Shown here: positions 1 through 11,115 of the stretch, piece after piece
How positions within the stretch are numbered: the stretch's first letter is position 1
How the letters are laid out: every line of letters starts with the position of its first letter
Source of the DNA: a virus
Lineage: Duplodnaviria; Heunggongvirae; Uroviricota; Caudoviricetes
Virus record (IMG/VR): IMGVR_UViG_2923302340_000003
DNA: 11,115 nucleotides
Reading direction: 5' to 3' (one strand)
The notes under the pieces: generated by a model
What the model was told of the DNA's origin: nothing
Seen by the model: the letters and a program-made list of their open reading frames with translations, nothing else
Databases searched by the model: none
Program-made: the position numbers and the translations under genes

Positions 1-762
1 ATGTGTTGTAAAATCAGTCGAAGCCTAACAAGTGTGAATGACCTTTTAACCATGACGCAAGTGTTCAATGTTTACTGTGATGAGTCCTGCCATTTAGAAA
101 ATGATGGTCAAAAAGCAATGGTGCTCGGGGCTGTTTGGTGTCCTCTCAATAAGAGGTTTGGTATTGCTAATCGAATACGAGAGATAAAGCTCAAACATGG
201 CTTGGACCCACGTTTTGAAGTCAAATGGACTAAGGTTGGGGCTTCTAAAATTGAGTTTTATAAAGATTTGGTGGATTACTTCTTTGATGATGATGATCTT
301 CATTTCCGGGGATTGGTTATTCCTGACAAAACTCAGCTAAAGCATGATGATTTCGATCAAAGTCATGATGACTGGTACTATAAAATGTATTTTGTCATGT
401 TGAAAACTATTTTTGAGCCAGGAAGTCAATATAGAGTCTTTATTGATATAAAAGATACTCTTGGTCATGAGAAAATACTCAAGTTACATGATGTATTATG
501 TAACAATGCATATGATTTCTCTAGGAAAACAATTTCTAATATTAAGAGAATTAATTCTCATGAAGCTGAGCAATTGCAACTTGCTGATTTATTAATAGGT
601 GCCCTTAGTTATATGCATAGAGGTTTGAATGAAAGTAAGCCAAAACTTTTATTAATTAACAGGATAAGAGAAAGGAGCGGCTATAATCTAACCCAAAATA
701 CTTTGCTTCGAGAGTTAAAGTTTAATCTAATGATCTGGCAATCTAATGGGGGATGTCGATGA
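1..762 (+). CDS. DUF3800-like protein, AT-rich accessory gene. ORF is open to the window edge; the likely true start is ATG at 52 (MTQVFNVYCDES...), otherwise the gene is 5'-partial
   Basis: Long ORF in an AT-rich block. A hydrophobic-Y-C-D-E-S motif sits a few residues after the Met at 52, matching my recollection of the conserved N-terminal motif of DUF3800 proteins (not verified by search). Stop TGA at 760-762. No clear Shine-Dalgarno before 52. Confidence 0.6.
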   Translation: MCCKISRSLTSVNDLLTMTQVFNVYCDESCHLENDGQKAMVLGAVWCPLNKRFGIANRIREIKLKHGLDPRFEVKWTKVGASKIEFYKDLVDYFFDDDDLHFRGLVIPDKTQLKHDDFDQSHDDWYYKMYFVMLKTIFEPGSQYRVFIDIKDTLGHEKILKLHDVLCNNAYDFSRKTISNIKRINSHEAEQLQLADLLIGALSYMHRGLNESKPKLLLINRIRERSGYNLTQNTLLRELKFNLMIWQSNGGCR

Positions 763-1244
763 GTCCGGTTTGGCTACCCAAGCAAATTTTATTAGAACAC
801 TATCAAGGTGAGTGGGAGGCCTACTTTGATAGTGTTTATCAAGCATTCCACCGCGATTTCGTTTTATCTAAACCAGTTTTTCGTGGCGTTCGATTAGGAT
901 TGAAACGTCATCCAGAATATGAAGGTAAATCAGCCACATTCTGGCATATGATTAGCACTGGAAATGTAGAAAGTGAGAGAGTGCCGGATATTCGGCGCTG
1001 CGAAAGAATTAGTTGGCCTAAGCCTGTTATAGATAATAGTACCGATACCTGTTTGAAAGTCTGGGCTGAGCCCAAAGGTAAAAATAGACGTATCCACATT
1101 TGGTTTGAGGATGAGGGATATCTGGTGGTTTTAGATGATAGAGGCGATTTTATGCTTCCATGGACAGCGTTTTATATTGAACATAACCATCAACGAAAGA
1201 AATACAATAAGAGATGGGAAAGACACAATCATAACGGTATTTGA
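753..1244 (+). CDS. Hypothetical protein (163 aa), translationally coupled partner of the DUF3800-like gene
   Basis: ATG at 753 overlaps the upstream stop (760-762) by 10 nt. A GGGGG run at 747-751 serves as Shine-Dalgarno. No recognisable catalytic motif. Confidence 0.6.
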   Translation: MSMSPVWLPKQILLEHYQGEWEAYFDSVYQAFHRDFVLSKPVFRGVRLGLKRHPEYEGKSATFWHMISTGNVESERVPDIRRCERISWPKPVIDNSTDTCLKVWAEPKGKNRRIHIWFEDEGYLVVLDDRGDFMLPWTAFYIEHNHQRKKYNKRWERHNHNGI

Positions 1245-1545
1245 TAGTAGGCTGGCCGCGCCCTTCCTAGAAGGACGGGGCCGTAACTCCTTCTACACTT
1301 ACGCTAGAAGCTGGTAGATGAGATAGCCTAACTTTAAGTAAACCTGCCTTGCGAGTCAATTAACATTAGAAAGCGATTATGTAAATGTGGATGCTGACTT
1401 GGCGAAAAATCCTTATAAATCAATAGATAGTAGGTTTATTTTCAACTCATAGTTTTTGACTATTAATAGTATGTTATCTATCTAAAAAAGTTTTCTGTAT
1501 TCATCGCAAAATCAATACTGCTTTAGCATTGTAGTTAGCCATCAG

Positions 1546-1571
1546 TTGCAAAAAGCCTTACCCGTAGGCTT
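1546..1571 (-). terminator. Candidate intrinsic terminator for the small minus-strand ORF
   Basis: AAGCCT (1553-1558) and AGGCTT (1566-1571) form a 6-bp stem with a 7-nt loop. On the minus strand the stem is followed by TTTGCAAC. It lies about 40 nt downstream of the stop at 1611. Confidence 0.35.
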
Positions 1572-1610
1572 AACATTTGGCTTGGCTGTAGTCTTACCGT
1601 AACGCTCCGC

Positions 1611-1790
1611 TCACCGTCGTGGCCTGTCCGGTTTCCGCCACTGATACGGCCTCACATCATCATGCTGGCGGCGTTCCTGTTGCAGCACAACGGAAACAGG
1701 CGCTGAACACCTGTTAATTTTGCTTGCTGTTTGTTTGATTCCGGCAATGCTGCGGATCATCTCCAGCATATCGGCTTCGGTGATGGTCAT
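1611..1790 (-). CDS. Small hypothetical protein (59 aa, MTITEADMLEMIRSIAGIKQ...), absent from the supplied ORF track
   Basis: Hand translation of the minus strand: ATG at 1790-1788, stop TGA at 1613-1611. AAGGTG Shine-Dalgarno lies 8-12 nt upstream (reverse complement of 1798-1803). A hairpin with T-run follows downstream. Confidence 0.35.
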   Translation of the reverse strand: MTITEADMLEMIRSIAGIKQTASKINRCSAPVSVVLQQERRQHDDVRPYQWRKPDRPRR

Positions 1791-1819
1791 GATTTACACC
1801 TTAGGAAATCTTAGGGGGC

Positions 1820-2090
1820 TGGTTGACACTTTCCGGCTTAAGACCTTAATAAATCTTAATATCGCAGGTTGACACACTTGACACTTTTTCGGGAAAAACC
1901 TTAACAAAACTTAACCATCCCTGGCATTTCTAAGCATGGCAACTTGACACTTTTCGCGATTTTTTCGGCTTTTTGACGAGGTAAATCTGGCGCAAAGCCA
2001 GTAACGGCGGGGTTTACAGCGAGGTTGACACTTTTTCGCGTTCAGAGTGTAAAGTGTCAACCTGGCAAGCTGCTCAACTTGACACTTTTT
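1820..2090. repeat. Iteron array 2: seven copies of TTGACACTTTT(T)CG-like repeats (six direct, one inverted), interspersed with CTTAA/CTTAG short repeats
   Basis: TTGACAC at 1823, 1869, 1878, 1944, 2024 and 2079. Inverted copy GTGTCAA at 2054-2060. Most are followed by a T4-5 run and CG. The array sits between the HTH gene end (2095) and the small ORF start (1790). Confidence 0.6.
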
Positions 2091-2094
2091 GATG

Positions 2095-2632
2095 TCATTG
2101 ATGGTCTGATTTTTCCCATTCAGCCAAGGCGTTTAGTCCTGCCTCACTCCATGTGTCCTGTTCATCGGGACAATCGCTGGCAACATAGCATAGTTCACAA
2201 CGCAACATACGAATTGCCAGCCAGGCATTACCCCGCAAATTGTATTGTTCAAAGTAATGCTGCCCGTCGCAATCCTCAAGGCAGATAGCACCACCATCAA
2301 GAAATTGCACTTCCCAGCCTAATTCCCCGGCTGCATTCAGCACACGCTGCCGTATGTCATCGTCCGTTACTGGTGCAGGGATTTTACCGTCTCTGGCCTT
2401 AACTGCTTTCCAGAACTCGCCCCACGTCATTTCCAGCGTTCTTTCTGGCCACATTTCAGAAACTGCGTCTTTTCCCTGTGCTGGTGGGCTGTTCCGCTGC
2501 TCTGTCGCTTCCACATCGATTTTTTTACCGGACATAACCACTTCGCCTTTCTCGATCCAGTCGTAAACTGTCTGGCGGCTTACGCCTTTGTGTTTGGCGT
2601 ATTCAGCTTTACTCATCAACATGTGGCTCACC
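2095..2632 (-). CDS. DNA-binding protein with N-terminal HTH (Nu1/excisionase-like, SKAEYAKHKGVSRQTVYDWIEKGE) and C-terminal Cys cluster (CX3C...CX2C)
   Basis: ORF on the minus strand. GAGGTGA Shine-Dalgarno 5 nt before ATG at 2632. The track's 2661 start is probably an upstream extension. HTH assignment is from motif resemblance only. Confidence 0.6.
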
Positions 2633-2687
2633 TCATGCATATACGATAAAAATAATTTCATGCGGAAAAGGAATGCGTTGTGGATAT

Positions 2688-2712
2688 GGAGGAAAGGGGC
2701 AATAACTGCCCC
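2688..2712 (-). terminator. Candidate intrinsic terminator after gene 2721..2993
   Basis: GGGGCA (2696-2701) and TGCCCC (2707-2712) form a 6-bp perfect stem with a 5-nt loop. On the minus strand it is followed by TTTCC. Confidence 0.4.
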
Positions 2713-2720
2713 TTGTTGAT

Positions 2721-2993
2721 TCAGTTACGCCAGGATGGCTGACTAAGCGTGGTTTTCATTACATCGTTGACGACCTGTTTTACGATTTCTGTGTTGGCTG
2801 TCGTGCTTTCAACATCAACAAAACCATAATCGCCAATTTCCACTGTCAGAGATTCCAGTTTCTTCCCCAGCGCATCAGGCAACTCTCCACTGAACCGGTG
2901 CTGAAGATTTTCCACCAGCAACGCCCTGAATGCCTCGCTGTTCTCTTTTTTCTGCCATAGCTGGCGTTTATCCACTCTGATATTTAATTTCAC
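2721..2993 (-). CDS. Hypothetical protein (90 aa), GTG start
   Basis: GTG start overlaps the TGA stop of the upstream gene in a GTGA arrangement. Strong AAGAGGTGA Shine-Dalgarno immediately upstream. Classic translational coupling. Confidence 0.6.
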   Translation of the reverse strand: MKLNIRVDKRQLWQKKENSEAFRALLVENLQHRFSGELPDALGKKLESLTVEIGDYGFVDVESTTANTEIVKQVVNDVMKTTLSQPSWRN

Positions 2994-3157
2994 AGTCTCA
3001 CCTCTTTAAGTGCCTTATCCATCAGTTGCCGGGCAATAACATGAATCGACGGCGCCACACCAAGCACAGATTTCTGACGCTCTTCGTCCTGGATACGTTG
3101 CAGGGCTTCAATCTGCCTCCGGGAAAGTAAAACTGGCTTTACTCCGTGACCTTTCAT
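2990..3157 (-). CDS. Small hypothetical protein (55 aa, MKGHGVKPVLLSRRQIEALQRIQDEERQK...), possible small regulator
   Basis: ATG at 3157 preceded by GGGAGA Shine-Dalgarno. The track ORF 2990..3226 has an implausible N-terminal extension. Confidence 0.5.
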   Translation of the reverse strand: MKGHGVKPVLLSRRQIEALQRIQDEERQKSVLGVAPSIHVIARQLMDKALKEVRL

Positions 3158-3189
3158 GATTTTTCTCCCGAATAATAACAACCACAACA

Positions 3190-3245
3190 ATTGCACAAAA
3201 TGAAATGATAGCGATAAATATTGCAATTAATGAAATGCAATAAGG
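3190..3245. promoter_or_regulatory. Two direct repeats ATTGCA-N4-ATGAAATG about 34 bp apart in the promoter region of the 55-aa gene; candidate regulator binding sites
   Basis: aattgcaCAAAatgaaatg and attgcaATTAatgaaatg, both read directly from the sequence. Confidence 0.3.
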
Positions 3246-3263
3246 CCGGGAAAAATCCCGGCC
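3229..3263 (-). terminator. Intrinsic terminator-like hairpin just downstream of the PerC-like gene
   Basis: GGCCGGG (3244-3250) and CCCGGCC (3257-3263) form a 7-bp perfect GC stem with a 6-nt loop. On the minus strand it is followed by TTATTGCATTTCATT. Confidence 0.5.
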
Positions 3264-3267
3264 TCCG

Positions 3268-3555
3268 TCACTGACTGCAATTTTTCGATCCAGGATATTT
3301 CCTGAATGCCTTACCATTGGGCTGATGTAATCCCATTCCGGCATGTGCCCGGCTGATGGTTTCGCGCATCTCCCCGAAATTATCCTGCTTTGCTGGTGGG
3401 CGTGCTGCCTTGCGGATACATTCCGCACGGCGCTTTGCCGCCTGTTCCCGTGCCTTGTCACCGTTCGCCAGCATAATGACCTCAGCCCACCGTTCCGCCG
3501 CTCTCCGGTACAGACCACGCGCTTCCAGTGCTTCCGCTTTGCTGTCGTGAATCAT
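3268..3555 (-). CDS. PerC-family-like transcriptional regulator (95 aa)
   Basis: The N-terminal motif AEALEARGLYRRAAERW resembles what I recall of PerC/Pch-type regulators. Start overlaps the stop of the upstream gene (ATGA). Family call is from memory, not searched. Confidence 0.5.
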   Translation of the reverse strand: MIHDSKAEALEARGLYRRAAERWAEVIMLANGDKAREQAAKRRAECIRKAARPPAKQDNFGEMRETISRAHAGMGLHQPNGKAFRKYPGSKNCSQ

Positions 3556-4094
3556 GCGCCTGTTTTCTCCTTTGCTGCCCGGCGCTGACGTTTGCGCTTC
3601 TCATTCAGCGCCACCAGCCGCGTTTCTGCGTCCTGTTGTTCCTGTGGTGTCACCTCGCCGCACGGCTGGCCTTTCAGGTCGTAGCGTACCCCACCAGCCA
3701 TTAAGGCGCGGTAATAGCGCGGACACTGCGCATAAGATGCCAGCGTCGCACGTAATGCCCCTGGCCCGAATGCCAGCCCCCTGACGGCGAGATCCTGCAT
3801 CAGGTCGTCGAATATCCCCACCTTAAGCGGCTTCGGTGCTTCCCGGCTGAATAATTCAGGCCACAACTCAGTGAGGCGGTTAACGCGCCTGCGGTTTTTG
3901 TGCTGGCGTTTGGTCATATGCCGCCACGGTGTCGCCCCTGTGGGCTTCTGCTGCGCTTTCTGGTTACCGGGCATCACTTTATGCGCCGATGTGGTTTTAT
4001 CCTGCTCCTGCGCCGCCTGCGTCGTTTTCTGCGGCGTGCCGTAAATGCCTTTAGGTTTTCTGTTAATGGTCAGCTTAGTCATGCTTTGCCCCAT
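3552..4094 (-). CDS. ProQ/FinO-domain RNA-binding protein with a basic N-terminal extension; true start may be the second ATG at 4082
   Basis: The segment LWPELFSREAPKPLKVGIFDDL...LRATLASYAQCPRYYRALMAGGVRYDLKGQPCGEV aligns by eye with the E. coli ProQ N-terminal domain (FPHCF...RPLKIGIFQDL...RVDLDGNPCGEL). Confidence 0.8.
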   Translation of the reverse strand: MGQSMTKLTINRKPKGIYGTPQKTTQAAQEQDKTTSAHKVMPGNQKAQQKPTGATPWRHMTKRQHKNRRRVNRLTELWPELFSREAPKPLKVGIFDDLMQDLAVRGLAFGPGALRATLASYAQCPRYYRALMAGGVRYDLKGQPCGEVTPQEQQDAETRLVALNEKRKRQRRAAKEKTGA

Positions 4095-4175
4095 CGTTTT
4101 TACTGATTGCTACGTTGCCCAACGGCACTGACACAACATTCTGTTTTCATTTTTAACATTCCTGATTTTTTAATT

Positions 4176-4560
4176 CCTCACCTGCTGCACAGTGAGAATT
4201 TATGAAGTTAATAACAATATGATTTTAAATGTATTTTTAAGTACTCACTTTTTAATCCTTATATATACGCAAAAGTGAGGTAAATAGTTAAGTTTTAGTT
4301 AATATCTTGCATGGTGTGTTTTTTAACCTACCTGTTATTTTATTACCTCATTTCTATTAACTCACCATTCCTCACTTTTGTTCCTCACTTTTTATTATTC
4401 TTGTTCTGCTCCTCAGTCGTTTTCTTTATTGTTGTAATCTGTTGTTTTGCAATGTGTTTTTAACTCCTCACTTTTTGACCTATATACAGGTGAGAAAGTG
4501 AGGAAAACAGGGATGATTTTTAAATATTCCCTGCCCCCTCACTTTTACGCCTCACTTTTT
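4176..4560. repeat. Iteron array 1 (probable replication origin): CCTCACTTTT repeats in an AT-rich region immediately downstream of the replication gene
   Basis: Direct copies at 4244, 4370, 4383, 4466, 4537 and 4550. Inverted copies AAAGTGAGG at 4272-4280 and 4495-4503. Partial copies at 4176, 4346 and 4361. The last copy abuts the rep stop codon. Confidence 0.65.
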
Positions 4561-5971
4561 ACAGTGGGCGCACATCATCACCGTCAATAGCGATTACGCC
4601 GTCACCTTCCAGCTTGTACAGCCAGCGCCGGAAGTTTTTCATCTCATACCCCAGCTTTTTCATGTCATCGCGCAACAACGGAATAGTGCATTTATCTCCG
4701 CGTTGCGTGCGTGAACGGATACAGCCCCATAGTGCGGCGTGATTCTCCGTCTTGTTCCCGGCTTCCTCGATGCGCTCCAGTTCAACTGGCGGACGGGGCT
4801 TATCCTCCAGCACCAACGACGTGATTAACTCCCCGCCTTCATCCTTGAAAAGCTCAACCTCGCGCAAATCGCAAGCCATTTCTTTCAGTTCCTCCGCATC
4901 CTTCATCTTGGTACATGCGATAACCAGGGCTTCACTGCCTGCACCTTCACGGCGTATCCGGTACTCTGCATCCAGTGCTGCACGAAACGCACTGGAACCG
5001 CGCGCACCCTTTGTTTCATCCTTGCCGGAATGGTGAATTACCAGCACTGTAGCGCCTGTACGCCGTTTCAGTTCGTCACATCCATGGACAAATGCCCCCA
5101 TATCCCGCGCATCATTTTCATCGCTGCCACCAAAGCAACGCGCCAGAGTATCCAGAATAATCATGCGTACAGGTTTACCCGTTTCCTGCTCAACCTGTCG
5201 GGCAGCAATAACCATTTCATCAACATCACTCGGTGCGGCCGGAAAAATTGGACGATTTACCAGGTACAGATTTTTCACCTGCTCACTGTTCACCAGTTCC
5301 CATGCCTTGATACGACGAGGAACACCGATCCCCCCCTCACCAACGACATACATCACCGCACCATGTACAACCCTGCGACCTCCCCACGGGATACCGGTAG
5401 CAACATGACACGCCCACGAACACGCAAGGAACGACTTATAAGAACCGCTCGCACCGTATGTGCTACATAGCGAATTAGCCGGAATCACACCCTTAACCAC
5501 ATAGCTAAGCTGTGAATCGTATCCTTCCGATCCAATGCTCATTGGTAGCGTGGTTTTTCGCTGGCTGTATTGCTCGTCAGTAAGCATTTCTTCGCGCTCT
5601 GCCTGTTCGCGGATCCGTTGCAGGTAATCGCGCCAGTTCTCCGGCTCCCGGTCGGTGATGCCTTTGTATAATTTCGCCTCCTGTACGCCAGCCAGTGCCA
5701 GTTTTTCAGCGATAGCATTGATCTGGATTGGTTCGATCTCCCCCGCGAGATAGACACGCGCAAAGCGGCGTTCATCGTCGACAATGCGGATATTCGCCAG
5801 GTCTGCCAGTTGCTTTGGCCCCAGGTAAACAGGTGGTACGTTATCGCCGTGTTTTCGTCCTTCGCTTTCAATCCAGTGTTGAGCATGGGCGTAAGCATCC
5901 GTCCCGGCAAAAATGATTACCTCAGTGAATTTATCCTTCGGCTGATATTTCAAACTCGGTGCGTTTTTCAC
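4559..5971 (-). CDS. Replication protein: N-terminal TOPRIM-like region fused to a RecA-fold (RepA/DnaB-like) ATPase; putative primase/helicase
   Basis: Walker A GASGSYKS and Walker B-like MIILDTL are present. N-terminal acidic motifs (FAGTD, IVDDE) suggest TOPRIM. The start is directly adjacent to the upstream stop. Iterons lie immediately downstream. Confidence 0.8.
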   Translation of the reverse strand: MKNAPSLKYQPKDKFTEVIIFAGTDAYAHAQHWIESEGRKHGDNVPPVYLGPKQLADLANIRIVDDERRFARVYLAGEIEPIQINAIAEKLALAGVQEAKLYKGITDREPENWRDYLQRIREQAEREEMLTDEQYSQRKTTLPMSIGSEGYDSQLSYVVKGVIPANSLCSTYGASGSYKSFLACSWACHVATGIPWGGRRVVHGAVMYVVGEGGIGVPRRIKAWELVNSEQVKNLYLVNRPIFPAAPSDVDEMVIAARQVEQETGKPVRMIILDTLARCFGGSDENDARDMGAFVHGCDELKRRTGATVLVIHHSGKDETKGARGSSAFRAALDAEYRIRREGAGSEALVIACTKMKDAEELKEMACDLREVELFKDEGGELITSLVLEDKPRPPVELERIEEAGNKTENHAALWGCIRSRTQRGDKCTIPLLRDDMKKLGYEMKNFRRWLYKLEGDGVIAIDGDDVRPL

Positions 5972-6258
5972 TTCTTACCTCCCGCAACCAACATTGCCCG
6001 GATTTTTTTAATATTCGTGGCTGCACGTCTTGCCACTGCCTGTTGTTTGTTTTCAACCAGAATAAAATCACGCTCAAACTGACGGCGCGGCATTACGCAG
6101 TCATATTCGTAAGCCTCACGGCGGTAGGTGATATTGCCTGGCGTAACGTGACGAATAACCACTCGTCCCCCACGTCTGGTGTCGCGGTAAATATCGCCGT
6201 GTCTGATTTCAGGCCGAGCGGGGCCGCTGGCAGTAAAGCCAGAATTTTTCTTTTTCAT
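5968..6258 (-). CDS. Hypothetical protein (96 aa), coupled to the replication gene
   Basis: AGGAAA Shine-Dalgarno upstream of ATG at 6258. Its stop is directly adjacent to the rep start codon. Confidence 0.55.
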   Translation of the reverse strand: MKKKNSGFTASGPARPEIRHGDIYRDTRRGGRVVIRHVTPGNITYRREAYEYDCVMPRRQFERDFILVENKQQAVARRAATNIKKIRAMLVAGGKK

Positions 6259-6262
6259 GGTT

Positions 6263-6463
6263 TTATTTTCCTGTCAGCAGTTCCGGTTTTATTTCCGCAC
6301 GAATACAAAGTTCAGAAAAAAATTCAGGAGAACCAACAATCTCATTACTTTTCAGTCGGCATTGTGATTTCACTTTCCCTTTATCCAGGTAAACCAGTAC
6401 GCGTCCGGTGAAATCATCTGGCACACTCAGGGTAATTGTCATTGTTGCTTGCTGATTATCCAT
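6263..6463 (-). CDS. Hypothetical small protein (66 aa) with one copy of an FTG-x-LV...G-x-V-x-S...RL module
   Basis: 8-nt overlap with the upstream gene. Shares a motif with the 121-aa protein encoded at 6456..6821. Confidence 0.55.
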   Translation of the reverse strand: MDNQQATMTITLSVPDDFTGRVLVYLDKGKVKSQCRLKSNEIVGSPEFFSELCIRAEIKPELLTGK

Positions 6464-6821
6464 GATTCACCCCCTGAATAACCTGATAACCGCAACTGGT
6501 CAGCAATTCGATAAATTCCGGCAGTGTGCCGAAACAGCAATCATCACGCATACGTTCGCGGGATACCTCAACGCCGTTTTCGTAGTGACTCACCATGCGT
6601 CCAGTAAAATGCAGATCATCATCGTGATGGCACGTTGACGGCTTAATCAGTCGCGCACGTTCTGCCAGCTCCAGCAATGCTTCAACACTTCCGGCAATTG
6701 CACCATCCGGCAGGCGATAATTACTTACCACGCGTCCATTCTCCACATTGACCAGTAGCTGCCCGGTAAATTTCTCATCAAACTGAATGCTGTTAAGGTC
6801 AGAAATTGACAGGTTATGCAT
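6456..6821 (-). CDS. Hypothetical protein (121 aa) with two tandem copies of the same module (FTGQLLVNVENGRVVSNYRL and FTGRMVSHYENGVEVSRER)
   Basis: Strong AGGAGGTG Shine-Dalgarno 5 nt upstream of ATG at 6821. 8-nt overlaps with both neighbouring genes. Confidence 0.6.
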   Translation of the reverse strand: MHNLSISDLNSIQFDEKFTGQLLVNVENGRVVSNYRLPDGAIAGSVEALLELAERARLIKPSTCHHDDDLHFTGRMVSHYENGVEVSRERMRDDCCFGTLPEFIELLTSCGYQVIQGVNHG

Positions 6822-7179
6822 GGTGCACCTCCTGGCGAATACGGGCGGCGAATACCATCACACAGCCATCAGGAGATTGCTGGCGTGCTTCCTGTTCGCT
6901 GGTGGCCTCGATGTGAATTACGCGCGGTTGTGCCGTGCTCAGGGCGATAAAACGCCAGATAAAATTGTTCTCGCATTTCTGAATAAACAGCGTGTTTTCT
7001 TCGCGCCCTTTCCATGTTGCCGAGATATAGCCCATGTCATTGAGCATCTCGCAGGCATCCACCAGCGTATCAGCGGCTACGTGTACAGTGTTTTTACCGT
7101 CAGCCATGCAATCACGGTGCACCGCCAGGAAGGTGTATATAAATTTAGGGTGAGTTTGGGTATGCTGTGTTCCAGCCAT
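6814..7179 (-). CDS. Hypothetical protein (121 aa, MAGTQHTQTHPKFIYTF...), first gene of the replication operon
   Basis: GGAG Shine-Dalgarno 9-12 nt upstream of ATG at 7179. The track's 335-aa ORF (to 7821) is an artefactual upstream extension that crosses the divergent promoter and the opposite-strand gene. Confidence 0.55.
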   Translation of the reverse strand: MAGTQHTQTHPKFIYTFLAVHRDCMADGKNTVHVAADTLVDACEMLNDMGYISATWKGREENTLFIQKCENNFIWRFIALSTAQPRVIHIEATSEQEARQQSPDGCVMVFAARIRQEVHHA

Positions 7180-7253
7180 AATCGTTACTCCAGTTAACGG
7201 TTTGGTTAGACGCCCTGCATGTGTTGCGAGCACTGCGGGGCGTCGCTCTTTTA

Positions 7254-7305
7254 GGTGTATTTCACCTTTGCTTTTTAATTTACTCACTGGTGAAATACAC
7301 TTCAA
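7254..7305. promoter_or_regulatory. Operator-like perfect 12-bp inverted repeat GTGTATTTCACC-N22-GGTGAAATACAC overlapping a candidate minus-strand sigma70 promoter
   Basis: Left arm 7254-7265, right arm 7288-7299. Candidate minus-strand promoter: -35 TTGAAG (reverse complement of 7299-7304) and -10 TAAATT (reverse complement of 7276-7281) with 17-bp spacing. TATACT at 7331-7336 may be the -10 for the plus-strand gene. Confidence 0.5.
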
Positions 7306-7366
7306 GCCTTTTTTTATCATTTTTTTTGCGTATACTGACATACACCAATTTTTAGGAGATCCAGAA

Positions 7367-7546
7367 ATGGCAACTGGTGCAAAGAACGCAAAATCACAAA
7401 TGACAACTGTCAGAATCCCACATGAAGTAATGGATGATATTGAGCAACTTAAAGAACCTGGCGAAAGTACCGCTGGTTTTTTAGTTACTGCCGCAAAAGG
7501 CGAGATCAAACGCCGCCAGCGTCGCAAGGCCAAAGAGCAGGAGTAG
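7367..7546 (+). CDS. Small protein (59 aa, MATGAKNAKSQMTTVRIPHEVMDDIEQLKEPGE...) divergent from the replication operon; candidate regulator
   Basis: AGGAG Shine-Dalgarno 7-11 nt upstream of ATG at 7367. Basic C-terminal tail. The track ORF 7202..7546 has an implausible N-terminal extension. Confidence 0.5.
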   Translation: MATGAKNAKSQMTTVRIPHEVMDDIEQLKEPGESTAGFLVTAAKGEIKRRQRRKAKEQE

Positions 7547-7767
7547 TTGATCAGCACCGGACGACCAGAAAAAATTGCATCAGTCGCGCCACCAGCAGTA
7601 TTTTTTGCTTTCCGGACAGCGTGGCCAACGGCATTTTGCAGCAAAATATTCTGCATTTCTGGCGTGCTGTAGAAACGGTGATCAGCGCCTTCACATTGAA
7701 CGAACTTGTCGCTAAAATTCACCCACATAGCAAACATCGCGGTGCTGTAGGTAATTCGTTCACAAAG

Positions 7768-7798
7768 GCGCTCCGGCAACGGGGCGCTTTTTCTTTTT
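7768..7798 (+). terminator. Strong rho-independent terminator (plus strand), possibly weakly bidirectional
   Basis: GCGCTCCG (7768-7775) pairs with CGGGGCGC (7780-7787) around a GCAA tetraloop. This is an 8-bp stem with one G-U pair, followed by TTTTTCTTTTT (7788-7798). Confidence 0.7.
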
Positions 7799-7813
7799 GT
7801 AACGGTCAGAGCG

Positions 7814-8614
7814 TTACACATGGCTGTTTTCCTCCATGCGACGGGCTAACCAACGCTGCGAAAGACGAATTAATTCAGCTTTCCGCTGGTGGTAGTCCTG
7901 GCCTAACTCAATCAGCGTGATATTGCTCTGCTCAAGGTAAGAAAGGTGCTCAAGCTGCAACGTGCTCATGTGGTCGCGTGGTTCGCCTGTGATGCCGTTC
8001 GCCTGCGCCCACTGTTTTGCAGTCATGCCACCCAGCACGATACGCGCCAGCATATTGGCTTCCGTGGTGTAGTGGTGCTGGAACGTGTTTTTACCCAGTT
8101 CAGCCCGGTACGCCTCCAGCGCGGCGCACATCGGCTTAAAGTAACTGGCAACGGTGATACGGGCTTTCAGTTCCCGGCGTAACGCTGCGGAACGAACAGG
8201 CGCTACCTTGTGTAGCTCCTCCTCGCATTTGATGAAGTACTGACGAACGGCGCGGCCCTGTTCGGTGCGTTCGACCATCGCCAGTTCTTTCGCCATGTTC
8301 ACGGTAATGATGTACTCAAGAGCTGTTTGCTGGCGAGATTTTGCGCTCACCGGATCGGGTCGGCTCAAATATTCAACAACCTCATAATCCACGCCTTCCG
8401 TGAAGCCGTATTCTTCAATGCGCCCCTTGATCCACGAACGGAAAACGCGACCTACACCTAACGCCTTATGCAACGCTCTGGCGCTAACAATATTGGTTTC
8501 ACACCCGCCAATAATGCCGGAAATAACCGGGATAATTTCGCCGAAATTTTGCAGATTCTGGTTTTCAGGCCGAACGAAGCCCTGCCCCTGTACGGGCGTT
8601 TTTCGCAGTTTCAT
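7814..8614 (-). CDS. Phage antirepressor-like protein (AntA-type N-terminal domain)
   Basis: The N-terminal region SARALHKALGVGRVFRSWIKGRIEEYGFTEGVDYEV resembles the AntA antirepressor domain pattern, recalled from memory. 266-aa ORF. Confidence 0.65.
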   Translation of the reverse strand: MKLRKTPVQGQGFVRPENQNLQNFGEIIPVISGIIGGCETNIVSARALHKALGVGRVFRSWIKGRIEEYGFTEGVDYEVVEYLSRPDPVSAKSRQQTALEYIITVNMAKELAMVERTEQGRAVRQYFIKCEEELHKVAPVRSAALRRELKARITVASYFKPMCAALEAYRAELGKNTFQHHYTTEANMLARIVLGGMTAKQWAQANGITGEPRDHMSTLQLEHLSYLEQSNITLIELGQDYHQRKAELIRLSQRWLARRMEENSHV

Positions 8615-8691
8615 AAAAACTCCTGCTATCGAATTAAGTTACTTTTTATTTGCTGGTGGATAGCTGGGGAAAAAGCCCCGTTGCTGTTTAA

Positions 8692-8919
8692 TCAGGCTGA
8701 TGTGTTTCGGCGTTCTTCCAGCCAGCGATTAATCTCTACCGCATCGAATGCAGTGCTTTTCTCACCCAGTTTGATGGGCTTAGGCATCTTCCCGCTACGC
8801 ACCCAACGATCGAGCGTTGATAAGCTGGTACCCAGCAATTCAGCCAGGCGATAGCGGCGGATATAGCCAGTTGCAGGGATTGCGGTTTGAAGTATTGGTT
8901 GGTTTTTCATATGCCCCAT
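8692..8919 (-). CDS. alpA: AlpA-family phage transcriptional regulator (about 72-75 aa)
   Basis: Motif RYRLAELLGTSLSTLDRWVRSGKMPKPIKLGEKSTAFDAVEINRWL matches the AlpA/Vis-type pattern. The track ORF start at 9003 is an extension. Likely start is ATG at 8919 or 8910. Confidence 0.75.
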   Translation of the reverse strand: MGHMKNQPILQTAIPATGYIRRYRLAELLGTSLSTLDRWVRSGKMPKPIKLGEKSTAFDAVEINRWLEERRNTSA

Positions 8920-9022
8920 TACCTTTGTTGTTGGTTTGTGATTCGTAATAGGGGCATTAAATAACAAATGAAATGATGTGTGTGTGAGTTTTAGAAAAAA
9001 CACTGTGACTTTTCTTATTTCA

Positions 9023-9805
9023 CTATCTAAAACGCTCTCGCCAGCTTTTCCAAGTGTTCTTATCTGGTTGTGGGATTACAATGCCTTTTTGAGCACCTAT
9101 TTGTGCAATTTTTTTATTTAACTTGTTAGGCGGCAAAGATATTATCTCATTGTCTGTTAATCCGGCAATTCTTAATAATCCATATATCATTTTAAATTGA
9201 TGTATTGTTAATCTTGGTAACTTGTGATTTTCTTTTTTTATAGTGTTGTTTATGGAGTAAATTGGAAATCCATTTGTTATTGATTTATAAAGGTTGTCAA
9301 TGTGCTCTCTGGTTATTAATAATGAATCAGGTGTAATCTTAATGTTGCCGCTTGTTTTTGCATGGCATGAAAAAATAAATGTGGGATTCGCAGTGCGACG
9401 TGAAAGCGGTATGGATGTATTCATAGAGATAGTTTTGTTTCTTACTATAGTCTCTTGAATATCAAAAACTCCAGAAACCTTTGCCTCAAAAATAACACCA
9501 TTTTCTTTTATTTCATCACTATATTCATGAATAATTATGCCAAGAGAGGAAATTTCTTTTTTGATGAGAAAAGAAATAAAATCAATATAGTCTTCATCCT
9601 TTGGCCATGTAAAATCACGATAACCAAAATACCCCTCACAGTAAGCATTTTTTATTTTTGTGGCAAAATTAATTCTGTTAATATCCTGCCAATGCCATAA
9701 ATCATCTATTTCACATTCTAAAATTTGAGCTGCTCTATCTAAAGAGCAGAATTCTAATGGAGGTAATTGTTTTTTTTGCCATATTGTTTCATTAATATTT
9801 GTCAT
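9023..9805 (-). CDS. AT-rich orphan hypothetical protein (260 aa) inserted between int and alpA; candidate cargo gene
   Basis: Uninterrupted ORF in a block that is clearly more AT-rich than the flanking int and alpA genes. Asn/Ile/Lys-rich. No recognisable motif. Confidence 0.65.
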   Translation of the reverse strand: MTNINETIWQKKQLPPLEFCSLDRAAQILECEIDDLWHWQDINRINFATKIKNAYCEGYFGYRDFTWPKDEDYIDFISFLIKKEISSLGIIIHEYSDEIKENGVIFEAKVSGVFDIQETIVRNKTISMNTSIPLSRRTANPTFIFSCHAKTSGNIKITPDSLLITREHIDNLYKSITNGFPIYSINNTIKKENHKLPRLTIHQFKMIYGLLRIAGLTDNEIISLPPNKLNKKIAQIGAQKGIVIPQPDKNTWKSWRERFR

Positions 9806-9861
9806 GATTGCACTACCGTTATGAAAAAATATATTCGTTAATGAATTAGCCTTAATGTCTA

Positions 9862-11115
9862 TTATTTATTAGATTGCGTGATGTCAGAACATATCATGTT
9901 TTCTAAATTCACCAGCAAATCAGTCCACTGTGCCAGCGCCGCTTTGCGCTCATCAAAATATTGATGGCGGTTATAAATGCCCTCTACGCCTTTTATGCGG
10001 TGGTTAAGGCATCGTTCAGCAACGATCGGGTCAACTCCCAATGCTGCTAAATGTGTTCGTGCTGTTCGCCGGAAGTCGTGAATTGTAAAGTTGGGGACGT
10101 TCGGCATTTCTGCTCTGACTTTTGCCAATGCAACAGGAAGGGTGCTTTCCTGGATGTGAGGGATCATTCTGTGCTGCATTTTTCTGGCAGGTAATACCCA
10201 TGCGCTATTGCATGAAAATGTGTGCAATTCTCGCAACCATTCTATGGTCGCTGGTGGTAATGGTATGTCGATAGCATCGCCATTTTTAGTTCGTTGTTCT
10301 GGTAGATGCCAAATCGCGCCATCTAAGTCGAATTCATCCCACCTGGCGGCGCATAATTCCATTTTTCTGACACACAATGCTAAGAGCAACTTAAAGGTTA
10401 ATTCGTTCTGGCGGCTGAATCCTTTGGCTTTACGCATGGCCTGAAAAAATTGGATTAATTCGTCACGGTTCAGCCAGCGATCACGAGATAATTCTTTCCC
10501 ACCAGCATCTGATACTTCAAAAGCTGAGCAGGGGTTAACCTCCAAAGCAAGGCGTTTAATACCGTAGTCAAATATTCGACGTGTCCACCGAAGAACGTCA
10601 GTAGCAATTGTTGGAGCGCCTCTATCAACAATGCTTTTAAGCATGGCATCAATATGGCGTGGTTTTACATCTTCAACCTTCATGTGGCCTATGGCAGGAT
10701 TTATGTCTTTATCAATGCGCCTGCGGAGAATATCTGGGTGTTTCCATCGGGGAAGTATTTGCCGTGCAAAGTATTCGGCGGCAAGTTCAGAAACATGCAG
10801 CGCGTTTTTTTCAGCTTCTATTTTTGCCAGTGCTTCGGCTTTACGCTGCTGTTTTTCTGCGGCTACGTCATATCCCAAAGCAACTCGTGCGGAAAGTTCT
10901 TTTGCCAGTTCCCTGGCTTTTGATAACGATAATTCAGAATATGAACCAATAAGCATGGCACGAGATTTTCCCGCCAGTTTATATCGAAACCGCCATGTCG
11001 GGGATCTATCCACCTCTCTATACCGGAGATATAGCCCACCACCATCAGCACGACCTTCGAAATGTTCTCCGGCTTTTATCCATGCGCGGATCTGCATATC
11101 TGTGAGTTTTGGCAT
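9862..11115 (-). CDS. int: P4-type tyrosine integrase (417 aa), apparently full length
   Basis: N-terminus MPKLTDMQIRAW...GGGLYLRY is typical of P4-family integrases. C-terminal catalytic motifs HDFRRTARTHL and EGIYNRHQY (Tyr nucleophile) are present. Confidence 0.9.
   Translation of the reverse strand: MPKLTDMQIRAWIKAGEHFEGRADGGGLYLRYREVDRSPTWRFRYKLAGKSRAMLIGSYSELSLSKARELAKELSARVALGYDVAAEKQQRKAEALAKIEAEKNALHVSELAAEYFARQILPRWKHPDILRRRIDKDINPAIGHMKVEDVKPRHIDAMLKSIVDRGAPTIATDVLRWTRRIFDYGIKRLALEVNPCSAFEVSDAGGKELSRDRWLNRDELIQFFQAMRKAKGFSRQNELTFKLLLALCVRKMELCAARWDEFDLDGAIWHLPEQRTKNGDAIDIPLPPATIEWLRELHTFSCNSAWVLPARKMQHRMIPHIQESTLPVALAKVRAEMPNVPNFTIHDFRRTARTHLAALGVDPIVAERCLNHRIKGVEGIYNRHQYFDERKAALAQWTDLLVNLENMICSDITQSNK

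Follow-up and report, generated by a model that had tools for sequence, protein, structure and literature searches.

An RlfAB-like gene pair with a predicted small RNA gene: a candidate conflict module at the edge of a satellite-like island of Escherichia coli

Two coupled genes and their island

The stretch of DNA analysed here (11,115 nucleotides, referred to below as the window) begins with two plus strand open reading frames filling positions 1-1244, and the annotated neighbours of this operon all lie on the minus strand with the exception of one small gene. The original prediction had described both the content and the opposite orientation of this block correctly, but its boundary has to be moved: a small RNA gene including its promoter occupies approximately 1248-1359, so that the functional unit reaches past 1244, and the cargo segment of the island extends, as far as it lies in the window, over 1-1548, the backbone common to 86 other E. 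coli genomes beginning at 1549. The block is indeed AT-rich (37.1% GC in 1-1244 compared with 47.1% in 1549-11115; 34.9% in gene A and 40.3% in gene B), with GC3 values of 0.31 and 0.34 for genes A and B against 0.49-0.66 in most island genes; it is not, however, the sole AT-rich part of the window, as 9023-9805 has a GC content of 31%. A consensus scan located a promoter-like site for the operon 4-33 nt to the left of base 1 (L001 11968-11997), and an att-like repeat is found 95-118 nt to the left of the same base.

Gene A (52-762, plus strand) encodes an RlfA-like DUF3800 protein of 236 amino acids. Its start at 52 (MTQVFNVY...) agrees with the RefSeq start and with the beginning of the PADLOC profile; the ATG at position 1 is an artefact of the window edge. 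Membership in DUF3800, proposed originally from a hydrophobic-YCDES motif, was borne out by Pfam (PF12686; 48 bits, gathering score 21; E 2.8e-12, with 1-148 of the 149 profile positions covered), and the motif (FNVYCDESCH in gene A) does not vary among the homologues. Both hallmarks of DUF3800, the N-terminal DE and the C-terminal QxxD motif, are present, and D10 and E11 (of YCDES), D132, D135 and Q176-L-A-D179 (Q176-x-x-D179) are invariant in 32 homologues; the match to the PADLOC profile PDC-M04A is nearly full length (E 8e-98). The best fold matches are to RNase HII/H2 and not to PIWI, while by sequence RNase H was sought in vain, Pfam yielding DUF3800 only and a profile search of PDB sequences no hit. 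Based on this RNase HII/H2-type fold, in which the acidic active-site residues are intact, gene A probably encodes a metal-dependent nuclease; we do not class the protein as an RNase HII, although it may work like one.

Gene B (759-1244, plus strand; RefSeq CDS WP_103755426.1) encodes an RlfB-like partner of 161 amino acids, which like the product of gene A is a soluble protein and for which an AlphaFold2 model reached a pLDDT of 85. Searches for its family in Pfam, NCBIfam and PDB sequences, using the single sequence as well as profiles, returned nothing usable, in line with the earlier description of a partner without recognisable motif. Nevertheless, gene B is no orphan: it has 37% identity to RlfB of P1, matches the profile PDC-M04B over nearly its full length (E 1e-73) and belongs to a family of 1604 clusters at 50% identity. 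Across 131 diverse relatives H63 is invariant and R74 and R80 are nearly so, and no extra domain could be recognised in the longer relatives. The fold search gave weak matches only, to colicin D, CDI and RelE/HigB-type RNases (BECR-fold toxins), and the protein is possibly an RNA-binding protein or an RNase.

The GGGGG Shine-Dalgarno of gene B is present as predicted (748-752, plus strand), 6 nt ahead of the ATG at 759, and purine-rich GGAG-type sites occupy the equivalent position in homologous loci. The two genes do overlap, but by 4 nt (ATGA) and not by 10: the ATG at 753 abuts the GGGGG with zero spacer, whereas a start at 759 agrees with RefSeq, with the start of the PADLOC profile and with the homologues. 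Where a start could be assigned, in 71 homologous loci, a 4-nt overlap (30 loci), a 1-nt overlap (17) and a 2-nt gap (10) were observed. Gene A lies immediately upstream of gene B on the same strand in all 79 species loci, and in most loci no more than about 4 nt separate the stop codon of the one from the start codon of the other. Genes A and B are thus a real, translationally coupled two-gene cassette, and the obligate pairing that had been postulated holds.

The A-B pair is found in only three of 5426 complete E. coli genomes, and in sister and related islands the edge slot is empty or occupied by other genes, which confirms the placement at the variable periphery of the island. The island with the pair lies between dinD and yicC, is spanned by an imperfect att-like repeat over 11.3 kb and carries an integrase, an HTH regulator, an Icd-like protein and a RepA-family helicase with iterons. 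Integrase, AlpA-type regulator, replication module, att repeats and a length of ~10-15 kb are the features of phage satellites or PICI-like elements, and judged by its sequence the island may be called satellite-like. This copy of the cassette is solo, with no hsd genes nearby. In Yersinia the cassette likewise sits at the end of an island, which has its own replication module, and at the Kosakonia locus int-alpA as well as C4 and isrK RNAs lie 7-10 kb from it. The cassette is mobile accessory cargo, of a satellite-like island here and of P1-type phage-plasmids elsewhere.

A predicted small RNA gene convergent with gene B

Downstream of gene B and convergent with it, the covariance model R1 (match at 1251-1363, 80 bits) places a predicted small RNA on the minus strand, about 75 nt in length (~77 nt at 1248-1324, with inferred ends). 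It is laid out as a 5' hairpin (P2), a linker UUACG and a GC-rich 3' hairpin (P1) ending 10 nt from the stop codon of gene B. P2 (1286-1322, minus strand; CUC / internal loop / UCUAC ... GUAGA / AG / GAG), which is also found by single-sequence MFE folds, contains the near-invariant, Shine-Dalgarno-like GAAGGAGU at 1286-1293; on the minus strand 99.4% of its cells pair, and pair 48-83 changes from C-G to U-A in six of six cases. Short likenesses to the 3' end of 16S rRNA were seen, as 6-mers only. P1 (1254-1282, minus strand) is terminator-like, one unpaired position and one mismatch flanking its inner stem. Both sides change in eight of its ten pairs, and its covariation score of 0.227 compares with 0.104 for shuffles, none of 500 of which reached it, and with values of at most 0.12 for slid controls; within 52 phage-only copies, several positions show each of the four Watson-Crick pair types. 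A U-run follows P1 in 40 of the 81 cassette loci and in 53 of the 80 viral loci.

The promoter-like site of the RNA gene, again from a consensus scan, lies at 1331-1359 on the minus strand (L001 13359-13331) and consists of a -35 box TTGACT (1359-1354), a 17-nt spacer and a -10 box TAAAGT (1336-1331). A promoter could be found by pattern in 35 of 73 elements, of which 28 have a 17-nt spacer and 32 a -10 box ending 8-9 nt ahead of CUCAUC. Read on the plus strand, the promoter boxes appear as the conserved motifs AAAGTCAAG and TATMG, their reverse complements, and the variable stretch of the element is the promoter spacer, the transcribed part being almost invariant between taxa. The minus strand is further indicated by the asymmetry between G-U and A-C (on the plus strand 90 A-C mismatches face 19 G-U pairs), by co-orientation with tRNA in 13 of 13 loci and by co-orientation with adjacent Rfam DUF3800-VIII RNAs. 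Taking compensatory pairing, own promoter and strand-specific signal together, we regard the element as a structured small RNA gene with a predicted transcript.

Every cassette with sequence downstream of gene B, that of P1 included, contains the element, with one covariance-model match per locus, and the model detected none in six sister islands without A-B. Rfam 15 (including DUF3800-I to -X, drum, skipping-rope and abiF) gave no match to window positions 1235-1385 at E values up to 10, and L049 gave noise only; as a control, DUF3800-VIII, drum and abiF RNAs in phage loci were found by the same tool.

Several other readings of this region were tried and dropped. Read as part of the operon transcript, the element would be a 3' UTR structure comprising AAAGTCAAG and a variable "3' domain", but A-C exceeds G-U on the operon strand, and the "3' domain" itself resolves into the -35/-10 promoter; column covariation revealed no third helix in the element. 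An alternative register of P2 proposed by RNAalifold fits the plus strand through wobble pairs only, unlike the adopted minus strand register. The essential CUGA of a hammerhead-like core is absent and Rfam is silent on it, a C/D-box RNA produced a single noise match, and an integron attC site is at odds with hairpins that are local and do not pair end to end. A coding extension of gene B is at odds with indels not in threes, ARAGORN was negative for a tRNA or tmRNA, and the plus strand has no U-run, as the operon's own intrinsic terminator would require. Folded as one plus strand RNA, 1245-1548 gave an uninformative z of -0.72.

Defence neighbourhoods and orphan RNA copies

The neighbourhood survey of homologues covered about 80 genome loci, which are the best-scoring relatives, and the following restriction-modification frequencies therefore apply to this clade only: of 81 loci, 49 have HsdM no farther than 10 kb away (47 of 64 among those with at least 5 kb upstream), and 37, about half, have HsdS as the immediate upstream neighbour in the same orientation. 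Most commonly, the cassette runs in the direction of a Type I restriction-modification operon, right after hsdS, with HsdR, GmrSD or Mrr downstream of it in some loci. Elsewhere a Type III restriction-modification system (Res) or DRT1 adjoins the cassette, and TIR, Mrr, GmrSD and Shedu genes are neighbours as well; the reverse transcriptase genes beside A-B in Pseudomonas belong to DRT1, a separate system. Homologues hence occur in defence contexts and not in core-genome contexts. Both proteins, encoded by overlapping adjacent genes, correspond to the PADLOC candidate system PDC-M04 (profiles PDC-M04A and PDC-M04B). Systems of the PDC series are defined by their embedding in defence systems (guilt-by-embedding) and have candidate status without validation (Payne et al. 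2024). Literature searches on PDC-M04, on the accessions of the two proteins and on related terms yielded no functional study or validation. The RlfAB protein pair is catalogued but unstudied; it occurs in the classic model phage P1, among E. coli satellites and, over many phyla, within restriction-modification operons. Every element of the original prediction that could be checked from sequence held, and the anti-phage module stays a candidate; gene starts, overlap size, the homology to P1 rlfA/rlfB and the conserved small RNA gene had been missed there.

At least 52 distinct phage contigs contain the RNA without RlfA or RlfB, often as a member of a tRNA array or with DUF3800-VIII, drum or abiF RNAs as neighbours; phi3T and a Vibrio phage are examples of carriers. 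The Shine-Dalgarno-like GAAGGAGU core of the RNA, and the fact that it is carried by phages of Bacillus, Vibrio and others, could also reflect a general role, for instance at the ribosome, which is unrelated to RlfAB.

Possible function and comparison with known systems

With modest confidence we favour the reading that gene A, gene B and the RNA form a three-part, toxin-antitoxin-like module for anti-phage or inter-element conflict, which is regulated by the RNA. The small RNA would restrain one or both proteins, either by binding them in a type III-like manner or through base pairing at the rlfAB transcript's 3' end; infection would disturb this balance and free a nuclease activity against RNA or RNA-DNA hybrids, and abortive infection or inter-element conflict would be the outcome. 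Phages with orphan copies of the RNA might use them as antidotes, an idea that rests on the orphan-bearing contigs and on the precedent of RCd22-AbiF. What the analysis itself shows are the parts of the cassette, how they are conserved and coupled, their folds and genomic settings, and the orphan RNAs of phages; the defence role as such, the identity of the toxic part, the role of the RNA and the trigger are what we infer. Several points cast doubt on this reading: the P1 pair stands behind a C1-controlled operator and is lytic-induced, whereas a prophage-borne defence would not usually be expressed in this way; the RNA is single-copy, convergent and downstream, unlike the classical upstream tandem repeats of type III systems; and the RNA could have the general role mentioned above.

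The arrangement in P1 leads to another explanation, in which the cassette is an accessory of replication or nucleic-acid processing, the RNase H-like protein A together with B clearing RNA primers or R-loops and the RNA serving as primer, regulator or substrate. In P1 the pair directly follows repL/oriL and is co-induced with the early lytic replication genes from the C1 operator, the name "replication-linked function" and the PHROGs label "replication protein" for the RlfB family point in the same direction, gene A has a true RNase H2-like fold, and both this island and the Yersinia island carry replication modules of their own. The P1 name, however, reflects nothing but position, P1 plates no less well when rlfA or rlfB is knocked down, most copies of the clade belong to restriction-modification operons on chromosomes and have no replicon in their vicinity, and sister islands replicate without the cassette; we therefore consider a replication accessory unlikely. 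It is likewise improbable that the cassette is purely an addiction module, stabilising islands, phage-plasmids and restriction-modification operons by post-segregational killing, with the RNA as labile antitoxin and no direct anti-phage function. A convergent RNA overlapping the 3' end is known from some type I systems, carriage on plasmid-like P1 elements and islands would suit addiction, and sequence conservation is high, but the embedding in defence operons and the orphan RNAs in lytic-type phages with tRNA arrays fit phage-host conflict better. As addiction and defence roles often coexist, this explanation also overlaps with the three-part conflict module. Very improbable, finally, is a nuclease guided or scaffolded by the RNA, which would load into the RNase H-fold protein in the manner of Argonaute PIWI or RuvC-type guides and direct cleavage: the transcribed RNA is near-invariant, without a variable guide segment, and the fold of gene A is closest to RNase HII/H2.

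Going beyond the conflict module at this locus, one may tentatively imagine RlfAB/PDC-M04 as a widespread tripartite defence, composed of a nuclease with RNase H2 fold, an RlfB partner and a small RNA of its own as antitoxin or regulator, which phages from several phyla counter, along with related DUF3800 and AbiF systems, by arrays of orphan antidote RNAs; such arrays would comprise the RNA described here, DUF3800-VIII, drum and abiF RNAs, often alongside tRNA arrays. This broader scenario is doubtful, yet if true it would give a function to P1 rlfA/rlfB and to orphan RNA motifs unexplained since 2017. Three loose ends meet in the RNA gene beside the pair: the "replication-linked" genes of P1, the unexplained tie between DUF3800 genes and structured RNAs, and the finding that RNAs of this kind turn up in the tRNA arrays of phages. 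Together they suggest an RNA-antidote layer in phage-host conflict. An RNA gene that is universal beside the pair, and unannotated, also calls for a change in cloning and testing, since constructs with just the two genes, stopping at 1244, omit the RNA and could be toxic or inactive.

Among known systems, rlfA-rlfB of P1 (rapB in P7) encodes both of these protein families, likewise in the order A-B and in abutting genes. RlfA is 55% identical to the product of gene A (E 7e-95), the RlfB match has an E value of 1e-35, and the P1 proteins match PDC-M04 as well. The same small RNA element follows rlfB (52 bits), between this gene and pmgF at about 52912-53015 of NC_005856, with a diverged core GAAAGAGC where the window has GAAGGAGU. 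The P1 genes are dispensable cargo, being non-essential and replaced in some P1-like plasmids; they belong to a phage-plasmid, whereas the window copy is found at the margin of a satellite-like island in the chromosome. By definition PDC-M04 comprises two proteins and leaves the RNA gene outside; its embedding in Type I restriction-modification was found independently here, and the window copy differs in having no hsd genes. Such embedding is common to the RlfAB family and the anticodon nuclease PrrC, which have no sequence relation, and gene B has a weak fold likeness to tRNA-cleaving toxins; by analogy, a PrrC-like guard function for RlfAB would be speculation, and the copy in the window has no hsd neighbours.

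Classical toxin-antitoxin types fit less well. Type I is disfavoured by A and B not being small hydrophobic peptides, although the convergent geometry would permit a 3' overlap. Type III systems carry a tandem-repeat RNA upstream of an endoRNase; here a single-copy RNA converges on gene B from downstream, and the cassette may share with type III the logic alone. Type VII retrons (reverse transcriptase, msr/msd RNA and a DUF3800 effector) resemble the cassette in that a DUF3800 protein, RNase H2-like, comes with its own non-coding RNA in a defence-type arrangement, but neither the window nor most loci of the family contain a reverse transcriptase, the partner here is RlfB, and the retron DUF3800 protein is devoid of the Q of QxxD, which gene A keeps. 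The DUF3800-associated RNA motifs I-XI, drum and skipping-rope are structured RNAs located beside DUF3800 genes on the opposite strand and have a 3' terminator-like hairpin (Weinberg et al. 2017). The window RNA has these traits and its phage copies adjoin DUF3800-VIII and drum RNAs, while compared via the Rfam models only, it matches no Rfam 15 family. The proteins of AbiF and ToxIN are unrelated to RlfAB, and the system in the window has two proteins with putative toxicity and RNA binding. The abiF-motif RNA RCd22 is a type III-like antitoxin neutralising AbiF by direct binding; as at our locus, a defence-type protein is accompanied there by a neighbouring conserved structured RNA, and orphan abiF RNA genes, too, are found in phages.

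A coupled gene pair in a variable island slot

Two open reading frames on the + strand occupy positions 1-1244, annotated by RefSeq in E. coli CFSAN018748, which matches the window at 100% identity, as a DUF3800 protein (A, 52-762) and a hypothetical protein (B, 759-1244). PADLOC profiles and homologues begin at the same starts; the ATG at base 1, which the original prediction took as the start of A, is thus an artefact of the window edge, and the overlap of 10 nt proposed for the two genes shrinks to the 4 nt of ATGA. The GGGGG Shine-Dalgarno sequence does exist (748-752), lying 6 nt upstream of the true start of B, not of the one assigned with that longer overlap. Among 71 homologous loci whose start was assignable, the two genes overlap by 4 nt at 30 and by 1 nt at 17 and stand 2 nt apart at 10, as a rule with a GGAG-type site before the junction, which makes translational coupling a trait of the family. 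The AT-rich character of the block was rightly noticed (GC 37.1% for 1-1244 versus 47.1% elsewhere in the window); the GC3 of A and B is 0.31 and 0.34, that of most island genes 0.49-0.66.

Membership of A in DUF3800, suspected from its N-terminal motif, is borne out by Pfam (48 bits versus a cutoff of 21), and D10, E11, D132, D135 and Q176-x-x-D179 are invariant. DUF3800 has been assigned an RNase H2-like fold in published predictions; no RNase H match of A was found at the sequence level in Pfam or among PDB sequences, and A may work like an RNase H2 without being classed as one. In this clade, C9, C13, H14 and C30 (residues 9-30, positions 76-141) are also invariant around the DE motif and may form a metal (zinc) site beside the active site; the confidence of the predicted model dips at residues 11-20 (pLDDT 65). 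To our knowledge, this pattern is not a general DUF3800 feature. B, described earlier as lacking any recognisable motif, is indeed unmatched in Pfam, NCBIfam and PDB sequences. It nevertheless has a large family, 1604 clusters at 50% identity, whose members are around 160 aa long and stand alone; in these H63 is invariant and F61, R74, R80, W86, W102, Y121, L125 and T136 are almost so.

The window represents an island of 11.3 kb flanked by dinD and yicC, its ends marked by the imperfect repeat TGTTGGGTACACTCTTGTGTACAC, with genes for an integrase, an HTH regulator, an antirepressor, an Icd-like protein, a RepA-family helicase with iterons, ProQ/FinO and PerC-like proteins. The cassette (A, B and the predicted small RNA gene following them) lies just inside the repeat on the dinD side and is rare: of 5426 complete E. 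coli genomes, 3 carry it; the adjoining backbone, from 1549 on, is common to 86. In sister islands the slot is empty in ETEC1716, at the same dinD site, filled by an Orc1/Cdc6-like ATPase in strain JNU and by a DUF4747 gene pair in three further strains, so the predicted position at a variable island periphery holds. The Orc1/Cdc6-family ATPase (sister island L091, 4623-5822; weak match to PADLOC PDC-S59) and the DUF4747 protein with its 199-aa partner (sister island L092, 4238-5730; no PADLOC match) are further cargo candidates. In Yersinia the A-B pair likewise lies at the end of a primase-bearing island, and in a Kosakonia locus int-alpA, C4 and isrK RNAs lie 7-10 kb away from it. In Shewanella oneidensis MR-1 (L002, 1776-16356) A-B follows hsdR-SoFic-hsdM-hsdS in an island also abutting yicC-rph-pyrE, whose truncated integrase shares 35% identity with that of the window; a distant genus uses the same chromosomal neighbourhood.

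Some other features of the window deserve mention. A second AT-rich gene (9023-9805, - strand, 31% GC, GC3 0.24, 260 aa) between integrase and HTH regulator, annotated hypothetical (WP_001529476.1) and without a PADLOC match, may be one more cargo gene, or a regulator, at the edge nearest the integrase. Before the gene for the RepA-family helicase, an AT-rich gap (4236-4560) contains four copies of the iteron-like direct repeat TTTAACTCCTCACTTTTT, a repeated pair of 25 nt and, at 4465-4504, an inverted repeat, the source of a spurious mir-4436 match; the island probably has its origin of replication here. At 1874-2089, upstream of a 188-aa gene (2095-2661), CAACTTGACACTTTT occurs three times and TTGACACTTTTTCG twice, perhaps as operator or promoter repeats. 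The 335-aa ORF at 6814-7821 (- strand), where RefSeq has only the Icd-like gene (6814-7179) and, on the + strand, a small YlcI/YnfO gene (7367-7546), is probably not a gene. The AntA/AntB-type antirepressor (7814-8614, - strand) partially matches PADLOC candidate PDC-S22 (E 7e-10, residues 172-255).

A predicted small RNA gene beside B

When four enterobacteria were compared, roughly 115 nt in the region after B were much better conserved than the genes. In 17 loci, spread over many genera, B is closely followed by an exact 17-mer of this element, and the element is common to all 83 aligned loci, phage P1 included. In 1.47 Mb searched, a covariance model made from the element gave exactly one strong match per cassette locus, reaching every such locus with sequence downstream of B, also those outside the model, and had no match in six sister islands without A-B; Rfam 15 left the element unmatched even at E 10. 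Of the two hairpins, P1 and P2, the first shows compensatory changes at 8 of 10 pairs, with a covariation score of 0.227 versus 0.104 in shuffles (0 of 500 reached 0.227) and at most 0.12 in slid controls. The P2 hairpin is near-invariant, is recovered by single-sequence folding and has one pair that covaries perfectly (6 of 6 cases).

Four kinds of observation place this RNA on the strand opposite A-B. Read on the + strand, A-C mismatches stand to G-U pairs as 90:19 in cassette loci and 86:13 in phage-only copies, and 99.4% of P2 cells are paired in the - strand reading. That reading is co-oriented with tRNA genes within 1.5 kb in 13 of 13 viral loci, with adjoining Rfam DUF3800-VIII RNAs in 6 of 6 loci and, in a single locus apiece, with an adjoining drum and an adjoining abiF RNA, and agrees with the flanking genes in phi3T and a Vibrio phage. 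The conserved "tail" motifs, read likewise, are those of a putative sigma-70 promoter (in the window, 1359-1331 on the - strand: TTGACT, 17 nt, TAAAGT). The promoter pattern matched 35 of 73 elements; the spacer is 17 nt in 28 of these 35, and in 32 the RNA has its first conserved base 8-9 nt past the end of the -10. We infer an RNA transcribed from the - strand between about 1324 and 1248, in the order P2, linker UUACG, P1. The P1 hairpin ends 10 nt from the B stop codon in the window and encloses this codon in many other loci; a U-run follows it in 40 of 81 cassette loci. Within P2, and partly sequestered there, lies the near-invariant, perfectly Shine-Dalgarno-like GAAGGAGU (1286-1293, - strand); since a start codon is lacking after it, its role may be to contact a protein or the anti-SD of 16S rRNA instead of starting an ORF.

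Defence neighbourhoods and phage-borne RNA copies

Among the 80 best-scoring species loci that a search by B profile gave, A stands immediately upstream of B in all 79 with room for it. Context was counted over 81 loci, including Shewanella and Pseudomonas: in 37 the gene next upstream of the pair, on its strand, encodes HsdS, frequently with a 4-nt overlap, and in 49 HsdM is encoded within 10 kb (47 of the 64 whose upstream sequence extends over at least 5 kb), HsdR being found up- or downstream. Further neighbours are Type III Res, DRT1, Mrr, GmrSD, TIR, SEFIR, Fic and Shedu genes; homologues therefore adjoin hsd and other defence genes, not the core-genome context that would speak against an anti-phage module. 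A Type III restriction enzyme (Res) directly upstream of A in two species (L035, 5890-8544; L065, 2872-5646) shows that Type III systems, too, have the cassette appended. In three Pseudomonas loci (L006, L033, L045; about 5300-9300) hsdS and A-B are separated by a split DRT type 1 system (RT and nitrilase; PADLOC Drt1a, E 1e-194 to 1e-223). Each gene here overlaps the next by 4 nt, so that three defence modules form a single operon-like string.

The RNA also travels without the proteins. Scanning IMG/VR by core pattern gave at least 120 stretches, with 80 loci among the matches listed; just 15-20 of these 80 have a B homologue before the core, the model aligns full length at most of the others, and at least 52 distinct copies among the matches listed have neither RlfA nor RlfB nearby. 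Many phage copies are in or next to tRNA arrays; in five IMG/VR contigs (L123, L135, L144, L133, L158) the RNA sits between tRNA genes, on their strand, in arrays of 10-31 tRNAs, one also with tmRNA. Bacillus phi3T/SPbeta-like phages and Vibrio phages have copies too, all unannotated. A DUF3800-VIII RNA lies about 60 nt downstream in phi3T (L221, 3001-3188) and five IMG/VR loci (L124, L163, L164, L166, L169), and drum or abiF RNA adjoins in single others (L159, L113), phages in this way carrying sets of the small RNAs that accompany Abi-type genes in bacteria; no DUF3800 (RlfA-type included) or AbiF protein gene was recognised near these tandems. The "viral" contig IMGVR_UViG_2617271084_000003 (L107, 18.8 kb), whose RNA element scores as that of the window (80.3 bits, 113 nt), is probably the same satellite-like island binned as virus.

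Possible function and relation to known systems

Phage escape from ToxIN via an RNA antitoxin mimic is known. DUF3800 genes are associated with at least 11 unrelated structured RNAs, provide type VII retrons with their accessory module and accompany Cas12a2/a3 and Cas13 loci, and AbiF is bound by the abiF-motif RNA, an antitoxin of a type III-like kind. On this background we favour a toxin-antitoxin-like abortive-infection or conflict module, in which the small RNA would restrain A and/or B and the phage-borne copies could act as antidotes. We lean, if only slightly, towards a defence or conflict role as such; the specific RNA-antitoxin mechanism is tentative and rather doubtful. Against the favoured reading speak the expression of the pair in phage P1, which is under C1 control and falls in the lytic phase, the weak support for B as an RNase and the atypical RNA layout. 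That the cassette is a replication accessory appears unlikely, and a pure addiction module is equally improbable. An RNA-guided nuclease seems the most far-fetched reading.

The small RNA is absent from Rfam 15 and from the RefSeq, P1, phi3T and Vibrio-phage annotations examined, and a literature search found no report of it, its universality, its strand and promoter or the orphan phage copies. It may equal a published DUF3800 motif missing from Rfam. The protein pair is a new member of a family already catalogued: A and B match PADLOC PDC-M04 (E 8e-98 and 1e-73), as do P1 RlfA and RlfB themselves. In P1 rlfAB comes after repL, behind a C1 operator, and is dispensable for plating; in some P1-like plasmids other genes take its place. 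PDC systems are candidates only, nominated because they occur inside BREX or DISARM loci or those of Type I restriction-modification. With 55% identity between A and RlfA, 37% between B and RlfB, and P7 RapB also matched by B, the pair belongs to one uncharacterised family, in which P1 rlfAB and PDC-M04 are the same.

Follow-up and report, generated by a model that had tools for sequence, protein, structure and literature searches.

To our knowledge, helper phages and packaging routes are known for a minority of Gram-negative phage-inducible chromosomal islands (PICIs) only. The Rpp/cos1 system of EcCICFT073, in which Rpp proteins redirect the packaging of lambda/phi80 (Fillol-Salom 2018, 2019; Murialdo & Feiss 2022), is the sole one to have been dissected, short of mapping its binding site. 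Headful pac sites of the SPP1 pacL/pacR type feature multiple TerS boxes flanking a central segment and do not need a sequence-specific cohesive-end site. In phage lambda, cosB (R3-I1-R2-R1) comprises several short sites in both orientations, which are bound by the winged helix of the small terminase Nu1 and are located adjacent to its gene. Site R3 occupies positions 49–64 counted from the first base of cosN, and the spacing between cosQ and cosN is 30. In the satellite P4, two separated repeat clusters are present, namely ori and crr, of which crr shares the iterons of ori and binds the alpha protein. For cos1 of EcCICFT073, the cosB part is what RppA needs experimentally to redirect packaging (PMC6739421), and the site R3-PICI was placed at bp 48–65 by Murialdo and Feiss (PMC9026076).

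Here, a repeat array is compared with these systems. It is located at positions 1823–2088 of the window, i.e., the whole stretch of 11,115 bp that was analyzed, and adjoins a gene encoding an HTH protein of 175 aa.

Island Context and Distribution

The window belongs to the EcCIRM13514 type of enterobacterial PICIs (yicC-dinD PICI). All conserved genes of the island are located on the minus strand, namely those encoding a P4-type integrase (9862–11115), AlpA (8692–9003), an AntA-like protein (7814–8614), an Icd-like protein (6814–7821), a DUF4222 protein (5968–6258) and an AAA_25 primase-helicase (4559–5971). These are followed by the origin with its CTCACTTTT iterons (4244–4559), genes for a ProQ/FinO-like protein (3552–4094) and PerC (3268–3555), two small ORFs (2721–3226), the HTH protein gene, the array and the very conserved orf59. 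Array and origin are the sole sizeable non-coding regions conserved in the island. Beyond orf59, cargo genes encoding a DUF3800 protein and a phrog_16230 protein are located on the plus strand (window 1–1244). Regarding the ORF at 6814–7821 (335 aa), the Icd-like cell-division-inhibitor model is matched by the last approximately 50 residues only. Icd-like is a separate gene of approximately 66 aa in Escherichia coli ABU 83972 and CFT073, and the ORF of the window is either a fusion or over-called.

In E. coli ABU 83972, an island of the window’s type occupies the site between yicC and dinD. EcCIRM13514 itself appears with the same site and layout in Table S1 of Fillol-Salom et al. 2018 (PMC6092414). 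Within the searchable literature, this element was encountered in a supplementary-table mention only, and neither a helper phage nor functional work was found. The array region was detected in 165 of 5426 complete E. coli genomes (approximately 3%), and the island type occurs in several genera, with mosaic replicons. Furthermore, a cargo hotspot was observed beyond the array, and in some loci before it, whose genes differ from island to island (window 1–1244; L001 9727–11715; L002 10800–14500; L012 11121–14054). Elsewhere, the cargo comprises an RNA-binding-domain protein, a SEFIR-domain protein, DUF4747 or a three-gene set with an ATPase. Genes of the hotspot are likely to represent anti-phage defense genes.

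Structure and Conservation of the Repeat Array

Within the intergenic region 1791–2094, six exact copies of the R-type element TTGACACTTT were identified by matching over the whole window, five of them on the plus strand and one inverted. Allowing one mismatch, no further match was found in the rest of the 11,115 bp. Six copies were reached in none of 200 dinucleotide shuffles, the chance expectation being 1.05. Copy 1 (1823–1832, plus strand) is farthest from the HTH gene and is kept in relatives. It is followed on the same strand by copies 2 (1878–1887), 3 (1944–1953) and 4 (2025–2034), all of them included in the comparison of 34 arrays described below, and by copy 6 (2079–2088), which is situated at a distance of 7 nt from the HTH stop codon. 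The inverted copy (2051–2060) is part of two tandem heptamers, TTGACAC and TTTACAC, on the minus strand (2060 to 2047). Since this copy consists of two such heptamers in tandem, the basic unit of the array is the heptamer TT(G/T)ACAC. A truncated heptamer TTGACAC (1869–1875, plus strand), situated 2 nt before copy 2, counts as a seventh copy, and a degenerate TTTACAC adjoining the start of orf59 (1793–1799, plus strand) is a weak member. Array repeats are spaced 46–81 bp apart. The initial annotation had listed seven repeats with a ‘(T)CG’ tail. Their number holds as six exact copies and one truncated copy, whereas the tail follows TTGACACTTT in only three to four of them and one copy is inverted.

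Among 34 distinct arrays compared, no variation was seen in the R elements and the A/T runs beside them, and the spacers drift, chiefly at 1975–2020, the distal part (copy 1 end) being less conserved. The same pattern, with heptamers kept and spacers varying, was obtained when the window was compared with E. coli ABU 83972. The inverted tandem heptamers at 2047–2060 and copy 6 together form a conserved AAAGTGTCAA-N-TTGACACTTT pair, and the TTGACACTTTACAC composite of the inverted heptamers is also present in the type-2 satellites introduced below. Moreover, a copy directly 3' of the HTH stop codon was found in Escherichia, Rouxiella, Raoultella, Buttiauxella and Pantoea loci. Regarding structured RNA, no Rfam family was matched in the window, and a blastn search of the array against 50,697 phage records (INPHARED) returned no match.

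As the array contains six perfect TTGACA hexamers, it could also be read as a stack of sigma-70 promoters in which each hexamer serves as a -35 box. None of the copies is accompanied by an acceptable -10 element at 16–18 nt, five of the six hexamers run antisense into the HTH gene at its 3' end, and conservation in the 34 arrays covers the full length of TTGACACTTT, not the hexamer alone. In the range 1400–2800, no sigma-70-like site was found against 2.0 expected, and no intrinsic terminator was predicted. A promoter stack, about which doubts had been raised from the beginning, is highly improbable in the light of these results.

A second motif, CCTTA(A/G)nAAAnCTTA(A/G), is interleaved with the array in four copies (1799–1815, 1844–1859, 1899–1915 and 1920–1935). 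It is composed of two TTAAG-like half-sites at a distance of approximately 10 bp. In the distal half of the array, its copies come after R elements, and loci of Raoultella, Pantoea, Erwinia, Serratia, Scandinavium and Citrobacter likewise carry it beside such elements. Inspection of the motif by eye gave no match to an IHF-type consensus. Between copies 3 and 4, a dyad-like block AAAGCCAGTAACGGCGGGGTTT (AARCC-N11-GGCTT) was observed at 1994–2015, inside which ACTGGCTTT is conserved across genera (L006, L007, L009, L011, L012). This block is a candidate for the site of a second factor or for a cleavage site. It showed no similarity to known cosN sequences. A loose resemblance to the GTTACGGGGCGG flank of lambda cosN was seen, which is not significant.

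Downstream of the array, orf59 (1611–1790, minus strand) was analyzed in 14 loci. Its variable columns are distributed as 5/5/5 over codon positions 1/2/3 and represent 8% of all columns, as compared to 33/25/65 and 23% for the HTH gene in the same loci. Being approximately threefold more conserved than the HTH gene and lacking a coding signature, the segment appears to be constrained at the nucleotide level. RNA folding yielded a z value of -0.29 on both strands, which is no better than shuffled sequences, and the segment is only a possible part of the array system. A hairpin followed by a T-run at approximately 1548–1575 (region 1545–1610) looks like the terminator of the operon.

Array Repeats and Origin Iterons

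Two separated repeat clusters in a satellite are reminiscent of P4, and the array had initially been interpreted as a second iteron cluster of the ori/crr kind, to be bound by the island’s replication initiator. The underlying observation was confirmed, since CACTTTT is common to the array repeat and the origin iterons of the window, and the clusters lie 2.2–2.7 kb apart. The region 4140–4560 adjoins the AAA_25 primase-helicase gene on its downstream side and represents an origin typical of PICIs. Seven exact copies of CTCACTTTT are located at 4244–4559, and a copy with one mismatch brings the total to eight, in both orientations and around AT-rich stretches.

The full repeats differ, since the origin iteron CCTCACTTTT and the array repeat TTGACACTTT have only CACTTT(T) in common. 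Furthermore, replicons were compared in 40 related islands encoding HTH proteins at least 79% identical and carrying 5–7 TTGACAC copies in the array. Their origin iterons belong to at least eight families, at least seven of which are other than that of the window (including CTGTCTACC, ACTGTTCAC, AAAAGTGAGG, AAAAGTGGGG, GGGTAGACA and CATATCCCG), and the primases also differ among islands sharing the array, which itself is unchanged. E. coli ABU 83972, for example, has retained the HTH gene together with the full set of seven heptamers, while the primase is a different protein of 604 aa and the iterons are of the CTGTTCACC type. Since the array remains constant while iterons and primases change, the CACTTTT overlap with the origin is considered a coincidence. 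In contrast to P4, the two repeat families of the window differ and assort independently, and no AT-rich unwinding stretch is present in 1790–2095. A further point that could be cited for binding of the initiator comes from three unrelated AT-rich elements (L031 11679–11905, L045 1029–1255, L033 3944–4060), in which TTGACAC/TTTACAC/GTGTATAA repeats flank an AT-rich stretch beside a large helicase-like ORF. These repeats resemble origin iterons and are probably convergent sequences. A second iteron cluster is rejected on the basis of replicon swapping in the relatives, and the probability that the initiator binds the array is close to nil.

The Adjacent Protein and Its Linkage to the Array

The gene next to the array had been delimited as 2095–2632. 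Since all homologues start with MLMSK and RefSeq annotates the 175-aa form, its coordinates were corrected to 2095–2622 (minus strand). In total, 114 database relatives of the HTH protein, the presumed array binder, were found, all of them in Enterobacterales and nearly all annotated as hypothetical. Homologues are 35–93% identical overall, with the first 41 residues almost invariant and the C-terminal part divergent. Residues 1–42 match phrog_57 (E 1.8e-7), where the alignment ends at 42, and lambda Nu1 matches the same family at 1.3e-76. Based on these profile matches, the N-terminal winged helix is assigned to the small-terminase lineage of lambda Nu1.

In the AlphaFold model (pLDDT 88.8), a winged helix (1–45), a disordered linker (46–55) and an alpha/beta C-terminal domain with a predicted alpha-beta3-alpha fold were distinguished. 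The C-terminal domain did not match TerS, and the window protein differs from Nu1 in that the oligomerization and TerL-binding regions of the latter are absent. Foldseek searches against PDB and BFVD returned the small winged-helix domain only and nothing significant for the C-terminal domain, and a sequence search of the protein against PDB gave nothing relevant. Moreover, tblastn against the 50,697 INPHARED phage records yielded no match at E <= 0.01, which fits a specificity private to satellites. In Lelliottia wanjuensis (L013), two tandem paralogues and a fragment (6386–7552, 8162–9361 and 9971–10171) combine the invariant DNA-binding domain (MLMTKAAYARHKGVSRQTVYDWI...) with a fused C-terminal region of approximately 350 aa that is unrelated. 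No TTGACAC cluster was found near these fusion genes.

Linkage of protein and array was determined for the loci L002–L017, which were found through the HTH protein alone. In the 470 bp following the gene, the heptamer density amounts to 3.86/kb, as compared to 0.085/kb elsewhere (45-fold; Poisson p ~1e-37). These figures include three loci in which the array is located 1.6–3.6 kb from the gene; in one of these, defense-like cargo has been inserted in between, and in L012 the cargo lying between gene and array measures 3.6 kb. When IMG/VR was scanned for the inverted pair AAAGTGTCAA-N-TTGACACTTT, 65 contigs were retrieved, mostly of PICI size, and in most of them an HTH homologue adjoins the pair. 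Array repeats assort with the HTH protein family, not with the replicon. Judging from these sequence comparisons, the array very probably represents a cluster of binding sites for the adjacent protein.

Comparison with cos Sites of Phages and Satellites

Sister satellites provide the link between the array and known cos sites. The type-2 satellites (L026, L049, L056, L073, L077 and L079) encode a protein homologous to that of the window (hhalign 96.5%, 98 columns), with homology extending past the DNA-binding domain. L054 and L084 encode a full-length TerS of the Nu1 family (phrog_57 E 2.7e-23), which is 39–41% identical to TerS of the phages phiNP and BZS1. In both groups, the cosQ sequence GGGTCCTTCC is followed 29 nt on (start to start) by a cosN-like GGGCATTGCGCGCCGCG, by TT(G/T)ACAC at +50/+57/+64 from cosN, by more copies in both orientations and then by the gene. 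The Citrobacter phage phiNP shares cosQ and cosN with these satellites; GGTAACA follows at +50/+57/+69, and then terS. In cos1 of EcCICFT073 (L089 10559–10614, E. coli CFT073), GTGACAC is located at +50 from cosN, directly upstream of rppA. This heptamer is one base off TTGACAC and may be the core recognized by RppA. The sister satellites keep the geometry of lambda, with a cosQ-cosN spacing of 29–30 and the first site at approximately +50. Since the same heptamers are found at the R3 position beside cosQ-cosN in the relatives, the array repeats are R-type (cosB-like) elements.

The recognition helices of the corresponding proteins vary in step with the heptamers. Proteins of the window, the type-2 satellites and L054 have V/M-S/T-R-Q-x-x-Y-x-W, with R-Q-x-x-Y as the signature for TTKACAC, while VSRKTVTQW of phiNP TerS goes together with GGTAACA and VNRTTIRAW of RppA with GTGACAC. 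As in lambda cosB, the array comprises several short sites in both orientations, clustered beside a gene whose Nu1-lineage domain is predicted to bind them. It differs from lambda in the site sequence and in the absence of cosN and of a recognized IHF-consensus site.

Similarities to EcCICFT073 extend to the island as a whole. Both elements are enterobacterial PICIs of the order int-alpA-pri/rep-ori-PerC, and both have a satellite-private recognition sequence beside a gene for a Nu1-like winged helix, with the core GTGACAC at +50 and the helix VNRTTIRAW in EcCICFT073 versus TTGACAC and VSRQTVYDW in the window. However, cos1 comprises one site only, located at the R3 position next to a phage-type cosQ-cosN and upstream of rppA, whereas the window contains 6–7 sites, no cosQ/cosN, and an array that is downstream of and convergent with the gene. 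By whole-protein sequence, the window protein is not an Rpp, since hhalign to RppA gives 24% and the C-terminal domain is different. Compared with the Rpp system, the PICI context and an adjacent private site cluster are present, cosN is lacking and the gene order is reversed.

Searches for cut sites in the window and the type-1 loci were negative. A lambda-type cosN at approximately 50 bp from the first R element is absent, as are lambda cosN/cosQ, the phiNP-type cosN (including a search with an nhmmer profile), P2 cos and P22 pac. The cosQ sequence GGGTCCTTCC was not found with up to one mismatch, and matches with two mismatches are scattered and unrelated to the array. With pac sites of the SPP1 type, the array has the multiple boxes in common; there is no sequence or protein homology, and headful packaging is only conjectural for the window.

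The comparison also bears on regulatory interpretations. As a Cox/BldC/Xis-like regulator, the HTH protein could coat the repeats as an operator array and thereby determine how much transcription reads through into orf59 and the variable cargo, or control antisense transcription. This interpretation deserves consideration but is unlikely, because neither a promoter-like nor a terminator-like site was found in 1400–2800, and because the downstream genes vary among islands while the array is constant and is even separated from the gene by 3.6 kb of cargo in L012. It is also opposed by the occurrence of the same heptamers at the R3 position beside cosQ-cosN in the sister satellites and in EcCICFT073 cos1, and the spacings of 46–81 bp contrast with the head-to-tail sites of Cox, Xis and BldC, which are contiguous. 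Recombination-directionality (excisionase) sites forming an arm of the attachment site were considered as well, given that the modeled DNA-binding domain has an excisionase-like fold. Between the array and the island end lie at least 1.8 kb, which include variable cargo, AlpA is already present beside int, and it is cos sites, not att sites, with which the heptamers are associated in relatives. An excisionase/Cox-type array was rejected, as no tight head-to-tail sites by att were found, the repeats are widely spaced and one copy is inverted. Such a function has very little probability.

Proposed Role in Packaging

A packaging site, or a titration or regulatory site for the HTH protein, had been named as the fallback explanation in the initial annotation, and this option is favored by the linkage to the protein and the comparison of R3 positions. 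On balance, and with slight preference, the array is interpreted from its sequence as a set of protein docking sites that would mark island DNA for packaging into helper-phage capsids. Upon induction of the helper phage, the island operon would be transcribed and the 175-aa protein would bind the 6–7 heptamer sites. Its C-terminal domain, directly or via the small terminase of the helper, would then bring the large terminase of the helper to the island DNA, so that island concatemers would be packaged in preference to phage DNA. This scheme is drawn by analogy and follows the Rpp/cosB logic of EcCICFT073. Both the packaging role in an arrangement without cos and the partnership of the C-terminal domain with terminase are what we infer. 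Since neither cosQ nor cosN is detectable, cutting would be headful (pac-like) or would take place at an unrecognized site. The following observations stand against the packaging role: the cut site that defines a cos system is missing from the window and its type-1 relatives; the array is downstream of and convergent with the gene, whereas it is located upstream in lambda, EcCICFT073 and the type-2 satellites; and the searchable literature names no helper phage for islands of this type.

The missing cut site and the expansion to 6–7 copies would also be compatible with a decoy, i.e., a cosB-only sink that together with the HTH protein titrates the small terminase of the helper and blocks the phage, while initiating no packaging of the island. 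Rpp proteins are indeed known to combine two activities, blocking of the phage and redirection of packaging (PMC6739421). Nevertheless, lack of a packaging route would keep an island from spreading, and this type is in fact present in 165 of 5426 E. coli genomes and in several genera. Moreover, titration does not need a cis-acting array conserved this precisely. A mere decoy is therefore judged improbable.

Returning to the packaging role, a more specific and rather speculative proposal is that this PICI family starts packaging free of cos, with a Nu1-type domain, to which a new dsRBD-like domain is fused, assembling on the array to recruit the helper terminase. Equally tentative is the corresponding assumption that terminase would then cut headful or at an unrecognized site such as the dyad at 1994–2015.

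Implications

Recognition of cosB by Rpp is a known theme of PICIs; new in this island are the expanded array, its placement downstream of the gene and the lack of a known cut site. If packaging is indeed started free of cos, this would represent a new way for satellites to hijack their helpers, and phiNP TerS, the L054-type TerS, the type-2 protein and the window protein would constitute a natural series leading from a phage TerS to a satellite-specific packaging adaptor.

The comparison supplies a candidate for the recognition site, namely the heptamer at +50 from cosN, which is GTGACAC in EcCICFT073 cos1, TT(G/T)ACAC in two groups of satellites and GGTAACA in phiNP. A PICI type carried by approximately 3% of complete E. 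coli genomes has multiplied the R-type site and lost the cos cut site. The heptamers and recognition helices offer a testable site code for the packaging specificity of satellites, which bears on the spread of islands with defense and virulence cargo.

Follow-up and report, generated by a model that had tools for sequence, protein, structure and literature searches.

A FinO/ProQ-domain gene overlapping a PerC-family regulator gene in an E. coli-type phage-inducible chromosomal island

The gene pair and the island that carries it

The minus strand of the window (the whole 11,115-nt stretch of viral DNA analysed here, IMG/VR record IMGVR_UViG_2923302340_000003) carries two short genes in tandem: a FinO/ProQ-domain gene at 3552–4082, encoding 176 aa, and a gene for a 95-aa PerC-family regulator of the PchE type at 3268–3555. 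The two share four nucleotides. The plus-strand letters at 3552–3555, TCAT, give ATGA when read from the minus strand; the stop codon of the FinO gene (TGA, 3554–3552) overlaps the start codon of the PerC gene (ATG, 3555–3553), exactly as a first-pass annotation made by eye had described. The FinO gene contains, near its 3' end, an AAGGAG Shine-Dalgarno sequence for PerC (3572–3567, minus strand) that precedes the PerC ATG by 11 nt, and the junction CAGCAAAGGAGAAAACAGGCGCATGATT is kept across related loci. Read from the sequence, this overlap points to translational coupling of the two genes.

The first-pass annotation had placed both reading frames on the minus strand between 3268 and 4094. 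Both are indeed there, but the start of the FinO gene at 4094 did not hold up. The in-frame ATG at 4094 would add the residues MGQS and is absent from most relatives, whereas the second ATG (4082, MTKLTINRK...) is conserved together with a GGGG ribosome-binding site, and PGAP uses a start of the 4082 type in homologues; we therefore take the gene to begin at 4082. (Residue numbers for the N-terminal tail, codons 5–60, are counted from the ATG at 4094.) Across relatives, dN/dS was 0.14–0.30 for the FinO gene and 0.11–0.40 for the PerC gene. Such low values in both argue that neither reading frame is a chance occurrence, and values of 0.1–0.4 at dS up to 1.2 indicate long-term purifying selection on the two genes.

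All genes from 9805 down to 3268 are on the minus strand. The window also carries an integrase gene (9862–11115, minus), alpA (8692–9003, minus), genes for an AntA antirepressor, an Icd-like protein and a DUF4222 protein, and, preceding the cassette, a RepA-type (AAA_25) replicative helicase gene (4559–5971, minus; Pfam PF13481, E=3.8e-44) whose homologue PGAP names 'helicase RepA family protein'. Between the helicase gene and the FinO gene lies an AT-rich intergenic region (4095–4558, 32.5% GC, assigned to neither strand) with CCTCACTTTT-type iteron repeats in both orientations, which is presumed to be the replication origin; the FinO-PerC pair thus sits right after the replicase and the iteron origin. 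No capsid, tail or lysis genes were found in the 11,115 nt. An integrase, alpA, a primase or replicase with an iteron origin, a single orientation, small size and the lack of structural and lysis genes together define a phage-inducible chromosomal island (PICI), and all are seen here. By gene content and arrangement, the host element is thus an E. coli-type PICI, a phage satellite. In the closest E. coli genomes the island sits between yicC and dinD (about 14 kb in strain A17), and the earlier suggestion of a mobile element as host is borne out by both gene content and integration site. A candidate defence pair, PDC-M04, is found on the same island; a PADLOC scan assigned the FinO-like and PerC proteins to no defence system.

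Family, fold and relatives of the two proteins

The FinO-like protein matches the Pfam ProQ/FinO family (PF04352) over residues 68–172 and profile positions 5–108 of 109 (E=8.7e-24; 84 bits, cut-off 27). Its sequence matches in the PDB are the N-terminal domain of ProQ, FinO, NMB1681 and RocC, the best being 5nb9 (ProQ; E=5.6e-12). The FinO domain proper, as delimited by an AF2 model and Foldseek, corresponds to codons 3561–3914 (minus; residues 61–178). It is predicted to comprise helices 62–77, 94–105, 111–122 and 125–133, a beta hairpin at 136–147 and a long basic C-terminal helix at 150–178, with pLDDT 88–96 over residues 60–178. Foldseek matched the model to FinO, NMB1681 and RocC structures (1dvo, 3mw6, 7rgt, 7rgu and 6s10) with a probability of 1.00 and target-normalised TM-scores of 0.6–0.84. 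When aligned to ProQ, the protein keeps eight of the ten experimentally defined RNA-binding residues (K35, K54, R58, Y70, L71, R80, D41, D82, G37 and G85; PMC7192607): K35, R58, Y70 and R80 correspond to K91, R115, Y127 and R137, and D41, D82, G37 and G85 to D97, D139, G93 and G142, while K54 and L71 are changed to P111 and Y128. With a score above the curated cut-off, the FinO fold and the RNA-binding surface all in place, the protein belongs to the FinO/ProQ family, and the kinship to ProQ first noticed by eye is upheld.

The protein is nevertheless an orthologue of neither ProQ nor FinO. It scored 57.9 bits against a cut-off of 127 with the NCBIfam ProQ model (NF003434), covering model positions 5–120 of 205 only, and 64.9 bits against a cut-off of 136 with the FinO model (NF010317), and it is encoded on a PICI rather than in a tra region. 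ProQ, a global RNA-binder encoded on the E. coli and Salmonella chromosomes, has a linker and a Tudor-like C-terminal domain; the FinO-like protein ends after the FinO domain and lacks both, but carries a 60-residue basic N-terminal tail that ProQ lacks. This tail (codons 3915–4082, minus; residues 5–60) holds the conserved motif MTKLTINRKPKGIYG and Trp56. Residues 1–55 are predicted to be disordered (pLDDT <50) and residues 1–65 carry a net charge of +10 (pI 10.9), in agreement with the long basic extension reported earlier. The motif is kept even in homologues at 59–65% identity, and an N-terminal motif, LT[IL]xRKxxG, aligns weakly with the N-terminus of an F-type FinO and is possibly common to the two proteins. 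F-type FinO has the same fold and a domain 36% identical to that of the FinO-like protein, but a long N-terminal helix where the latter has its disordered tail. FinO of F-like plasmids and FopA of the IncI plasmid pCol1B9 are likewise small single FinO-fold domains with basic tails, encoded on a mobile element near replication or transfer functions. They differ in that their hosts are plasmids, whereas the FinO-like gene is found on a phage satellite and is coupled to a PerC gene by overlap.

The downstream protein matches the Pfam PerC family (PF06069) over nearly the whole profile (E=2.8e-32, 111.3 bits against a cut-off of 22.6; residues 1–89, profile positions 1–89 of 90) and is therefore a member of that family. 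Profile searches had been proposed as the check on both assignments, and both lie above the Pfam cut-offs. The PerC protein is 66% identical to a 'PchABC family' protein and 93% identical to a 54-aa protein named PchE by NCBI, over those 54 residues. PchE is the group 3 PerC homologue of E. coli O157:H7, encoded on O-island 51 (CP-933C); the named sequence is truncated, whereas the allele in the window is full length. PerC of EPEC and PchABC fall in PF06069 too, but the pchABC genes are carried by lambdoid prophages and have no FinO neighbour. The AF2 model is all-helical, with four helices and no helix-turn-helix or other DNA-binding fold. A fold search with this model returned nothing significant; because the matches were weak and TPR-like, we draw no mechanism from the structure. 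The match to the ANR (AraC negative regulator) family (NCBIfam NF033650) stayed below the cut-off of 32 bits (16.2 bits; E=0.007, residues 6–52 only); it is a resemblance in the helical hairpin, and membership was rejected.

Functions have been published for other PerC-family proteins. Pch proteins lift H-NS silencing (PMC4764244). PchE, which shows basal expression, represses csgD, curli and flagella (PMC6265319, PMC7369912), and deletion of pchE gives a detectable curli phenotype (PMC6265319). PerC proteins of PICIs act on the LEE and affect host virulence regulation (PMC6092414, PMC11773190). The earlier idea that the element could cross-talk with host regulons is thus backed by the literature on PchE, EcCIMP1_025 and PICI PerC for the PerC half of the pair only (PMC6265319, PMC7369912, PMC11773190, PMC6092414). 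EcCIMP1_025, from PICI EcCIMP1, and the E. coli PICI PerC variants (Fillol-Salom 2018) are also cases of PerC on a Gram-negative PICI (PMC11773190, PMC6092414). EcCIMP1, however, lacks a FinO-like gene; its PerC gene is found close to accessory genes at the island's far end and is very divergent from the allele in the window (dN 0.50). Three papers on PchE and PICI PerC (PMC6265319, PMC11773190, PMC6092414) make no mention of a FinO/ProQ-type neighbour.

Transcription, RNA partners and recurrence of the pair

Several features bear on how the pair is transcribed. Relatives share roughly the last 20 nt before the FinO start codon, and no conserved promoter is present in that stretch; in other PICIs a mere 36 nt separate the end of an SSB gene from FinO, too little to hold a private promoter. 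A promoter scan found no promoter-like sites in 1500–6000, the origin at 4095–4558 included. At the other end, a GC-rich terminator-type hairpin (3242–3265, minus; dG -22.8 kcal/mol, z = -4.85 relative to shuffles) begins 2 nt past the PerC stop and is the only minus-strand terminator-like site in 1500–11115. Its U-tract is interrupted in the window. A GGCCGGGA-type stem leads into consecutive Ts (mostly TTTTTTGTG) in 22 of 48 related loci, and the same stem has an interrupted tract, as here, in five more; the hairpin is absent in loci L015–18 and in capsid-forming PICIs. From the 4-nt overlap (present in 48/80 loci), the lack of a conserved upstream promoter and the hairpin after PerC, we infer that FinO and PerC are co-transcribed.

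FinO and FopA each act with an antisense pair, FinP/traJ and Inc/repZ respectively, and FinO-family proteins of mobile elements serve cis-encoded antisense RNAs via terminator hairpins (PMC9977716, PMC7491321). No counterpart was found in the window by promoter and terminator scans or by Rfam. Searching the whole window against Rfam at E<=1 gave no FinP, CopA, Inc or C4-type RNA, the sole match being a spurious miRNA hairpin on the origin palindrome (4465–4504). The scans identified no antisense unit with both promoter and terminator inside or beside the cassette, and the plus-strand terminator-like sites at 3874–3890 and 4033–4049 are no more than expected by chance. Sliding-window analysis of synonymous sites in the FinO gene gave no clear trough of the kind that an embedded RNA element would leave (0.11–0.37, against 0.22 overall). 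The FinO-like protein of O157 is not mentioned in the text itself of the EHEC TRAPP RNA-binding proteome paper.

The arrangement is recurrent. FinO followed by PerC with the exact 4-nt overlap occurs in 48 of 80 IMG/VR loci (an insertion separates the genes in 4/80 and their order is reversed in 4/80). Loci L001–L003, L015–18 and L023–24 have the same overlap, as does the NCBI-named pchE, which lies directly downstream of a FinO-like gene. Of 5426 complete E. coli genomes, 1420 (about a quarter) contain FinO-like DNA, and 236 contain the pair at a coverage of at least 80%. A scan of GTDB, with one genome per species, gave two loci only (E. ruysiae and E. albertii), a number that does not allow statistics across species. 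One gene without its partner was seen in L019, in the capsid-forming PICIs L011–14 and in EcCIMP1, and the reverse order in L020. Since each gene is found alone or in reverse order, a joint mechanism is not required, and this distribution marks the two proteins as separable modules rather than an obligate complex. Decay is common as well: strain ABU 83972 carries a frameshift in the FinO gene, L025 has a truncated copy, and, besides the shortened PchE, pseudogenes occur in YfjJ-type islands. A 138-aa ORF after FinO in L005–8 was considered as a divergent PerC and rejected on account of its matches to PHROGs for anti-repressors and terminases; these loci have a decayed PerC further downstream.

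Possible roles of the cassette

Taken together, these observations make it probable that the pair is a two-gene cassette with a regulatory and accessory role, placed last in the leftward early/replication operon of an E. coli-type PICI. It would be transcribed as the tail of an operon running from AlpA to the replicase, with the transcript crossing the origin at 4095–4558, and the two proteins would be translated in a coupled manner. Some additional basal expression may occur, as the published pchE data suggest; purely helper-induced expression fits poorly because pchE expression falls upon SOS induction (PMC6265319). By analogy with FinO, FopA, RocC and ProQ, the FinO-like protein would bind GC-rich, 3'-tailed hairpins at their base and might stabilise or match a few RNAs of the element or the helper phage, possibly including the 3' end of its own operon. 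Candidate RNAs are the PerC 3' hairpin at 3242–3265, hairpins derived from the origin, a plus-strand transcript ending at the 7764–7791 terminator and antisense RNAs of the helper. The PerC protein may act like the Pch proteins by remodelling H-NS-containing nucleoprotein complexes, and could thereby alter transcription of AT-rich targets such as host csgD, flagellar genes and LEE1. Its targets might also include the satellite's own downstream AT-rich packaging module at 2095–3226.

Other roles can be proposed. The FinO-like protein might be the chaperone of an antisense or origin RNA that sets satellite copy number, with PerC as an unrelated passenger. The FinO gene always belongs to the replication block, following the replicase, the origin and an optional SSB gene, a placement that holds across the replicase types RepA, DUF927 and DNA primase; the strong inverted repeats of the origin would form hairpins if transcribed; and both FopA, with Inc RNA on repZ of IncI plasmids, and FinO provide a precedent (PMC7491321, PMC9977716). 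We nevertheless consider this role unlikely, as the scans and Rfam revealed neither an antisense promoter or terminator close to the replicase gene or the origin nor a match to CopA- or Inc-type RNAs, many PICIs with the same replicases have no FinO gene, and PICI replication is driven by iterons, helicase and primase with no known antisense control (PMC6092414). A role in conflict between elements appears quite unlikely. Here the FinO-like protein would hit antisense or immunity RNAs of the helper, or FinP of F-like plasmids in trans, and so tune induction or interference, or inhibit fertility. FinO-family proteins can adopt foreign RNAs (RepX with FinO, RocRp with RocC; PMC9977716), the domain and possibly the N-terminal motif resemble those of F-type FinO, the same operon encodes the helper-directed AntA antirepressor and the Icd-like protein, and PDC-M04 is on the island. 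The score with the NCBIfam FinO model, however, is far under its cut-off, and the strand-exchange helix at the N-terminus of FinO has no ordered counterpart in the FinO-like protein.

The cassette might, finally, be largely dispensable cargo that is shuffled among islands and hitch-hikes on them, effects such as those of overexpressed PchE being incidental. Truncations and frameshifts are frequent, the two genes are present or absent in different combinations, there is no private promoter, and a swap of alleles at the junction is apparent when the window is compared with L018 (dS 0.21 for FinO, 1.11 for PerC). The purifying selection on both genes (dN/dS 0.1–0.4), the conserved 4-nt junction and N-terminal motif, and the curli phenotype of a pchE deletion (PMC6265319) argue against it, and we regard this explanation as quite unlikely.

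A more far-reaching proposal is that the FinO-like protein is the first RNA chaperone dedicated to a phage satellite and that, coupled to an anti-silencer of the PerC type, it forms a conserved cassette acting in two layers, on RNA and on H-NS chromatin. We put this forward with considerable doubt. If true, it would imply post-transcriptional control, through a satellite or helper RNA, of satellite replication, of helper exploitation or of competition between elements, and the two layers would explain the orphan phenotypes of pchE. The FinO-domain proteins of mobile elements studied so far (FinO, FopA) come from plasmids; should there be an RNA partner specific to the FinO-like protein, FinO-type riboregulation would extend from plasmids to satellites, and PerC/PchE phenotypes might need to be re-read in the context of the operon. 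Should there be none, the pair would remain two accessory genes, correctly annotated, on an island of a familiar kind. Both families, FinO/ProQ and PerC, are already known and appear routinely in annotations, and earlier work has described PerC on PICIs. In Enterobacter cloacae PICIs, ProQ/FinO-like and PerC genes are likewise accessory genes (Viruses 2026, PMC13612085), but that report deals with different elements and with annotations only, not with coupling, synteny or function. The new side of the pair is the FinO-like protein on satellites, so far listed in passing: a well-conserved subfamily that is a frequent resident of the replication block in E. coli phage satellites.

The FinO-like and PerC genes and their products

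The two genes are minus-strand open reading frames of 180 aa (3552-4094) and 95 aa (3268-3555), as the first-pass annotation had them, except that the FinO-like gene does not start at 4094. The ATG there is missing in most relatives; the start that relatives share is the second ATG, at 4082 (MTKLTINRK...), where PGAP homologues begin and where a conserved GGGG ribosome-binding site is found. The stop/start overlap that had been proposed is present: read directly, plus-strand 3552-3555 is TCAT, giving a coding-strand ATGA that holds both the FinO-like stop and the PerC ATG. An AAGGAG Shine-Dalgarno sequence lies within the FinO-like gene, 11 nt 5' of the PerC ATG. Both genes are under purifying selection, with dN/dS against relatives of 0.14-0.30 for the FinO-like gene and 0.11-0.40 for PerC (dS up to about 1.2).

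Both family assignments, originally made by eye, were borne out by profile searches. The FinO-like protein matched Pfam ProQ/FinO (PF04352) over residues 68-172 (E=8.7e-24; 84 bits, cut-off 27) and gave direct sequence matches to the solved ProQ N-terminal domain, F-plasmid FinO, NMB1681 and RocC. An AlphaFold2 model with 57 homologues as input was confident for residues 60-178 (pLDDT 88-96), and when searched with Foldseek it retrieved FinO, NMB1681, RocC and Legionella ProQ at a probability of 1.0, the TM-scores (normalised to the target) being 0.6-0.84. The long basic N-terminal extension described earlier is real: residues 1-55 are predicted to be disordered in this model, and residues 1-65 carry a net charge of +10 (pI 10.9). 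An N-terminal motif, MTKLTINRKPKGIYG, is kept even in homologues at 59-65% identity, and LTLKRKTEG of an F-type FinO aligns weakly with it. Genetic work has identified ten ProQ positions needed for RNA binding: K35, K54, R58, Y70, L71, R80, D41, D82, G37 and G85 (PMC7192607). When aligned with ProQ, the FinO-like protein retains eight of them (K35/R58/Y70/R80/D41/D82/G37/G85 correspond to K91/R115/Y127/R137/D97/D139/G93/G142), while the K54 and L71 positions are altered. We rejected orthology both to ProQ (NCBIfam, 57.9 vs 127 bits), whose C-terminal domain is absent here, and to FinO (64.9 vs 136 bits), whose long N-terminal helix is likewise absent.

The PerC protein matched Pfam PerC (PF06069) over its whole length (E=2.8e-32; 111 bits, cut-off 22.6). 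It shares 93% identity with an NCBI-named PchE of 54 aa and 66% with a protein of the PchABC family. The gene for this PchE also lies directly 3' of a FinO-like gene, with the identical overlap, and the 54-aa protein is a truncation of the 95-aa form in the window. A structure model of PerC has four helices and no helix-turn-helix; a fold search with it gave no significant match, the weak ones being TPR-like.

The host island and transcription of the cassette

The gene order is that of Gram-negative phage-inducible chromosomal islands (PICIs; PMC6092414), with integrase, AlpA, AntA, RepA and iterons, in agreement with the mobile-element host first proposed. In the closest E. coli genomes the island sits between yicC and dinD. 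Between 9805 and 1611 the genes all have minus-strand orientation. After the tyrosine integrase (9862-11115) comes an AT-rich 260-aa ORF (9023-9805) that had no Pfam, PHROGs or PADLOC match and whose position is kept in strain A17 and several related loci. Next are AlpA (8692-9003), an AntA-type antirepressor (7814-8614) and a 335-aa ORF (6814-7821) that ends in an Icd-like domain (residues 287-330; NCBIfam E=5.8e-22) and overlaps the antA stop (ATGTGTAA). For this region in relatives, PGAP predicts none but short Icd-like genes, and other gene callers a product of 383 aa or longer. The 335-aa ORF runs antisense across a plus-strand 59-aa ORF (7367-7546), which has no Pfam match and whose homologues PGAP names YlcI/YnfO family. 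About 220 nt past it, abutting the antA stop, is a strong plus-strand intrinsic terminator (7764-7791; 12-bp stem with T-run); the two form the sole plus-strand unit within the minus-strand operon, a unit present also in PICIs without FinO.

The 96-aa DUF4222 protein (5968-6258) has H20-G21-D22 where the PICI regulator RgdR (ECs1581, 99 aa) has a functionally important R20-G21-D22 (PMC3378721; PMC6092414); by the position of this motif, the protein probably belongs to the RgdR family as an R20H variant. Directly downstream of the RepA/AAA_25 helicase gene (4559-5971), an AT-rich region of 460 bp (4095-4558; 32.5% GC) carries over ten CCTCACTTTT-type iterons, in either orientation, together with a 20-nt palindrome that is nearly perfect (4465-4504), and is the presumed replication origin. 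Three small ORFs follow the PerC gene. One encodes a 188-aa protein (2095-2661) with an N-terminal helix-turn-helix similar to PHROG 57, a small terminase subunit (E=3.6e-8); this protein may serve the satellite in a TerS-like or packaging-redirection role. PICIs are known to bear defence systems at their accessory end. That end is occupied here by two overlapping plus-strand genes (1-1244), whose products, one a DUF3800 protein and the other of 163 aa, correspond to PDC-M04, a candidate system in PADLOC (A, E=8e-98; B, E=1e-73); ABU 83972 carries another gene there.

A promoter scan found no site within 1500-6000. Similarity to relatives ends about 20 nt upstream of the FinO-like start, and many relatives carry an SSB gene that ends 36 nt before it, so the cassette has no conserved promoter of its own. 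Two nt past the PerC stop is a GC-rich, terminator-like 10-bp hairpin (3265-3242; dG -22.8 kcal/mol, z = -4.85), the only minus-strand one in 1500-11115. In 22 of 48 related loci the same stem, of GGCCGGGA type, is followed by a T run, mostly TTTTTTGTG, as in a canonical terminator. By comparison with L001 (a related locus) and the IMG/VR loci, the window and strain ABU 83972 run instead into CTTATTGCATTTC and then another module; the 3' base of the stem (3242-3266) is the precise site of a recombination breakpoint, with CUUAUUGCAUUUC in place of the U-tract. Since the U-tract was lost there, termination in the window may be leaky. It is from such features that we infer the operon structure around the cassette.

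Distribution and exchange of the pair

Of 5426 complete E. coli genomes, 1420 contain FinO-like DNA and 236 the pair at a coverage of at least 80%. True phages have distant relatives only, and plasmids only FinO-type relatives at about 30-36% identity plus one island-borne copy. Among the 80 IMG/VR loci encoding a relative, PerC is directly downstream with the exact 4-nt overlap in 48; four have an ORF inserted between the genes, four have the reversed order SSB-PerC-FinO, and 19 are capsid-forming and PICI-like, with an 82-aa ORF between FinO and the capsid genes downstream. This variety shows that the slot after replicase and origin is combinatorial, [SSB]-[FinO]-[PerC]; it is found behind RepA-, DUF927- or primase-type replicases. 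PerC occurs without FinO in capsid-forming PICIs (L011-14) and EcCIMP1, and the FinO-like gene without PerC, often as a pseudogene, in YagK/YfjJ-type islands. Between the window and the related locus L018, dS is 0.21 for the FinO-like gene and 1.11 for PerC, implying that PerC alleles were swapped behind the same FinO gene with the junction kept. The cassette has decayed in some strains: ABU 83972 carries a frameshift in the FinO-like gene (L002, 8003-8520), and L025 has a truncated copy of it (6474-6896).

Possible roles of the cassette

Neither family is new, and automatic annotation recognises both: in the closest E. coli genomes PGAP names the products 'ProQ/FINO family protein' and 'PerC family transcriptional regulator'. 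PerC on PICIs has been published, and a 2026 survey reports ProQ/FinO-like and PerC genes in Enterobacter PICIs, in different elements (PMC13612085). Our literature search found no description of a conserved FinO-PerC(PchE) coupling and no function for a satellite FinO-like protein, and the pair is a testable subject of modest interest.

The reading with most support makes the two genes a regulatory unit, coupled in translation, at the tail of the satellite's early/replication operon. Expressed at the end of that operon, the cassette would pair an RNA 3'-end binder with an anti-silencer. FinO-family proteins bind at the base of a hairpin that carries a 3' tail, in most cases an intrinsic terminator, and on mobile elements serve cis-encoded antisense RNAs, as in FinO-FinP and FopA-Inc (PMC9977716, PMC7491321). 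Pch proteins relieve silencing by H-NS/StpA/Hha (PMC4764244); PchE has basal expression and represses csgD, curli and flagella (PMC6265319, PMC7369912), and PICI PerC variants affect the LEE (PMC6092414, PMC11773190).

Alternatively, the cassette might control replication via an origin-derived or antisense RNA, or act on helper-phage or F-plasmid RNAs. An Rfam scan, an antisense-unit scan and a synonymous-site analysis each returned no RNA partner for the FinO-like protein; a transcript of the plus-strand unit with the 59-aa ORF would be fully antisense to operon read-through and is thus a concrete candidate ligand. The pair could also be dispensable cargo, and frequent pseudogenisation suggests that in some hosts it is, although long-term purifying selection on both genes argues against general uselessness. 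In two other contexts a FinO-type gene is found beside a small nucleoid modulator: finO then hha on an F-type plasmid (L026, 973-2395), and, in a YagK/YfjJ-type island (L021, 3473-5129), a FinO-like gene with one of the H-NS family close by. With PerC as an H-NS anti-silencer, these may parallel the FinO-PerC pair or be coincidental.

What the first reader, a model, noticed from the sequence alone, without database searches (positions are those of the whole stretch)
4176..4560. AT-rich iteron array abutting the replication gene, a probable origin
At least six direct and two inverted copies of CCTCACTTTT lie in an AT-rich 400-bp stretch directly downstream of the TOPRIM/RecA-like replication gene. 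The last copy overlaps its stop codon. This is the classic arrangement of a Rep-bound iteron origin.
Basis: partly seen in the sequence, partly recalled or inferred. Interest (0 to 1): 0.45.

Follow-up and report, generated by a model that had tools for sequence, protein, structure and literature searches.

The report
Phage-satellite replication origin with Rep-matched iterons
The repeat-rich, AT-rich stretch just after the helicase gene is very probably the replication origin of an E. coli phage satellite (a PICI-type island); this is an ordinary, expected arrangement, but relatives show the repeats changing in step with one amino acid of the helicase's DNA-binding domain.

Summary
CCTCACTTTT (at most 1 mismatch) occurs 8 times in the window, all in 4243-4559, against 0.84 expected. 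With degenerate copies there are about 14 cores in 4176-4559, and GC falls to 0.25.

The window is an EcCICFT073-like phage-inducible chromosomal island. In PICIs the origin is known to lie just 3' of rep, as two iteron sets around an AT-rich stretch (PMC6092414).

In about 70 related loci the same repeat architecture follows the rep stop codon. The iteron core GTG-N-GG tracks Rep residue 446: Asn with A, His or Lys with G, Ser or Gly with C. One relative's DNA-binding domain differs from the window's only by N446H, and its origin reads GTGGGG at every copy.

Limits:
- The TOPRIM label is not supported by sequence.
- One of two forward predictions was ambiguous.
- Replication itself is untested.

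Verdict: a new member of a known kind, of modest interest.

The parts
4559..5971 (-). rep: 470-aa helicase-initiator of the RepA family. It starts at a GTG that overlaps the stop of the DUF4222 gene by 4 nt.
   Evidence: ORF. Pfam AAA_25 at residues 150-319, E 3.8e-44. phrog_2850 over the full length, E 7e-221. NCBI name 'helicase RepA family protein'.
4562..4768 (-). C-terminal winged-helix domain of Rep (residues 402-470), the predicted iteron-binding domain. The third helix (447-456) is assigned as the recognition helix by analogy with winged-helix DNA binders.
4634..4636 (-). Codon of Asn446 (AAC), the residue that covaries with base 4 of the iteron core GTG-N-GG.
   Evidence: The + strand reads gtt at 4634-4636. 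Covariation table. Single-residue natural swap in P0025/L083.
4537..4559 (+). Module E: two direct iterons 13 nt apart (4537-4546 and 4550-4559). The last one overlaps the rep stop codon.
   Evidence: These copies align with GTGGGG copies in His-type relatives.
4466..4503 (.). Module D: a convergent (palindromic) iteron pair, 4466-4475 (+) and 4494-4503 (-), plus an extra core at 4490-4494. They surround the conserved centre CCTATATACAGG (CCTGTATATAGG on the rep-sense strand).
   Evidence: Inverted repeat I2. A CTGTATAY centre lies 53-71 nt after the rep stop in about 30 of 71 loci, in all specificity classes; 33 loci carry the motif somewhere within 450 nt. Background is 0.10 per kb.
4393..4465 (.). 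T-rich (A-rich on the rep-sense strand) spacer of the core origin, with one degenerate copy at 4411-4420. It is a candidate unwinding region of the core origin.
   Evidence: The aligned A-rich spacer is present in short-origin relatives.
4346..4392 (+). Module C: four direct iterons, at 4346 (CCTCATTTCT), 4360 (ACTCACCATT), 4370 and 4383 (both exact).
   Evidence: These copies align with 4-6 direct GTGGGG copies in L074/L076.
4200..4345 (.). The most AT-rich and least stable DNA of the region (GC 0.25-0.30). It flanks module B and is a candidate unwinding element of the long origin.
   Evidence: Composition profile. Nearest-neighbour free energy of 30-mers is -28.7 to -33 kcal/mol here, against a window mean of -39.9.
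4243..4280 (.). Module B: a second convergent iteron pair (4243-4252 + and 4271-4280 -) around TATATATA. It is part of a 77-nt partial duplicate of module D (4220-4296 versus 4443-4519, 71% identity).
   Evidence: Repeat D1 and inverted repeat I15. In the His-type long origin L084 both arms change at the specificity base (window 4278 and 4245). These are 2 of only 22 differences in 206 columns.
4176..4199 (.). Module A: a close inverted pair CCTCAC-N10-GTGAG. Its membership in the Rep iteron set is doubtful.
   Evidence: It is unchanged in the His-type L084. A similar element sits inside the Xenorhabdus origins.
4077..6115 (.). The replicon cassette: the only block with no homology to the EcCICFT073-type sister island. 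It holds the origin, rep and the 3' part of the DUF4222 gene.
   Evidence: blastn of the window against L002 shows homology at 1550-4076 and 6116-11115 only. The sister cassette has a different Rep and GGTGAACAG iterons.

Best explanation
Window 4176-4561, with a core at about 4346-4561, is the vegetative replication origin of an integrated E. coli phage satellite. The satellite has a PICI/cf-PICI-type backbone like EcCICFT073.

The origin is built from iterons of about 11 bp, AAAAGTGAGGA on the rep-sense strand. From the rep stop codon outward the order is:
- a direct array that overlaps the stop codon;
- a convergent iteron pair around a conserved CTGTATAY centre;
- an A/T-rich spacer;
- a second direct array;
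- in this long version, a second convergent pair set in the most AT-rich DNA.

Proposed mechanism:
1. After the island is induced, the adjacent 470-aa Rep, a RecA-fold RepA-family hexameric helicase, binds the iterons through its C-terminal winged-helix domain.
2. Residue 446, at the N-cap of the third (presumed recognition) helix, reads base 4 of the core GTG-N-GG.
3. The DNA melts at the TATA-rich centre or the AT-rich spacers.
4. Rep loads itself as the replicative helicase, without DnaA or a separate loader.

What is shown: the anatomy, the family context, co-inheritance of rep and origin, the winged-helix fold, and the covariation. What is inferred: binding, melting, self-loading, and the source of priming (host DnaG, because this Rep lacks the primase module that some relatives carry).
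For: Statistics and layout.

PICI identity: the minus strand carries, in order, integrase, an AlpA-like excisionase, AntA, Icd-like, DUF4222, rep, the origin, ProQ/FinO and PerC. The backbone is 93-98% identical to the ABU 83972 island.

Literature: PICI origins lie 3' of rep with two iteron sets around an AT-rich region, and EcCICFT073 rep-ori drives plasmid replication (PMC6092414). SaPI Reps bind iterons through a C-terminal winged helix and self-load (PMC9371898).

Cassette swap: the non-homologous block is 4077-6115.

Family-wide pattern: in about 60 loci the commonest G/C-containing 7-mer occurs 4-10 times within 500 bp after the stop codon. It occurs 0-3 times in the remaining ~5.5 kb.

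Covariation of residue 446 with the iteron base: N with A in 8 of 8 loci, H with G in 13 of 14, K with G in 35 of 37, S with C in 8 of 8, G with C in 1 of 1.

Natural swaps:
- P0025/L083 has a C-terminal 69 aa identical to the window's except N446H. Its origin has GTGGGG 5+1 times and GTGAGG 0 times.
- P0002/L079 (N) versus P0026/L076 (H) behave the same way.
- Alignment A2 shows A/G swapped at every aligned copy, while the AAAA prefix and ACCTGTATA stay constant.
- Both arms of module B flipped on a background 89% identical.

Other points:
- DUF4222 does not track iteron type.
- A forward prediction for P0149/L086 was met, with AGTGAGG 8 times.
- The winged-helix fold is supported.
- No DnaA or IHF consensus sites.
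- A 17-kb relative with the same origin design is recorded as a circular episome.
Against: There is no experimental binding or replication data for this replicon type in anything I could search.

The second forward prediction (P0178/L087, Asn in a Ser-type background) gave a mixed origin of GTGCGG, GTGTGG and GTGAG. Residue 446 is therefore not the only determinant.

Salmonella L080 (Asn-type) has a mixed GAG/GGG origin.

Module A does not covary.

The 3' end of rep and the origin are physically linked. Some of the association could therefore reflect joint recombination rather than selection. The concerted change of all copies, and the point changes in module B, argue against linkage alone.

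The full-length Rep model is poor (pLDDT 57). The N-terminal domain is unassigned.
Confidence: 0.85

Rival explanations
1. The repeats are Rep-binding sites, but their main role is regulatory rather than initiation. They could mediate copy-number control or incompatibility by handcuffing. Alternatively, Rep bound there could block transcription reading from rep into the downstream proQ-perC genes. The true start site would lie elsewhere.
For: Iterons in plasmids do double as control elements (established knowledge; reviews listed). The array sits between rep and the downstream genes of a unidirectional operon. The window carries a partly duplicated extra module (4220-4296 versus 4443-4519) that short-origin relatives lack. 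That module could be a control array.
Against: There is no other iteron cluster or AT-rich candidate in the window. The published functional test places the EcCICFT073 origin in the equivalent position. The conserved layout of convergent pair, TATA centre and AT-rich spacer is origin-like. Control and initiation roles are not mutually exclusive.
Confidence: 0.08
2. The repeats are bound by a protein other than Rep. Candidates are the DUF4222 protein (part of the swapped cassette), ProQ/FinO, PerC, a helper-phage protein, or a packaging or partition factor. The array would then be an operator, a pac-like site or a centromere-like site.
For: The 3' part of the DUF4222 gene lies inside the swapped cassette. 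Module A (4176-4199) looks like a dimer operator and does not follow Rep type.
Against: DUF4222 sequences do not track iteron type. Pairs of opposite type are 90-92% identical, while L074 and L075 share the same Rep and origin but have DUF4222 proteins only 47% identical. The downstream genes differ among loci with the same iterons: ProQ, SSB or an 83-aa ORF. Iteron type tracks a residue in Rep's winged helix. No par or terminase gene is adjacent.
Confidence: 0.04
3. The repeats are non-functional: slippage or duplication debris in AT-rich intergenic DNA.
For: AT-rich intergenic DNA does accumulate short repeats. A 77-nt segment here is a partial duplicate.
Against: 0 of 200 shuffles reach the observed count. 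The architecture is conserved across Enterobacterales and beyond. All copies change in concert between lineages while the spacers diverge.
Confidence: 0.01

Closest known systems
Origins of Gram-negative PICIs, with EcCICFT073 as prototype (Fillol-Salom et al. 2018, PMC6092414)
   Same: The island backbone is the same, 93-98% identical outside the replicon. The origin lies immediately 3' of rep. Two sets of short iterons surround AT-rich DNA. rep and origin are exchanged as one cassette.
   Different: The EcCICFT073-type island carries a 604-aa 'DNA primase family' Rep with GGTGAACAG/CTGTTCACC iterons. From memory, these resemble the phage P4 alpha sites. The window has a RepA-family RecA-fold helicase and AAAAGTGAGGA iterons. 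Function was tested for EcCICFT073, not for this replicon.
SaPI Rep/ori, the self-loading helicase-initiators of Staphylococcus aureus pathogenicity islands (PMC9371898 and the work it cites)
   Same: The helicase is also the initiator. A C-terminal winged-helix domain reads short iterons placed directly after the rep ORF. An AT-rich centre has iterons on both sides pointing in opposite directions. No separate loader is needed.
   Different: SaPI Reps are AAA+ helicases of the SF3/MCM-like kind, which run 3'-5'. This Rep is an AAA_25 RecA-fold protein of the RepA/DnaB/gp4-like kind. PDB sequence search gave no hit at all, SaPI Reps included. Here the iterons are about 10-11 bp, against 5-6 bp in SaPIs.
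RSF1010/IncQ RepA helicase with the RepC-iteron origin
   Same: The ATPase core belongs to the same Pfam family, AAA_25, of which (from memory) RSF1010 RepA is a known member. Replication is iteron-based and independent of DnaA.
   Different: From memory: in IncQ plasmids the iterons (about 20 bp) are bound by a separate protein, RepC, and priming is by RepB'. Here the origin-binding winged helix is fused to the helicase.
Phage P4 alpha protein with ori/crr
   Same: A satellite replicon whose single protein combines helicase and a C-terminal winged-helix origin binder that reads short repeated sites. Some relatives of the window's Rep carry Zn-ribbon and TOPRIM primase modules. From memory, the P4 alpha primase is of a similar type.
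   Different: From memory, the P4 alpha helicase is SF3-type and its sites are TGTTCACC in two separated clusters. The window's Rep has no detectable primase module.
Classical iteron plasmids (pPS10, F, RK2, R6K)
   Same: Repeated initiator-binding sites lie next to an AT-rich unwinding element, and the initiator uses winged-helix DNA binding.
   Different: Those initiators are not helicases, their iterons are 17-22 bp, and they need DnaA boxes and DnaB/DnaC (from memory, plus reviews listed). None of this applies here: there are no DnaA boxes.

Membership tests
PICI replication origin (Gram-negative lineage) | The origin lies immediately 3' of the replication initiator gene. | tested here: met
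   The array ends at 4559 and overlaps the rep stop codon at 4559-4561.
PICI replication origin (Gram-negative lineage) | Two sets of iterons flank an AT-rich region. | tested here: met
   Direct arrays lie at 4537-4559 and 4346-4392, around a convergent pair and a spacer. A further pair at 4243-4280 sits in DNA of GC 0.25.
PICI replication origin (Gram-negative lineage) | The host element has PICI gene content and unidirectional organisation: int, an AlpA-type regulator, the replication module, then interference and accessory genes. | tested here: met
   int at 9862-11115, an excisionase/AlpA-like ORF at 8692-9003, AntA, Icd-like, DUF4222, rep, ProQ and PerC are all on the minus strand. The backbone is shared with the ABU 83972 island.
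PICI replication origin (Gram-negative lineage) | rep plus ori is sufficient for autonomous replication, and replication is induced by a helper phage. | not testable with these tools
   Only circumstantial: a 17-kb relative is deposited as a circular 'plasmid'.
SaPI-type Rep (self-loading helicase-initiator) | A C-terminal winged-helix domain recognises the iterons. | tested here: met
SaPI-type Rep (self-loading helicase-initiator) | An AAA+ (SF3/MCM-like) ATPase core. | tested here: not met
   The core is Pfam AAA_25, with weak RadA matches, so it is RecA-fold. PDB sequence search found nothing. Weak fold matches are to KaiC, Twinkle and RadA.
Classical plasmid iteron replicon (Rep_3 / RepA-WH1-WH2 type) | A non-helicase Rep initiator, iterons of 17-22 bp, and DnaA boxes in the origin. 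| tested here: not met
   The initiator is a helicase. The repeat unit is about 10-13 bp. There is no TTWTNCACA in the window.
   Pfam finds nothing in residues 1-140 even at E<=5. Relatives such as L029 have Zn_Ribbon_Prim plus Toprim_3. BLASTP of the window's N-domain against that relative gives no significant match. There is a match to phrog_864 'DNA primase' at E 9e-8. The domain is predicted as alpha/beta with pLDDT 60-85, but it could not be fold-searched on its own.
RepA helicase family (Pfam AAA_25; NCBI 'helicase RepA family protein') | Significant match to the family profile, including the P-loop. | tested here: met
   AAA_25 scores 151 bits against a cutoff of 27. GxSGSYKS and the DTLARCFGG/DEND motifs are invariant across relatives.

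The most novel reading that the evidence does not exclude
One residue at the N-cap of the third (presumed recognition) helix of Rep's winged helix, position 446, acts as a simple read-out switch for one iteron base: Asn with A, His or Lys with G, Ser or Gly with C. This would yield a family of mutually orthogonal satellite replicons.

On this reading the switch has flipped repeatedly within near-identical backgrounds. Mixed origins (L080, L087) and tandem dual-specificity origins (Xenorhabdus L004) would be snapshots of initiator-origin co-evolution. That co-evolution could be driven by competition or incompatibility between satellites that share a cell.
Probability: 0.45. Interest if true: 0.55.

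Novelty: new member of a known kind. Interest (0 to 1): 0.35.

Why it matters
For annotation, this places the origin of a widespread replicon that databases leave unmarked. The core origin has matches in 268 of 5,426 complete E. coli genomes, and the Rep family runs across Enterobacterales. The adjacent gene is labelled only 'helicase RepA family protein'.

It also shows that satellites with one backbone swap whole rep-ori cassettes between unrelated helicase superfamilies.

The more useful by-product is a clean natural experiment. Near-identical Rep proteins that differ at residue 446 sit next to origins whose iterons all differ at one base. That gives a directly testable specificity rule (N446H with GTGAGG to GTGGGG) for an initiator-helicase. 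It also gives a handle on replicon orthogonality and incompatibility among co-resident phage satellites, and possibly parts for orthogonal replicons in E. coli.

None of this overturns current understanding.

Tried and rejected
- Rfam scan of the whole window found no RNA family, so a structured RNA is not indicated.
- The sigma-70 promoter scan of 3900-4800 found no site, and its one terminator-like hit lies outside the array and is at chance level. This gives no support for a promoter/operator reading, though the scan is crude.
- DnaA-box and IHF consensus searches found none.
- PDB sequence search with Rep gave no hit.
- The first full-length AlphaFold model, from an 11-sequence alignment, was poor (pLDDT 57). 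Its Foldseek matches were weak: KaiC, Twinkle and RadA, with E >= 1e-3 and TM about 0.2. I used it only as a hint of a RecA fold.
- TOPRIM in the N-domain could not be shown.
- Literature searches for the iteron strings returned only unrelated primer hits.
- The supplements of PMC6092414 hold no iteron list as text.
- Searches for RepA-type PICI replicons and for the P4 TGTTCACC sites in the held library found nothing usable. The P4 comparison therefore rests on memory.
- DUF4222 as the specificity determinant is rejected.
- The 50-aa ORF at 4311-4463 (+) inside the array was treated as spurious: it is AT-rich, has no homologue evidence, and is not conserved in short-origin relatives.

Full report
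**1. Observation**

CCTCACTTTT with at most one mismatch occurs 8 times in the 11,115-base window, and all copies lie in 4243-4559. The chance expectation is 0.84, and 0 of 200 dinucleotide-preserving shuffles reach 8.

- Six copies are on the + strand: 4243 (one mismatch), 4370, 4383, 4466, 4537 and 4550.
- Two are inverted: 4271-4280 and 4494-4503.
- Looser copies add CTCA cores at 4176, 4346, 4360 and 4411 (+), and at 4192 and 4490 (-). That gives about 14 cores in 385 bp.

GC drops to 0.25-0.32 here, against 0.5-0.6 in the flanks. The least stable 30-mers of this part of the window lie at 4190-4365.

The neighbouring ORF, 4559-5971 on the minus strand, ends with TAA at 4559-4561. The array is therefore 3' of it, and the last copy overlaps the stop codon by one base.

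**2. Anatomy**

Read from the rep stop codon outward, on the rep-sense strand, the unit is AAAAGTGAGGA. The modules are:

| Module | Coordinates | Content |
|---|---|---|
| E | 4537-4559 | two direct copies, 13 nt apart |
| D | 4466-4503 | convergent pair around CCTGTATATAGG |
| spacer | 4393-4465 | A-rich on the rep-sense strand |
| C | 4346-4392 | four direct copies |
| B | 4243-4280 | second convergent pair around TATATATA, in the most AT-rich DNA |
| A | 4176-4199 | close inverted pair, CCTCAC-N10-GTGAG |

Segment 4220-4296 is a 71%-identical partial duplicate of 4443-4519.

Modules E, D and C form a core that matches about 240 further complete E. coli genomes at roughly 70% identity. The distal part, 4095-4362, is present in only about 20 genomes.

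**3. What the element is**

The minus strand encodes, in order:

- a tyrosine integrase (9862-11115);
- an excisionase/AlpA-like ORF;
- an AntA antirepressor;
- an Icd-like protein;
- two phrog_340 proteins;
- DUF4222;
- the 470-aa Rep;
- the repeat region;
- ProQ/FinO and PerC.

Outside one block, the window is 93-98% identical to the island between yicC and dinD of E. coli ABU 83972. That is the EcCICFT073-type PICI.

Close Rep relatives sit in islands that also carry capsid, protease and terminase genes, that is, capsid-forming PICIs. The window is therefore a phage satellite of the PICI kind.

[quoted passage not shown] It also shows that EcCICFT073 rep-ori drives plasmid replication, which is lost when either rep or ori is mutated (PMC6092414).

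**4. Rep**

Pfam finds AAA_25 at residues 150-319 (E 4e-44), and NCBI names the family 'helicase RepA family protein'.

The C-terminal 69 residues fold with pLDDT 90 into three helices and a beta hairpin.

- All top Foldseek hits are also winged helices, but at E >= 0.096.

The N-terminal 130 residues are unassigned:

- Pfam finds nothing even at E<=5.
- There is no similarity to the Zn-ribbon plus TOPRIM module that 680-aa relatives carry at that position.
- The only hit is to a PHROG labelled primase (E 9e-8).

So 'RecA-like' is right and 'TOPRIM' is unproven.

**5. rep and the repeats travel together**

Against the ABU 83972 island, the only non-homologous block is window 4077-6115. It begins just past the proQ start and ends inside the DUF4222 gene. 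It therefore comprises the repeat region plus rep.

The sister island fills that slot with a 604-aa 'DNA primase family' Rep. This Rep is followed by its own GGTGAACAG/CTGTTCACC repeats.

**6. Family-wide pattern**

A scan of one genome per species returned 69 loci that encode relatives of the helicase core, across Enterobacterales and a few Oceanospirillales.

- In nearly all intact loci the commonest G/C-containing 7-mer in the 500 bp after the stop codon occurs 4-10 times. It occurs 0-3 times in the other ~5.5 kb.
- The layout recurs: a direct array at the stop codon, a convergent pair around CTGTATAY, a spacer, then a second direct array.
- The CTGTATAY motif lies 53-71 nt after the stop in about 30 of 71 loci, in every specificity class. 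In all, 33 loci carry it within 450 nt, against a background of 0.10 per kb.

**7. Covariation, the strongest evidence**

The repeat core is GTG-N-GG, and N differs between lineages. It tracks the residue aligned with Asn446, in the motif K445-N446-F447-R448-R449-W450. That residue sits at the N-cap of the third helix (447-456), which I take to be the recognition helix by analogy with other winged-helix DNA binders.

| Residue 446 | Iteron base N | Loci |
|---|---|---|
| Asn | A | 8 of 8 |
| His | G | 13 of 14 |
| Lys | G | 35 of 37 |
| Ser | C | 8 of 8 |
| Gly | C | 1 of 1 |

Near-isogenic pairs make the point sharply:

- P0025 has a C-terminal 69 aa identical to the window's except N446H. 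Its origin (L083) has GTGGGG 5+1 times and GTGAGG not at all.
- P0002 (Asn, L079) and P0026 (His, L076) differ at three C-terminal-domain positions and show the same switch.
- In the four-way alignment the A/G difference appears at every aligned copy. The AAAA prefix and the ACCTGTATA centre are invariant.
- In the long origin of L084 (His-type), the distal 206 columns differ from the window at only 22 positions. Two of those are the specificity base in both arms of module B, at window 4278 and 4245.

Linkage of the 3' end of rep with the origin could create an association. It cannot explain why all copies in an origin agree with each other and flip together.

The DUF4222 protein is the other gene touched by the cassette, and it does not track iteron type. 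Pairs of opposite type are 90-92% identical. L074 and L075, with identical Rep and origin, have DUF4222 proteins only 47% identical.

**8. Forward test and exceptions**

Before fetching them, I predicted A-type iterons for two Asn-bearing Reps in foreign backgrounds.

- P0149/L086 has AGTGAGG 8 times, so the prediction was met.
- P0178/L087 has a mixed origin of GTGCGGCA, GTGTGGC and GTGAG, so the prediction was not clearly met.

Two other exceptions stand. Salmonella L080 (Asn) also has a mixed GAG/GGG origin, on the same backbone as His-type L084. Module A of the window is unchanged in L084, so it may not be a Rep site.

Residue 446 is therefore a major determinant of specificity, but not the only one.

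**9. Mechanism**

By analogy with SaPI Reps, I infer the following. SaPI Reps are helicase-initiators whose C-terminal winged helix binds iterons placed right after rep. Hexamers are thought to load on each side of an AT-rich centre, with no loader and no ATP needed for origin binding or melting in vitro (PMC9371898).

- Rep binds the arrays and the convergent pair.
- It opens the TATA centre and/or the AT-rich spacers.
- It loads itself as the replicative helicase.

The absence of DnaA boxes and IHF sites fits this. Priming is presumably by host DnaG, because this Rep lacks the primase module of its longer relatives (inference).

A 16,971-bp Klebsiella record deposited as a circular plasmid is in fact such a satellite. 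It has integrase, capsid and terminase genes, and a Ser-type Rep followed by AAGTGCGGCA iterons in the same layout. This is circumstantial evidence that the replicon sustains an episome.

**10. Comparison and novelty**

It works like a PICI/SaPI origin, and by position, layout and host element it is a member of the Gram-negative PICI origin class.

It is not a SaPI-type Rep by ATPase fold: it is RecA-fold AAA_25, not AAA+. It is not a classical plasmid iteron replicon. It resembles an IncQ RepA helicase fused to an origin-binding domain.

I found no text describing this replicon's iterons. However, figure 2a of PMC6092414, which I could not read, may show related ones. I rate it a new member of a known kind.

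Interest is modest (0.35). The single-residue/single-base specificity switch is the one part that a specialist might want to test.

Noticed in passing
L004 3529-3745 and 3755-3950 (Xenorhabdus beddingii): Two complete origins lie in tandem after one rep gene. The first has GTGAGG iterons and the second GTGGGG iterons, each with the direct-array, convergent-pair, direct-array layout. The Rep there is Asn-type, so the second origin would need another element's Rep, or it is a relic of a specificity switch.
   Followed up: partly
L080 2890-3290 (Salmonella, Asn-type Rep) versus L084 2905-3305 (E. coli, His-type Rep): The two origins share a nearly identical backbone. L084 is almost all GTGGG. L080 is a mixture in which some copies are converted to GTGAG, which looks like an intermediate in iteron conversion by point mutation.
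   Followed up: partly
L002 6524-6753 (ABU 83972 island, EcCICFT073 type): The sister island's replicon slot holds a 604-aa 'DNA primase family' Rep, followed by GGTGAACAG/CTGTTCACC repeats on both strands. From memory these resemble the phage P4 alpha binding sites (TGTTCACC). One satellite backbone therefore carries replicons from unrelated helicase families.
   Followed up: partly
L085 = CP018459.1, whole record; origin at about 4890-5080: A 16,971-bp Klebsiella pneumoniae 'plasmid' (pKp_Goe_795-4) encodes integrase, capsid, head-tail adaptor and terminase. It also has a Ser-type Rep relative with AAGTGCGGCA iterons. It looks like a capsid-forming PICI recorded as a circular episome.
   Followed up: partly
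window 5582-5971 (-), Rep residues 1-130: The N-terminal domain is a shuffled module. It is 55-65% identical to the N-termini of DUF927 and DUF5906 (SF3-type) proteins on Klebsiella plasmids. Relatives of the helicase core instead carry Zn_Ribbon_Prim plus Toprim_3, or other N-domains. Its function is unknown.
   Followed up: partly
window 4100-4150 (-): A 16-codon ORF (MKTECCVSAVGQRSNQ) lies between the origin and proQ. Its first four codons and upstream sequence match the start of a 257-aa gene that occupies this position in L079 and L082. It is probably a deletion scar.
   Followed up: partly
L001 9461-9823 (E. coli 52F4, tRNA-Gly island): A related island keeps the whole origin and only the last ~365 bp of rep (99% identical to window 3238-4923). 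It is an orphan origin that could replicate only if a matching Rep were supplied in trans.
   Followed up: no
window 4176-4199: The close inverted pair CCTCAC-N10-GTGAG does not switch to the G-type in the His-type long origin L084. Similar elements sit inside the Xenorhabdus origins. It could be an operator for a different protein or a tolerated weak site.
   Followed up: partly
window 6814-7821 (-): A 335-aa ORF matches the Icd-like cell-division inhibitor family only in its last ~50 residues (NF033153, residues 287-330). In the sister island the Icd-like gene is a separate 67-aa ORF. This is either a fusion or an over-long ORF call.
   Followed up: no
window 5968-5971: The GTG start of rep overlaps the stop of the DUF4222 gene by 4 nt. 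The DUF4222-rep pairing is kept in almost all relatives, although DUF4222 itself varies freely (47-100% identity). This suggests translational coupling and some role for DUF4222 in replication.
   Followed up: no

Follow-up and report, generated by a model that had tools for sequence, protein, structure and literature searches.

A probable RecA-fold initiator-helicase and its adjacent iteron region in a Gram-negative PICI of Escherichia coli

Gene content of the island and the rep gene

Here we describe a window of 11,115 nucleotides, the whole stretch of viral DNA that was analysed (IMG/VR record IMGVR_UViG_2923302340_000003). It carries a replication gene, rep, beside an AT-rich region of repeats. 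The features are listed below, numbered from the first letter of the window.

1..1244, plus strand: accessory cargo, a candidate two-gene anti-phage system, PDC-M04A (DUF3800) and PDC-M04B (PADLOC)
4095..4558, no strand: putative replication origin, 464 bp, AT-rich (GC 0.33), with eight AAAGTGAGG iterons in both orientations (repeat scan)
4559..5971, minus strand: rep, probable replication initiator-helicase of 470 aa (ORF listing and full-length phrog_2850 match)
4562..4771, minus strand: predicted C-terminal winged-helix domain, aa 401-470, proposed to read the iterons (AF2)
4847..5539, minus strand: RecA-fold AAA_25 (RepA/SF4-like) helicase core, aa ~145-375 (Pfam, 1g8y alignment, Foldseek)
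5432..5455, minus strand: Walker A/P-loop GASGSYKS, aa 173-180 (translation)
5588..5971, minus strand: N-terminal module, aa 1-128, a four-stranded alpha/beta domain with a long linker helix (AF2)
5968..6258, minus strand: DUF4222 gene, translationally coupled to rep (Pfam DUF4222, E 1.4e-19; GTGA overlap)
8692..8910, minus strand: alpA-type HTH regulator/excisionase (Pfam Phage_AlpA, E 1.8e-8)
9862..11115, minus strand: PICI tyrosine integrase of the P4-int type (Pfam Arm-DNA-bind_3, Phage_int_M, Phage_integrase)

Sequence comparison supports the assignment of this element to the Gram-negative PICIs, at yicC/dinD in E. coli, and not to the P4-like satellites. Over 85% of the window the sequence matches, at 97.5% identity, an island of E. 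coli A17 that sits between yicC and dinD. PICIs were recognised by the gene content given in PMC6092414, and the island is assigned here by its genes. These comprise an integrase at one end, alpA, a unidirectional operon and rep followed by the AT-rich iteron origin, and the window holds no phage structural or lysis genes. The order int-alpA-...-DUF4222-rep-ori-ProQ-PerC is that of published Gram-negative PICIs (PMC6092414) and of the EcCICFT073 locus, and the backbone is common to islands in ABU 83972, F9792 and EC5. The yicC-dinD island of ABU 83972 was considered as EcCICFT073 itself and rejected, EcCICFT073 lying between roxA and phoQ in CFT073.

The integrase shares 25% identity with P4 Int and adjoins yicC in related genomes, and PGAP calls a 219-nt CDS in A17 at the place equivalent to alpA. 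When all P4 proteins were compared with the window by tblastn, Int alone matched (E 3e-21). There was no match in the window for sid, delta, psu, alpha or epsilon, nor were such Pfam or PHROG families found there. The initial annotation had reported sid, delta and psu to be missing and had likened the element to a PICI more than to P4; both statements agree with the gene content, including the single direction of transcription. Rfam at the gathering threshold gave no RNA families in the window, which therefore has no P4-like C4 or isrK immunity RNA, and no tRNAs were found in it. The candidate anti-phage genes (PDC-M04A, E 8e-98; PDC-M04B, E 1e-73) have a GC content of 0.32-0.41 and sit at the far island end.

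The 470-aa reading frame carrying GASGSYKS, first noted in the initial annotation, is real. It begins with a GTG codon preceded by a GGAGG Shine-Dalgarno sequence, and its start shares 4 nt (GTGA) with the stop of the DUF4222 gene before it. In all related islands, at six loci, DUF4222 lies directly upstream of the replication gene, whatever the helicase type. Rep matches phrog_2850 over its full length (PHROG; E 7e-221), and the same CDS is called by PGAP in E. coli A17 and F9792.

Judged from database sequences, the Rep family is abundant, already named, and a fairly frequent form of a known system type. Homologues at E<=1e-5 number 1666, the NCBI name is "helicase RepA family protein" (PHROG 2850), and of 5426 complete E. 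coli genomes 777 contain matching rep-ori DNA. In the PICI literature the protein in this slot is called 'Pri'. Our search of the literature brought up no experiments on Rep or its close relatives, nor any account of the N-terminal module or of a PICI Rep of the AAA_25 type. We also considered rep as a plasmid RepA gene and rejected this: tblastn against plasmids gave only 34 records, and the close ones are very large and have a DUF4222 neighbour, so they represent islands rather than RepA plasmids.

Helicase core and N-terminal module of Rep

Rep contains three swappable modules: the N-terminal module, the RecA-fold helicase core and the C-terminal predicted winged helix. Pfam AAA_25 (PF13481) matches aa 150-319 with E 3.8e-44 and 151 bits against a gathering cutoff of 27. 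RSF1010 RepA (PDB 1g8y) is alignable to aa 155-322, with the Walker A, Walker B (ILDTL) and HHSGK motifs in register. Across 24 homologues, G173, S175, G176, S177, Y178, K179 and S180 are invariant, position 174 being Ala or Pro, and so are MIILDT with D274, HHSGK and RGSSAF. The core is 40% identical to phage 'DnaB-like' or primase-helicase proteins, and hhalign relates this region to the primase-helicase of Roseobacter phage CRP-406 with 99.9% probability. Foldseek with the Rep model returned T7 gp4 and Twinkle as the best full-length matches, then RadA/Rad51. These full-length matches are weak (E 2e-4, TM 0.24) because the RecA core is poorly modelled, with pLDDT <50 at aa 153-176 and 315-398 of the full-length AF2 model. 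Together, the Pfam match, the 1g8y alignment and Foldseek bear out the RecA fold proposed at the outset, and they support a core of the AAA_25/RepA type, not the SF3 type of D5 proteins and P4 alpha.

P4 alpha, like Rep, is an enterobacterial satellite replication protein made as one polypeptide in the order (primase-like)-(helicase)-(C-terminal origin-binding), the last of these being a predicted role in Rep. The proteins are otherwise as different as the initial annotation had supposed. Alpha is much larger, at 777 aa, and contains Zn_Ribbon_Prim, a canonical Toprim_3, D5_N, DUF5906 (SF3) and Pox_D5, none of which was matched in Rep; BLASTP found no similarity between the two (E 0.24). The domain search that the initial annotation had called for, made here with Pfam, gave AAA_25 and no P4 alpha architecture in Rep. 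P4 has octamer repeats in ori and crr, and its origin is not adjacent to the gene in the manner of the Rep origin. RSF1010 RepA is, like Rep, an AAA_25 protein in Pfam with a RecA fold, and the two have Walker A, Walker B and HH-S/A-K motifs in common. With its 279 aa RepA is a single-domain helicase that relies on other proteins for initiation (RepC) and priming (RepB'), whereas Rep has extra N- and C-terminal domains; the similarity between the two is remote (E 0.03).

CRP-406 gp3, T7 gp4 and Twinkle have the same order as Rep, with a TOPRIM-type domain (in Rep a module that is plausibly TOPRIM-like), a linker helix and a RecA-fold helicase. CRP-406 gp3 is clearly homologous over the helicase and C-terminal region (30% identity, E 8e-39). 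Compared with these three proteins, Rep is without the zinc ribbon and ~100 primase-domain residues, and its N-terminal module has neither the Toprim profile match nor the conserved catalytic residues of phage TOPRIM primase-helicases.

The N-terminal 128 aa are predicted by AF2 to fold as beta-alpha-beta-alpha-beta-alpha-beta (pLDDT 82.5, pTM 0.76). Among 1.84 billion proteins, only 100 cluster representatives (50% identity clusters) match the module at E<=1e-3, nearly all at their N-terminus, and it is fused to four partner cores: AAA_25, D5_N/DUF5906, DUF927 and VapE-like. The D5-type PICI 'primases', such as EcCICFT073 Pri, carry a homologous module of ~125 aa, and they occupy the same island slot with DUF4222 upstream and the origin directly downstream. 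They differ in having D5_N, DUF5906 (SF3) and Pox_D5 in place of AAA_25, another C-terminal domain, and iterons unlike those beside Rep. The module of Rep is 49% identical to that of EcCICFT073 Pri and 92% identical to that of the EC5 D5-type protein, where similarity stops abruptly at residue 129. Because the module is common to the D5_N/DUF5906/Pox_D5 PICI 'primases' and the EC5 break falls at 129, Rep is a mosaic, drawn from a single pool of PICI replication modules that recombine with one another. The suggestion of a possibly distinct replicon lineage was in this respect overstated, all the more so for a family that is abundant and already named.

The initial annotation had described acidic TOPRIM-like motifs in this region. 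The TOPRIM-like nature of the module is plausible from the predicted fold, which is where the evidence lies; the acidic positions are not conserved. A BLASTP extension against the CRP-406 Zn-ribbon/Toprim_3/AAA_25 protein pairs TDAYAHA with TEGYADA and AGEIEP with AGDNDP, placing D25, E78 and E80 of Rep opposite TEG and DxD of phage Toprim_3. This alignment was not recovered by hhalign (probability 0.4% against the CRP-406 protein), which gave 0.3% against P4 alpha. No Toprim Pfam family was found at E<=10 in 22 family members, a PDB profile search of the module did not find the TOPRIM link, and the N-terminal model had no informative match among viral structures in Foldseek.

These data bear on whether Rep is a true primase-helicase, the N-terminal module being a minimal active TOPRIM primase and the protein a stripped-down T7 gp4 or P4 alpha. 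The acidic residues of the BLASTP extension would fit this, as would the position of the module, which is that of Toprim_3 before AAA_25 in CRP-406 and before D5_N in P4 alpha. E111 is nearly invariant among the 22 members, no primase gene other than rep was seen in the window, and independence of the helicase type would be natural for a primase and is consistent with module swapping. Yet A22-G23 is invariant at the site of the conserved TOPRIM Glu, position 78 is acidic in only 13 of the 22 members, and positions 25 and 80 are variable. Rep has neither a zinc ribbon nor the N-terminal subdomain that belongs to a DnaG-type RNA polymerase domain, which leaves ~110 residues. Moreover, EcCICFT073 Pri is non-acidic at the positions matching 25, 78 and 80 (AGYLAP), and its replicon works, the EcCICFT073 pri-ori segment supporting plasmid replication (PMC6092414). 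We therefore regard a true primase-helicase as unlikely, though it is the strongest of the alternatives to an initiator-helicase.

The probable ancestor of the module is the TOPRIM domain in a phage primase of the Zn-ribbon/TOPRIM/helicase kind, and the zinc ribbon and conserved catalytic residues would have been lost during descent. Since the module occurs with four different cores and its C-terminal end is precisely where recombination falls, its task is most likely independent of the helicase. This could be the task of an adaptor or oligomerisation collar rather than primer synthesis, an adaptor possibly contacting the host priming machinery or the DUF4222 protein. A more speculative reading, less likely than not, is that the N-terminal ~125 residues are either an undescribed, satellite-restricted adaptor or the smallest known TOPRIM primase. 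As an adaptor, a degenerate TOPRIM could plug any self-loading helicase into one common partner. Candidates for this partner would be the DUF4222 protein, which is co-transcribed, a factor from the helper phage, and the host's DnaG or replisome.

C-terminal domain, iteron origin and module exchange

In the full-length AF2 model the C-terminal domain consists of three helices (409-423, 430-439 and 447-456) and two beta strands (460-463 and 466-469), with pLDDT 79-89. Pfam and PDB profile searches of this domain returned noise alone (MCM5_C 0.078, HTH_36 0.1). The predicted winged helix and the iteron origin were both missing from the initial annotation.

The AAAGTGAGG iterons of the origin lie at 4243, 4272, 4370, 4383, 4466, 4495, 4537 and 4550. 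Within the origin are two modules of ~77 bp (4220-4296 and 4443-4519), each an inverted pair of iterons around TATATA. In the whole window AAAGTGAGG was observed 11 times against 2.5 expected, a count reached in 0 of 200 shuffles, and 8 of the 11 matches fall within the 316 bp (4243-4558) directly 3' of the rep stop codon. Repeat families D1 and I1-I16 were detected in the origin region; a promoter and terminator scan around rep and ori was uninformative. The layout agrees with the published design of PICI origins (PMC6092414).

Comparison between islands indicates that iterons and rep travel together. F9792 has a 99%-identical rep followed by the same iteron array, despite a different integrase and att site, and the array is missing from islands of the same backbone with a D5-type core. 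In an Enterobacter homologue whose C-terminus is 40-45% identical, the downstream repeats are of the AAATGCGC type, not AAAGTGAGG; in these two iteron types, the repeat appears to vary with the Rep C-terminus. Against E. coli EC5, window positions 4099-5592 are replaced, while the flanks at 3254-4098 and 5593-6425 are 95-96% identical. In these alignments the origin, predicted winged helix and helicase core thus exchange as one cassette within a conserved backbone.

The C-terminal predicted winged helix and the iteron origin lead us to view Rep as the initiator. In our assessment Rep is probably the initiator-helicase of a Gram-negative PICI, and with the adjacent 464-bp iteron region rep likely forms a self-contained rep-ori cassette.

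Alternatively, Rep could be a helicase alone, of the RSF1010 RepA type, with the iterons bound by another island protein, for example the DUF4222 product or that of a small upstream ORF, which would recruit the helicase. The dependence of RSF1010 RepA on RepC is a precedent for this, rep always has the DUF4222 gene immediately before it and coupled to it, and no DNA-binding family was recognised in the C-terminal domain. However, where the origin is exchanged, DUF4222 and the genes upstream of it remain part of the backbone (5593-6425 is 95% identical in EC5), and it is the segment for aa 127-470 with which the origin co-varies. AF2 confidently predicts a winged-helix-like topology for the C-terminal ~70 residues, which differ among homologues with different downstream repeats, and the SaPI Reps are a precedent for a fused initiator-helicase (PMC9371898). 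A helicase served by another initiator is thus quite improbable. That Rep is a RecA/RadA-like or defence-associated ATPase carried as cargo, as a weak NCBIfam RadA match (E 1.7e-5, far below cutoff) and the Rad51/RadA structural matches might suggest, is hardly credible for a protein that sits in the PICI backbone replication slot, interchangeable with D5-type 'primases', is followed directly by an iteron origin, has no PADLOC match and has phage primase-helicases as its best sequence relatives.

Proposed initiation of replication and its wider meaning

For Rep as an initiator-helicase, we propose that induction would lead to transcription of the leftward int-alpA-...-DUF4222-rep operon, with rep translated by coupling to DUF4222 through the observed overlap. 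The predicted winged helix would then bind the AAAGTGAGG iterons just downstream of the rep stop codon; we infer this binding from the predicted fold, its position, the co-inheritance of rep and iterons, and the different repeats found beside a divergent C-terminus. A Rep ring may next assemble and load itself where AT-rich DNA separates the iteron sets, and the AAA_25 motor would unwind the origin, in the 5'-3' direction if it behaves as RSF1010 RepA and T7 gp4 do. The excised island would finally be copied by host primase and polymerase.

By analogy, the closest functional counterpart of Rep would be the self-loading Rep of SaPIs. SaPI Reps are self-loading helicases of different superfamilies in which a C-terminal winged helix reads iterons immediately downstream of rep (PMC9371898). 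As is proposed for Rep, with its predicted winged helix, SaPI Rep1, Rep2 and PriRep5 are satellite ring helicases that double as initiators; the two systems also share iterons just downstream of rep, in two sets flanking an AT-rich centre, and islands that differ in the superfamily of the helicase core (PMC9371898). The motors are different: those of SaPI Reps are AAA+ SF3 or SF6/MCM and move 3'-5', whereas Rep has a RecA-fold AAA_25 (SF4-like) core. There is no sequence similarity between Rep and the SaPI Reps, and the N-terminal module of Rep is unrelated to the SaPI primase.

Many E. coli strains carry PICIs, which move virulence and anti-phage genes, and their replication proteins are usually all called "primase". 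The island described here indicates that one backbone can hold a RecA-fold (RepA/AAA_25) initiator-helicase instead of the D5/SF3 type. The exchanged unit comprises the origin, the predicted DNA-binding domain and the motor, so that specificity is kept together, while the small N-terminal module is constant across motor types and its role evidently general. Such module exchange offers a testable picture of how satellite replicons diversify, and different rep-ori cassettes could prevent cross-talk among co-resident islands. The practical value is modest and lies in better annotation: "DNA primase" is probably wrong for the Rep family, and knowledge of this family should benefit tools for satellite detection, which depend on primase profiles.

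Island layout and the replication gene

E. coli A17 carries, between yicC and dinD, a chromosomal island that matches 85% of the window's length at 97.5% identity, and the islands of ABU 83972, F9792 and EC5 also have long stretches in common with the window. Read leftward, the genes encode a P4-type tyrosine integrase, an AlpA-type HTH protein, an AntA-like protein, several small ORFs, a DUF4222 protein and Rep; beyond rep lie an AT-rich repeat region, ProQ/FinO, PerC, an HTH protein and a low-GC two-gene cargo. This order is the one published for Gram-negative PICIs, namely int, alpA and pri/rep, with an origin of two iteron sets either side of an AT-rich region immediately 3' of the replication gene (PMC6092414). 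When all P4 proteins were searched against the window by tblastn, Int was the only match, and sid, delta, psu, epsilon and alpha were not found. The initial annotation, which had noted the absence of sid, delta and psu and called the element PICI-like rather than P4, was correct on both points.

Features of the window
1-1244, plus strand: PDC-M04, a PADLOC candidate defence system of two overlapping low-GC genes, PDC-M04A (DUF3800 protein, PADLOC E 8e-98) and PDC-M04B (PADLOC E 1e-73)
2095-2661, minus strand: 188-aa HTH protein
3268-4094, minus strand: ProQ/FinO-family RNA chaperone and PerC-family activator, immediately past the origin
4559-5971, minus strand: rep, 470-aa ORF, with Walker A GASGSYKS at aa 173-180
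5968-6258, minus strand: DUF4222 gene
6814-7821, minus strand: 335-aa ORF
9023-9805, minus strand: 260-aa ORF adjoining the integrase

Judged by its sequence, rep is a real, conserved gene, and the ORF and Walker A motif first read from the DNA hold. Its GTG start codon lies eight bases downstream of GGAGG and shares the sequence GTGA with the stop codon of the preceding DUF4222 gene, an overlap that couples the two genes translationally. Over its full length Rep matches PHROG 2850 ("unknown function"; E 7e-221), PGAP names the equivalent CDS in near-identical islands "helicase RepA family protein", and the 1666 homologues at E<=1e-5 come chiefly from E. coli, Salmonella, Shigella, E. albertii and Enterobacter. 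The family is common in E. coli: rep-ori DNA was matched in 777 of 5426 complete genomes, in most cases with 80-90% identity across the core, and among the matches listed the rep-matching gene carries the same RepA-family name. In plasmid records it is rare. One Klebsiella pneumoniae record labelled plasmid (CP018459, 16,971 bp) has a homologue with 55% identity over aa 83-455, and may represent either an island excised as a circle or a true plasmid that uses a Rep homologue.

The island backbone is mosaic at several slots. A17, the closest relative, differs at 9188-9961 and 14553-15389 of its locus; it has an extra 774-nt gene between ProQ and the origin that is absent from the window, and a GIY-YIG nuclease gene where the window has the AntA-like gene. 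The ProQ/FinO and PerC genes remain with the backbone where the rep-ori cassette differs. The PDC-M04 pair forms the accessory end adjoining dinD, and the island appears to carry this uncharacterised anti-phage candidate as cargo. The 188-aa HTH protein weakly matches a terminase small subunit (phrog_57, E 3.6e-8) as well as excisionase/Cox-like families, and could serve the island in redirecting packaging or in regulation. The 335-aa ORF, which has no family match, is probably spurious; it overlaps a stretch annotated in related islands as small genes (an Icd-like cell-division inhibitor, YlcI/YnfO and other small hypotheticals). The 260-aa ORF is very low in GC (about 0.32) and has no match in Pfam, PHROG, NCBIfam or PADLOC; A17 keeps a counterpart annotated 'hypothetical protein'.

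Helicase core, C-terminal domain and origin

Pfam places a single domain in Rep, AAA_25 (aa 150-319, E 3.8e-44). Among solved structures, the RSF1010 RepA helicase alone shows sequence similarity (E 0.03), in an alignment spanning Walker A, Walker B (ILDTL) and the HHSGK motif. The AF2 model of the whole protein is only moderate (mean pLDDT 66.7, core partly <50); in the PDB it best matches T7 gp4 (455 aligned columns) and human Twinkle, then RadA/Rad51. Among phage proteins, the nearest relatives are AAA_25 primase-helicases, with 30-40% identity. Taken together, these matches identify the motor as a RecA-fold, SF4-like helicase, whereas P4 alpha has an SF3 helicase of D5 type; they support the earlier reading of a RecA-fold rather than a P4 alpha-type helicase. 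Residues ~400-470 are confidently predicted as helix-helix-helix-strand-strand (pLDDT 79-89), a winged-helix topology, and gave no significant family or PDB match in profile searches.

The 464 bp from the rep stop codon to the ProQ/FinO gene have a GC of 0.33. The motif AAAGTGAGG has eight copies in 4243-4558, seven of them exact, in both orientations; its whole-window count is 11 against 2.5 expected, a number reached in none of 200 shuffles. Two ~77-bp modules, each containing an inverted iteron pair around TATATA, flank a tandem iteron pair. The F9792 island, which has a different integrase and adjoins a tRNA-Gly gene, carries a rep 99% identical to that of the window with the same array directly downstream, and the motif is missing from islands with D5-type cores. 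In Enterobacter cloacae, the Rep homologue is 63% identical overall and 40-45% in the C-terminal domain, and the repeats downstream of it are of the AAATGCGC/AAGTGCGA type instead. Because the iterons are linked to rep and the repeats differ beside the divergent C-terminus, we infer from linkage and two-point covariation that the C-terminal domain may be the iteron reader.

SaPI Reps are self-loading ring helicases that are also initiators; their C-terminal winged helix binds iterons immediately downstream of rep, and their motors vary by island between superfamilies SF3 and SF6 (PMC9371898). By analogy, this family would be the best functional counterpart of Rep, which would follow the same logic with a RecA-fold motor instead. 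With such a motor, unwinding would be expected to run 5'-3', as in RSF1010 RepA and T7 gp4, and host DnaG is assumed by default to make the primers.

The N-terminal module and cassette exchange

Modelled alone, aa 1-128 of Rep give a pLDDT of 82.5 and pTM of 0.76; in a 145-residue model, a beta-alpha-beta-alpha-beta-alpha-beta sandwich precedes a long helix (114-139). An exhaustive HMMER search with aa 1-145 over 1.84 billion proteins found only 100 cluster representatives at E<=1e-3, nearly all matching at their N-terminus. Among 22 diverse aligned members, A4, G23, A26, L55 and G77 are invariant, and P5, E17, I20, A22, P47, L50, A92 and E111 nearly so.

The initial annotation had seen acidic TOPRIM-like motifs here. 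The predicted fold is compatible, which is suggestive and not decisive. In BLASTP against gp3 of Roseobacter phage CRP-406 (Zn_Ribbon_Prim, Toprim_3 at aa 171-255, AAA_25), the strong helicase alignment runs on leftwards (TDAYAHA with TEGYADA, AGEIEP with AGDNDP), so that D25, E78 and E80 would fall at the TOPRIM Glu and DxD positions. Against the motifs, no member of the 22 matched a Toprim family at E<=10, strand 1 always ends in A-G where TOPRIM has E-G, and the residue that follows G77, at position 78, is acidic in no more than 13 members. In hhalign the leftward extension is absent with the module and full-length profiles alike, and the module scores 0.3% probability against P4 alpha; a PDB profile search returned nothing relevant. 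EcCICFT073 Pri has AGYLAP at AGEIEP, and its replicon works experimentally (PMC6092414). The module is probably a TOPRIM derivative, because it occupies the place of Toprim_3 in the CRP-406 protein and P4 alpha and its fold is compatible. Primase activity is unlikely, since the module has neither a zinc ribbon nor a conserved metal site and lacks about another 100 residues of a primase.

Longer proteins with the module have differing cores.

Cores joined to the N-terminal module
D5_N, DUF5906 and Pox_D5: P0124, P0189, P0218
D5_N and DUF5906 only: P0216
VapE-like: P0126
DUF927: P0127, P0136, P0166, P0199, P0200

The ABU 83972 island, also at yicC-dinD, has a D5-type replication protein with a 49% identical module, and EcCICFT073 Pri (between roxA and phoQ in CFT073) likewise joins the module to a D5-type core. 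In E. coli EC5 (NZ_CP060969, 2574-4379), a 601-aa D5_N/DUF5906/Pox_D5 protein annotated 'DNA primase family protein' shares 92% identity with Rep over residues 1-129 (window 5588-5971) and is unrelated beyond; the pair shows a sharp recombination junction inside the gene, where one helicase superfamily gives way to another. Compared as DNA, the window matches EC5 at 95-96% over 3254-4098 and 5593-6425, and 4099-5592 is replaced. What is exchanged is thus the origin together with the C-terminal domain and motor (aa 127-470), with the breakpoint at the module boundary. AAA_25-type homologues are mosaic among themselves at this same boundary. In six related island loci (L001-L004, L008, L009) the replication gene is always immediately preceded by the DUF4222 gene, irrespective of helicase type, and the recombination breakpoint against ABU 83972 falls inside the DUF4222 gene, at window ~6116. 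These comparisons place Rep in a single pool of PICI replication genes that recombine with one another; the module's presence on D5-type, VapE-like and DUF927 cores and its 92% identity in EC5 contradict the suggestion of a distinct replicon lineage.

The PICI literature names this slot "primase" without telling types apart, and in the papers searched we found no description of an AAA_25 variant or of a common N-terminal module. Since the module occurs irrespective of motor type and origin, a common, helicase-independent role is favoured; it may act as a collar, linker or adaptor, perhaps to the priming machinery or the always-adjacent DUF4222 protein. This conserved module is the more intriguing part of the finding.

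Follow-up and report, generated by a model that had tools for sequence, protein, structure and literature searches.

A duplicated Rem-family module occupies the P4 epsilon slot of a PICI-type satellite and may encode prophage antirepressors

Gene content and arrangement of the satellite

The 11,115-nt stretch of DNA analysed here (the window; IMG/VR record IMGVR_UViG_2923302340_000003) encodes integrase, AlpA, AntA, Icd-like, DUF4222, RepA-type helicase, ProQ/FinO and PerC proteins (Table 1), and Pfam and NCBIfam scans of the genes in these 11 kb found none for virion structure or lysis; the far end of the element lies outside the window. The minus strand is occupied by one long gene array, and the YlcI/YnfO gene, whose product is a candidate local regulator, stands alone on the opposite strand. 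Judged by this combination of an integrase, AlpA and a primase/replicase with no virion genes, the window is a PICI-type satellite of the EcCIMP1 type, in agreement with the satellite context of the initial annotation, which had been made from the letters alone. Its gene layout matches that of Escherichia coli 55989 at tRNA-Thr beside proA (synteny with contig L002), and the best E. coli identity to the window sequence was about 97%. The tRNA-Thr/proA locus is the integration site of EcCIMP1, an experimentally shown PICI with phage Kapi1 as the helper that induces, packages and transfers it (PMC11773190). EcCIMP1 and related Gram-negative PICIs share with the window the integrase, AlpA, AntA, Icd-like, DUF4222, primase/helicase and PerC genes in the same order, but EcCIMP1 has other small ORFs, neither studied nor discussed in the paper describing it (PMC11773190), in the slot held here by two module genes, and scanning it with the module profile described below revealed no Rem-type module. 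The module is therefore dispensable for the satellite life cycle.

Table 1 Features of the window, listed from the integrase end of the minus-strand array.
Feature	Position	Strand	Evidence or remark
P4-type tyrosine integrase	9862..11115	-	Pfam Arm-DNA-bind_3, Phage_int_M, Phage_integrase
260-aa protein without assigned function	9023-9805	-	
AlpA-family regulator	8692..9003	-	Pfam Phage_AlpA 1.8e-8; true start probably inside the ORF
AntA/AntB antirepressor-family protein, 266 aa	7814..8614	-	Pfam PF08346 2.4e-23; same orientation as the operon, upstream of it
YlcI/YnfO-family small protein, 59 aa	7367..7546	+	NCBIfam NF041551 9.2e-18; transcribed away from the operon
Divergent control region separating ylcI/ynfO from the Icd-like operon	7180..7366	.	
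Three GGTGTATTTCA-type elements in the control region	7250-7266, 7289-7305, 7336-7346		
GC-rich hairpin in the control region	7209-7244		
Icd-like protein, 121 aa, first gene of the operon	6814..7179	-	NCBIfam NF033153 phage_ICD_like 4.7e-23
8-nt start/stop overlap ATGCATAA, Icd-like stop/121-aa start	6814..6821	-	AGGAGGTG precedes, within the upstream coding sequence
121-aa protein, two tandem Rem-family modules	6456..6821	-	ORF; internal repeat; two profile domains
Module 1 of the 121-aa protein (residues ~14-63)	6633-6782	-	
Module 2 of the 121-aa protein (residues ~70-119)	6465-6614	-	
8-nt start/stop overlap ATGGATAA, 121-aa stop/66-aa start	6456..6463	-	GGGGGTG precedes, within the upstream coding sequence
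66-aa protein, one Rem-family module	6263..6463	-	Core residues ~14-62 = 6278-6424
DUF4222 protein, 96 aa	5968..6258	-	Pfam PF13973 1.4e-19
Replication protein, RepA/AAA_25 helicase family, 470 aa	4559..5971	-	Pfam AAA_25 3.8e-44; phrog_2850 full length
ProQ/FinO	3552-4094	-	Downstream of the replication gene
PerC	3268-3555	-	Downstream of the replication gene

The first three genes of the operon are joined by two 8-nt start/stop overlaps, each with a Shine-Dalgarno-like sequence ahead of it (AGGAGGTG and GGGGGTG, respectively). The initial annotation had extended this 8-nt chaining as far as the replication gene, whose counterpart on contig L001 is annotated as a helicase RepA family protein. 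Beyond the second overlap, however, the 66-aa gene is followed by a 4-nt gap, and the next two genes share a 4-nt overlap; the module genes do lie upstream of the replication gene in the same array, but with the DUF4222 gene between. Likewise, of the span first assigned to the module (6263-7179), the genes of the 121-aa and 66-aa module proteins carry it, whereas the second 121-aa ORF of that span is Icd-like and module-free, its comparison with the two module proteins giving z=1.0 and -1.0.

A sigma-70 consensus scan that included the divergent control region gave no convincing promoter for the operon. No LexA box was found in the promoter regions, six one-mismatch matches all lying elsewhere (3.2 expected by chance), and an Rfam search of the whole window (E<=0.1) detected no C4/CI-type RNA. 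Because it has neither, control of this operon differs from that of known antirepressor operons. The window has no gene for a DicA-type repressor.

The repeated module and the Rem family

The 121-aa protein contains two copies, connected by the His/Asp-rich linker CHHDDDLH, and the 66-aa protein one copy of a module of about 45-50 aa. Smith-Waterman scores compared with those of 5000 shuffles were 63 vs 19.4+/-3.6 for the N-terminal against the C-terminal half of the 121-aa protein (z=12, 0/5000), 83 vs 20.9+/-3.9 for the N-terminal half against the 66-aa protein (z=15.8, 0/5000) and 45 vs 20.5+/-4.1 for the C-terminal half against the latter (z=6.0, 3/5000). An independent library profile, phrog_340 (function unknown), aligned with two segments of the 121-aa protein (7e-29) and with a single one of the 66-aa protein (2.5e-17), and two profile domains were found in the 121-aa protein with i-E values of 2.4e-20 and 2.1e-19 (the profile includes these sequences). 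Module alignment A1 shows no variation at G20, G29, S33, E51 and L52 and very little at T19, R36, L37 and G44. The module count and residue motif read from the sequence in the initial annotation were both confirmed, pairwise and profile alignment, proposed there as a check, giving significant similarity with at most three of 5000 shuffles reaching the observed score. The duplication is old, because no DNA similarity was detectable among the module copies; together with the purifying selection seen for both module genes (dN/dS 0.13-0.52, against two E. coli orthologues), this indicates old paralogues under selection rather than recent duplicates or an artefact.

AlphaFold2 (AF2) modelling of the 66-aa protein (pLDDT 74.8) gave a beta-hairpin (strands 21-27 and 30-37) followed by a helix (46-56), and the 121-aa model showed a hairpin and a helix in each half, at a mean pLDDT of only 52. 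Structure prediction thus yielded a hairpin-plus-helix fold for the module but no structural match for either model, of which that of the 66-aa protein is modest (pLDDT 75) and the other poor. In sequence searches of the PDB with each protein and with the module profile nothing credible was found, the best hit being a 20-residue match to the RNF4 RING (E 0.001).

Scans of both module proteins against Pfam-A, in a copy that did not hold PF27490, and against NCBIfam assigned no family, and a family scan of all 40 members of the module profile (A3) returned scattered noise only. The module is, nevertheless, no orphan: precomputed annotation places the Pfam family PF27490 'Rem' on P0021 and P0023, both closely homologous to the 121-aa protein, and on P0130, a Bro-N fusion. 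The product of rem (b1561) in the Qin prophage of E. coli K-12 matched the module profile (hmmsearch E 3.9e-10, a single comparison), the profile against the single Rem sequence reached an hhalign probability of 93%, and A3 against a Rem-family alignment (A4) gave 96.4% with E 1.3e-9 over 48 columns spanning hairpin and helix. As Rem matches the module profile and every Rem homologue carries PF27490 (precomputed annotation), membership of the module in the Rem family is well supported by sequence comparison. It follows that the module itself is already known, since the family is named and one of its members characterised.

Rem and the window proteins share a homologous hairpin-plus-helix module and are small mobile-element proteins of Enterobacteriaceae, with identity of only ~20-30% over the module. 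In size the 66-aa protein fits the family (~65-90 aa, single domain, mobile element), of which the 121-aa protein is a two-domain tandem variant. Rem itself is a single protein of 83 aa with an extra N-terminal hairpin that the module proteins lack, and its gene stands alone in the nin region of a lambdoid prophage, whereas the window has three modules, two of them in one chain, inside a satellite replication operon.

Genomic position, distribution and variation

The position of the module genes is that of the epsilon gene in satellite P4. Both elements are satellites of the int/AlpA(Vis) type, and in P4 the ORF that has long borne the annotation 'cI gene product' comprises Ash and an Icd-like protein (NF033153, 7.8e-21). 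The gene order in P4 is Icd-like ORF, epsilon, orf151, orf106 and alpha primase (8168-8584, 7888-8175 and 7440-7895 at the epsilon slot), epsilon following the Icd-like ORF through an 8-nt overlap (GGAGGTGTCCC GTGCGTAA) with an embedded GGAGGTG. The module genes, too, come directly after the Icd-like ORF, with an 8-nt overlap and embedded Shine-Dalgarno sequence, and upstream of a primase/helicase gene. They occupy the epsilon slot without homology to epsilon: the A3 HMM found no match in epsilon or orf151 and blastp nothing, so that this relationship was rejected, and in a Pfam scan no window protein matched the Derepression family PF25738, to which epsilon belongs (9e-51). Moreover, epsilon (95 aa) is not internally repeated, unlike the 121-aa protein, and P4 carries sid/delta/psu and CI RNA immunity, neither of which was found in the window (the Rfam search was empty). 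In the P4 record epsilon is annotated as 'helper derepression protein', and derepression of the helper prophage P2 is ascribed to it by that annotation and by Liu et al. 1997 as cited in PMC13612085.

An exhaustive profile search recovered about 95 module clusters at 50% identity, mostly single-module proteins of 60-90 aa with the consensus L.V.P.FTGRVLV..ENG.V.S...L..DE...SL..F.ELA..AGY.V; proteins with two modules also occur in other lineages (P0104, P0107, P0109, P0118, P0125). Module DNA was detected in 436 of 5426 complete E. coli genomes, 194 of which have both genes, and none of 50,697 phage records was matched in a tblastn search with the 121-aa protein. The taxonomic spread is drawn from protein searches and a handful of contigs.

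In related enterobacterial satellites a module gene sits in the same place before a replicase of another kind, namely a Zn-ribbon/Toprim/DUF927 protein (L003) or a DUF927 protein (L008-L010); L013 and L014 have Bro-N upstream of the module gene and DUF4222 and DUF927 downstream, and in L016, adjoining the end of a P2-like prophage, a different two-module protein precedes a D5-type primase. A DUF4222 gene lies between module gene and replication gene in L003, L013 and L016 as it does in the window, and in E. coli genomes the same small genes are found beside RepA, 'DNA primase family' or DUF927 proteins. This mosaic of replicases argues against a role of the module tied to any one of them. Other relatives lie in prophages: the L015 prophage has a single-module gene in its early-left operon and a repressor that is a DicA homologue (38% identity, 8e-30), and the module is found as the C-terminal part of two other proteins, the Bro-N protein P0130, whose gene adjoins a lysis cassette, and the ORF6N protein STM2616 of Gifsy-1.

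Among natural protein clusters we found in-register recombinants and deletions between module copies, in which hairpin 1 is joined to helix 2 (83-91 aa), or the leader of the 121-aa protein is joined either to module 2 (67 aa) or to the body of the 66-aa module. Several of these variants occur on multiple contigs. In the 66-aa gene, leader and body diverge differently between strains, which indicates recombination at the module boundary. A limited full-text literature search found no description of a Rem-type module in PICI-type satellites, of its triplication and two-domain fusion, of its place in the epsilon slot or of the recombinants.

Putative antirepressor function and its alternatives

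Rem is the only member of its family with experimental data. It was discovered by iterated PSI-BLAST from the Salmonella Gifsy and Fels antirepressors, and its ectopic expression raised dicBp-lacZ, whose promoter is under DicA repression, 165-fold and caused dicBF-dependent filamentation (Ragunathan et al., J Bacteriol 2023, PMC10448788). Direct binding of Rem to DicA, a short, non-cleavable CI-like repressor, was not demonstrated in that study, which terms Rem a putative antirepressor (PMC10448788). The Gifsy antirepressors bind short non-cleavable repressors and strip them from DNA (Lemire et al., PLoS Genet 2011, PMC3121763), and their complexes with repressor elute consistent with A2B2 (PMC3121763). 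GfoA, GftA and FsoA, of ~70 aa, inactivate DicA/RacR-like repressors of this kind by binding (PMC3121763); FsoA is encoded in an early-left operon, as is the module gene of prophage L015. The Gifsy genes form LexA-controlled dinI-antirepressor-irsA operons, whereas the window has no dinI or irsA homologue and no LexA box. Comparison of A3 with GftA (LT2 STM2621.1n) was marginal, although in the expected register (hhalign P=0.003, probability 10%). We likewise tried to connect Rem to GftA directly but dropped the link, A4 against GftA not being significant, and an HMM search of Gifsy-1 found only STM2616. The functional argument therefore rests on Rem and not on the Gifsy proteins.

From homology and position we infer that translational coupling links the production of the 121-aa and 66-aa proteins, that both counteract short prophage repressors of the DicA type, and that the 121-aa protein does so as a single-chain dimer; we would give this reading an even chance. 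Homology to Rem, the epsilon position, the prophage with a DicA homologue, the Bro-N and ORF6N fusions and the AntA-family protein of the island would all fit antirepressor activity. Of the two functions suggested in the initial annotation, that of a derepression factor, a predicted one, gains support from the Rem homology and the epsilon slot, whereas nothing in the analysis supported that of a phage-interference factor. A comparable arrangement exists in the immI operon of phage P1 (c4 RNA - icd - ant), in which an Icd-family ORF is translationally coupled to the downstream antirepressor gene. The window likewise has an Icd-family ORF ahead of coupled, putative antirepressor genes, but no C4-type RNA was detected in it, Rem-type modules take the place of Ant1/2 downstream, and its AntA-family gene is upstream and separate, unlike ant in P1.

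In the mechanism we envisage, the operon would first be activated, a step that in PICIs AlpA carries out once a helper is active, and the Icd-like, 121-aa and 66-aa genes would be translated as a coupled chain by virtue of the ATGnATAA overlaps and embedded Shine-Dalgarno sequences. The module proteins would target CI-like repressors of the DicA/RacR/Gifsy type, which are short and non-cleavable, bind them and lift them off their operators, and resident lambdoid or cryptic prophages would be derepressed as helper P2 is by epsilon. The 66-aa protein may work as a homodimer, its 121-aa neighbour as a pseudo-dimer held together covalently, and the diverged copies and recombinants may have different or broader repressor specificities. 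The A2B2 complexes of the Gifsy proteins (PMC3121763) and the recurrence of two-module proteins would be in line with such dimers; the models lend them no structural support, because they are modest or poor and matched nothing.

Three of the alternatives considered give the module proteins another role. They might be accessories of satellite replication, such as helicase or primase loaders or origin-binding adaptors, unrelated to repressors; their genes always lie directly upstream of the DUF4222 and replication genes in the same translationally linked chain. However, the same module genes occur beside unrelated RepA helicase, DUF927, Zn-ribbon/Toprim and D5-type primase proteins, which would be unexpected of a specific partner, relatives are also encoded in prophages, at sites distant from replication genes (Rem in the Qin nin region, P0130 by its lysis cassette, L015 in its early-left operon), and EcCIMP1 replicates and transfers without them (PMC11773190), so that we hold this role improbable. 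The module proteins could instead interfere with or hijack the helper through a phage protein other than a repressor, for instance a late activator, terminase or capsid protein, which is unlikely. Conflict between phages and satellites typically features small, fast-recombining, multi-copy satellite proteins. The variants of the module proteins resemble specificity shuffling, and islands of the EcCIMP1 type affect helper superinfection (PMC11773190); yet neither homology nor context indicates packaging or morphogenesis, the sole functional datum of the family is repressor antagonism, and the module genes belong to an early operon, apart from the genes presumed to serve packaging, which lie downstream of the replicase.

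A role in host manipulation keeps the antirepressor activity and changes its purpose: inactivation of DicA or RacR in cryptic prophages would free inhibitors of the DicB/DicF type, halting division during satellite replication and complementing the Icd-like protein. The dicBF-dependent filamentation that follows Rem expression (PMC10448788) is in keeping with this, as is the family of the operon's first gene, named after the P1 cell-division inhibitor Icd; but that annotation is by family name only, and cryptic prophages such as Qin are not universal, which would make the strategy fragile, and we consider it quite unlikely. That the module genes are decaying or neutral cassette cargo, with the repeat a historical leftover, appears highly improbable, for although many truncated or chimeric variants exist in databases and EcCIMP1 does without the module, dN/dS values of 0.13-0.5, retention of the module across the ~95 clusters and the 436 E. 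coli genomes, and the conserved position and translational coupling all speak against it. None of these alternatives has positive evidence that goes beyond position.

By current descriptions, PICIs of Gram-negative bacteria stay passive until alpA is turned on by a helper phage, and P4, through epsilon, is to our knowledge the only satellite known to actively induce its helper prophage. A wider form of the antirepressor reading, which we regard as possible but doubtful, is that enterobacterial PICI-type satellites widely carry recombining Rem-type arrays in the epsilon slot and actively induce prophages with non-cleavable DicA/Gifsy-type repressors, the tandem fusion being a single-chain dimer and shuffling retuning the targets; helper induction triggered by the satellite would then be a general strategy beyond P4. 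If the Rem-type modules are antirepressors, many satellites of E. coli and Salmonella would have their own means of waking prophages that are unresponsive via RecA cleavage, with a bearing on prophage induction, release of toxin phages and horizontal transfer. Recurrent 'hypothetical' genes would also gain a function, and the two proteins would offer a natural pair of single-chain dimer and homodimer in which to examine the recognition of repressor dimers by small antirepressors. If the module proteins were not antirepressors, the operon would still illustrate cleanly how cassettes are shuffled at conserved junctions of translational coupling. In some islands unrelated helical cassettes of 74 and 77 aa, to which, as to the neighbouring small ORFs of L003, L007 and L008, no Pfam family could be assigned in L001, are inserted at the same conserved junctions, in an interleaved arrangement in the case of L001.

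Junctions and architectures of the Rem-family proteins

The small ORFs of the Icd-like operon are linked by near-identical junctions (window 6814-6821 and 6456-6463), in which a Shine-Dalgarno sequence lies within the C-terminal '..(E/G)V.H(A/G)' tail and leads into ATGnATAA. At a locus of E. coli APEC20/16 (L001 6557-7365), two unrelated helical ORFs of 74 and 77 aa, neither matching any family, sit precisely at such junctions. Because unrelated ORFs have been inserted exactly at these near-identical sites, the small-ORF region behaves as a cassette slot.

The E. coli K-12 protein Rem (L005 4652-4903) carries an extra N-terminal hairpin, YAVCVENGNLVSHYRI, very similar to the module 1 hairpin of the 121-aa protein, LLVNVENGRVVSNYRL, and Rem may therefore hold a partial internal duplication of this unit. 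A second, fused architecture of the Rem family occurs in phage proteins that begin with an ORF6N or Bro-N domain and carry a Rem-like module at the C-terminus; the genes of STM2616 and P0130 are flanked by the lysis cassette on one side and by the Q antiterminator or late region on the other. Another satellite (L016 1-1302 and 1565-7734) encodes a D5-type primase and a two-module Rem-type protein unlike that of the window. It is integrated directly alongside a P2-like prophage, at the prophage end carrying gpD and Ogr/Delta, possibly a satellite adjoining its helper.

Provenance of the repressor label

The PHROG families matching the Icd-like protein of the window are labelled 'transcriptional repressor'. 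A phage P4 ORF (L012 8168-8584), annotated as 'cI gene product / transcriptional repressor', matches Pfam Ash and NCBIfam Icd-like, and the PHROG label may be a carry-over of that old P4 annotation and not evidence-based.

Other island genes and the divergent region

With an AntA/AntB-family gene on the island, two unrelated antirepressor-type functions may coexist there, this protein and the module proteins. In PICIs, packaging-redirection genes are usually placed downstream of the replicase, as is the gene for the 188-aa protein, which matched no family beyond a weak helix-turn-helix. The DUF3800 protein and the 163-aa ORF, at the window's far end, look like accessory island cargo. The ProQ/FinO and PerC pair is common to the window and other EcCIMP1-like islands, and repression of LEE expression has been reported for the PerC homologue of EcCIMP1 (PMC11773190).

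Searches of the divergent region for a sigma-70 consensus, a LexA box and Rfam RNAs were all negative. The GGTGTATTTCA-type copies found there form inverted repeats in an operator-like arrangement.

Coordinates of the fusion proteins and of further features of the window
Feature	Location	Remarks
STM2616, ORF6N and Rem-like module fusion	L006 (Gifsy-1) 33513-34076	
P0130, Bro-N and Rem-like module fusion	L004 262-816	
DUF3800 protein	window 1-762	opposite strand
163-aa ORF	window 753-1244	opposite strand; overlaps DUF3800 gene; no family
188-aa protein	window 2095-2661	N-terminal HTH_17-type match, E 8e-4
ProQ/FinO-family protein and PerC-family regulator	window 3268-4094	adjacent pair downstream of replicase
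Divergent region	window 7180-7366	between Icd-like operon and ylcI/ynfO
GC-rich hairpin	window 7209-7219 / 7234-7244 (arms)	in presumed 5' leader of Icd-like operon
GGTGTATTTCA-type element, 3 copies	window 7250-7266, 7289-7305, 7336-7346	in divergent region
AntA/AntB antirepressor-family protein	window 7814-8614	between alpA and Icd-like operon

What the first reader, a model, noticed from the sequence alone, without database searches (positions are those of the whole stretch)
7179..7546. Divergent genetic switch with a perfect 12-bp inverted-repeat operator
GTGTATTTCACC-N22-GGTGAAATACAC lies between the start of the replication operon and a divergent 59-aa gene. One arm falls inside the spacer of a candidate -35/-10 pair for the replication operon. 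This looks like the element's lysogeny-maintenance or induction switch, with the small protein or AlpA as candidate operator binder.
Basis: partly seen in the sequence, partly recalled or inferred. Interest (0 to 1): 0.5.

Follow-up and report, generated by a model that had tools for sequence, protein, structure and literature searches.

The report
Three-site repressor switch of a phage satellite
The inverted repeat is real and is two of three binding sites for a small, previously uncharacterised repressor-like protein that most likely keeps a phage-parasitising island's replication genes switched off, with an antisense RNA next to it as a probable second lock.

Summary
GTGTATTTCACC (7255-7266) and GGTGAAATACAC (7289-7300) are perfect inverted copies, and chance is unlikely (2 of 20,000 shuffles of the intergenic region).

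The inverted symmetry is not the conserved feature. The unit is an 11-bp site, GTG-N5-CAC, present three times:
- O1 (7255-7265) and O2 (7290-7300) bracket the -10 of the leftward promoter PL, which drives the icd-like gene and then the replication genes.
- O3 (7335-7345) abuts the -10 of the promoter of the divergent 59-aa gene.

In 54 related loci from many Enterobacterales, and in the prototype island EcCICFT073, the three sites of a locus match each other. They differ between loci in about 20 classes. O1 is direct in about half of the classes.

The site class tracks residues 12 and 14 of the 59-aa YlcI/YnfO-family protein, whose predicted fold is ribbon-helix-helix. AlpA, the Icd-like protein and the replicase do not track it.

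Best reading: an autoregulated ribbon-helix-helix repressor with a tripartite operator, a candidate for the repressor not yet identified in Gram-negative PICIs. Binding and repression are inferred, not shown.

At 7174-7252 the same region also holds a SymR-like antisense RNA candidate that covers the icd-like ribosome-binding site.

The parts
7255..7265 (.). Operator site O1 (GTGTATTTCAC, the reverse complement of GTGAAATACAC). It lies about +5 to +16 of the leftward promoter PL.
   Evidence: It matches O2 with 0-1 mismatches in the 9-mer core in 52 of 54 related loci.
7277..7282 (-). PL -10 hexamer (TAAATT on the - strand), lying between the two arms.
   Evidence: A TAnnnT hexamer 17-18 nt from the -35 is kept in 50 of 50 distinct related sequences. 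Not tested experimentally.
7290..7300 (.). Operator site O2 (GTGAAATACAC). This is arm 2 of the repeat. It fills the -35-proximal part of the PL spacer, and its last base is the last base of the -35 hexamer.
   Evidence: It sits at a fixed position, -77 from the ylcI ATG, in all canonical loci.
7300..7305 (-). PL -35 hexamer (TTGAAG on the - strand; TTGACG in many relatives).
   Evidence: 4-6 of 6 matches to TTGACA in 50 of 50 distinct sequences.
7331..7336 (+). PR -10 hexamer TATACT, the promoter of the 59-aa gene. No recognisable -35 precedes it.
   Evidence: Nearly invariant, and at a fixed distance (-36) from the ATG across loci.
7335..7345 (.). Operator site O3 (CTGACATACAC). It overlaps the last 2 nt of the PR -10 and the predicted transcription start. 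It is systematically imperfect, starting CTG instead of GTG.
   Evidence: O3 versus O2 mismatches in the 9-mer core across 54 loci: 0 in 23, 1 in 26, 2 in 4, 3 in 1.
7367..7546 (+). ylcI-like gene encoding a 59-aa YlcI/YnfO-family protein, the predicted ribbon-helix-helix repressor. SD GGAG lies at 7355-7358.
   Evidence: - NCBIfam NF041551: 64 bits against a cutoff of 30.
- AF2 model with pLDDT 88.
- Residues 12 and 14 covary with the operator core.
7174..7252 (+). Candidate SymR-like cis-antisense RNA, about 77-80 nt:
- outer helix 7175-7178 / 7203-7206;
- stem-loop I 7183-7187 / 7195-7199, with the anti-SD CTCC (7188-7191) in the loop;
- terminator stem-loop II 7209-7223 / 7231-7244;
- T run 7247-7252.
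It is complementary to the SD, the start codon and the 5' UTR of the icd-like mRNA.
   Evidence: - Rfam symR, full-length but below threshold: 26.3 bits here and 36-40 bits in four relatives.
- Covariation: 97.8% of cells paired, 16 of 23 pairs compensatory, 0 of 500 shuffles as good.
- The + strand fold is the more stable in 69 of 71 loci. There are 117 G.U cells on the + strand against 3 that would be G.U on the - strand.
- MFE -37.8 kcal/mol, z -4.7.
- It aligns with K-12 symR.
7161..7166 (+). Predicted -10 (TATGCT) of the antisense-RNA promoter, inside codons 5-7 of the icd-like gene. A weak -35-like TATAAA lies at 7138-7143.
   Evidence: - TAnnnT is kept in 67 of 71 distinct loci, including loci whose leftward gene is unrelated.
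- It aligns with TAGAAT, which lies 7 nt upstream of the annotated 5' end of K-12 symR.
6814..7179 (-). First gene of the leftward operon. The 121-aa protein has a C-terminal Icd-like (host cell division inhibitor) domain. It is followed by small ORFs, DUF4222 and a RepA-type helicase (4559-5971).
   Evidence: NCBIfam NF033153 E 4.7e-23, Pfam AAA_25 and DUF4222, and RefSeq annotation of near-identical loci.
7764..7791 (+). Intrinsic terminator-like hairpin with a T run, probably the end of the ylcI transcript. It is weaker in the - direction, downstream of the antA-like gene.
   Evidence: Only the terminator segment is conserved outside L002.

Best explanation
The window is a Gram-negative PICI-type phage satellite. 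On the - strand it carries int, orf260, alpA, an antA-like gene, then an icd-like gene, small ORFs and a RepA-helicase replication operon, followed by ProQ and PerC genes. The two arms of the inverted repeat are operator sites O1 and O2. They belong to a set of three 11-bp GTG-N5-CAC sites recognised by the divergently encoded 59-aa YlcI/YnfO-family protein, which has a ribbon-helix-helix (Arc/Mnt/CopG-like) fold.

Proposed mechanism:
- YlcI bound at O2 (in the PL spacer, touching the -35) and at O1 (just downstream of the -10) blocks RNA polymerase at PL. This keeps the icd-like/replication operon silent.
- YlcI bound at the weaker O3, which overlaps the -10 and start site of its own promoter PR, gives negative autoregulation.
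- A SymR-like antisense RNA is transcribed from inside the icd-like gene and ends right next to O1. It pairs with the ribosome-binding site and start codon of the icd-like mRNA. This would be a second, post-transcriptional lock on a potentially toxic first gene.

Shown here:
- the sites, their geometry and their family-wide conservation;
- the concerted change of the three sites within each locus;
- the match between site class and YlcI residues 12 and 14;
- the predicted fold;
- the RNA covariation and its strand bias.

Inferred:
- that YlcI binds the sites, and that binding represses;
- that the RNA is expressed;
- how repression is lifted. Two ideas remain open: AlpA-driven read-through that runs against ylcI, or an antirepressor.
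For: 1. Three sites and no more. GTGAAATACAC occurs with 0, 0 and 2 mismatches at 7255, 7290 and 7335. The other hits with 2 mismatches or fewer (5) are no more than chance gives (3.4 expected).

2. Fixed geometry in 54 loci from Escherichia, Yersinia, Pectobacterium, Hafnia, Xenorhabdus, Serratia, Morganella, Dickeya and others.
- O2 abuts the PL -35.
- O3 abuts the PR -10.
- O1 lies 22-25 or 35 bp from O2, centre to centre.

3. PL is conserved. TTGAnn, 17-18 nt, TAnnnT is present in 50 of 50 distinct sequences.

4. Concerted evolution of the sites.
- Within a locus, O1 versus O2 mismatches in the 9-mer core are 0 in 33 loci, 1 in 19 and 2 in 2.
- Between loci whose beta-strand residues differ at 3 or more positions, the mean is 3.9 of 9. 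Four of the nine positions are invariant or nearly so.

5. The specificity tracks YlcI.
- Loci with identical residues 11-15 have near-identical operators (mean 0.47 mismatches over 171 pairs), although the flanking DNA and the genera differ.
- There are 21 beta-strand classes.
- Residues 12 and 14 carry the highest mutual information with the variable bases. This i, i+2 pattern is what a DNA-facing beta strand would give.
- The partial Mantel test that controls for the rest of the protein gave 0 of 2000 permutations as high.

6. Out-of-sample check on E. coli loci L079-L083 and EcCICFT073.
- The QQLNA (L081, L083) and QALKA (EcCICFT073) beta strands carry exactly the sites already seen with the same beta strands in other genera.
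- QLTTV (L079, L080, L082) is a new beta-strand class. It carries the core seen with the nearest class, QLFTV in L020.

7. Other candidate binders do not track the operators.
- L002 has the same operators but an AlpA only 28% identical.
- L004, L005 and L012 have the same operator class but Icd-like proteins only 37-39% identical.
- The QQLNA class occurs with a TOPRIM/DUF927 replicase in L081 and with a primase-family replicase in L083.

8. Fold.
- The AF2 model has pLDDT 88.
- hhalign places R16-x-P18-x-E20-V21 on Arc R13-W-P15-R-E17-V18.
- A G32-E33-S34 turn precedes helix B.

9. Literature. [quoted passage not shown]
Against: - There is no binding or expression experiment.
- Sequence methods do not place YlcI in any ribbon-helix-helix family. 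Pfam gives no hit at E<0.01. The best PDB sequence hit is E 0.26. Foldseek is not significant. hhalign against Arc gives a probability of only 11%.
- The monomer model does not show the beta strand.
- Protein and operators are about 100 bp apart, so part of their correlation is simple co-inheritance. Operator distance correlates with the rest of the protein as well.
- PR has no recognisable -35.
- AlpA over-expression alone induces EcCICFT073, which carries this module (PMC6092414). Any YlcI repression can therefore be overridden, and YlcI may not be the 'master' regulator.
Confidence: 0.75

Rival explanations
1. AlpA, the known activator of Gram-negative PICIs, binds the inverted repeat and activates or represses the replication operon.
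For: AlpA is an HTH DNA-binding protein encoded 1.4 kb away. It is required for PICI induction (PMC6092414).
Against: Operators identical to the window's occur with an AlpA only 28% identical (L002). In many Xenorhabdus loci the integrase match lies 0.6-0.8 kb from ylcI and no AlpA-like match was found between them. Sites inside the spacer and at the start of PL are repressor positions, not activator positions.
Confidence: 0.03
2. The inverted repeat acts as a nucleic-acid hairpin (terminator, attenuator or cruciform) rather than as protein-binding sites.
For: The arms can pair. The scan flags 7253-7267 as a weak terminator-like hairpin.
Against: O1 and O2 are direct repeats in about half of the specificity classes. 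O2 lies upstream of the PL start and so is not in that transcript. A third copy sits at PR. The arm-to-arm distance varies between 22 and 35 bp.
Confidence: 0.03
3. The repeats are iterons, that is, origin sites for the island's replication initiator.
For: Repeated 11-bp sites lie next to a replication operon. PICIs have iteron-type origins (PMC6092414).
Against: One and the same operator class occurs with unrelated replicases: RepA helicase, primase family and TOPRIM/DUF927. The sites are positioned to the base on the -35 and -10 hexamers of two promoters. A separate iteron cluster (TTGACACTTT, at least six copies) exists at 1820-2090.
Confidence: 0.03
4. YlcI binds the sites but is mainly an activator of its own promoter, or a Cro-like lytic regulator, rather than the maintenance repressor. 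PL would then be controlled chiefly by the antisense RNA and by AlpA read-through.
For: PR lacks a -35, and O2 is centred about 48 bp upstream of the predicted PR start, an activator-like position (inference). AlpA alone induces EcCICFT073.
Against: O1 and O2 bracket the PL -10, and O3 covers the PR start. Both are classic repressing positions. The gene sits on the integrase side and points away from the replication operon, as maintenance repressors do.
Confidence: 0.1
5. A host or helper-phage factor, not an island protein, recognises the sites.
For: None directly. Helper-encoded inducers of PICIs are known to exist.
Against: At least four different site classes coexist within E. coli alone (window, L079, L081, CFT073). 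A single host factor cannot explain that. The class follows the adjacent YlcI beta strand. No YlcI relative was found in 50,697 phage records.
Confidence: 0.04

Closest known systems
Phage P22 immI region: Arc and Mnt ribbon-helix-helix repressors on the overlapping divergent promoters Pant/Pmnt, plus the sar antisense RNA (from my own knowledge of the system)
   Same: - A small ribbon-helix-helix repressor is encoded divergently from the operon it represses.
- The operators overlap the promoter hexamers.
- The motif R-x-P-x-E-V at the strand/helix junction aligns with Arc.
- An antisense RNA covers the ribosome-binding site of a downstream gene.
- An Ant-type gene is nearby.
   Different: - No significant sequence homology to Arc or Mnt.
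- Three separate 11-bp sites instead of one 21-bp operator.
- The controlled operon is icd-like plus replication genes, not ant.
- The antA-like gene is in another operon.
- The element is a satellite, not a phage.
SymE/SymR type I toxin-antitoxin of E. coli K-12 (Rfam RF01809; PMC4147584)
   Same: - A roughly 77-nt RNA is transcribed from inside the first codons of the target gene. It is antisense to the SD and the start codon.
- The matches cover the full length of the Rfam symR model.
- The two-hairpin architecture matches the model's structure, and K-12 symR shares sequence blocks (TGTGATTAG, GTGTTGG..GCAC) in the alignment.
- A repressor operator lies immediately beyond the RNA's 3' end.
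   Different: - Scores of 26-40 bits are below the Rfam gathering score of 61.
- The target is an Icd-like protein, not SymE.
- The operator is a YlcI site where K-12 has a LexA-box-like CTGT-N8-CAG (with my own knowledge that symE is LexA-controlled).
- This RNA has a T run after stem-loop II, whereas K-12 does not.
- Expression was not tested.
Stl/Rpr master repressors of SaPIs and other Gram-positive PICIs (PMC6092414)
   Same: The repressor gene sits between the integrase module and a divergent replication operon of a phage satellite. The proposed role is to keep the island quiescent.
   Different: - Stl/Rpr are larger and, from my own knowledge, HTH-type repressors inactivated by helper proteins. 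YlcI is a 59-aa ribbon-helix-helix protein.
- ylcI is convergent with int, not co-oriented with it.
- Induction in Gram-negative PICIs goes through AlpA.
- No inducer is known for YlcI.
Lambda CI with the tripartite OR operator
   Same: There are three related sites across divergent promoters. One weaker site lies on the repressor's own promoter, which suggests graded occupancy and autoregulation.
   Different: - A different fold (HTH).
- No Cro-type counter-repressor was identified.
- The spacing and orientation of sites vary between classes.
- Cooperativity is unknown.
FinP/FinO of F-like plasmids
   Same: A two-hairpin antisense RNA lies against the RBS of the first gene of an operon. The island encodes a ProQ/FinO-domain protein (3552-4094).
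   Different: No evidence that the ProQ-like protein binds this RNA. Whether related islands carry a ProQ/FinO gene was not examined.

Membership tests
YlcI/YnfO family (NCBIfam NF041551) | Score above the curated cutoff of the family HMM | tested here: met
   64 bits against a cutoff of 30, E 9.2e-18, residues 9-50. RefSeq names the same protein YlcI/YnfO family protein.
Ribbon-helix-helix (Arc/MetJ/CopG) DNA-binding proteins | Beta-alpha-alpha fold | tested here: met
Ribbon-helix-helix (Arc/MetJ/CopG) DNA-binding proteins | Sequence match to a curated ribbon-helix-helix family or to a solved ribbon-helix-helix protein | tested here: not met
   No Pfam hit at E<0.01. Only weak DUF7557 and PSK_trans_fac hits appear. 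The best PDB sequence hit is 3no7 at E 0.26. hhalign against Arc gives E 0.003 but a probability of 11%.
Ribbon-helix-helix (Arc/MetJ/CopG) DNA-binding proteins | G-x-S/T/N turn before helix B, and alternating DNA-facing residues in the N-terminal strand | tested here: met
   G32-E33-S34 is conserved. Residues 12 and 14 carry the highest mutual information with operator bases, and R16 is invariant.
Ribbon-helix-helix (Arc/MetJ/CopG) DNA-binding proteins | Dimerisation through an antiparallel two-stranded sheet inserted in the major groove | not testable with these tools
   This needs a complex prediction (dimer plus DNA) or an experiment.
Gram-negative PICI (phage-inducible chromosomal island) | int, alpA and a primase/replicase module in one orientation, with no phage structural or lysis genes | tested here: met
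   Pfam identifies an integrase, Phage_AlpA and an AAA_25 RepA-type helicase, with ProQ, PerC and DUF3800 as accessory genes. The same module is present in the prototype EcCICFT073. One caveat: the 188-aa gene at 2095-2661 gives a weak terminase-small-subunit match in PHROGs (phrog_57, E 3.6e-8).
Gram-negative PICI (phage-inducible chromosomal island) | att sites and helper-phage-dependent excision, replication and packaging | not testable with these tools
   The window ends inside the element, no tRNA or att site lies in it, and induction is experimental.
SymR antitoxin RNA (Rfam RF01809) | Covariance-model score at or above the gathering threshold (61 bits) | tested here: not met
   26.3 bits in the window (E 0.0023, full-length 1-77). 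Scores are 35.9-40.4 bits in L049, L031, L007 and L025. There was no hit at the gathering threshold.
SymR antitoxin RNA (Rfam RF01809) | Cis-antisense position over the SD and start codon of the adjacent gene, a promoter inside that gene, and a two-hairpin structure | tested here: met
   The position follows from the sequence itself. The structure is supported by covariation and strand bias. The predicted -10 and start align with the region just upstream of, and the annotated 5' end of, K-12 symR. Expression was not tested.
Lambda-type bistable cI/cro switch | A second, counteracting DNA-binding regulator as the first gene of the lytic operon, binding the same operators | tested here: inconclusive
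   The first leftward gene is Icd-like. Its similarity does not follow operator class. PHROGs label the Icd-like families 'transcriptional repressor', but that is an annotation only.

The most novel reading that the evidence does not exclude
The YlcI/YnfO-family ribbon-helix-helix protein is the missing maintenance (immunity) repressor of Gram-negative PICIs, including the prototype EcCICFT073. It has diversified into 20 or more operator specificities through changes at two beta-strand residues, so that co-resident satellites are hetero-immune. Induction would work by AlpA-driven transcription running head-on through ylcI into PL, or by an antirepressor. A SymR-type antisense RNA would guard the toxic Icd-like first gene.
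Probability: 0.4. Interest if true: 0.75.

Novelty: new member of a known kind. Interest (0 to 1): 0.62.

Why it matters
Gram-negative PICIs are widespread. The 251-bp query spanning this control region matched 1473 of 5426 complete E. coli genomes, 471 of them over at least 80% of the query. Only an activator, AlpA, is known for them, and the founding paper says that whether a repressor exists is unclear.

This analysis gives three things:
- a concrete candidate repressor, in a protein family that had no assigned function;
- its operators mapped to the base on two promoters;
- a natural set of about 20 repressor/operator pairs that reads like a recognition code, with residues 12 and 14 set against the N5 core.

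The same module is present in the experimentally tractable EcCICFT073. Simple deletions, reporters and EMSAs could therefore settle how these islands stay silent and how AlpA overrides that. The orthogonal 59-aa repressor/11-bp operator pairs could also be useful parts for synthetic biology.

The SymR-like RNA links a chromosomal type I toxin-antitoxin system to satellite control regions.

Tried and rejected
- Rfam at gathering thresholds on the window and on 20 loci found nothing at this site. Only tRNA and int-alpA RNA appeared elsewhere. C4 and isrK, which are the P4-type immunity RNAs, were not found.
- A PDB sequence search with two profiles gave no significant hit. Foldseek against the PDB was not significant. 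Pfam on the protein, the alignment and distant members gave no ribbon-helix-helix family.
- tblastn of YlcI against 50,697 phage records gave no match.
- The tool's promoter scan lists neither PL nor PR. They are supported only by conservation.
- I first took the conserved TAnnnT inside the icd-like gene to be a consequence of the conserved peptide motif TQT[RH]PK. It remains partly confounded by coding. I kept it because it persists in loci with unrelated leftward genes and aligns with the region upstream of K-12 symR.
- The region 7547-7763 downstream of ylcI was searched for the small ORF that follows ylcI in other E. coli islands. No homologue was found, and the region is conserved only in L002.
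- Hairpin/cruciform, iteron, AlpA and host-factor explanations were rejected for the reasons given under the rival explanations.
- Literature searches for YlcI/YnfO, DUF3950, ribbon-helix-helix with satellites, and EcCICFT073 with repressor found no description of this module.
Full report
**1. The observation**

GTGTATTTCACC (7255-7266) and GGTGAAATACAC (7289-7300) are perfect reverse complements separated by 22 nt. A perfect 12-nt inverted repeat with a spacer of 40 nt or less appears in 29 of 1000 dinucleotide-preserving shuffles of the whole window. It appears in only 2 of 20,000 shuffles of the 187-nt intergenic region.

The repeat lies between the ATG of a leftward gene (7179, - strand) and a divergent 59-aa gene (7367-7546, +; SD GGAG at 7355-7358).

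**2. Context**

Pfam and NCBIfam and RefSeq annotation of a 94-98% identical E. coli locus identify a Gram-negative PICI-type satellite. The genes are:

| Coordinates | Strand | Gene or product |
|---|---|---|
| 9862-11115 | - | integrase |
| 9023-9805 | - | orf260 |
| 8692-9003 | - | AlpA |
| 7814-8614 | - | AntA-like protein |
| 7367-7546 | + | 59-aa YlcI/YnfO-family protein (NF041551, 64 bits) |
| 6814-7179 | - | Icd-like protein |
| 5968-6821 | - | small ORFs (6456-6821, 6263-6463) and DUF4222 (5968-6258) |
| 4559-5971 | - | RepA-type AAA_25 helicase |
| 3552-4094 | - | ProQ/FinO-domain protein |
| 3268-3555 | - | PerC |
| 2095-2661 | - | HTH / small-terminase-like protein |
| 1-762 | + | DUF3800 protein |

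The published Gram-negative PICI model has AlpA as activator. [quoted passage not shown]

**3. A third site and a promoter map**

The motif occurs a third time as CTGACATACAC at 7335-7345. Further hits in the window with 2 mismatches or fewer (5) are no more than chance gives (3.4 expected).

- On the - strand, -35 TTGAAG (7305-7300), a 17-nt spacer and -10 TAAATT (7282-7277) form the leftward promoter PL.
- O2 (7290-7300) fills the spacer and shares its last base with the -35.
- O1 (7255-7265) lies about +5 to +16.
- On the + strand, TATACT (7331-7336) is the -10 of the promoter PR of the small gene.
- O3 overlaps the last two bases of that -10 and the predicted start.

**4. Comparative evidence**

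A profile of the 59-aa protein retrieved 77 loci from GTDB species representatives. Six more loci came from E. coli genomes, including the prototype island EcCICFT073.

The layout is constant. A replicase, then other genes, then an icd-like or other first gene are read leftward from PL. ylcI is read rightward from PR and converges on AlpA/HTH and int.

In 54 loci with canonical spacing:
- O2 ends one base inside the PL -35, at -77 from the ylcI ATG.
- The PR -10 lies 30 nt further on.
- O3 follows it directly.
- O1 lies 22-25 or 35 bp (centre to centre) from O2.

PL is kept in 50 of 50 distinct sequences, as TTGAnn with 4-6 of 6 matches, 17-18 nt, then TAnnnT. Where the O1-O2 distance is 22-25 bp, O1 abuts the PL -10 just as O3 abuts the PR -10.

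**5. Concerted evolution and specificity**

Each site is GTG-N5-CAC. The N5 core (with one flanking base) differs between loci but is the same in the three sites of one locus.
- O1 versus O2 mismatches in the 9-mer core: 0 in 33 loci, 1 in 19, 2 in 2.
- O3 versus O2 mismatches: 0 in 23 loci, 1 in 26, 2 in 4, 3 in 1.
- O1 is inverted relative to O2 in the window class and in nearly half of the other classes. It is direct in the remaining 11 of 21 classes.

The site class follows residues 11-15 of YlcI, giving 21 classes. Examples:

| Residues 11-15 | Site |
|---|---|
| QMTTV | GTGAAATACAC |
| QLTTV, QLFTV | GTGAAACACAC |
| QQLNA | GTGAATCGCAC |
| LQVSV | GTGAACACCAC |
| KKLEA | GTGTCAGCCAC |
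| QALKA, QSLKS | GTGTGGCCCAC |
| QSVTA | GTGTCTTACAC |
| QKMSA | CTGGCACCCAG |

Statistics:
- Pairs of loci with identical residues 11-15 differ at a mean of 0.47 operator positions.
- Pairs that differ at 3 or more of these residues differ at a mean of 3.9 positions.
- Residues 12 and 14 carry the most mutual information with the five variable bases. That is the i, i+2 periodicity expected for the DNA-facing side of a beta strand.
- A partial Mantel test that controls for divergence of the rest of the protein is significant (0 of 2000 permutations). The rest of the protein correlates too, as linkage predicts.

Out-of-sample loci behaved as expected. E. coli L081 and L083 (QQLNA) carry GTGAATCGCAC, and EcCICFT073 (QALKA) carries GTGTGGCCCAC at O1 and O2. 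In both cases the site is the one already seen with the same beta strand in other genera. L079, L080 and L082 (QLTTV) form a new beta-strand class. They carry the core seen with the closest class, QLFTV in L020.

L083 shares the window protein's C-terminal tail but has a different strand and different operators, so it is a mosaic.

**6. Who binds?**

- AlpA is excluded as the specificity determinant. L002 has identical operators and an identical YlcI but an AlpA only 28% identical.
- The Icd-like protein is excluded. The same operator class occurs with proteins only 37-39% identical.
- The replicase is excluded. One operator class occurs with TOPRIM/DUF927 or with primase-family enzymes.
- A host factor cannot explain four classes within E. 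coli.

**7. Fold of YlcI**

- AlphaFold2 on a 19-sequence alignment gives pLDDT 88, with an extended N-terminus and helices 19-28 and 35-58.
- hhalign puts R16-I-P18-H-E20-V21 on Arc R13-W-P15-R-E17-V18. A G-E-S turn precedes helix B.
- Sequence-only methods do not reach any ribbon-helix-helix family.
- The family is small, with 89 clusters at 50% identity among 1.84 billion representatives. It was not found in 50,697 phage records.

**8. A second layer: an antisense RNA**

A GC-rich hairpin (7209-7244) lies immediately left of O1. It is conserved in nearly all loci and carries many compensatory changes.

It is a + strand element:
- It is more stable as + strand RNA in 69 of 71 loci (mean -22.4 against -16.6 kcal/mol).
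- The 10 nt on its 3' side contain 5.3 T on average on the + strand, against 1.4 on the - strand.
- 117 aligned cells are G.U on the + strand, against 3 that would be G.U on the - strand.

RNAalifold on 40 sequences predicts an outer helix, stem-loop I with the anti-SD CTCC in its loop, and stem-loop II as a terminator. Of the cells, 97.8% are paired, 16 of 23 pairs have changes on both sides, 0 of 500 shuffles reach this, and slid controls give 34-49%.

The 79-nt + strand RNA folds at -37.8 kcal/mol (z -4.7). The - strand folds at -25.5 kcal/mol.

A focused Rfam search gives a full-length but sub-threshold match to SymR (RF01809):
- 7174-7247 in the window, 26.3 bits, E 0.0023.
- 36-40 bits at the equivalent place in four relatives.
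- The gathering score is 61, so this is not a member by Rfam's rule.

Alignment with K-12 symR shows several correspondences:
- Blocks of shared sequence.
- The annotated SymR 5' end falls on window position 7174.
- TAGAAT, 7 nt upstream of the annotated symR 5' end, falls on TATGCT (7161-7166).
- K-12 has a LexA-box-like CTGT-N8-CAG exactly where this island has O1.

The TAnnnT hexamer is kept in 67 of 71 loci, including loci with unrelated leftward genes. SymR blocks symE translation by covering its SD and start codon (PMC4147584). The same geometry holds here for the icd-like gene.

Expression is untested. I put this part at about 0.65-0.7.

**9. Mechanism proposed**

- YlcI dimers occupy O1 and O2 and occlude PL.
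- At higher concentration they occupy the imperfect O3 and limit their own synthesis.
- The antisense RNA blocks translation of any icd-like mRNA that escapes.
- PR has no -35, and O2 is centred about -48 from its predicted start. Activation of PR from O2 is therefore possible but speculative.

How the switch is flipped is unknown. AlpA over-expression alone induces EcCICFT073, which carries this module. I therefore favour AlpA-driven transcription from the alpA operon reading through the weak - strand face of the 7764-7791 terminator. That transcription would run against ylcI and into PL. An antirepressor is the alternative. An AntA-like gene lies directly downstream of alpA here but is absent in CFT073.

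**10. Comparison and novelty**

Mechanistically this is an Arc/Mnt-type ribbon-helix-helix repressor/operator module combined with a SymR-type antisense RNA, placed where SaPIs carry Stl. Both kinds of regulator are known, so I rate it a new member of a known kind.

What is new:
- a functional assignment for the YlcI/YnfO family;
- a base-level map of a control region that current Gram-negative PICI models lack;
- its presence in the prototype island;
- the natural series of matched repressor/operator specificities.

No paper in the searched library describes it.

Noticed in passing
window 1820-2090: There are at least six copies of TTGACACTTT: 1823, 1868, 1876, 1944, 2025 and 2079 on the + strand, and an inverted copy at 2052-2063. 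They include the only other perfect 12-nt inverted repeat of the window (2022-2034 / 2051-2063). The cluster lies between a small - strand ORF (1611-1790) and the HTH / small-terminase-like gene (2095-2661). It looks like an iteron cluster, so an origin or packaging site.
   Followed up: partly
window 7174-7252 (+), promoter-like -10 at 7161-7166: A SymR-like two-hairpin antisense RNA candidate covers the SD and start codon of the icd-like gene. It shows strong covariation and + strand bias. The Rfam symR match is full-length but below threshold.
   Followed up: yes
L085 (E. coli CFT073, NC_004431.1 1380473-1381052): The prototype Gram-negative PICI EcCICFT073 carries the same ylcI / operator / icd-like module: O1 = O2 = GTGTGGCCCAC and O3 = CTGTCCCCCAC. 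Their locus tags (C_RS30120, C_RS30125) fall outside the numbering series of the neighbouring genes.
   Followed up: yes
L086 (E. coli K-12, NC_000913.3 4579835-4579960): Downstream of the symR 3' end, K-12 has a LexA-box-like CTGTATATATCATCAG at the position that O1 occupies in the satellite. This suggests the same toxin-leader/antisense cassette placed under two different repressors.
   Followed up: partly
window 3552-4094 (-): A ProQ/FinO-domain protein is encoded in the island, next to PerC. It could be a chaperone for the antisense RNA, by analogy with FinP/FinO. Nothing was tested.
   Followed up: no
window 7547-7763: About 220 nt between the ylcI stop and the + strand terminator (7764-7791) have no conserved ORF and are conserved only in the closest relative, L002. 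Other E. coli islands carry a 57-aa ORF there, and this window has no homologue of it.
   Followed up: partly
L021, L026, L030 and L076 (about 5.1-6.0 kb, - strand): The Rfam int-alpA RNA motif (RF02996) is found above its gathering score in four related islands (41-49 bits), but it is not found in this window.
   Followed up: no
window 6814-7821 (-): A 335-aa open frame runs antisense through ylcI and the whole control region, in frame with the icd-like gene. No homologue supports it. Homologues and the SD support the 7179 start, so this is most likely a chance open frame.
   Followed up: partly
L067-L078 (Serratia, Gilliamella, Xenorhabdus, Pasteurellaceae): Distant YlcI relatives (28-41% identity, strand motif xIRFP) keep the same three-site layout, but with 12-bp GTG-N6-CAC sites such as the palindrome GTGTTTAAACAC.
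   Followed up: partly

Follow-up and report, generated by a model that had tools for sequence, protein, structure and literature searches.

A conserved terminator and a predicted cis-antisense small RNA between ylcI and antA in a PICI of the EcCICFT073 type

Genes and features of the ylcI-antA region

The window, i.e. the whole 11,115-nt stretch of DNA that was analysed (IMG/VR record IMGVR_UViG_2923302340_000003), encodes according to profile searches an integrase, an AlpA-type regulator, an AntA/AntB antirepressor, a YlcI/YnfO protein, an Icd-like protein, a RepA-type helicase, a ProQ/FinO protein, and PerC. The integrase gene, alpA, and the replication genes (primase/helicase) follow each other in one direction, and a phage structural or lysis gene set is absent. 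By this architecture the element is a Gram-negative PICI of the EcCICFT073 type and not a P4-type satellite. The context of P4-type immunity considered in an earlier sequence-only reading of this DNA was not supported, as none of the 18 ORFs scanned matched the P4 gene set (sid, delta, psu, alpha primase) and no match to a C4- or CI-type RNA was obtained. Close E. coli relatives show the identical gene order in the PGAP annotation, which leaves the stretch between ylcI and antA empty. The order in EcCICFT073 (CFT073) is int, alpA, an unannotated gap of 530 nt, a hypothetical gene and ylcI on the opposite strand, the Icd-like gene, primase, and PerC. This gap holds an identical copy of the terminator hairpin T2 described below and the long open frame is also found there; the predicted small-RNA unit of CFT073 lies on the minus strand of NC_004431.1, at ~1,380,010-1,380,090.

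The ylcI/ynfO-family gene (59 aa; 7367-7546, plus strand) was assigned by NCBIfam YlcI_YnfO_N (9.2e-18), PHROG 949 (2.1e-20), and the PGAP annotation of relatives. It is the sole plus-strand gene in its part of the window. The AlphaFold model of YlcI (pLDDT 88) comprises an extended N-terminus and two helices; a search with the predicted fold yielded no significant PDB match, and an assignment to the ribbon-helix-helix proteins would be a guess based on the model. Convergent with ylcI is the AntA/AntB-family antirepressor gene antA (7814-8614, minus strand; Pfam AntA 2.4e-23, PHROG anti-repressor Ant 7.4e-41). An Icd-like domain of 48 residues is encoded on the minus strand at 6832-6963 (NF033153, 5.8e-22; residues 287-330 of the long frame), and the Icd-like protein as query against genome contigs returned 3 loci. 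The claim that the element encodes a ProQ/FinO protein proved correct: the domain is specified by a minus-strand gene at 3552-4094 (Pfam ProQ 8.7e-24), which scored below the FinO and ProQ cut-offs of NCBIfam.

Comparison with relatives delimited a module of 284 nt (7547-7830), the left edge of which coincides with the base directly following the ylcI stop. In some relatives, for instance L002, L005, and L006, the module is located further downstream, after a second small plus-strand gene and a terminator, T1. The part between the ylcI stop and the small-RNA promoter is a conserved block of 143 nt (7547-7689) flanked by direct repeats TGATCAGCRCC (7548-7558 and 7679-7689), each with a GATC site. 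Its 24 unique copies showed 46 variable columns and no indels, and a palindrome ATTTTGCAGCAAAAT at 7633-7647 was near-invariant. For an inverted repeat at 7595-7609/7640-7654 no compensatory change was found across the copies, and the fold z of the whole 259 nt was only -2.26.

The T2 hairpin and the RNAs that may end at it

T2 is located on the plus strand at 7764-7791 and comprises 12 pairs including an A-U/G.U extension, with the 5' arm at 7764-7775, a GCAA loop at 7776-7779, and the 3' arm at 7780-7791. The core is formed by 8 bp (7768-7775/7780-7787), seven G-C and one G.U, after which TTTTTCTTTTT extends to 7798; the U-tract TCTTTTT (7792-7798) continues the Ts of the 3' arm. With 12 pairs, 7 of them G-C, a loop of 4, and the tail TCTTTTTGTA, T2 is the best terminator-like site of the window. 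The strong intrinsic terminator that had been proposed for 7768-7798 (8-bp GC-rich stem, GCAA loop, U-run) is present, conserved, and covarying. Its placement far beyond ylcI and close to antA was likewise confirmed, with 218 nt to the ylcI stop (7546) on one side and 16 nt to the antA stop (7814) on the other. Terminator-like sites as such are no more numerous in the window than expected by chance (15 vs. 12.6 +/- 3.2 in shuffles), and the case for T2 therefore rests on its strength and on the comparative data, namely conservation and covariation.

The 39-nt plus-strand RNA of T2 folds with -20.0 kcal/mol (z -6.19; 0 of 200 shuffles were as good) and the minus-strand RNA with -11.2 kcal/mol (z -1.94). 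Ten T2 variants gave -19 to -22 kcal/mol on the plus strand vs. -9 to -14 kcal/mol on the minus strand, the latter always being 7-10 kcal/mol weaker. Two G.U pairs of the plus-strand hairpin account for this asymmetry, since their minus-strand counterparts are A.C mismatches. T2 matches were found in 402 out of 5426 complete E. coli genomes (~7%), mostly restricted to ~55 nt around the hairpin, and the exact hairpin occurred in 100 IMG/VR stretches. One position of the stem covaries between C-G (L122, L182, L190), U.G (L172), and U-A (L123-125), and the covarying variants have an additional G-C pair inserted in both arms compared to the main type. The loop varies (GCAA, GUAA, UUAUC, AUAUC, AUUUC) and a T-rich tail is kept across all variants (TTTTTCTTTTT, TTTCTCTTTTT, TTTTTGTTTTT, TTTTTGTTATG, TTTTTTTAT). 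From this comparison, T2 is a genuine conserved intrinsic terminator acting on plus-strand RNA.

In families B and C (defined below) and in EcCICFT073 the ylcI operon ends at T1, which is located ~40 nt before the -10 element of the small-RNA promoter and ~125 nt before T2. In the type represented by L002, L005, and L006, T1 has the stem GGCGRCC..GGTCGCC and the tail TTTGTTTT. The T1 stems vary (GGCCACC/GGTGGCC, GGCGACC/GGTCGCC, GGCGGCC/GGCCGCC, GGCAGCT/AGCTGCC), and their covariation is much richer than that of T2. The covariation in T1 and T2 and the strand asymmetry of T2 indicate that both are plus-strand RNA structures. From 80 loci found via YlcI alone, 27 have a T2-type hairpin and most of the others have T1 only. 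Judged by comparison with these relatives, T1 is deleted or lost in the window, and the ylcI mRNA should therefore run to T2 with a 3' tail of ~250 nt; besides T2, no terminator-like site was detected on the plus strand between 7476 and 7764. Where both terminators are present, a conserved strong T2 directly behind a strong T1 implies that a transcription start is needed between them.

A candidate for such a start is a predicted sigma-70 promoter at 7690-7718 on the plus strand (-35 TTCACA at 7690-7695, 17-nt spacer, -10 TAAAAT at 7713-7718; 10 out of 12 consensus positions), located 48 nt upstream of the T2 hairpin. The 42 unique T2 contexts that were compared fall into five sequence families, A-E. 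The predicted promoter reads TTCACA-17-TAAAAT in family A (this window), TTCACT-17-TATAAT in family B (L002), TTCACA-17-TACAAT in family D (L018), and TTGCCC-17-TATCAT in family E (L123, L182). Family C (EcCICFT073, L007) has an extended -10 element TGATATAAT with an invariant TG and no -35 element. In all five families, 48-54 nt separate the end of the -10 element from the hairpin. Across the 42 contexts a -10 element TA.AAT lies 48-51 nt from the hairpin, in contrast to the diverged spacer and 5' end of the transcript: families A, B, and D have no more than about half of the 17 bases of the spacer in common, and divergence between families is higher still in the first ~25 nt transcribed. A scan of 760 nt in L002 gave TTCACT-17-TATAAT as its sole promoter-like match. 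Since the surroundings of the -35 element in families A, B, and D have a common ancestry, these are about three independent promoter observations (A/B/D, C, and E) and not five. Moreover, no recognisable -35 element was found in family C, where the promoter scan reports nothing, and the -10 element of family E (TATCAT) is weak.

The fixed -10 element and the tandem of T1 and T2 constitute the main evidence for an independent small RNA. The predicted transcript has ~74 nt (7725-7798, plus strand); its 5' end is one we infer to lie at ~7725, about 7 nt after the -10 element, and in the other families the predicted length is 75-85 nt. It consists of a variable, weakly structured 5' part, the conserved GUAGGUAAUUCGUUCACAAA, and the T2 hairpin, and its predicted fold has -24.2 kcal/mol (z -3.35). 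An alignment of 21 variants showed conservation of the U-tail, of the hairpin, and of a stretch of ~20 nt in front of it (GUAGGUAAUUCGUUCACAAA in the window, GUAGGUUAAUUGUUCACAAA in family C); the GUAGGUAAUUCGUUCACAAA segment is predicted to be single-stranded. Between-family comparison of the 5' part revealed neither conserved structure nor covariation, and predicted helices were unshared. The small RNA contains no ATG and the surrounding region has no codon-position bias in any frame, which argues for a non-coding RNA. A search of the whole window with 4227 Rfam models (E<=1) returned only a spurious miRNA match elsewhere. For 7500-7860 (E<=10; C4, sar, FinP, and isrK included) only generic hairpins were reported, with 16-21 bits vs. 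gathering thresholds of 50-110.

These data can also be read in another way, with T2 as a terminator only. It would provide ylcI with a long 3'-UTR and serve as a back-up or as a shared barrier between the convergent units, the hexamers would be unused, and no discrete RNA would be made. The lack of any other plus-strand terminator after ylcI in the window is consistent with this, and a distance of 16 nt to the antA stop is a classic position for a terminator of convergent genes. Tandem terminators exist elsewhere, and promoter-like hexamers are not enriched across the window (17 found vs. 18.6 expected) and were not detected in family C. Nevertheless, we regard this reading as rather unlikely, though it deserves serious consideration. 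It leaves unexplained why a -10 element is found at a fixed distance in five diverged families with changing flanks, and why a strong, covarying T2 follows ~125 nt behind a strong T1. Furthermore, T2 should be a poor terminator for antA because its hairpin is weak on the minus strand (z -1.94) and is followed there only by CUUUGUG. Hence, T2 probably ends both the ylcI mRNA and a separately promoted antisense RNA of ~75 bases. The two readings offered earlier, a 3'-UTR or an independent sRNA, thus both find support at the sequence level, the former in the lack of a terminator of its own behind ylcI and the latter in the conserved promoter and in the T1 of the relatives.

It has been shown that FinO-domain proteins bind terminator hairpins with a 3' U-tail (PMC12001967, PMC9674577). 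In sequence, T2 has the features of a FinO/ProQ ligand, i.e. a hairpin and a U-tail, and the stem is preceded by AAA. This makes the involvement of a FinO-domain chaperone plausible, and by analogy the ProQ/FinO protein of the element may be a candidate chaperone of the small RNA. The suggested fit between RNA and protein was thus only partly sustained: the hairpin and U-tail are in place, but a homologue was found in only 32 out of 65 hairpin-bearing contigs with enough flanking sequence, and in the close relative L001 the ProQ/FinO gene is frameshifted. Host ProQ is always available, whether or not an element encodes a homologue.

A long open frame on the opposite strand

The sequence-only reading saw no convincing ORF in the ~220 nt between ylcI and the terminator. 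This has to be revised, since one minus-strand frame is open throughout, yet it shows no coding substitution pattern and no Pfam or PHROG match. The stop-free frame comprises 335 codons (6814-7821, minus strand), starts with an ATG that overlaps the antA stop, and ends with the Icd-like domain. On its way it passes T2, the small-RNA promoter, the 143-nt block, antisense ylcI, and the divergent promoter region. Its start (7819-7835) comprises the ATG at 7821-7819, which overlaps the antA stop by 8 nt (ATGTGTAA), and an SD sequence GGAGGA at 7835-7830, 8 nt upstream of the ATG. The identical 8-nt overlap of start and stop is found in the operon gene pairs at 6814-6821 and 6456-6463. An internal SD sequence and an ATG at 7179 represent the start used by PGAP. 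The predicted small RNA is fully complementary to codons ~8-33 of this frame. In family C the codons complementary to it are ~85-110, with no start codon nearby. A duplex scan for trans targets within the window gave a background of ~-30 kcal/mol everywhere, from which only the cis site stood out.

Stops in minus frames 0, 1, and 2 numbered 0/3/6 in 7547-7798, 0/4/2 in antisense ylcI, and 0/9/3 in the promoter region, so that the other two frames have 16 and 11 stops over 7180-7821. In the E. coli loci first examined the frame was open in 10 out of 10 cases (291-493 codons) despite a 450-bp insertion and a promoter region that occurs in six or more unrelated alleles. The IMG/VR loci had an open frame in 86 out of 104 cases (~83%; 247-795 codons), where the other frames contained 23-25 stops (median); the loci scored are non-independent samples. 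Families with strongly diverged Icd-like sequences also have the open frame. The open frame of K. pneumoniae ATCC 13883 has 324 codons and overlaps the gene before it by ATGA, the other frames having 23 and 20 stops; that of EcCICFT073 has 428 codons (25 and 30 stops). The constraint on openness is not absolute, because ~17% of the loci have a premature stop. Plus frame 3 is also stop-free across the region. Two plus-strand ORFs, one with a TTG start (7547-7672) and one of 99 aa with a GTG start (7621-7920), were rejected as coding sequences (variable columns 19/13/14). When indels in the divergent promoter region were tested for multiples of three, no clear pattern emerged: the strict version found mostly indels of 1-2 nt, split or compensated, and in the looser version alignment noise prevailed. 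The C/G ratio of the minus-strand RNA is ~1.0 vs. 0.7-0.87 in neighbouring genes, and a strong rut-like signal was not observed.

A further explanation for an open frame is a real protein gene. The region would then be the 5' part of an extended Icd-like gene or of a BRO-N/AntA-type remnant, and the hairpin and hexamers would be by-products. The ATG, the strong SD sequence, the 8-nt coupling overlap, and the conserved openness agree with this. In family C the frame begins AntA-like with a weak Bro-N match (E 0.062), and PGAP calls a BRO-N pseudogene. However, purifying selection on the amino acids of the minus frame was not detected, the variable columns being distributed 14/13/19 over the codon positions without a coding signature. 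The 91-aa minus-strand peptide has no Pfam or PHROG match, and in the database it is represented by no more than 21 sporadic entries from E. coli, some with frameshifted tails and some, in favour of a gene, named 'Icd-like protein, partial'. The amino-acid sequence of the long frame derives from promoter DNA and from the antisense strand of ylcI and lacks conservation at the protein level; in family E the open frame even crosses the hairpin in a different register. As the G.U asymmetry and the compensatory changes moreover point to a plus-strand RNA, we consider a protein gene improbable as the explanation of the region. A translated frame and the small RNA do not exclude each other and can coexist. 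The conserved property of the long frame seems, by these comparisons, to be its openness and not its sequence.

It is very improbable that the block and the hairpin act as DNA, as an operator, recombination, or packaging site: the near-invariant palindrome ATTTTGCAGCAAAAT and the flanking GATC-bearing repeats would suit such a site, as would the fact that YlcI/YnfO homologues lie close to terminase genes in lambdoid prophages, but the G.U-dependent asymmetry and the wobble intermediates are hallmarks of RNA and not of DNA, a conserved T-tract is present on only one side, and families C and E lack the block and retain promoter and hairpin. A role at the DNA level is possible for the 7547-7689 block and does not account for the hairpin.

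A possible negative-control module and its relation to known systems

Taken together, we lean, with some reservation, towards the interpretation that 7547-7798 is the 3' end of a plus-strand regulatory module of the PICI, in which T2 would end both the ylcI mRNA and a cis-antisense RNA of ~74 nt that gates the opposite frame. The long frame links the operon of alpA and the antirepressor gene to the Icd-like and replication genes. It is known that AlpA activates its own promoter, that a reporter fused downstream of alpA is AlpA-dependent, and that AlpA overexpression triggers replication (PMC6092414). Transcription from the alpA side can arrive at the replication genes only through the ylcI module, and the long frame would keep this transcript coupled to ribosomes. 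In the uninduced island, the small RNA and the antisense ylcI transcript, ending at T1 or T2, would pair with the read-through mRNA. Pairing might block or uncouple translation of the long frame or trigger cleavage, and transcription would then stop short of the replication genes via Rho or RNase III cleavage. A FinO-domain protein of the host or of the element may assist through the terminator hairpin. Upon induction, strong AlpA-driven, translation-coupled transcription would override the block. We infer that the small RNA is expressed and pairs in vivo, and that Rho and ProQ/FinO have the roles proposed for them in this model. A simple block of translation initiation is not the general mechanism, because the family C RNA lies in the middle of the ORF, far from the start. 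The Icd-like operon seems from its sequence to have a promoter-like site of its own and an internal SD sequence and ATG, and read-through from upstream may therefore not be required.

A bolder version, which we advance only tentatively, regards the frame of 250-800 codons as a 'conduit' of largely irrelevant amino-acid sequence that has to be open for AlpA-driven transcription to stay coupled to ribosomes. Its translation, and thereby Rho-sensitive read-through into the replication genes, would be gated by two antisense transcripts, the ylcI mRNA and the small RNA ending at T2. The open frame would then run antisense through ylcI, the ylcI promoter, and one or two terminators to the Icd-like domain.

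Several known systems resemble parts of the proposed module. The sar RNA of the P22 immI region, attributed to Liao, Wu, and Susskind (1987), is reportedly a cis-antisense RNA of ~70 nt transcribed from its own promoter inside the antirepressor operon. The RNA proposed here would likewise be a short cis-antisense RNA that is convergent with the operon promoter and acts on the mRNA of the opposite strand. Unlike sar it has no sequence or Rfam match to that family, and its target would be a long ORF ending Icd-like and not ant. Whereas sar is said to cover the ribosome-binding site of ant, the predicted RNA of the window stops 21 nt before the start codon is reached, and its family C counterpart is located within the ORF. 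The OOP RNA of lambda is an antisense RNA of ~77 nt with its own promoter and terminator that triggers RNase III cleavage of the cII mRNA. It shares with the predicted RNA a promoter and terminator of its own, the overlap of a gene junction, the convergent orientation, and the location in a regulatory region, and there is no sequence similarity. Pas sRNAs were rejected as a match; they belong to Stx-type prophages and hence to a different context.

In the c4/icd/ant system of P1, attributed to Biere, Citron, and Schuster (1992), blocked translation of icd reportedly leads to premature termination before the antirepressor gene. In P4, the CI RNA blocks translation of a leader ORF, resulting in premature termination before the replication genes (PMC4825925). 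RNA-based control and an Icd-like frame that must be translated would be common to P1/P7 c4, P4 CI, and the module proposed here. However, c4 and CI are processed from a leader of the same strand and act via short complementary sites; furthermore, no match to their Rfam models was obtained at E<=10, and the element is a PICI and not P1 or P4. Plasmid antisense RNAs are paired with FinO-domain proteins in FinP/FinO, FopA/Inc, and FinO/RepX (PMC9977716, PMC8136791, PMC12001967). Similar to FinP/FinO, the mobile element encodes a FinO-domain protein and a predicted cis-antisense RNA that ends in a terminator hairpin and U-tail. In contrast to FinP, the RNA has no Rfam match and the protein is present in half of the elements only, and FinP targets the 5'-UTR and ribosome-binding site of traJ.

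Cis-antisense RNAs encoded in the control regions of mobile elements are well known, and the stop-free frame is the stranger observation. In the literature on these islands, their proteins, and the sRNAs of CFT073 no description of the small RNA was found. Gram-negative PICIs are widespread phage satellites for which no repressor is known (PMC6092414). The predicted antisense unit between alpA and the replication genes is a concrete candidate for the negative arm of their switch, and EcCICFT073, which carries this unit, is an experimentally tractable prototype. The unit could also set immunity between co-resident islands, and the small RNA is a candidate cognate RNA for the ProQ/FinO proteins that PICIs often carry. 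If the long frame is translated, it would represent an unusual case of selection for the openness of an ORF rather than for its product. The conduit module, if true, would supply the 'missing repressor' of Gram-negative PICIs.

Surroundings of the predicted small-RNA unit

The 143-nt block (7547-7689) between the ylcI stop codon and the promoter of the predicted small RNA (about 7725-7798, plus strand) is bounded by 11-nt direct repeats, TGATCAGCRCC (7548-7558 and 7679-7689), each of which contains a GATC (Dam) site. The end of the right-hand repeat adjoins the small-RNA -35 element, just upstream of it. Inside the block, the palindrome ATTTTGCAGCAAAAT (7633-7647) was near-invariant among the 24 unique copies compared.

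In the close relative L001 (strain A41), which is 97% identical to the window over 7203-7830, the ProQ/FinO gene (955-1472) carries a frameshift annotation. Thus, the small-RNA unit is retained there without an intact element-encoded chaperone.

Many relatives carry a separate terminator, T1, upstream of the position of T2, the plus-strand hairpin (7764-7791, U-tract to 7798) at which the predicted small RNA ends. T1 was located in L002 (3262-3290), L007 (about 1400-1430), L011 (2288-2309) and many of the loci L113-L192. It is preceded by the conserved motif CCCACCAGCCGCAA and combines an invariant tail, TTTGTTTT, with at least five different, compensating stems.

Repeats and hairpins elsewhere in the window

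The divergent promoter region of ylcI and the Icd-like gene contains three copies of a GGTGTATTTCACC-like motif, two of them inverted (7250-7266, 7289-7305 and 7336-7346). These resemble operator sites. A possible promoter on the minus strand, TTGAAG-17-TAAATT, has one of the copies in its spacer.

The second-best terminator-like hairpin of the window, GAGGCCGGGATTTTTCCCGGCCTT (3242-3265, minus strand), is situated directly past the PerC gene. A long, almost perfect inverted repeat, TCCTCACTTTTTGACCTAT..ACAGGTGAGAAAGTGAGGA (4465-4504), just downstream of the helicase gene, surfaced only as a spurious miRNA match.

The long minus-strand frame

Between the stop codons of the antirepressor and Icd-like genes, one frame of the minus strand contains no stop over 335 codons (6814-7845); it traverses antisense ylcI, the ylcI promoter and the terminators. 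The equivalent stop-free frame of relatives spans 247-795 codons (e.g. L002 2135-3592, L011 2272-3246 and L194 8767-10053). It is open in about 83% of the loci, also across genera, and its sequence is not conserved. In islands lacking T2, T1 falls within its first 10-50 codons or so.

Immediately past the start codon of the long frame (ATG at 7821) and ahead of the T2 complement lies a 7-bp hairpin, TGTAACG..CGTTACA (7798-7818); the ATG of the corresponding mRNA is therefore followed by two hairpins. Start and stop codon overlaps of 8 nt recur between consecutive genes of the minus-strand operon (6814-6821, 6456-6463 and 7814-7821), an arrangement that suggests systematic translational coupling.

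In L127 (2027-2724; 40-kb contig) the integrase directly follows the ylcI module, no alpA/antirepressor operon lies upstream, and the long frame is broken before the Icd-like gene. This single case is consistent with the long frame mattering only where it links two operons.

What the first reader, a model, noticed from the sequence alone, without database searches (positions are those of the whole stretch)
9023..9805. Orphan AT-rich 260-aa gene wedged between integrase and alpA
A single gene of strongly atypical composition sits between two conserved backbone genes, int and alpA. That is the signature of a variable cargo slot. The protein has no recognisable catalytic motif and would be a candidate single-gene defence or abortive-infection factor, or a phage-interference factor.
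Basis: partly seen in the sequence, partly recalled or inferred. Interest (0 to 1): 0.7.

Follow-up and report, generated by a model that had tools for sequence, protein, structure and literature searches.

The report
Satellite gene between integrase and alpA
The AT-rich 260-codon gene is real, but it is not an orphan: it belongs to a large uncharacterised protein family that always sits just upstream of alpA in phage-satellite islands, so it looks more like part of the island's own excision/induction module than like free defence cargo.

Summary
There is a 783-nt ORF at 9023-9805 on the minus strand. Its GC is 0.31, against 0.46 for int and 0.51 for alpA, and it lies between those two genes.

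- The window is an 11-kb PICI-like phage satellite of E. coli, inserted next to yicC.
- The gene is not an orphan. A profile search finds 391 clusters at 50% identity. None has a Pfam, NCBIfam, PHROG or PADLOC match.
- All 10 distant members I checked lie immediately upstream of an alpA-like gene.
- In 30 related islands from different species the slot always holds exactly one same-strand gene of 216-348 aa. These genes fall into only four unrelated families.
- Where extra DNA has been inserted, it lies between int and this gene, not between this gene and alpA. Known defence systems such as Gabija occupy the stretch right after int in a sister lineage.
- In the four E. coli islands I examined, int-orf260-alpA-antA stays linked while the replication module and the far-end cargo change.

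The closest precedent is the iolg/icg gene of Vibrio PICMI satellites. It occupies the same position, comes in 13 unrelated families, and is needed for excision.

My best reading (about 45%) is a satellite life-cycle cofactor that works with Int and AlpA. Defence cargo and an alpA gatekeeper remain open at about 20% each.

The parts
9023..9805 (-). orf260: 260-aa member of 'family A', a slot gene lying next to int and upstream of alpA (RefSeq WP_001529476.1, annotated as hypothetical protein)
9665..9772 (-). Residues 12-47: the most conserved part of the protein, a winged-helix-like domain (consensus PLEYCxxxRAAxLLxCExxDxxHWxxIGAI). It is acidic, with pI 4.4.
9266..9664 (-). Residues 48-180: a central alpha/beta domain with weak ferredoxin-like resemblance. 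It is rich in indels and hypervariable across the family. Only G112 and F/W114 are conserved.
9026..9205 (-). Residues 201-260: a basic (pI 10.7) four-helix C-terminal domain (RxTxxQxxxIxxLL ... TxxxW). It is the likeliest nucleic-acid-binding part.
   Evidence: Weak in-register hhalign to the C-terminus of family B (P=1.6e-4).
9770..9777 (-). A8 homopolymer tract in codons 10-12. In strain ECAMP047 the gene is 1 nt shorter and RefSeq calls a start 23 nt downstream; the deletion lying in this tract and shifting the frame onto the other ATG is my inference from the sequence, not checked in that strain's DNA.
9806..9861 (-). 56-nt AT-rich spacer between the int stop and the orf260 ATG. No terminator was predicted. 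It lacks the Rfam int-alpA RNA motif that occupies this place in most related islands carrying family A or B.
8911..9022 (-). 112-nt spacer between orf260 and alpA, presumably holding the alpA promoter. No consensus sigma-70 site or terminator was found.
   Evidence: The promoter role is inferred from PMC6092414 and PMC11773190.
8692..8910 (-). alpA: a 72-aa AlpA/HTH_17 regulator or excisionase-like protein
9862..11115 (-). int: a P4-type tyrosine integrase of 417 aa

Best explanation
orf260 is a component of the satellite's own integration/induction module. It is the enterobacterial counterpart of the 'int-overlapping / int-contiguous gene' (iolg/icg) of Vibrio PICMI satellites.

Proposed mechanism (inferred, not shown):
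1. It is made together with Int in the integrated state. Only 56 nt separate it from int, it is on the same strand, and no terminator is predicted between them.
2. It acts with Int and the phage-induced AlpA in the switch to excision and induction.
3. The basic C-terminal helical domain contacts nucleic acid. The conserved but acidic AlpA-like N-terminal domain and the hypervariable middle domain make protein contacts.

What is shown here is the position, the family, the fold outline and the linkage to alpA. The excision role is taken by analogy from a gene in the same position that has not been shown to be homologous.
For: **The island**
It is a PICI-like satellite with int, alpA, antA, an Icd-like gene, DUF4222, a RepA helicase with iterons, ProQ, PerC and a TerS-like gene.

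**Linkage to alpA**
- The family has 391 representatives. Ten of ten distant members lie immediately upstream of an alpA-like gene. Int lies upstream in 6 of the 10; two more contigs begin with a cut ORF there (identified as an integrase C-terminus in one, L085), and two are too short to show it.
- The slot was filled in 30 of 31 related islands by one same-strand gene of 216-348 aa from four families.
- Seven Betaproteobacteria and other islands also have a single 219-373 aa ORF before alpA.
- In L010, L022 and L067, inserted DNA lies between int and the slot gene, which stays next to alpA.
- In 14 of 22 family A loci and 4 of 5 family B loci the gene carries the conserved Rfam int-alpA RNA as a leader. 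That RNA moves with the gene in L010 and L022.

**Contrast with real cargo**
- True defence cargo (Gabija, PDC-S06 and others) sits directly after int in a sister lineage and is detected by PADLOC. None of the slot families is detected.
- All 12 E. coli copies are at least 99.7% identical; in the four islands examined (the window's plus three) they stay with int-alpA-antA, while the replication module and far-end cargo differ.

**Translational coupling in family C**
Family C overlaps the int stop by 4 nt (ATGA/GTGA) in 8 of 12 loci, exactly like iolg.

**Precedent**
In PICMI115, deleting iolg abolishes excision, packaging and transfer. In PICMIs, 13 unrelated iolg/icg families fill this slot (PMC10803314).
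Against:
- The PICMI deletion was complemented only with int plus iolg together, never with iolg alone.
- Slot families are shuffled freely relative to Int and AlpA phylogeny. The nearest-neighbour test gave 10/30 for Int and 14/30 for AlpA, against 10.3 and 10.2 expected. That is odd for a protein that must fit a particular Int or AlpA.
- Family A proteins are far more divergent than their neighbours: median 22% identity, against 78% for Int and 41% for AlpA.
- Some PICIs do without any such gene. In EcCICFT073 alpA appears to follow int directly, which I infer from the paper calling the next gene ORF3, and in L021 alpA follows int directly.
- The low GC matches the defence-candidate genes at the other end of the island.
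- The conserved N-terminal 'wHTH' is acidic, so direct DNA binding by it is doubtful.
Confidence: 0.45

Rival explanations
1. Gatekeeper of alpA. The protein keeps the satellite quiescent or senses the helper phage. It would work by Stl-like logic with a different architecture: a conserved DNA or partner-binding scaffold plus a hypervariable sensor domain that sets helper specificity.
For: - The gene always lies 50-180 nt upstream of alpA.
- The middle domain is hypervariable between conserved ends, and divergence is extreme.
- Families are exchanged independently of Int and AlpA, as expected for a specificity module.
- In a sister lineage the gene before alpA is an XRE/Cro-CI HTH protein.
- How helper phages switch on alpA in Gram-negative PICIs is reported as unknown, and no repressor is known (PMC6092414; PMC10803314 discussion).
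Against: - The PICMI iolg deletion loses excision rather than becoming constitutive.
- EcCICFT073 is helper-inducible without such a gene.
- The gene is co-directional with alpA, not divergent as stl is.
- No operator-like repeat was found in the 112-nt spacer.
- The N-terminal domain is acidic.
Confidence: 0.2
2. Accessory cargo: a single-gene anti-phage, abortive-infection or helper-interference factor carried in the 5' accessory region of the satellite.
For: - It has the lowest GC in the window, like the PDC-M04 candidate defence pair at the far end.
- Unrelated families alternate in the slot with no link to Int or AlpA phylogeny.
- Sequence turnover is very fast.
- PICIs are reported to carry immune systems at their 5' or 3' ends (PMC11364771).
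- The gene is truncated in ABU 83972 and 1 nt shorter with a later annotated start in ECAMP047, so it is dispensable for the host.
- Some PICIs lack it.
Against: - There is no match to any PADLOC model for families A-D, whereas cargo after the same kind of int is readily recognised.
- The slot is empty in only 1 of 31 islands, always holds one gene and has a narrow size range.
- The family was never seen away from alpA, in 10 of 10 cases. Phage records gave no match; plasmid records were not searched.
- Insertions go upstream of it, not in its place.
- In the four E. coli islands examined it is the constant part of the island.
- No effector-type domain was found.
Confidence: 0.2
3. A decaying or functionless remnant that is simply tolerated between two selected genes.
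For: The copy in ABU 83972 is truncated; the ECAMP047 copy is 1 nt shorter with a later annotated start. There is no known domain.
Against: - The ORF is intact in 9 of 11 strains, although its composition is rich in potential stop codons.
- The family is large, with a conserved architecture and a confident AF2 model (pLDDT 85).
- Synteny holds across Gamma- and Betaproteobacteria.
Confidence: 0.03

Closest known systems
iolg / icg genes of PICMI satellites of Vibrionaceae (Nat Commun 2024, PMC10803314)
   Same: - It is a single gene between int and alpA on the same strand, overlapping int by ATGA (iolg) or contiguous with it (icg).
- Many mutually unrelated families fill the position, all of unknown function.
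- It is expressed with int.
- Here, family C shows the ATGA/GTGA overlap in 8 of 12 loci and orf260 is the contiguous type.
- Family A reaches Vibrio, in V. neonatus.
   Different: - Sequence homology to any of the 13 PICMI families was not tested.
- The host elements here are larger PICI-like islands of Enterobacterales.
- The excision requirement is known only for PICMI115.
Stl/Rpr master repressors of Gram-positive PICIs (SaPIs)
   Same: They are encoded next to int, are extremely divergent between otherwise similar islands, and have a modular architecture. They couple the island to a specific helper phage (background in PMC6092414).
   Different: - stl is transcribed divergently from the operon it represses and has a clear HTH.
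- orf260 is co-directional with alpA.
- It has an acidic wHTH-like domain that passes no HTH model threshold.
- There is no evidence of repression.
AlpA / Vis / Xis HTH_17 proteins (PF05930, PF12728) and MerR-type winged helices
   Different: - It is below every Pfam threshold.
- Net charge is -2 to -4, against +4 for AlpA.
- It is followed by about 210 further residues that have no counterpart in AlpA.
5' accessory / immune regions of PICIs and the defence hotspots of P4-like satellites (PMC11364771, citing Fillol-Salom 2022; PMC9122126)
   Same: The location is just downstream of int, and composition is low in GC. In a sister lineage of the same integrase clade this region does carry Gabija, PDC-S06, a DUF1848 protein and Hp1/Hp2.
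   Different: - Those hotspots hold variable numbers of genes, often recognisable systems, and can be empty.
- The alpA-adjacent slot holds exactly one unrecognised gene, and it stays in place when cargo is inserted upstream of it.
Rfam RF02996 int-alpA RNA motif
   Same: It occupies the same int-alpA interval. In related islands it lies between the int stop and the ATG of the family A or B gene, with 13 of 21 pairs showing compensatory changes.
   Different: It is absent from this window. It is an RNA element, not the protein. Its function is unknown.
yfjH of the E. coli K-12 CP4-57 prophage
   Same: It is an uncharacterised 318-aa gene lying between intA and alpA.
   Different: It is on the opposite strand and has no similarity to families A-D.

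Membership tests
iolg/icg positional class of AlpA-type satellites (PICMI paper) | A single gene between int and alpA, on the same strand as both | tested here: met
iolg/icg positional class of AlpA-type satellites (PICMI paper) | Start overlaps the int stop (iolg) or is contiguous with int (icg) | tested here: met
   Contiguous type: there are 56 nt between the int stop and the ATG. Family C relatives overlap by 4 nt in 8 of 12 loci.
iolg/icg positional class of AlpA-type satellites (PICMI paper) | Required for helper-induced excision and transfer | not testable with these tools
   Known only for PICMI115. It needs a deletion and complementation experiment.
iolg/icg positional class of AlpA-type satellites (PICMI paper) | Sequence or fold homology to one of the 13 PICMI iolg/icg families | not tested
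   The supplement gives locus tags only, and those genomes are not in the collections I could read.
Gram-negative PICI-type satellite (the host element) | int, alpA and a primase/replicase in one direction; about 10-15 kb; no capsid, tail or lysis genes; ori downstream of the replicase | tested here: met
   The replicase here is a RepA-type helicase (AAA_25), with iterons at 4150-4561.
Gram-negative PICI-type satellite (the host element) | Induced and packaged by a helper phage | not testable with these tools
   No experiment was possible. att repeats were not found with a 12-nt seed.
AlpA/HTH_17/MerR winged-helix DNA-binding domain | Passes the Pfam model at its gathering score | tested here: not met
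   There were no Pfam hits for the whole protein, for its N-terminal 60 aa, or for 145 relatives. One relative had a stray MerR_1 hit at E=0.002.
AlpA/HTH_17/MerR winged-helix DNA-binding domain | Winged-helix fold with a basic DNA-contacting surface | tested here: inconclusive
   [not shown]
Known or candidate anti-phage defence systems (PADLOC-DB v2) | HMM match to a defence protein model | tested here: not met
   orf260 and representatives of families A-D gave 0 families. Positive controls from the same integrase clade are detected.
Defence or cargo hotspot behaviour | The slot holds varying numbers and kinds of genes, including known systems and empty states, while its flanks stay constant | tested here: not met
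   30 of 31 islands are filled, always with one gene, from four families. Family-level alternation does exist.
Stl/Rpr-type PICI master repressor | Divergently transcribed from the regulated operon, with a recognisable HTH repressor domain | tested here: not met
   It is co-directional with alpA, and no HTH model matches.
Rfam RF02996 int-alpA RNA | Covariance-model match in the int-alpA interval | tested here: not met
   There was no Rfam match in the window at E<=0.1. It matches at 53-64 bits in L004, L005, L016 and L023.

The most novel reading that the evidence does not exclude
Family A, and the unrelated families that alternate with it, are the missing specificity component of Gram-negative PICI-type satellites. 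On this reading they form a modular, fast-evolving protein made with Int. It either licenses Int/AlpA-dependent excision or gates alpA in response to a particular helper phage. Swapping the slot gene would then re-target the satellite to a new helper.
Probability: 0.2. Interest if true: 0.75.

Novelty: new member of a known kind. Interest (0 to 1): 0.45.

Why it matters
How Gram-negative PICI-type satellites sense their helper phage and switch from integration to excision is still open. The accessible literature names only Int and AlpA, and says the inducer is unknown.

This work adds three things:
- Most islands of this integrase clade carry a third, always-present but uncharacterised gene between int and alpA.
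- One of its families has hundreds of divergent members that are strictly tied to alpA.
- In many islands that gene is preceded by a known but unexplained structured RNA, the Rfam int-alpA motif.

Together these give a concrete candidate to test. They also warn against counting every AT-rich gene next to an integrase as defence cargo. In this clade the real cargo site is between int and this gene, and at the far end of the island.

Tried and rejected
**Structure and fold searches**
- AF2 with only 5 sequences gave a useless model (pLDDT 40). It was redone with 145 sequences (pLDDT 85).
- A profile search against PDB sequences found nothing.

**Relationships between the slot families**
- hhalign between families A, B, C and D was not significant over full length.
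- Only weak in-register hints appeared at the termini: A versus B C-terminus P=1.6e-4, A versus B N-terminus P=0.018. I therefore do not claim one superfamily.
- K-12 yfjH, which lies between intA and alpA, is on the opposite strand and is unrelated.
- EcCIMP1_002 is described as only about a tenth the size of UvrB, so it is far smaller than family A; no sequence comparison was made.

**DNA features**
- The promoter and terminator scan and the repeat scan of 8500-10100 were not above shuffled expectation and showed no operator-like repeat.
- Rfam found nothing in the window.
- tblastn against phage records found no match.
- att direct repeats were not found.

**Literature**
- A search for the protein accessions returned nothing.
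- The Cell 2022 PICI immunity paper is not held, so the content of its 5' regions could not be checked.

**Co-variation**
- The test of slot family against Int and AlpA trees found no association. This argues against tight co-evolution.

Full report
**1. The observation**

The ORF at 9023-9805 on the minus strand starts with ATG and encodes 260 aa. Its GC is 0.310 and its GC3 is 0.241, the lowest in the window. Int is 0.458, alpA 0.511 and the window mean 0.458. At this composition an open frame of 260 codons has a chance probability of about 2e-10. The longest open frame in 2000 shuffles was 147 codons, against 279 observed. Full-length relatives at 36-38% identity confirm that it codes for a protein. 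Upstream is a P4-type tyrosine integrase at 9862-11115. Downstream is a 72-aa AlpA/HTH_17 gene at 8692-8910. All three genes are on the minus strand.

**2. What the window is**

The window is identical to E. coli CFSAN018748 (NZ_CP028192.1). It is a complete island of about 11 kb inserted between dinD and yicC. The gene order along the minus strand is:
- int, orf260, alpA, antA
- a YlcI/YnfO gene on the opposite strand
- an Icd-like gene and two small genes
- DUF4222 and a RepA-type helicase, followed by AT-rich iterons at 4150-4561
- ProQ/FinO and PerC
- a protein with a TerS-like N-terminus, next to TTGACACTTT repeats
- at the far end, a DUF3800 gene and a partner that match the PADLOC candidate system PDC-M04

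This matches the published four-zone layout of Gram-negative PICI satellites: integration, Bro, replication and late/accessory (PMC10111431).

**3. Not an orphan**

The word-indexed search found only five relatives. A profile of those, scanned with HMMER against 1.84 billion cluster representatives, found 391 proteins at E<=1e-3 and 157 at E<=1e-10. Most are 260-350 aa long.

In a 145-sequence alignment the conservation pattern is as follows:
- The N-terminal 35 residues or so are strongly conserved. C20, R24, A25, L29, C31, D35 and H38 are at least 90% conserved.
- The middle 110 residues or so are hypervariable and full of indels. Only G112 and F/W114 are conserved there.
- The last 100 residues or so are moderately conserved.

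None of the 145 members matches Pfam beyond single stray hits. The named members I looked up are all annotated as hypothetical proteins. They come from Providencia, Morganella, Klebsiella and Vibrio neonatus, plus one virome MAG; earlier hits and loci add Leclercia, Raoultella, Pluralibacter and Aeromonas.

**4. Structure**

With the deep alignment, AF2 gives pLDDT 85 and pTM 0.67. The model has four parts:
- a small beta-alpha-alpha unit at residues 12-47
- a central alpha/beta domain at 48-180
- a low-confidence linker
- a four-helix C-terminal domain at 201-259

However, this domain is acidic. The family mean charge is -2.3, and in the window it is -4 with pI 4.4. AlpA is +4. The C-terminal domain is basic: the family mean is +2.1, and in the window it is +7 with pI 10.7. 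I therefore treat the C-terminus as the more likely nucleic-acid-binding part and the N-terminus as a possible protein-contact module. Both assignments are inferences.

**5. The slot across related islands**

I used int homologues from one genome per species. Thirty-one islands have an alpA homologue within 1.6 kb downstream of int. In L021, alpA follows int after only 36 nt. The other 30 each have exactly one same-strand ORF of 216-348 aa in the interval, with GC below that of int.

By BLASTP these ORFs fall into four families:
- family A, the orf260 family: 12 loci plus the window
- family C: 12 loci
- family B: 4 loci
- family D: 2 loci

Profile-profile comparison does not join the families. 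There are only weak in-register hints at the termini of A and B.

Family C starts inside the int stop codon (ATGA/GTGA) in 8 of 12 loci and leaves 350-590 nt before alpA. Families A and B start about 90 nt after int and end 95-180 nt before alpA.

Islands with more divergent alpA genes, from Betaproteobacteria and other groups, show the same plan: a single 219-373 aa ORF before alpA. In one case this ORF is a DUF6387 protein.

**6. The gene belongs to the alpA side**

Ten distant family A members, chosen from the protein search and not through int, all lie immediately upstream of an alpA-like gene. One of them is in a Vibrio neonatus island that carries a capsid gene.

In L010, L022 and L067, IS elements or other genes are inserted between int and the slot gene, while the slot gene remains next to alpA.

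In a sister lineage whose int is 71-75% identical, the DNA directly after int carries recognisable defence systems:
- Gabija GajA/GajB at E=3e-302 and 1e-252
- PDC-S06
- a DUF1848 protein
- Hp1/Hp2

In the members of that lineage where alpA is reached, two small minus-strand genes, an XRE/HTH_3 gene and then alpA follow int; the same small genes appear downstream of the defence genes in several of the others. So a true 5' cargo site exists in this integrase clade, but it lies upstream of the gene that precedes alpA. PADLOC detects that cargo and detects none of families A-D.

**7. Within E. coli**

orf260 occurs in 12 of 5426 complete genomes. All copies are at least 99.7% identical. In the four islands I examined the gene sits in int-orf260-alpA-antA next to yicC. 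The replication module differs between them (a DNA primase family protein against the RepA helicase). The far-end cargo also differs (an 'RNA-binding domain-containing protein' against the DUF3800 pair). The varying parts are therefore elsewhere in the island.

Family C is more common, in 203 of 5426 genomes. The ABU 83972 copy of orf260 is truncated to 627 nt. The ECAMP047 copy aligns 1 nt shorter and RefSeq calls a start 23 nt downstream. I infer that the deletion lies in the A8 tract at 9770-9777 and moves the frame onto a second ATG, but I did not read that strain's sequence.

**8. Evidence pointing the other way**

Slot family is not associated with Int or AlpA relatedness. The nearest neighbour shares the slot family in 10 of 30 cases for Int and 14 of 30 for AlpA, against about 10 expected (p=0.59 and 0.14). 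The window and L002 share an int that is 86% identical at the protein level yet carry families A and C. DNA similarity breaks 48 nt before the int stop and resumes inside alpA.

Within family A the median pairwise identity is 22%, against 78% for Int and 41% for AlpA.

The slot is thus always filled yet freely exchanged. This fits a specificity module or analogous replacement. It also fits accessory cargo better than it fits a tightly co-evolving Int partner.

**9. Literature**

- In EcCICFT073, alpA appears to follow int directly: the paper calls the gene after alpA ORF3, which is my basis for this. [quoted passage not shown]
- In EcCIMP1, alpA is the third gene, and the small gene before it has no known role (PMC11773190).
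- PICIs are said to carry immune systems at their 5' or 3' ends (PMC11364771). The primary paper is not held.
- The closest precedent is the PICMI paper (PMC10803314). [quoted passage not shown] It is present in 25 of 35 subfamilies and falls into 13 unrelated families of unknown function. In PICMI115 it is required for excision, packaging and transfer. The authors propose an Int-IOLG-AlpA excision complex. Complementation used int and iolg together.

**10. A known RNA next door**

In related islands the roughly 90 nt between the int stop and the family A or B start codon is a conserved structured element. Rfam identifies it as RF02996 'int-alpA RNA' at 53-64 bits, above the gathering score of 35.8. 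Thirteen of 21 predicted pairs show compensatory changes.

It is present in 14 of 22 family A loci, 4 of 5 family B loci and none of 14 family C or D loci. It follows the slot gene in L010 and L022. The window lacks it and has a 56-nt AT-rich spacer instead.

**11. Verdict**

It is not an orphan, and the slot is not a free cargo bay.

My best reading is that it is a satellite life-cycle component of the int-alpA module, the positional equivalent of iolg/icg, acting with Int and AlpA in excision or induction (0.45). Two rivals are a helper-sensing gatekeeper of alpA (0.2) and defence or interference cargo (0.2).

I class it as a new member of a known kind. Interest is moderate, because it gives a concrete and widely distributed candidate for an open question in satellite biology, but no function has been shown.

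Noticed in passing
window 1-1244 (+): A DUF3800 gene and an overlapping partner match the PADLOC candidate defence pair PDC-M04A/B (E=8e-98 and 1e-73). Their GC is low (0.35 and 0.40). In other E. coli copies of the island this end carries a different gene, an 'RNA-binding domain-containing protein'. This is the island's variable cargo end.
   Followed up: partly
window 4150-4561: An AT-rich stretch with six or more CCTCACTTTT iterons and longer imperfect repeats lies just downstream of the RepA-type helicase gene. It is probably the satellite's replication origin.
   Followed up: partly
window 1818-2089, next to ORF 2095-2622 (-): Six copies of TTGACACTTT lie beside a 175-aa protein whose N-terminus resembles a small-terminase HTH (phrog_57, E=2e-7). 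This may be a packaging site with its binding protein.
   Followed up: no
L004, L005, L016, L023 and others, about 7265-7340; absent from window 9806-9861: The Rfam int-alpA RNA (RF02996) lies between the int stop and the start codon of family A and B slot genes. Thirteen of 21 pairs show compensatory changes. It stays with the slot gene when DNA is inserted after int (L010, L022). Its role is unknown, and the window's allele lacks it.
   Followed up: partly
window 9770-9777; L092 10501-11282; L080 11001-11627: There is an A8 tract near the 5' end of orf260. The ECAMP047 copy aligns 1 nt shorter and RefSeq calls a start 23 nt downstream; that the deletion lies in this tract and moves the frame to a second ATG is my inference. 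The ABU 83972 copy is truncated to 627 nt.
   Followed up: partly
[not shown]
   Followed up: no
L085 811-2379: Two different family A paralogues (261 and 247 aa) sit in tandem between int and alpA.
   Followed up: partly
L030, L032, L033, L035, L038; L039-L043: In a sister lineage of the same integrase clade, Gabija, PDC-S06, a DUF1848 protein or Hp1/Hp2 lie directly after int. In L039-L043 two small minus-strand genes with signal-peptide-like N-termini, an XRE/HTH_3 gene and alpA follow int. This is a genuine 5' defence hotspot.
   Followed up: partly
window 6814-7821 (-): The 335-aa 'longest ORF' is an artefact of start choice. RefSeq calls a 121-aa Icd-like protein at 6814-7179, and only that C-terminal part matches PHROG families.
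   Followed up: yes
L016 9806-10046: A related Buttiauxella island carries P4-type immunity RNAs (C4 at 86 bits and isrK at 76 bits). The window has no Rfam match at all.
   Followed up: no
L090 3645-4601 (E. coli K-12 CP4-57): yfjH, an uncharacterised 318-aa gene, also lies between intA and alpA. It is on the opposite strand and is unrelated to families A-D.
   Followed up: yes
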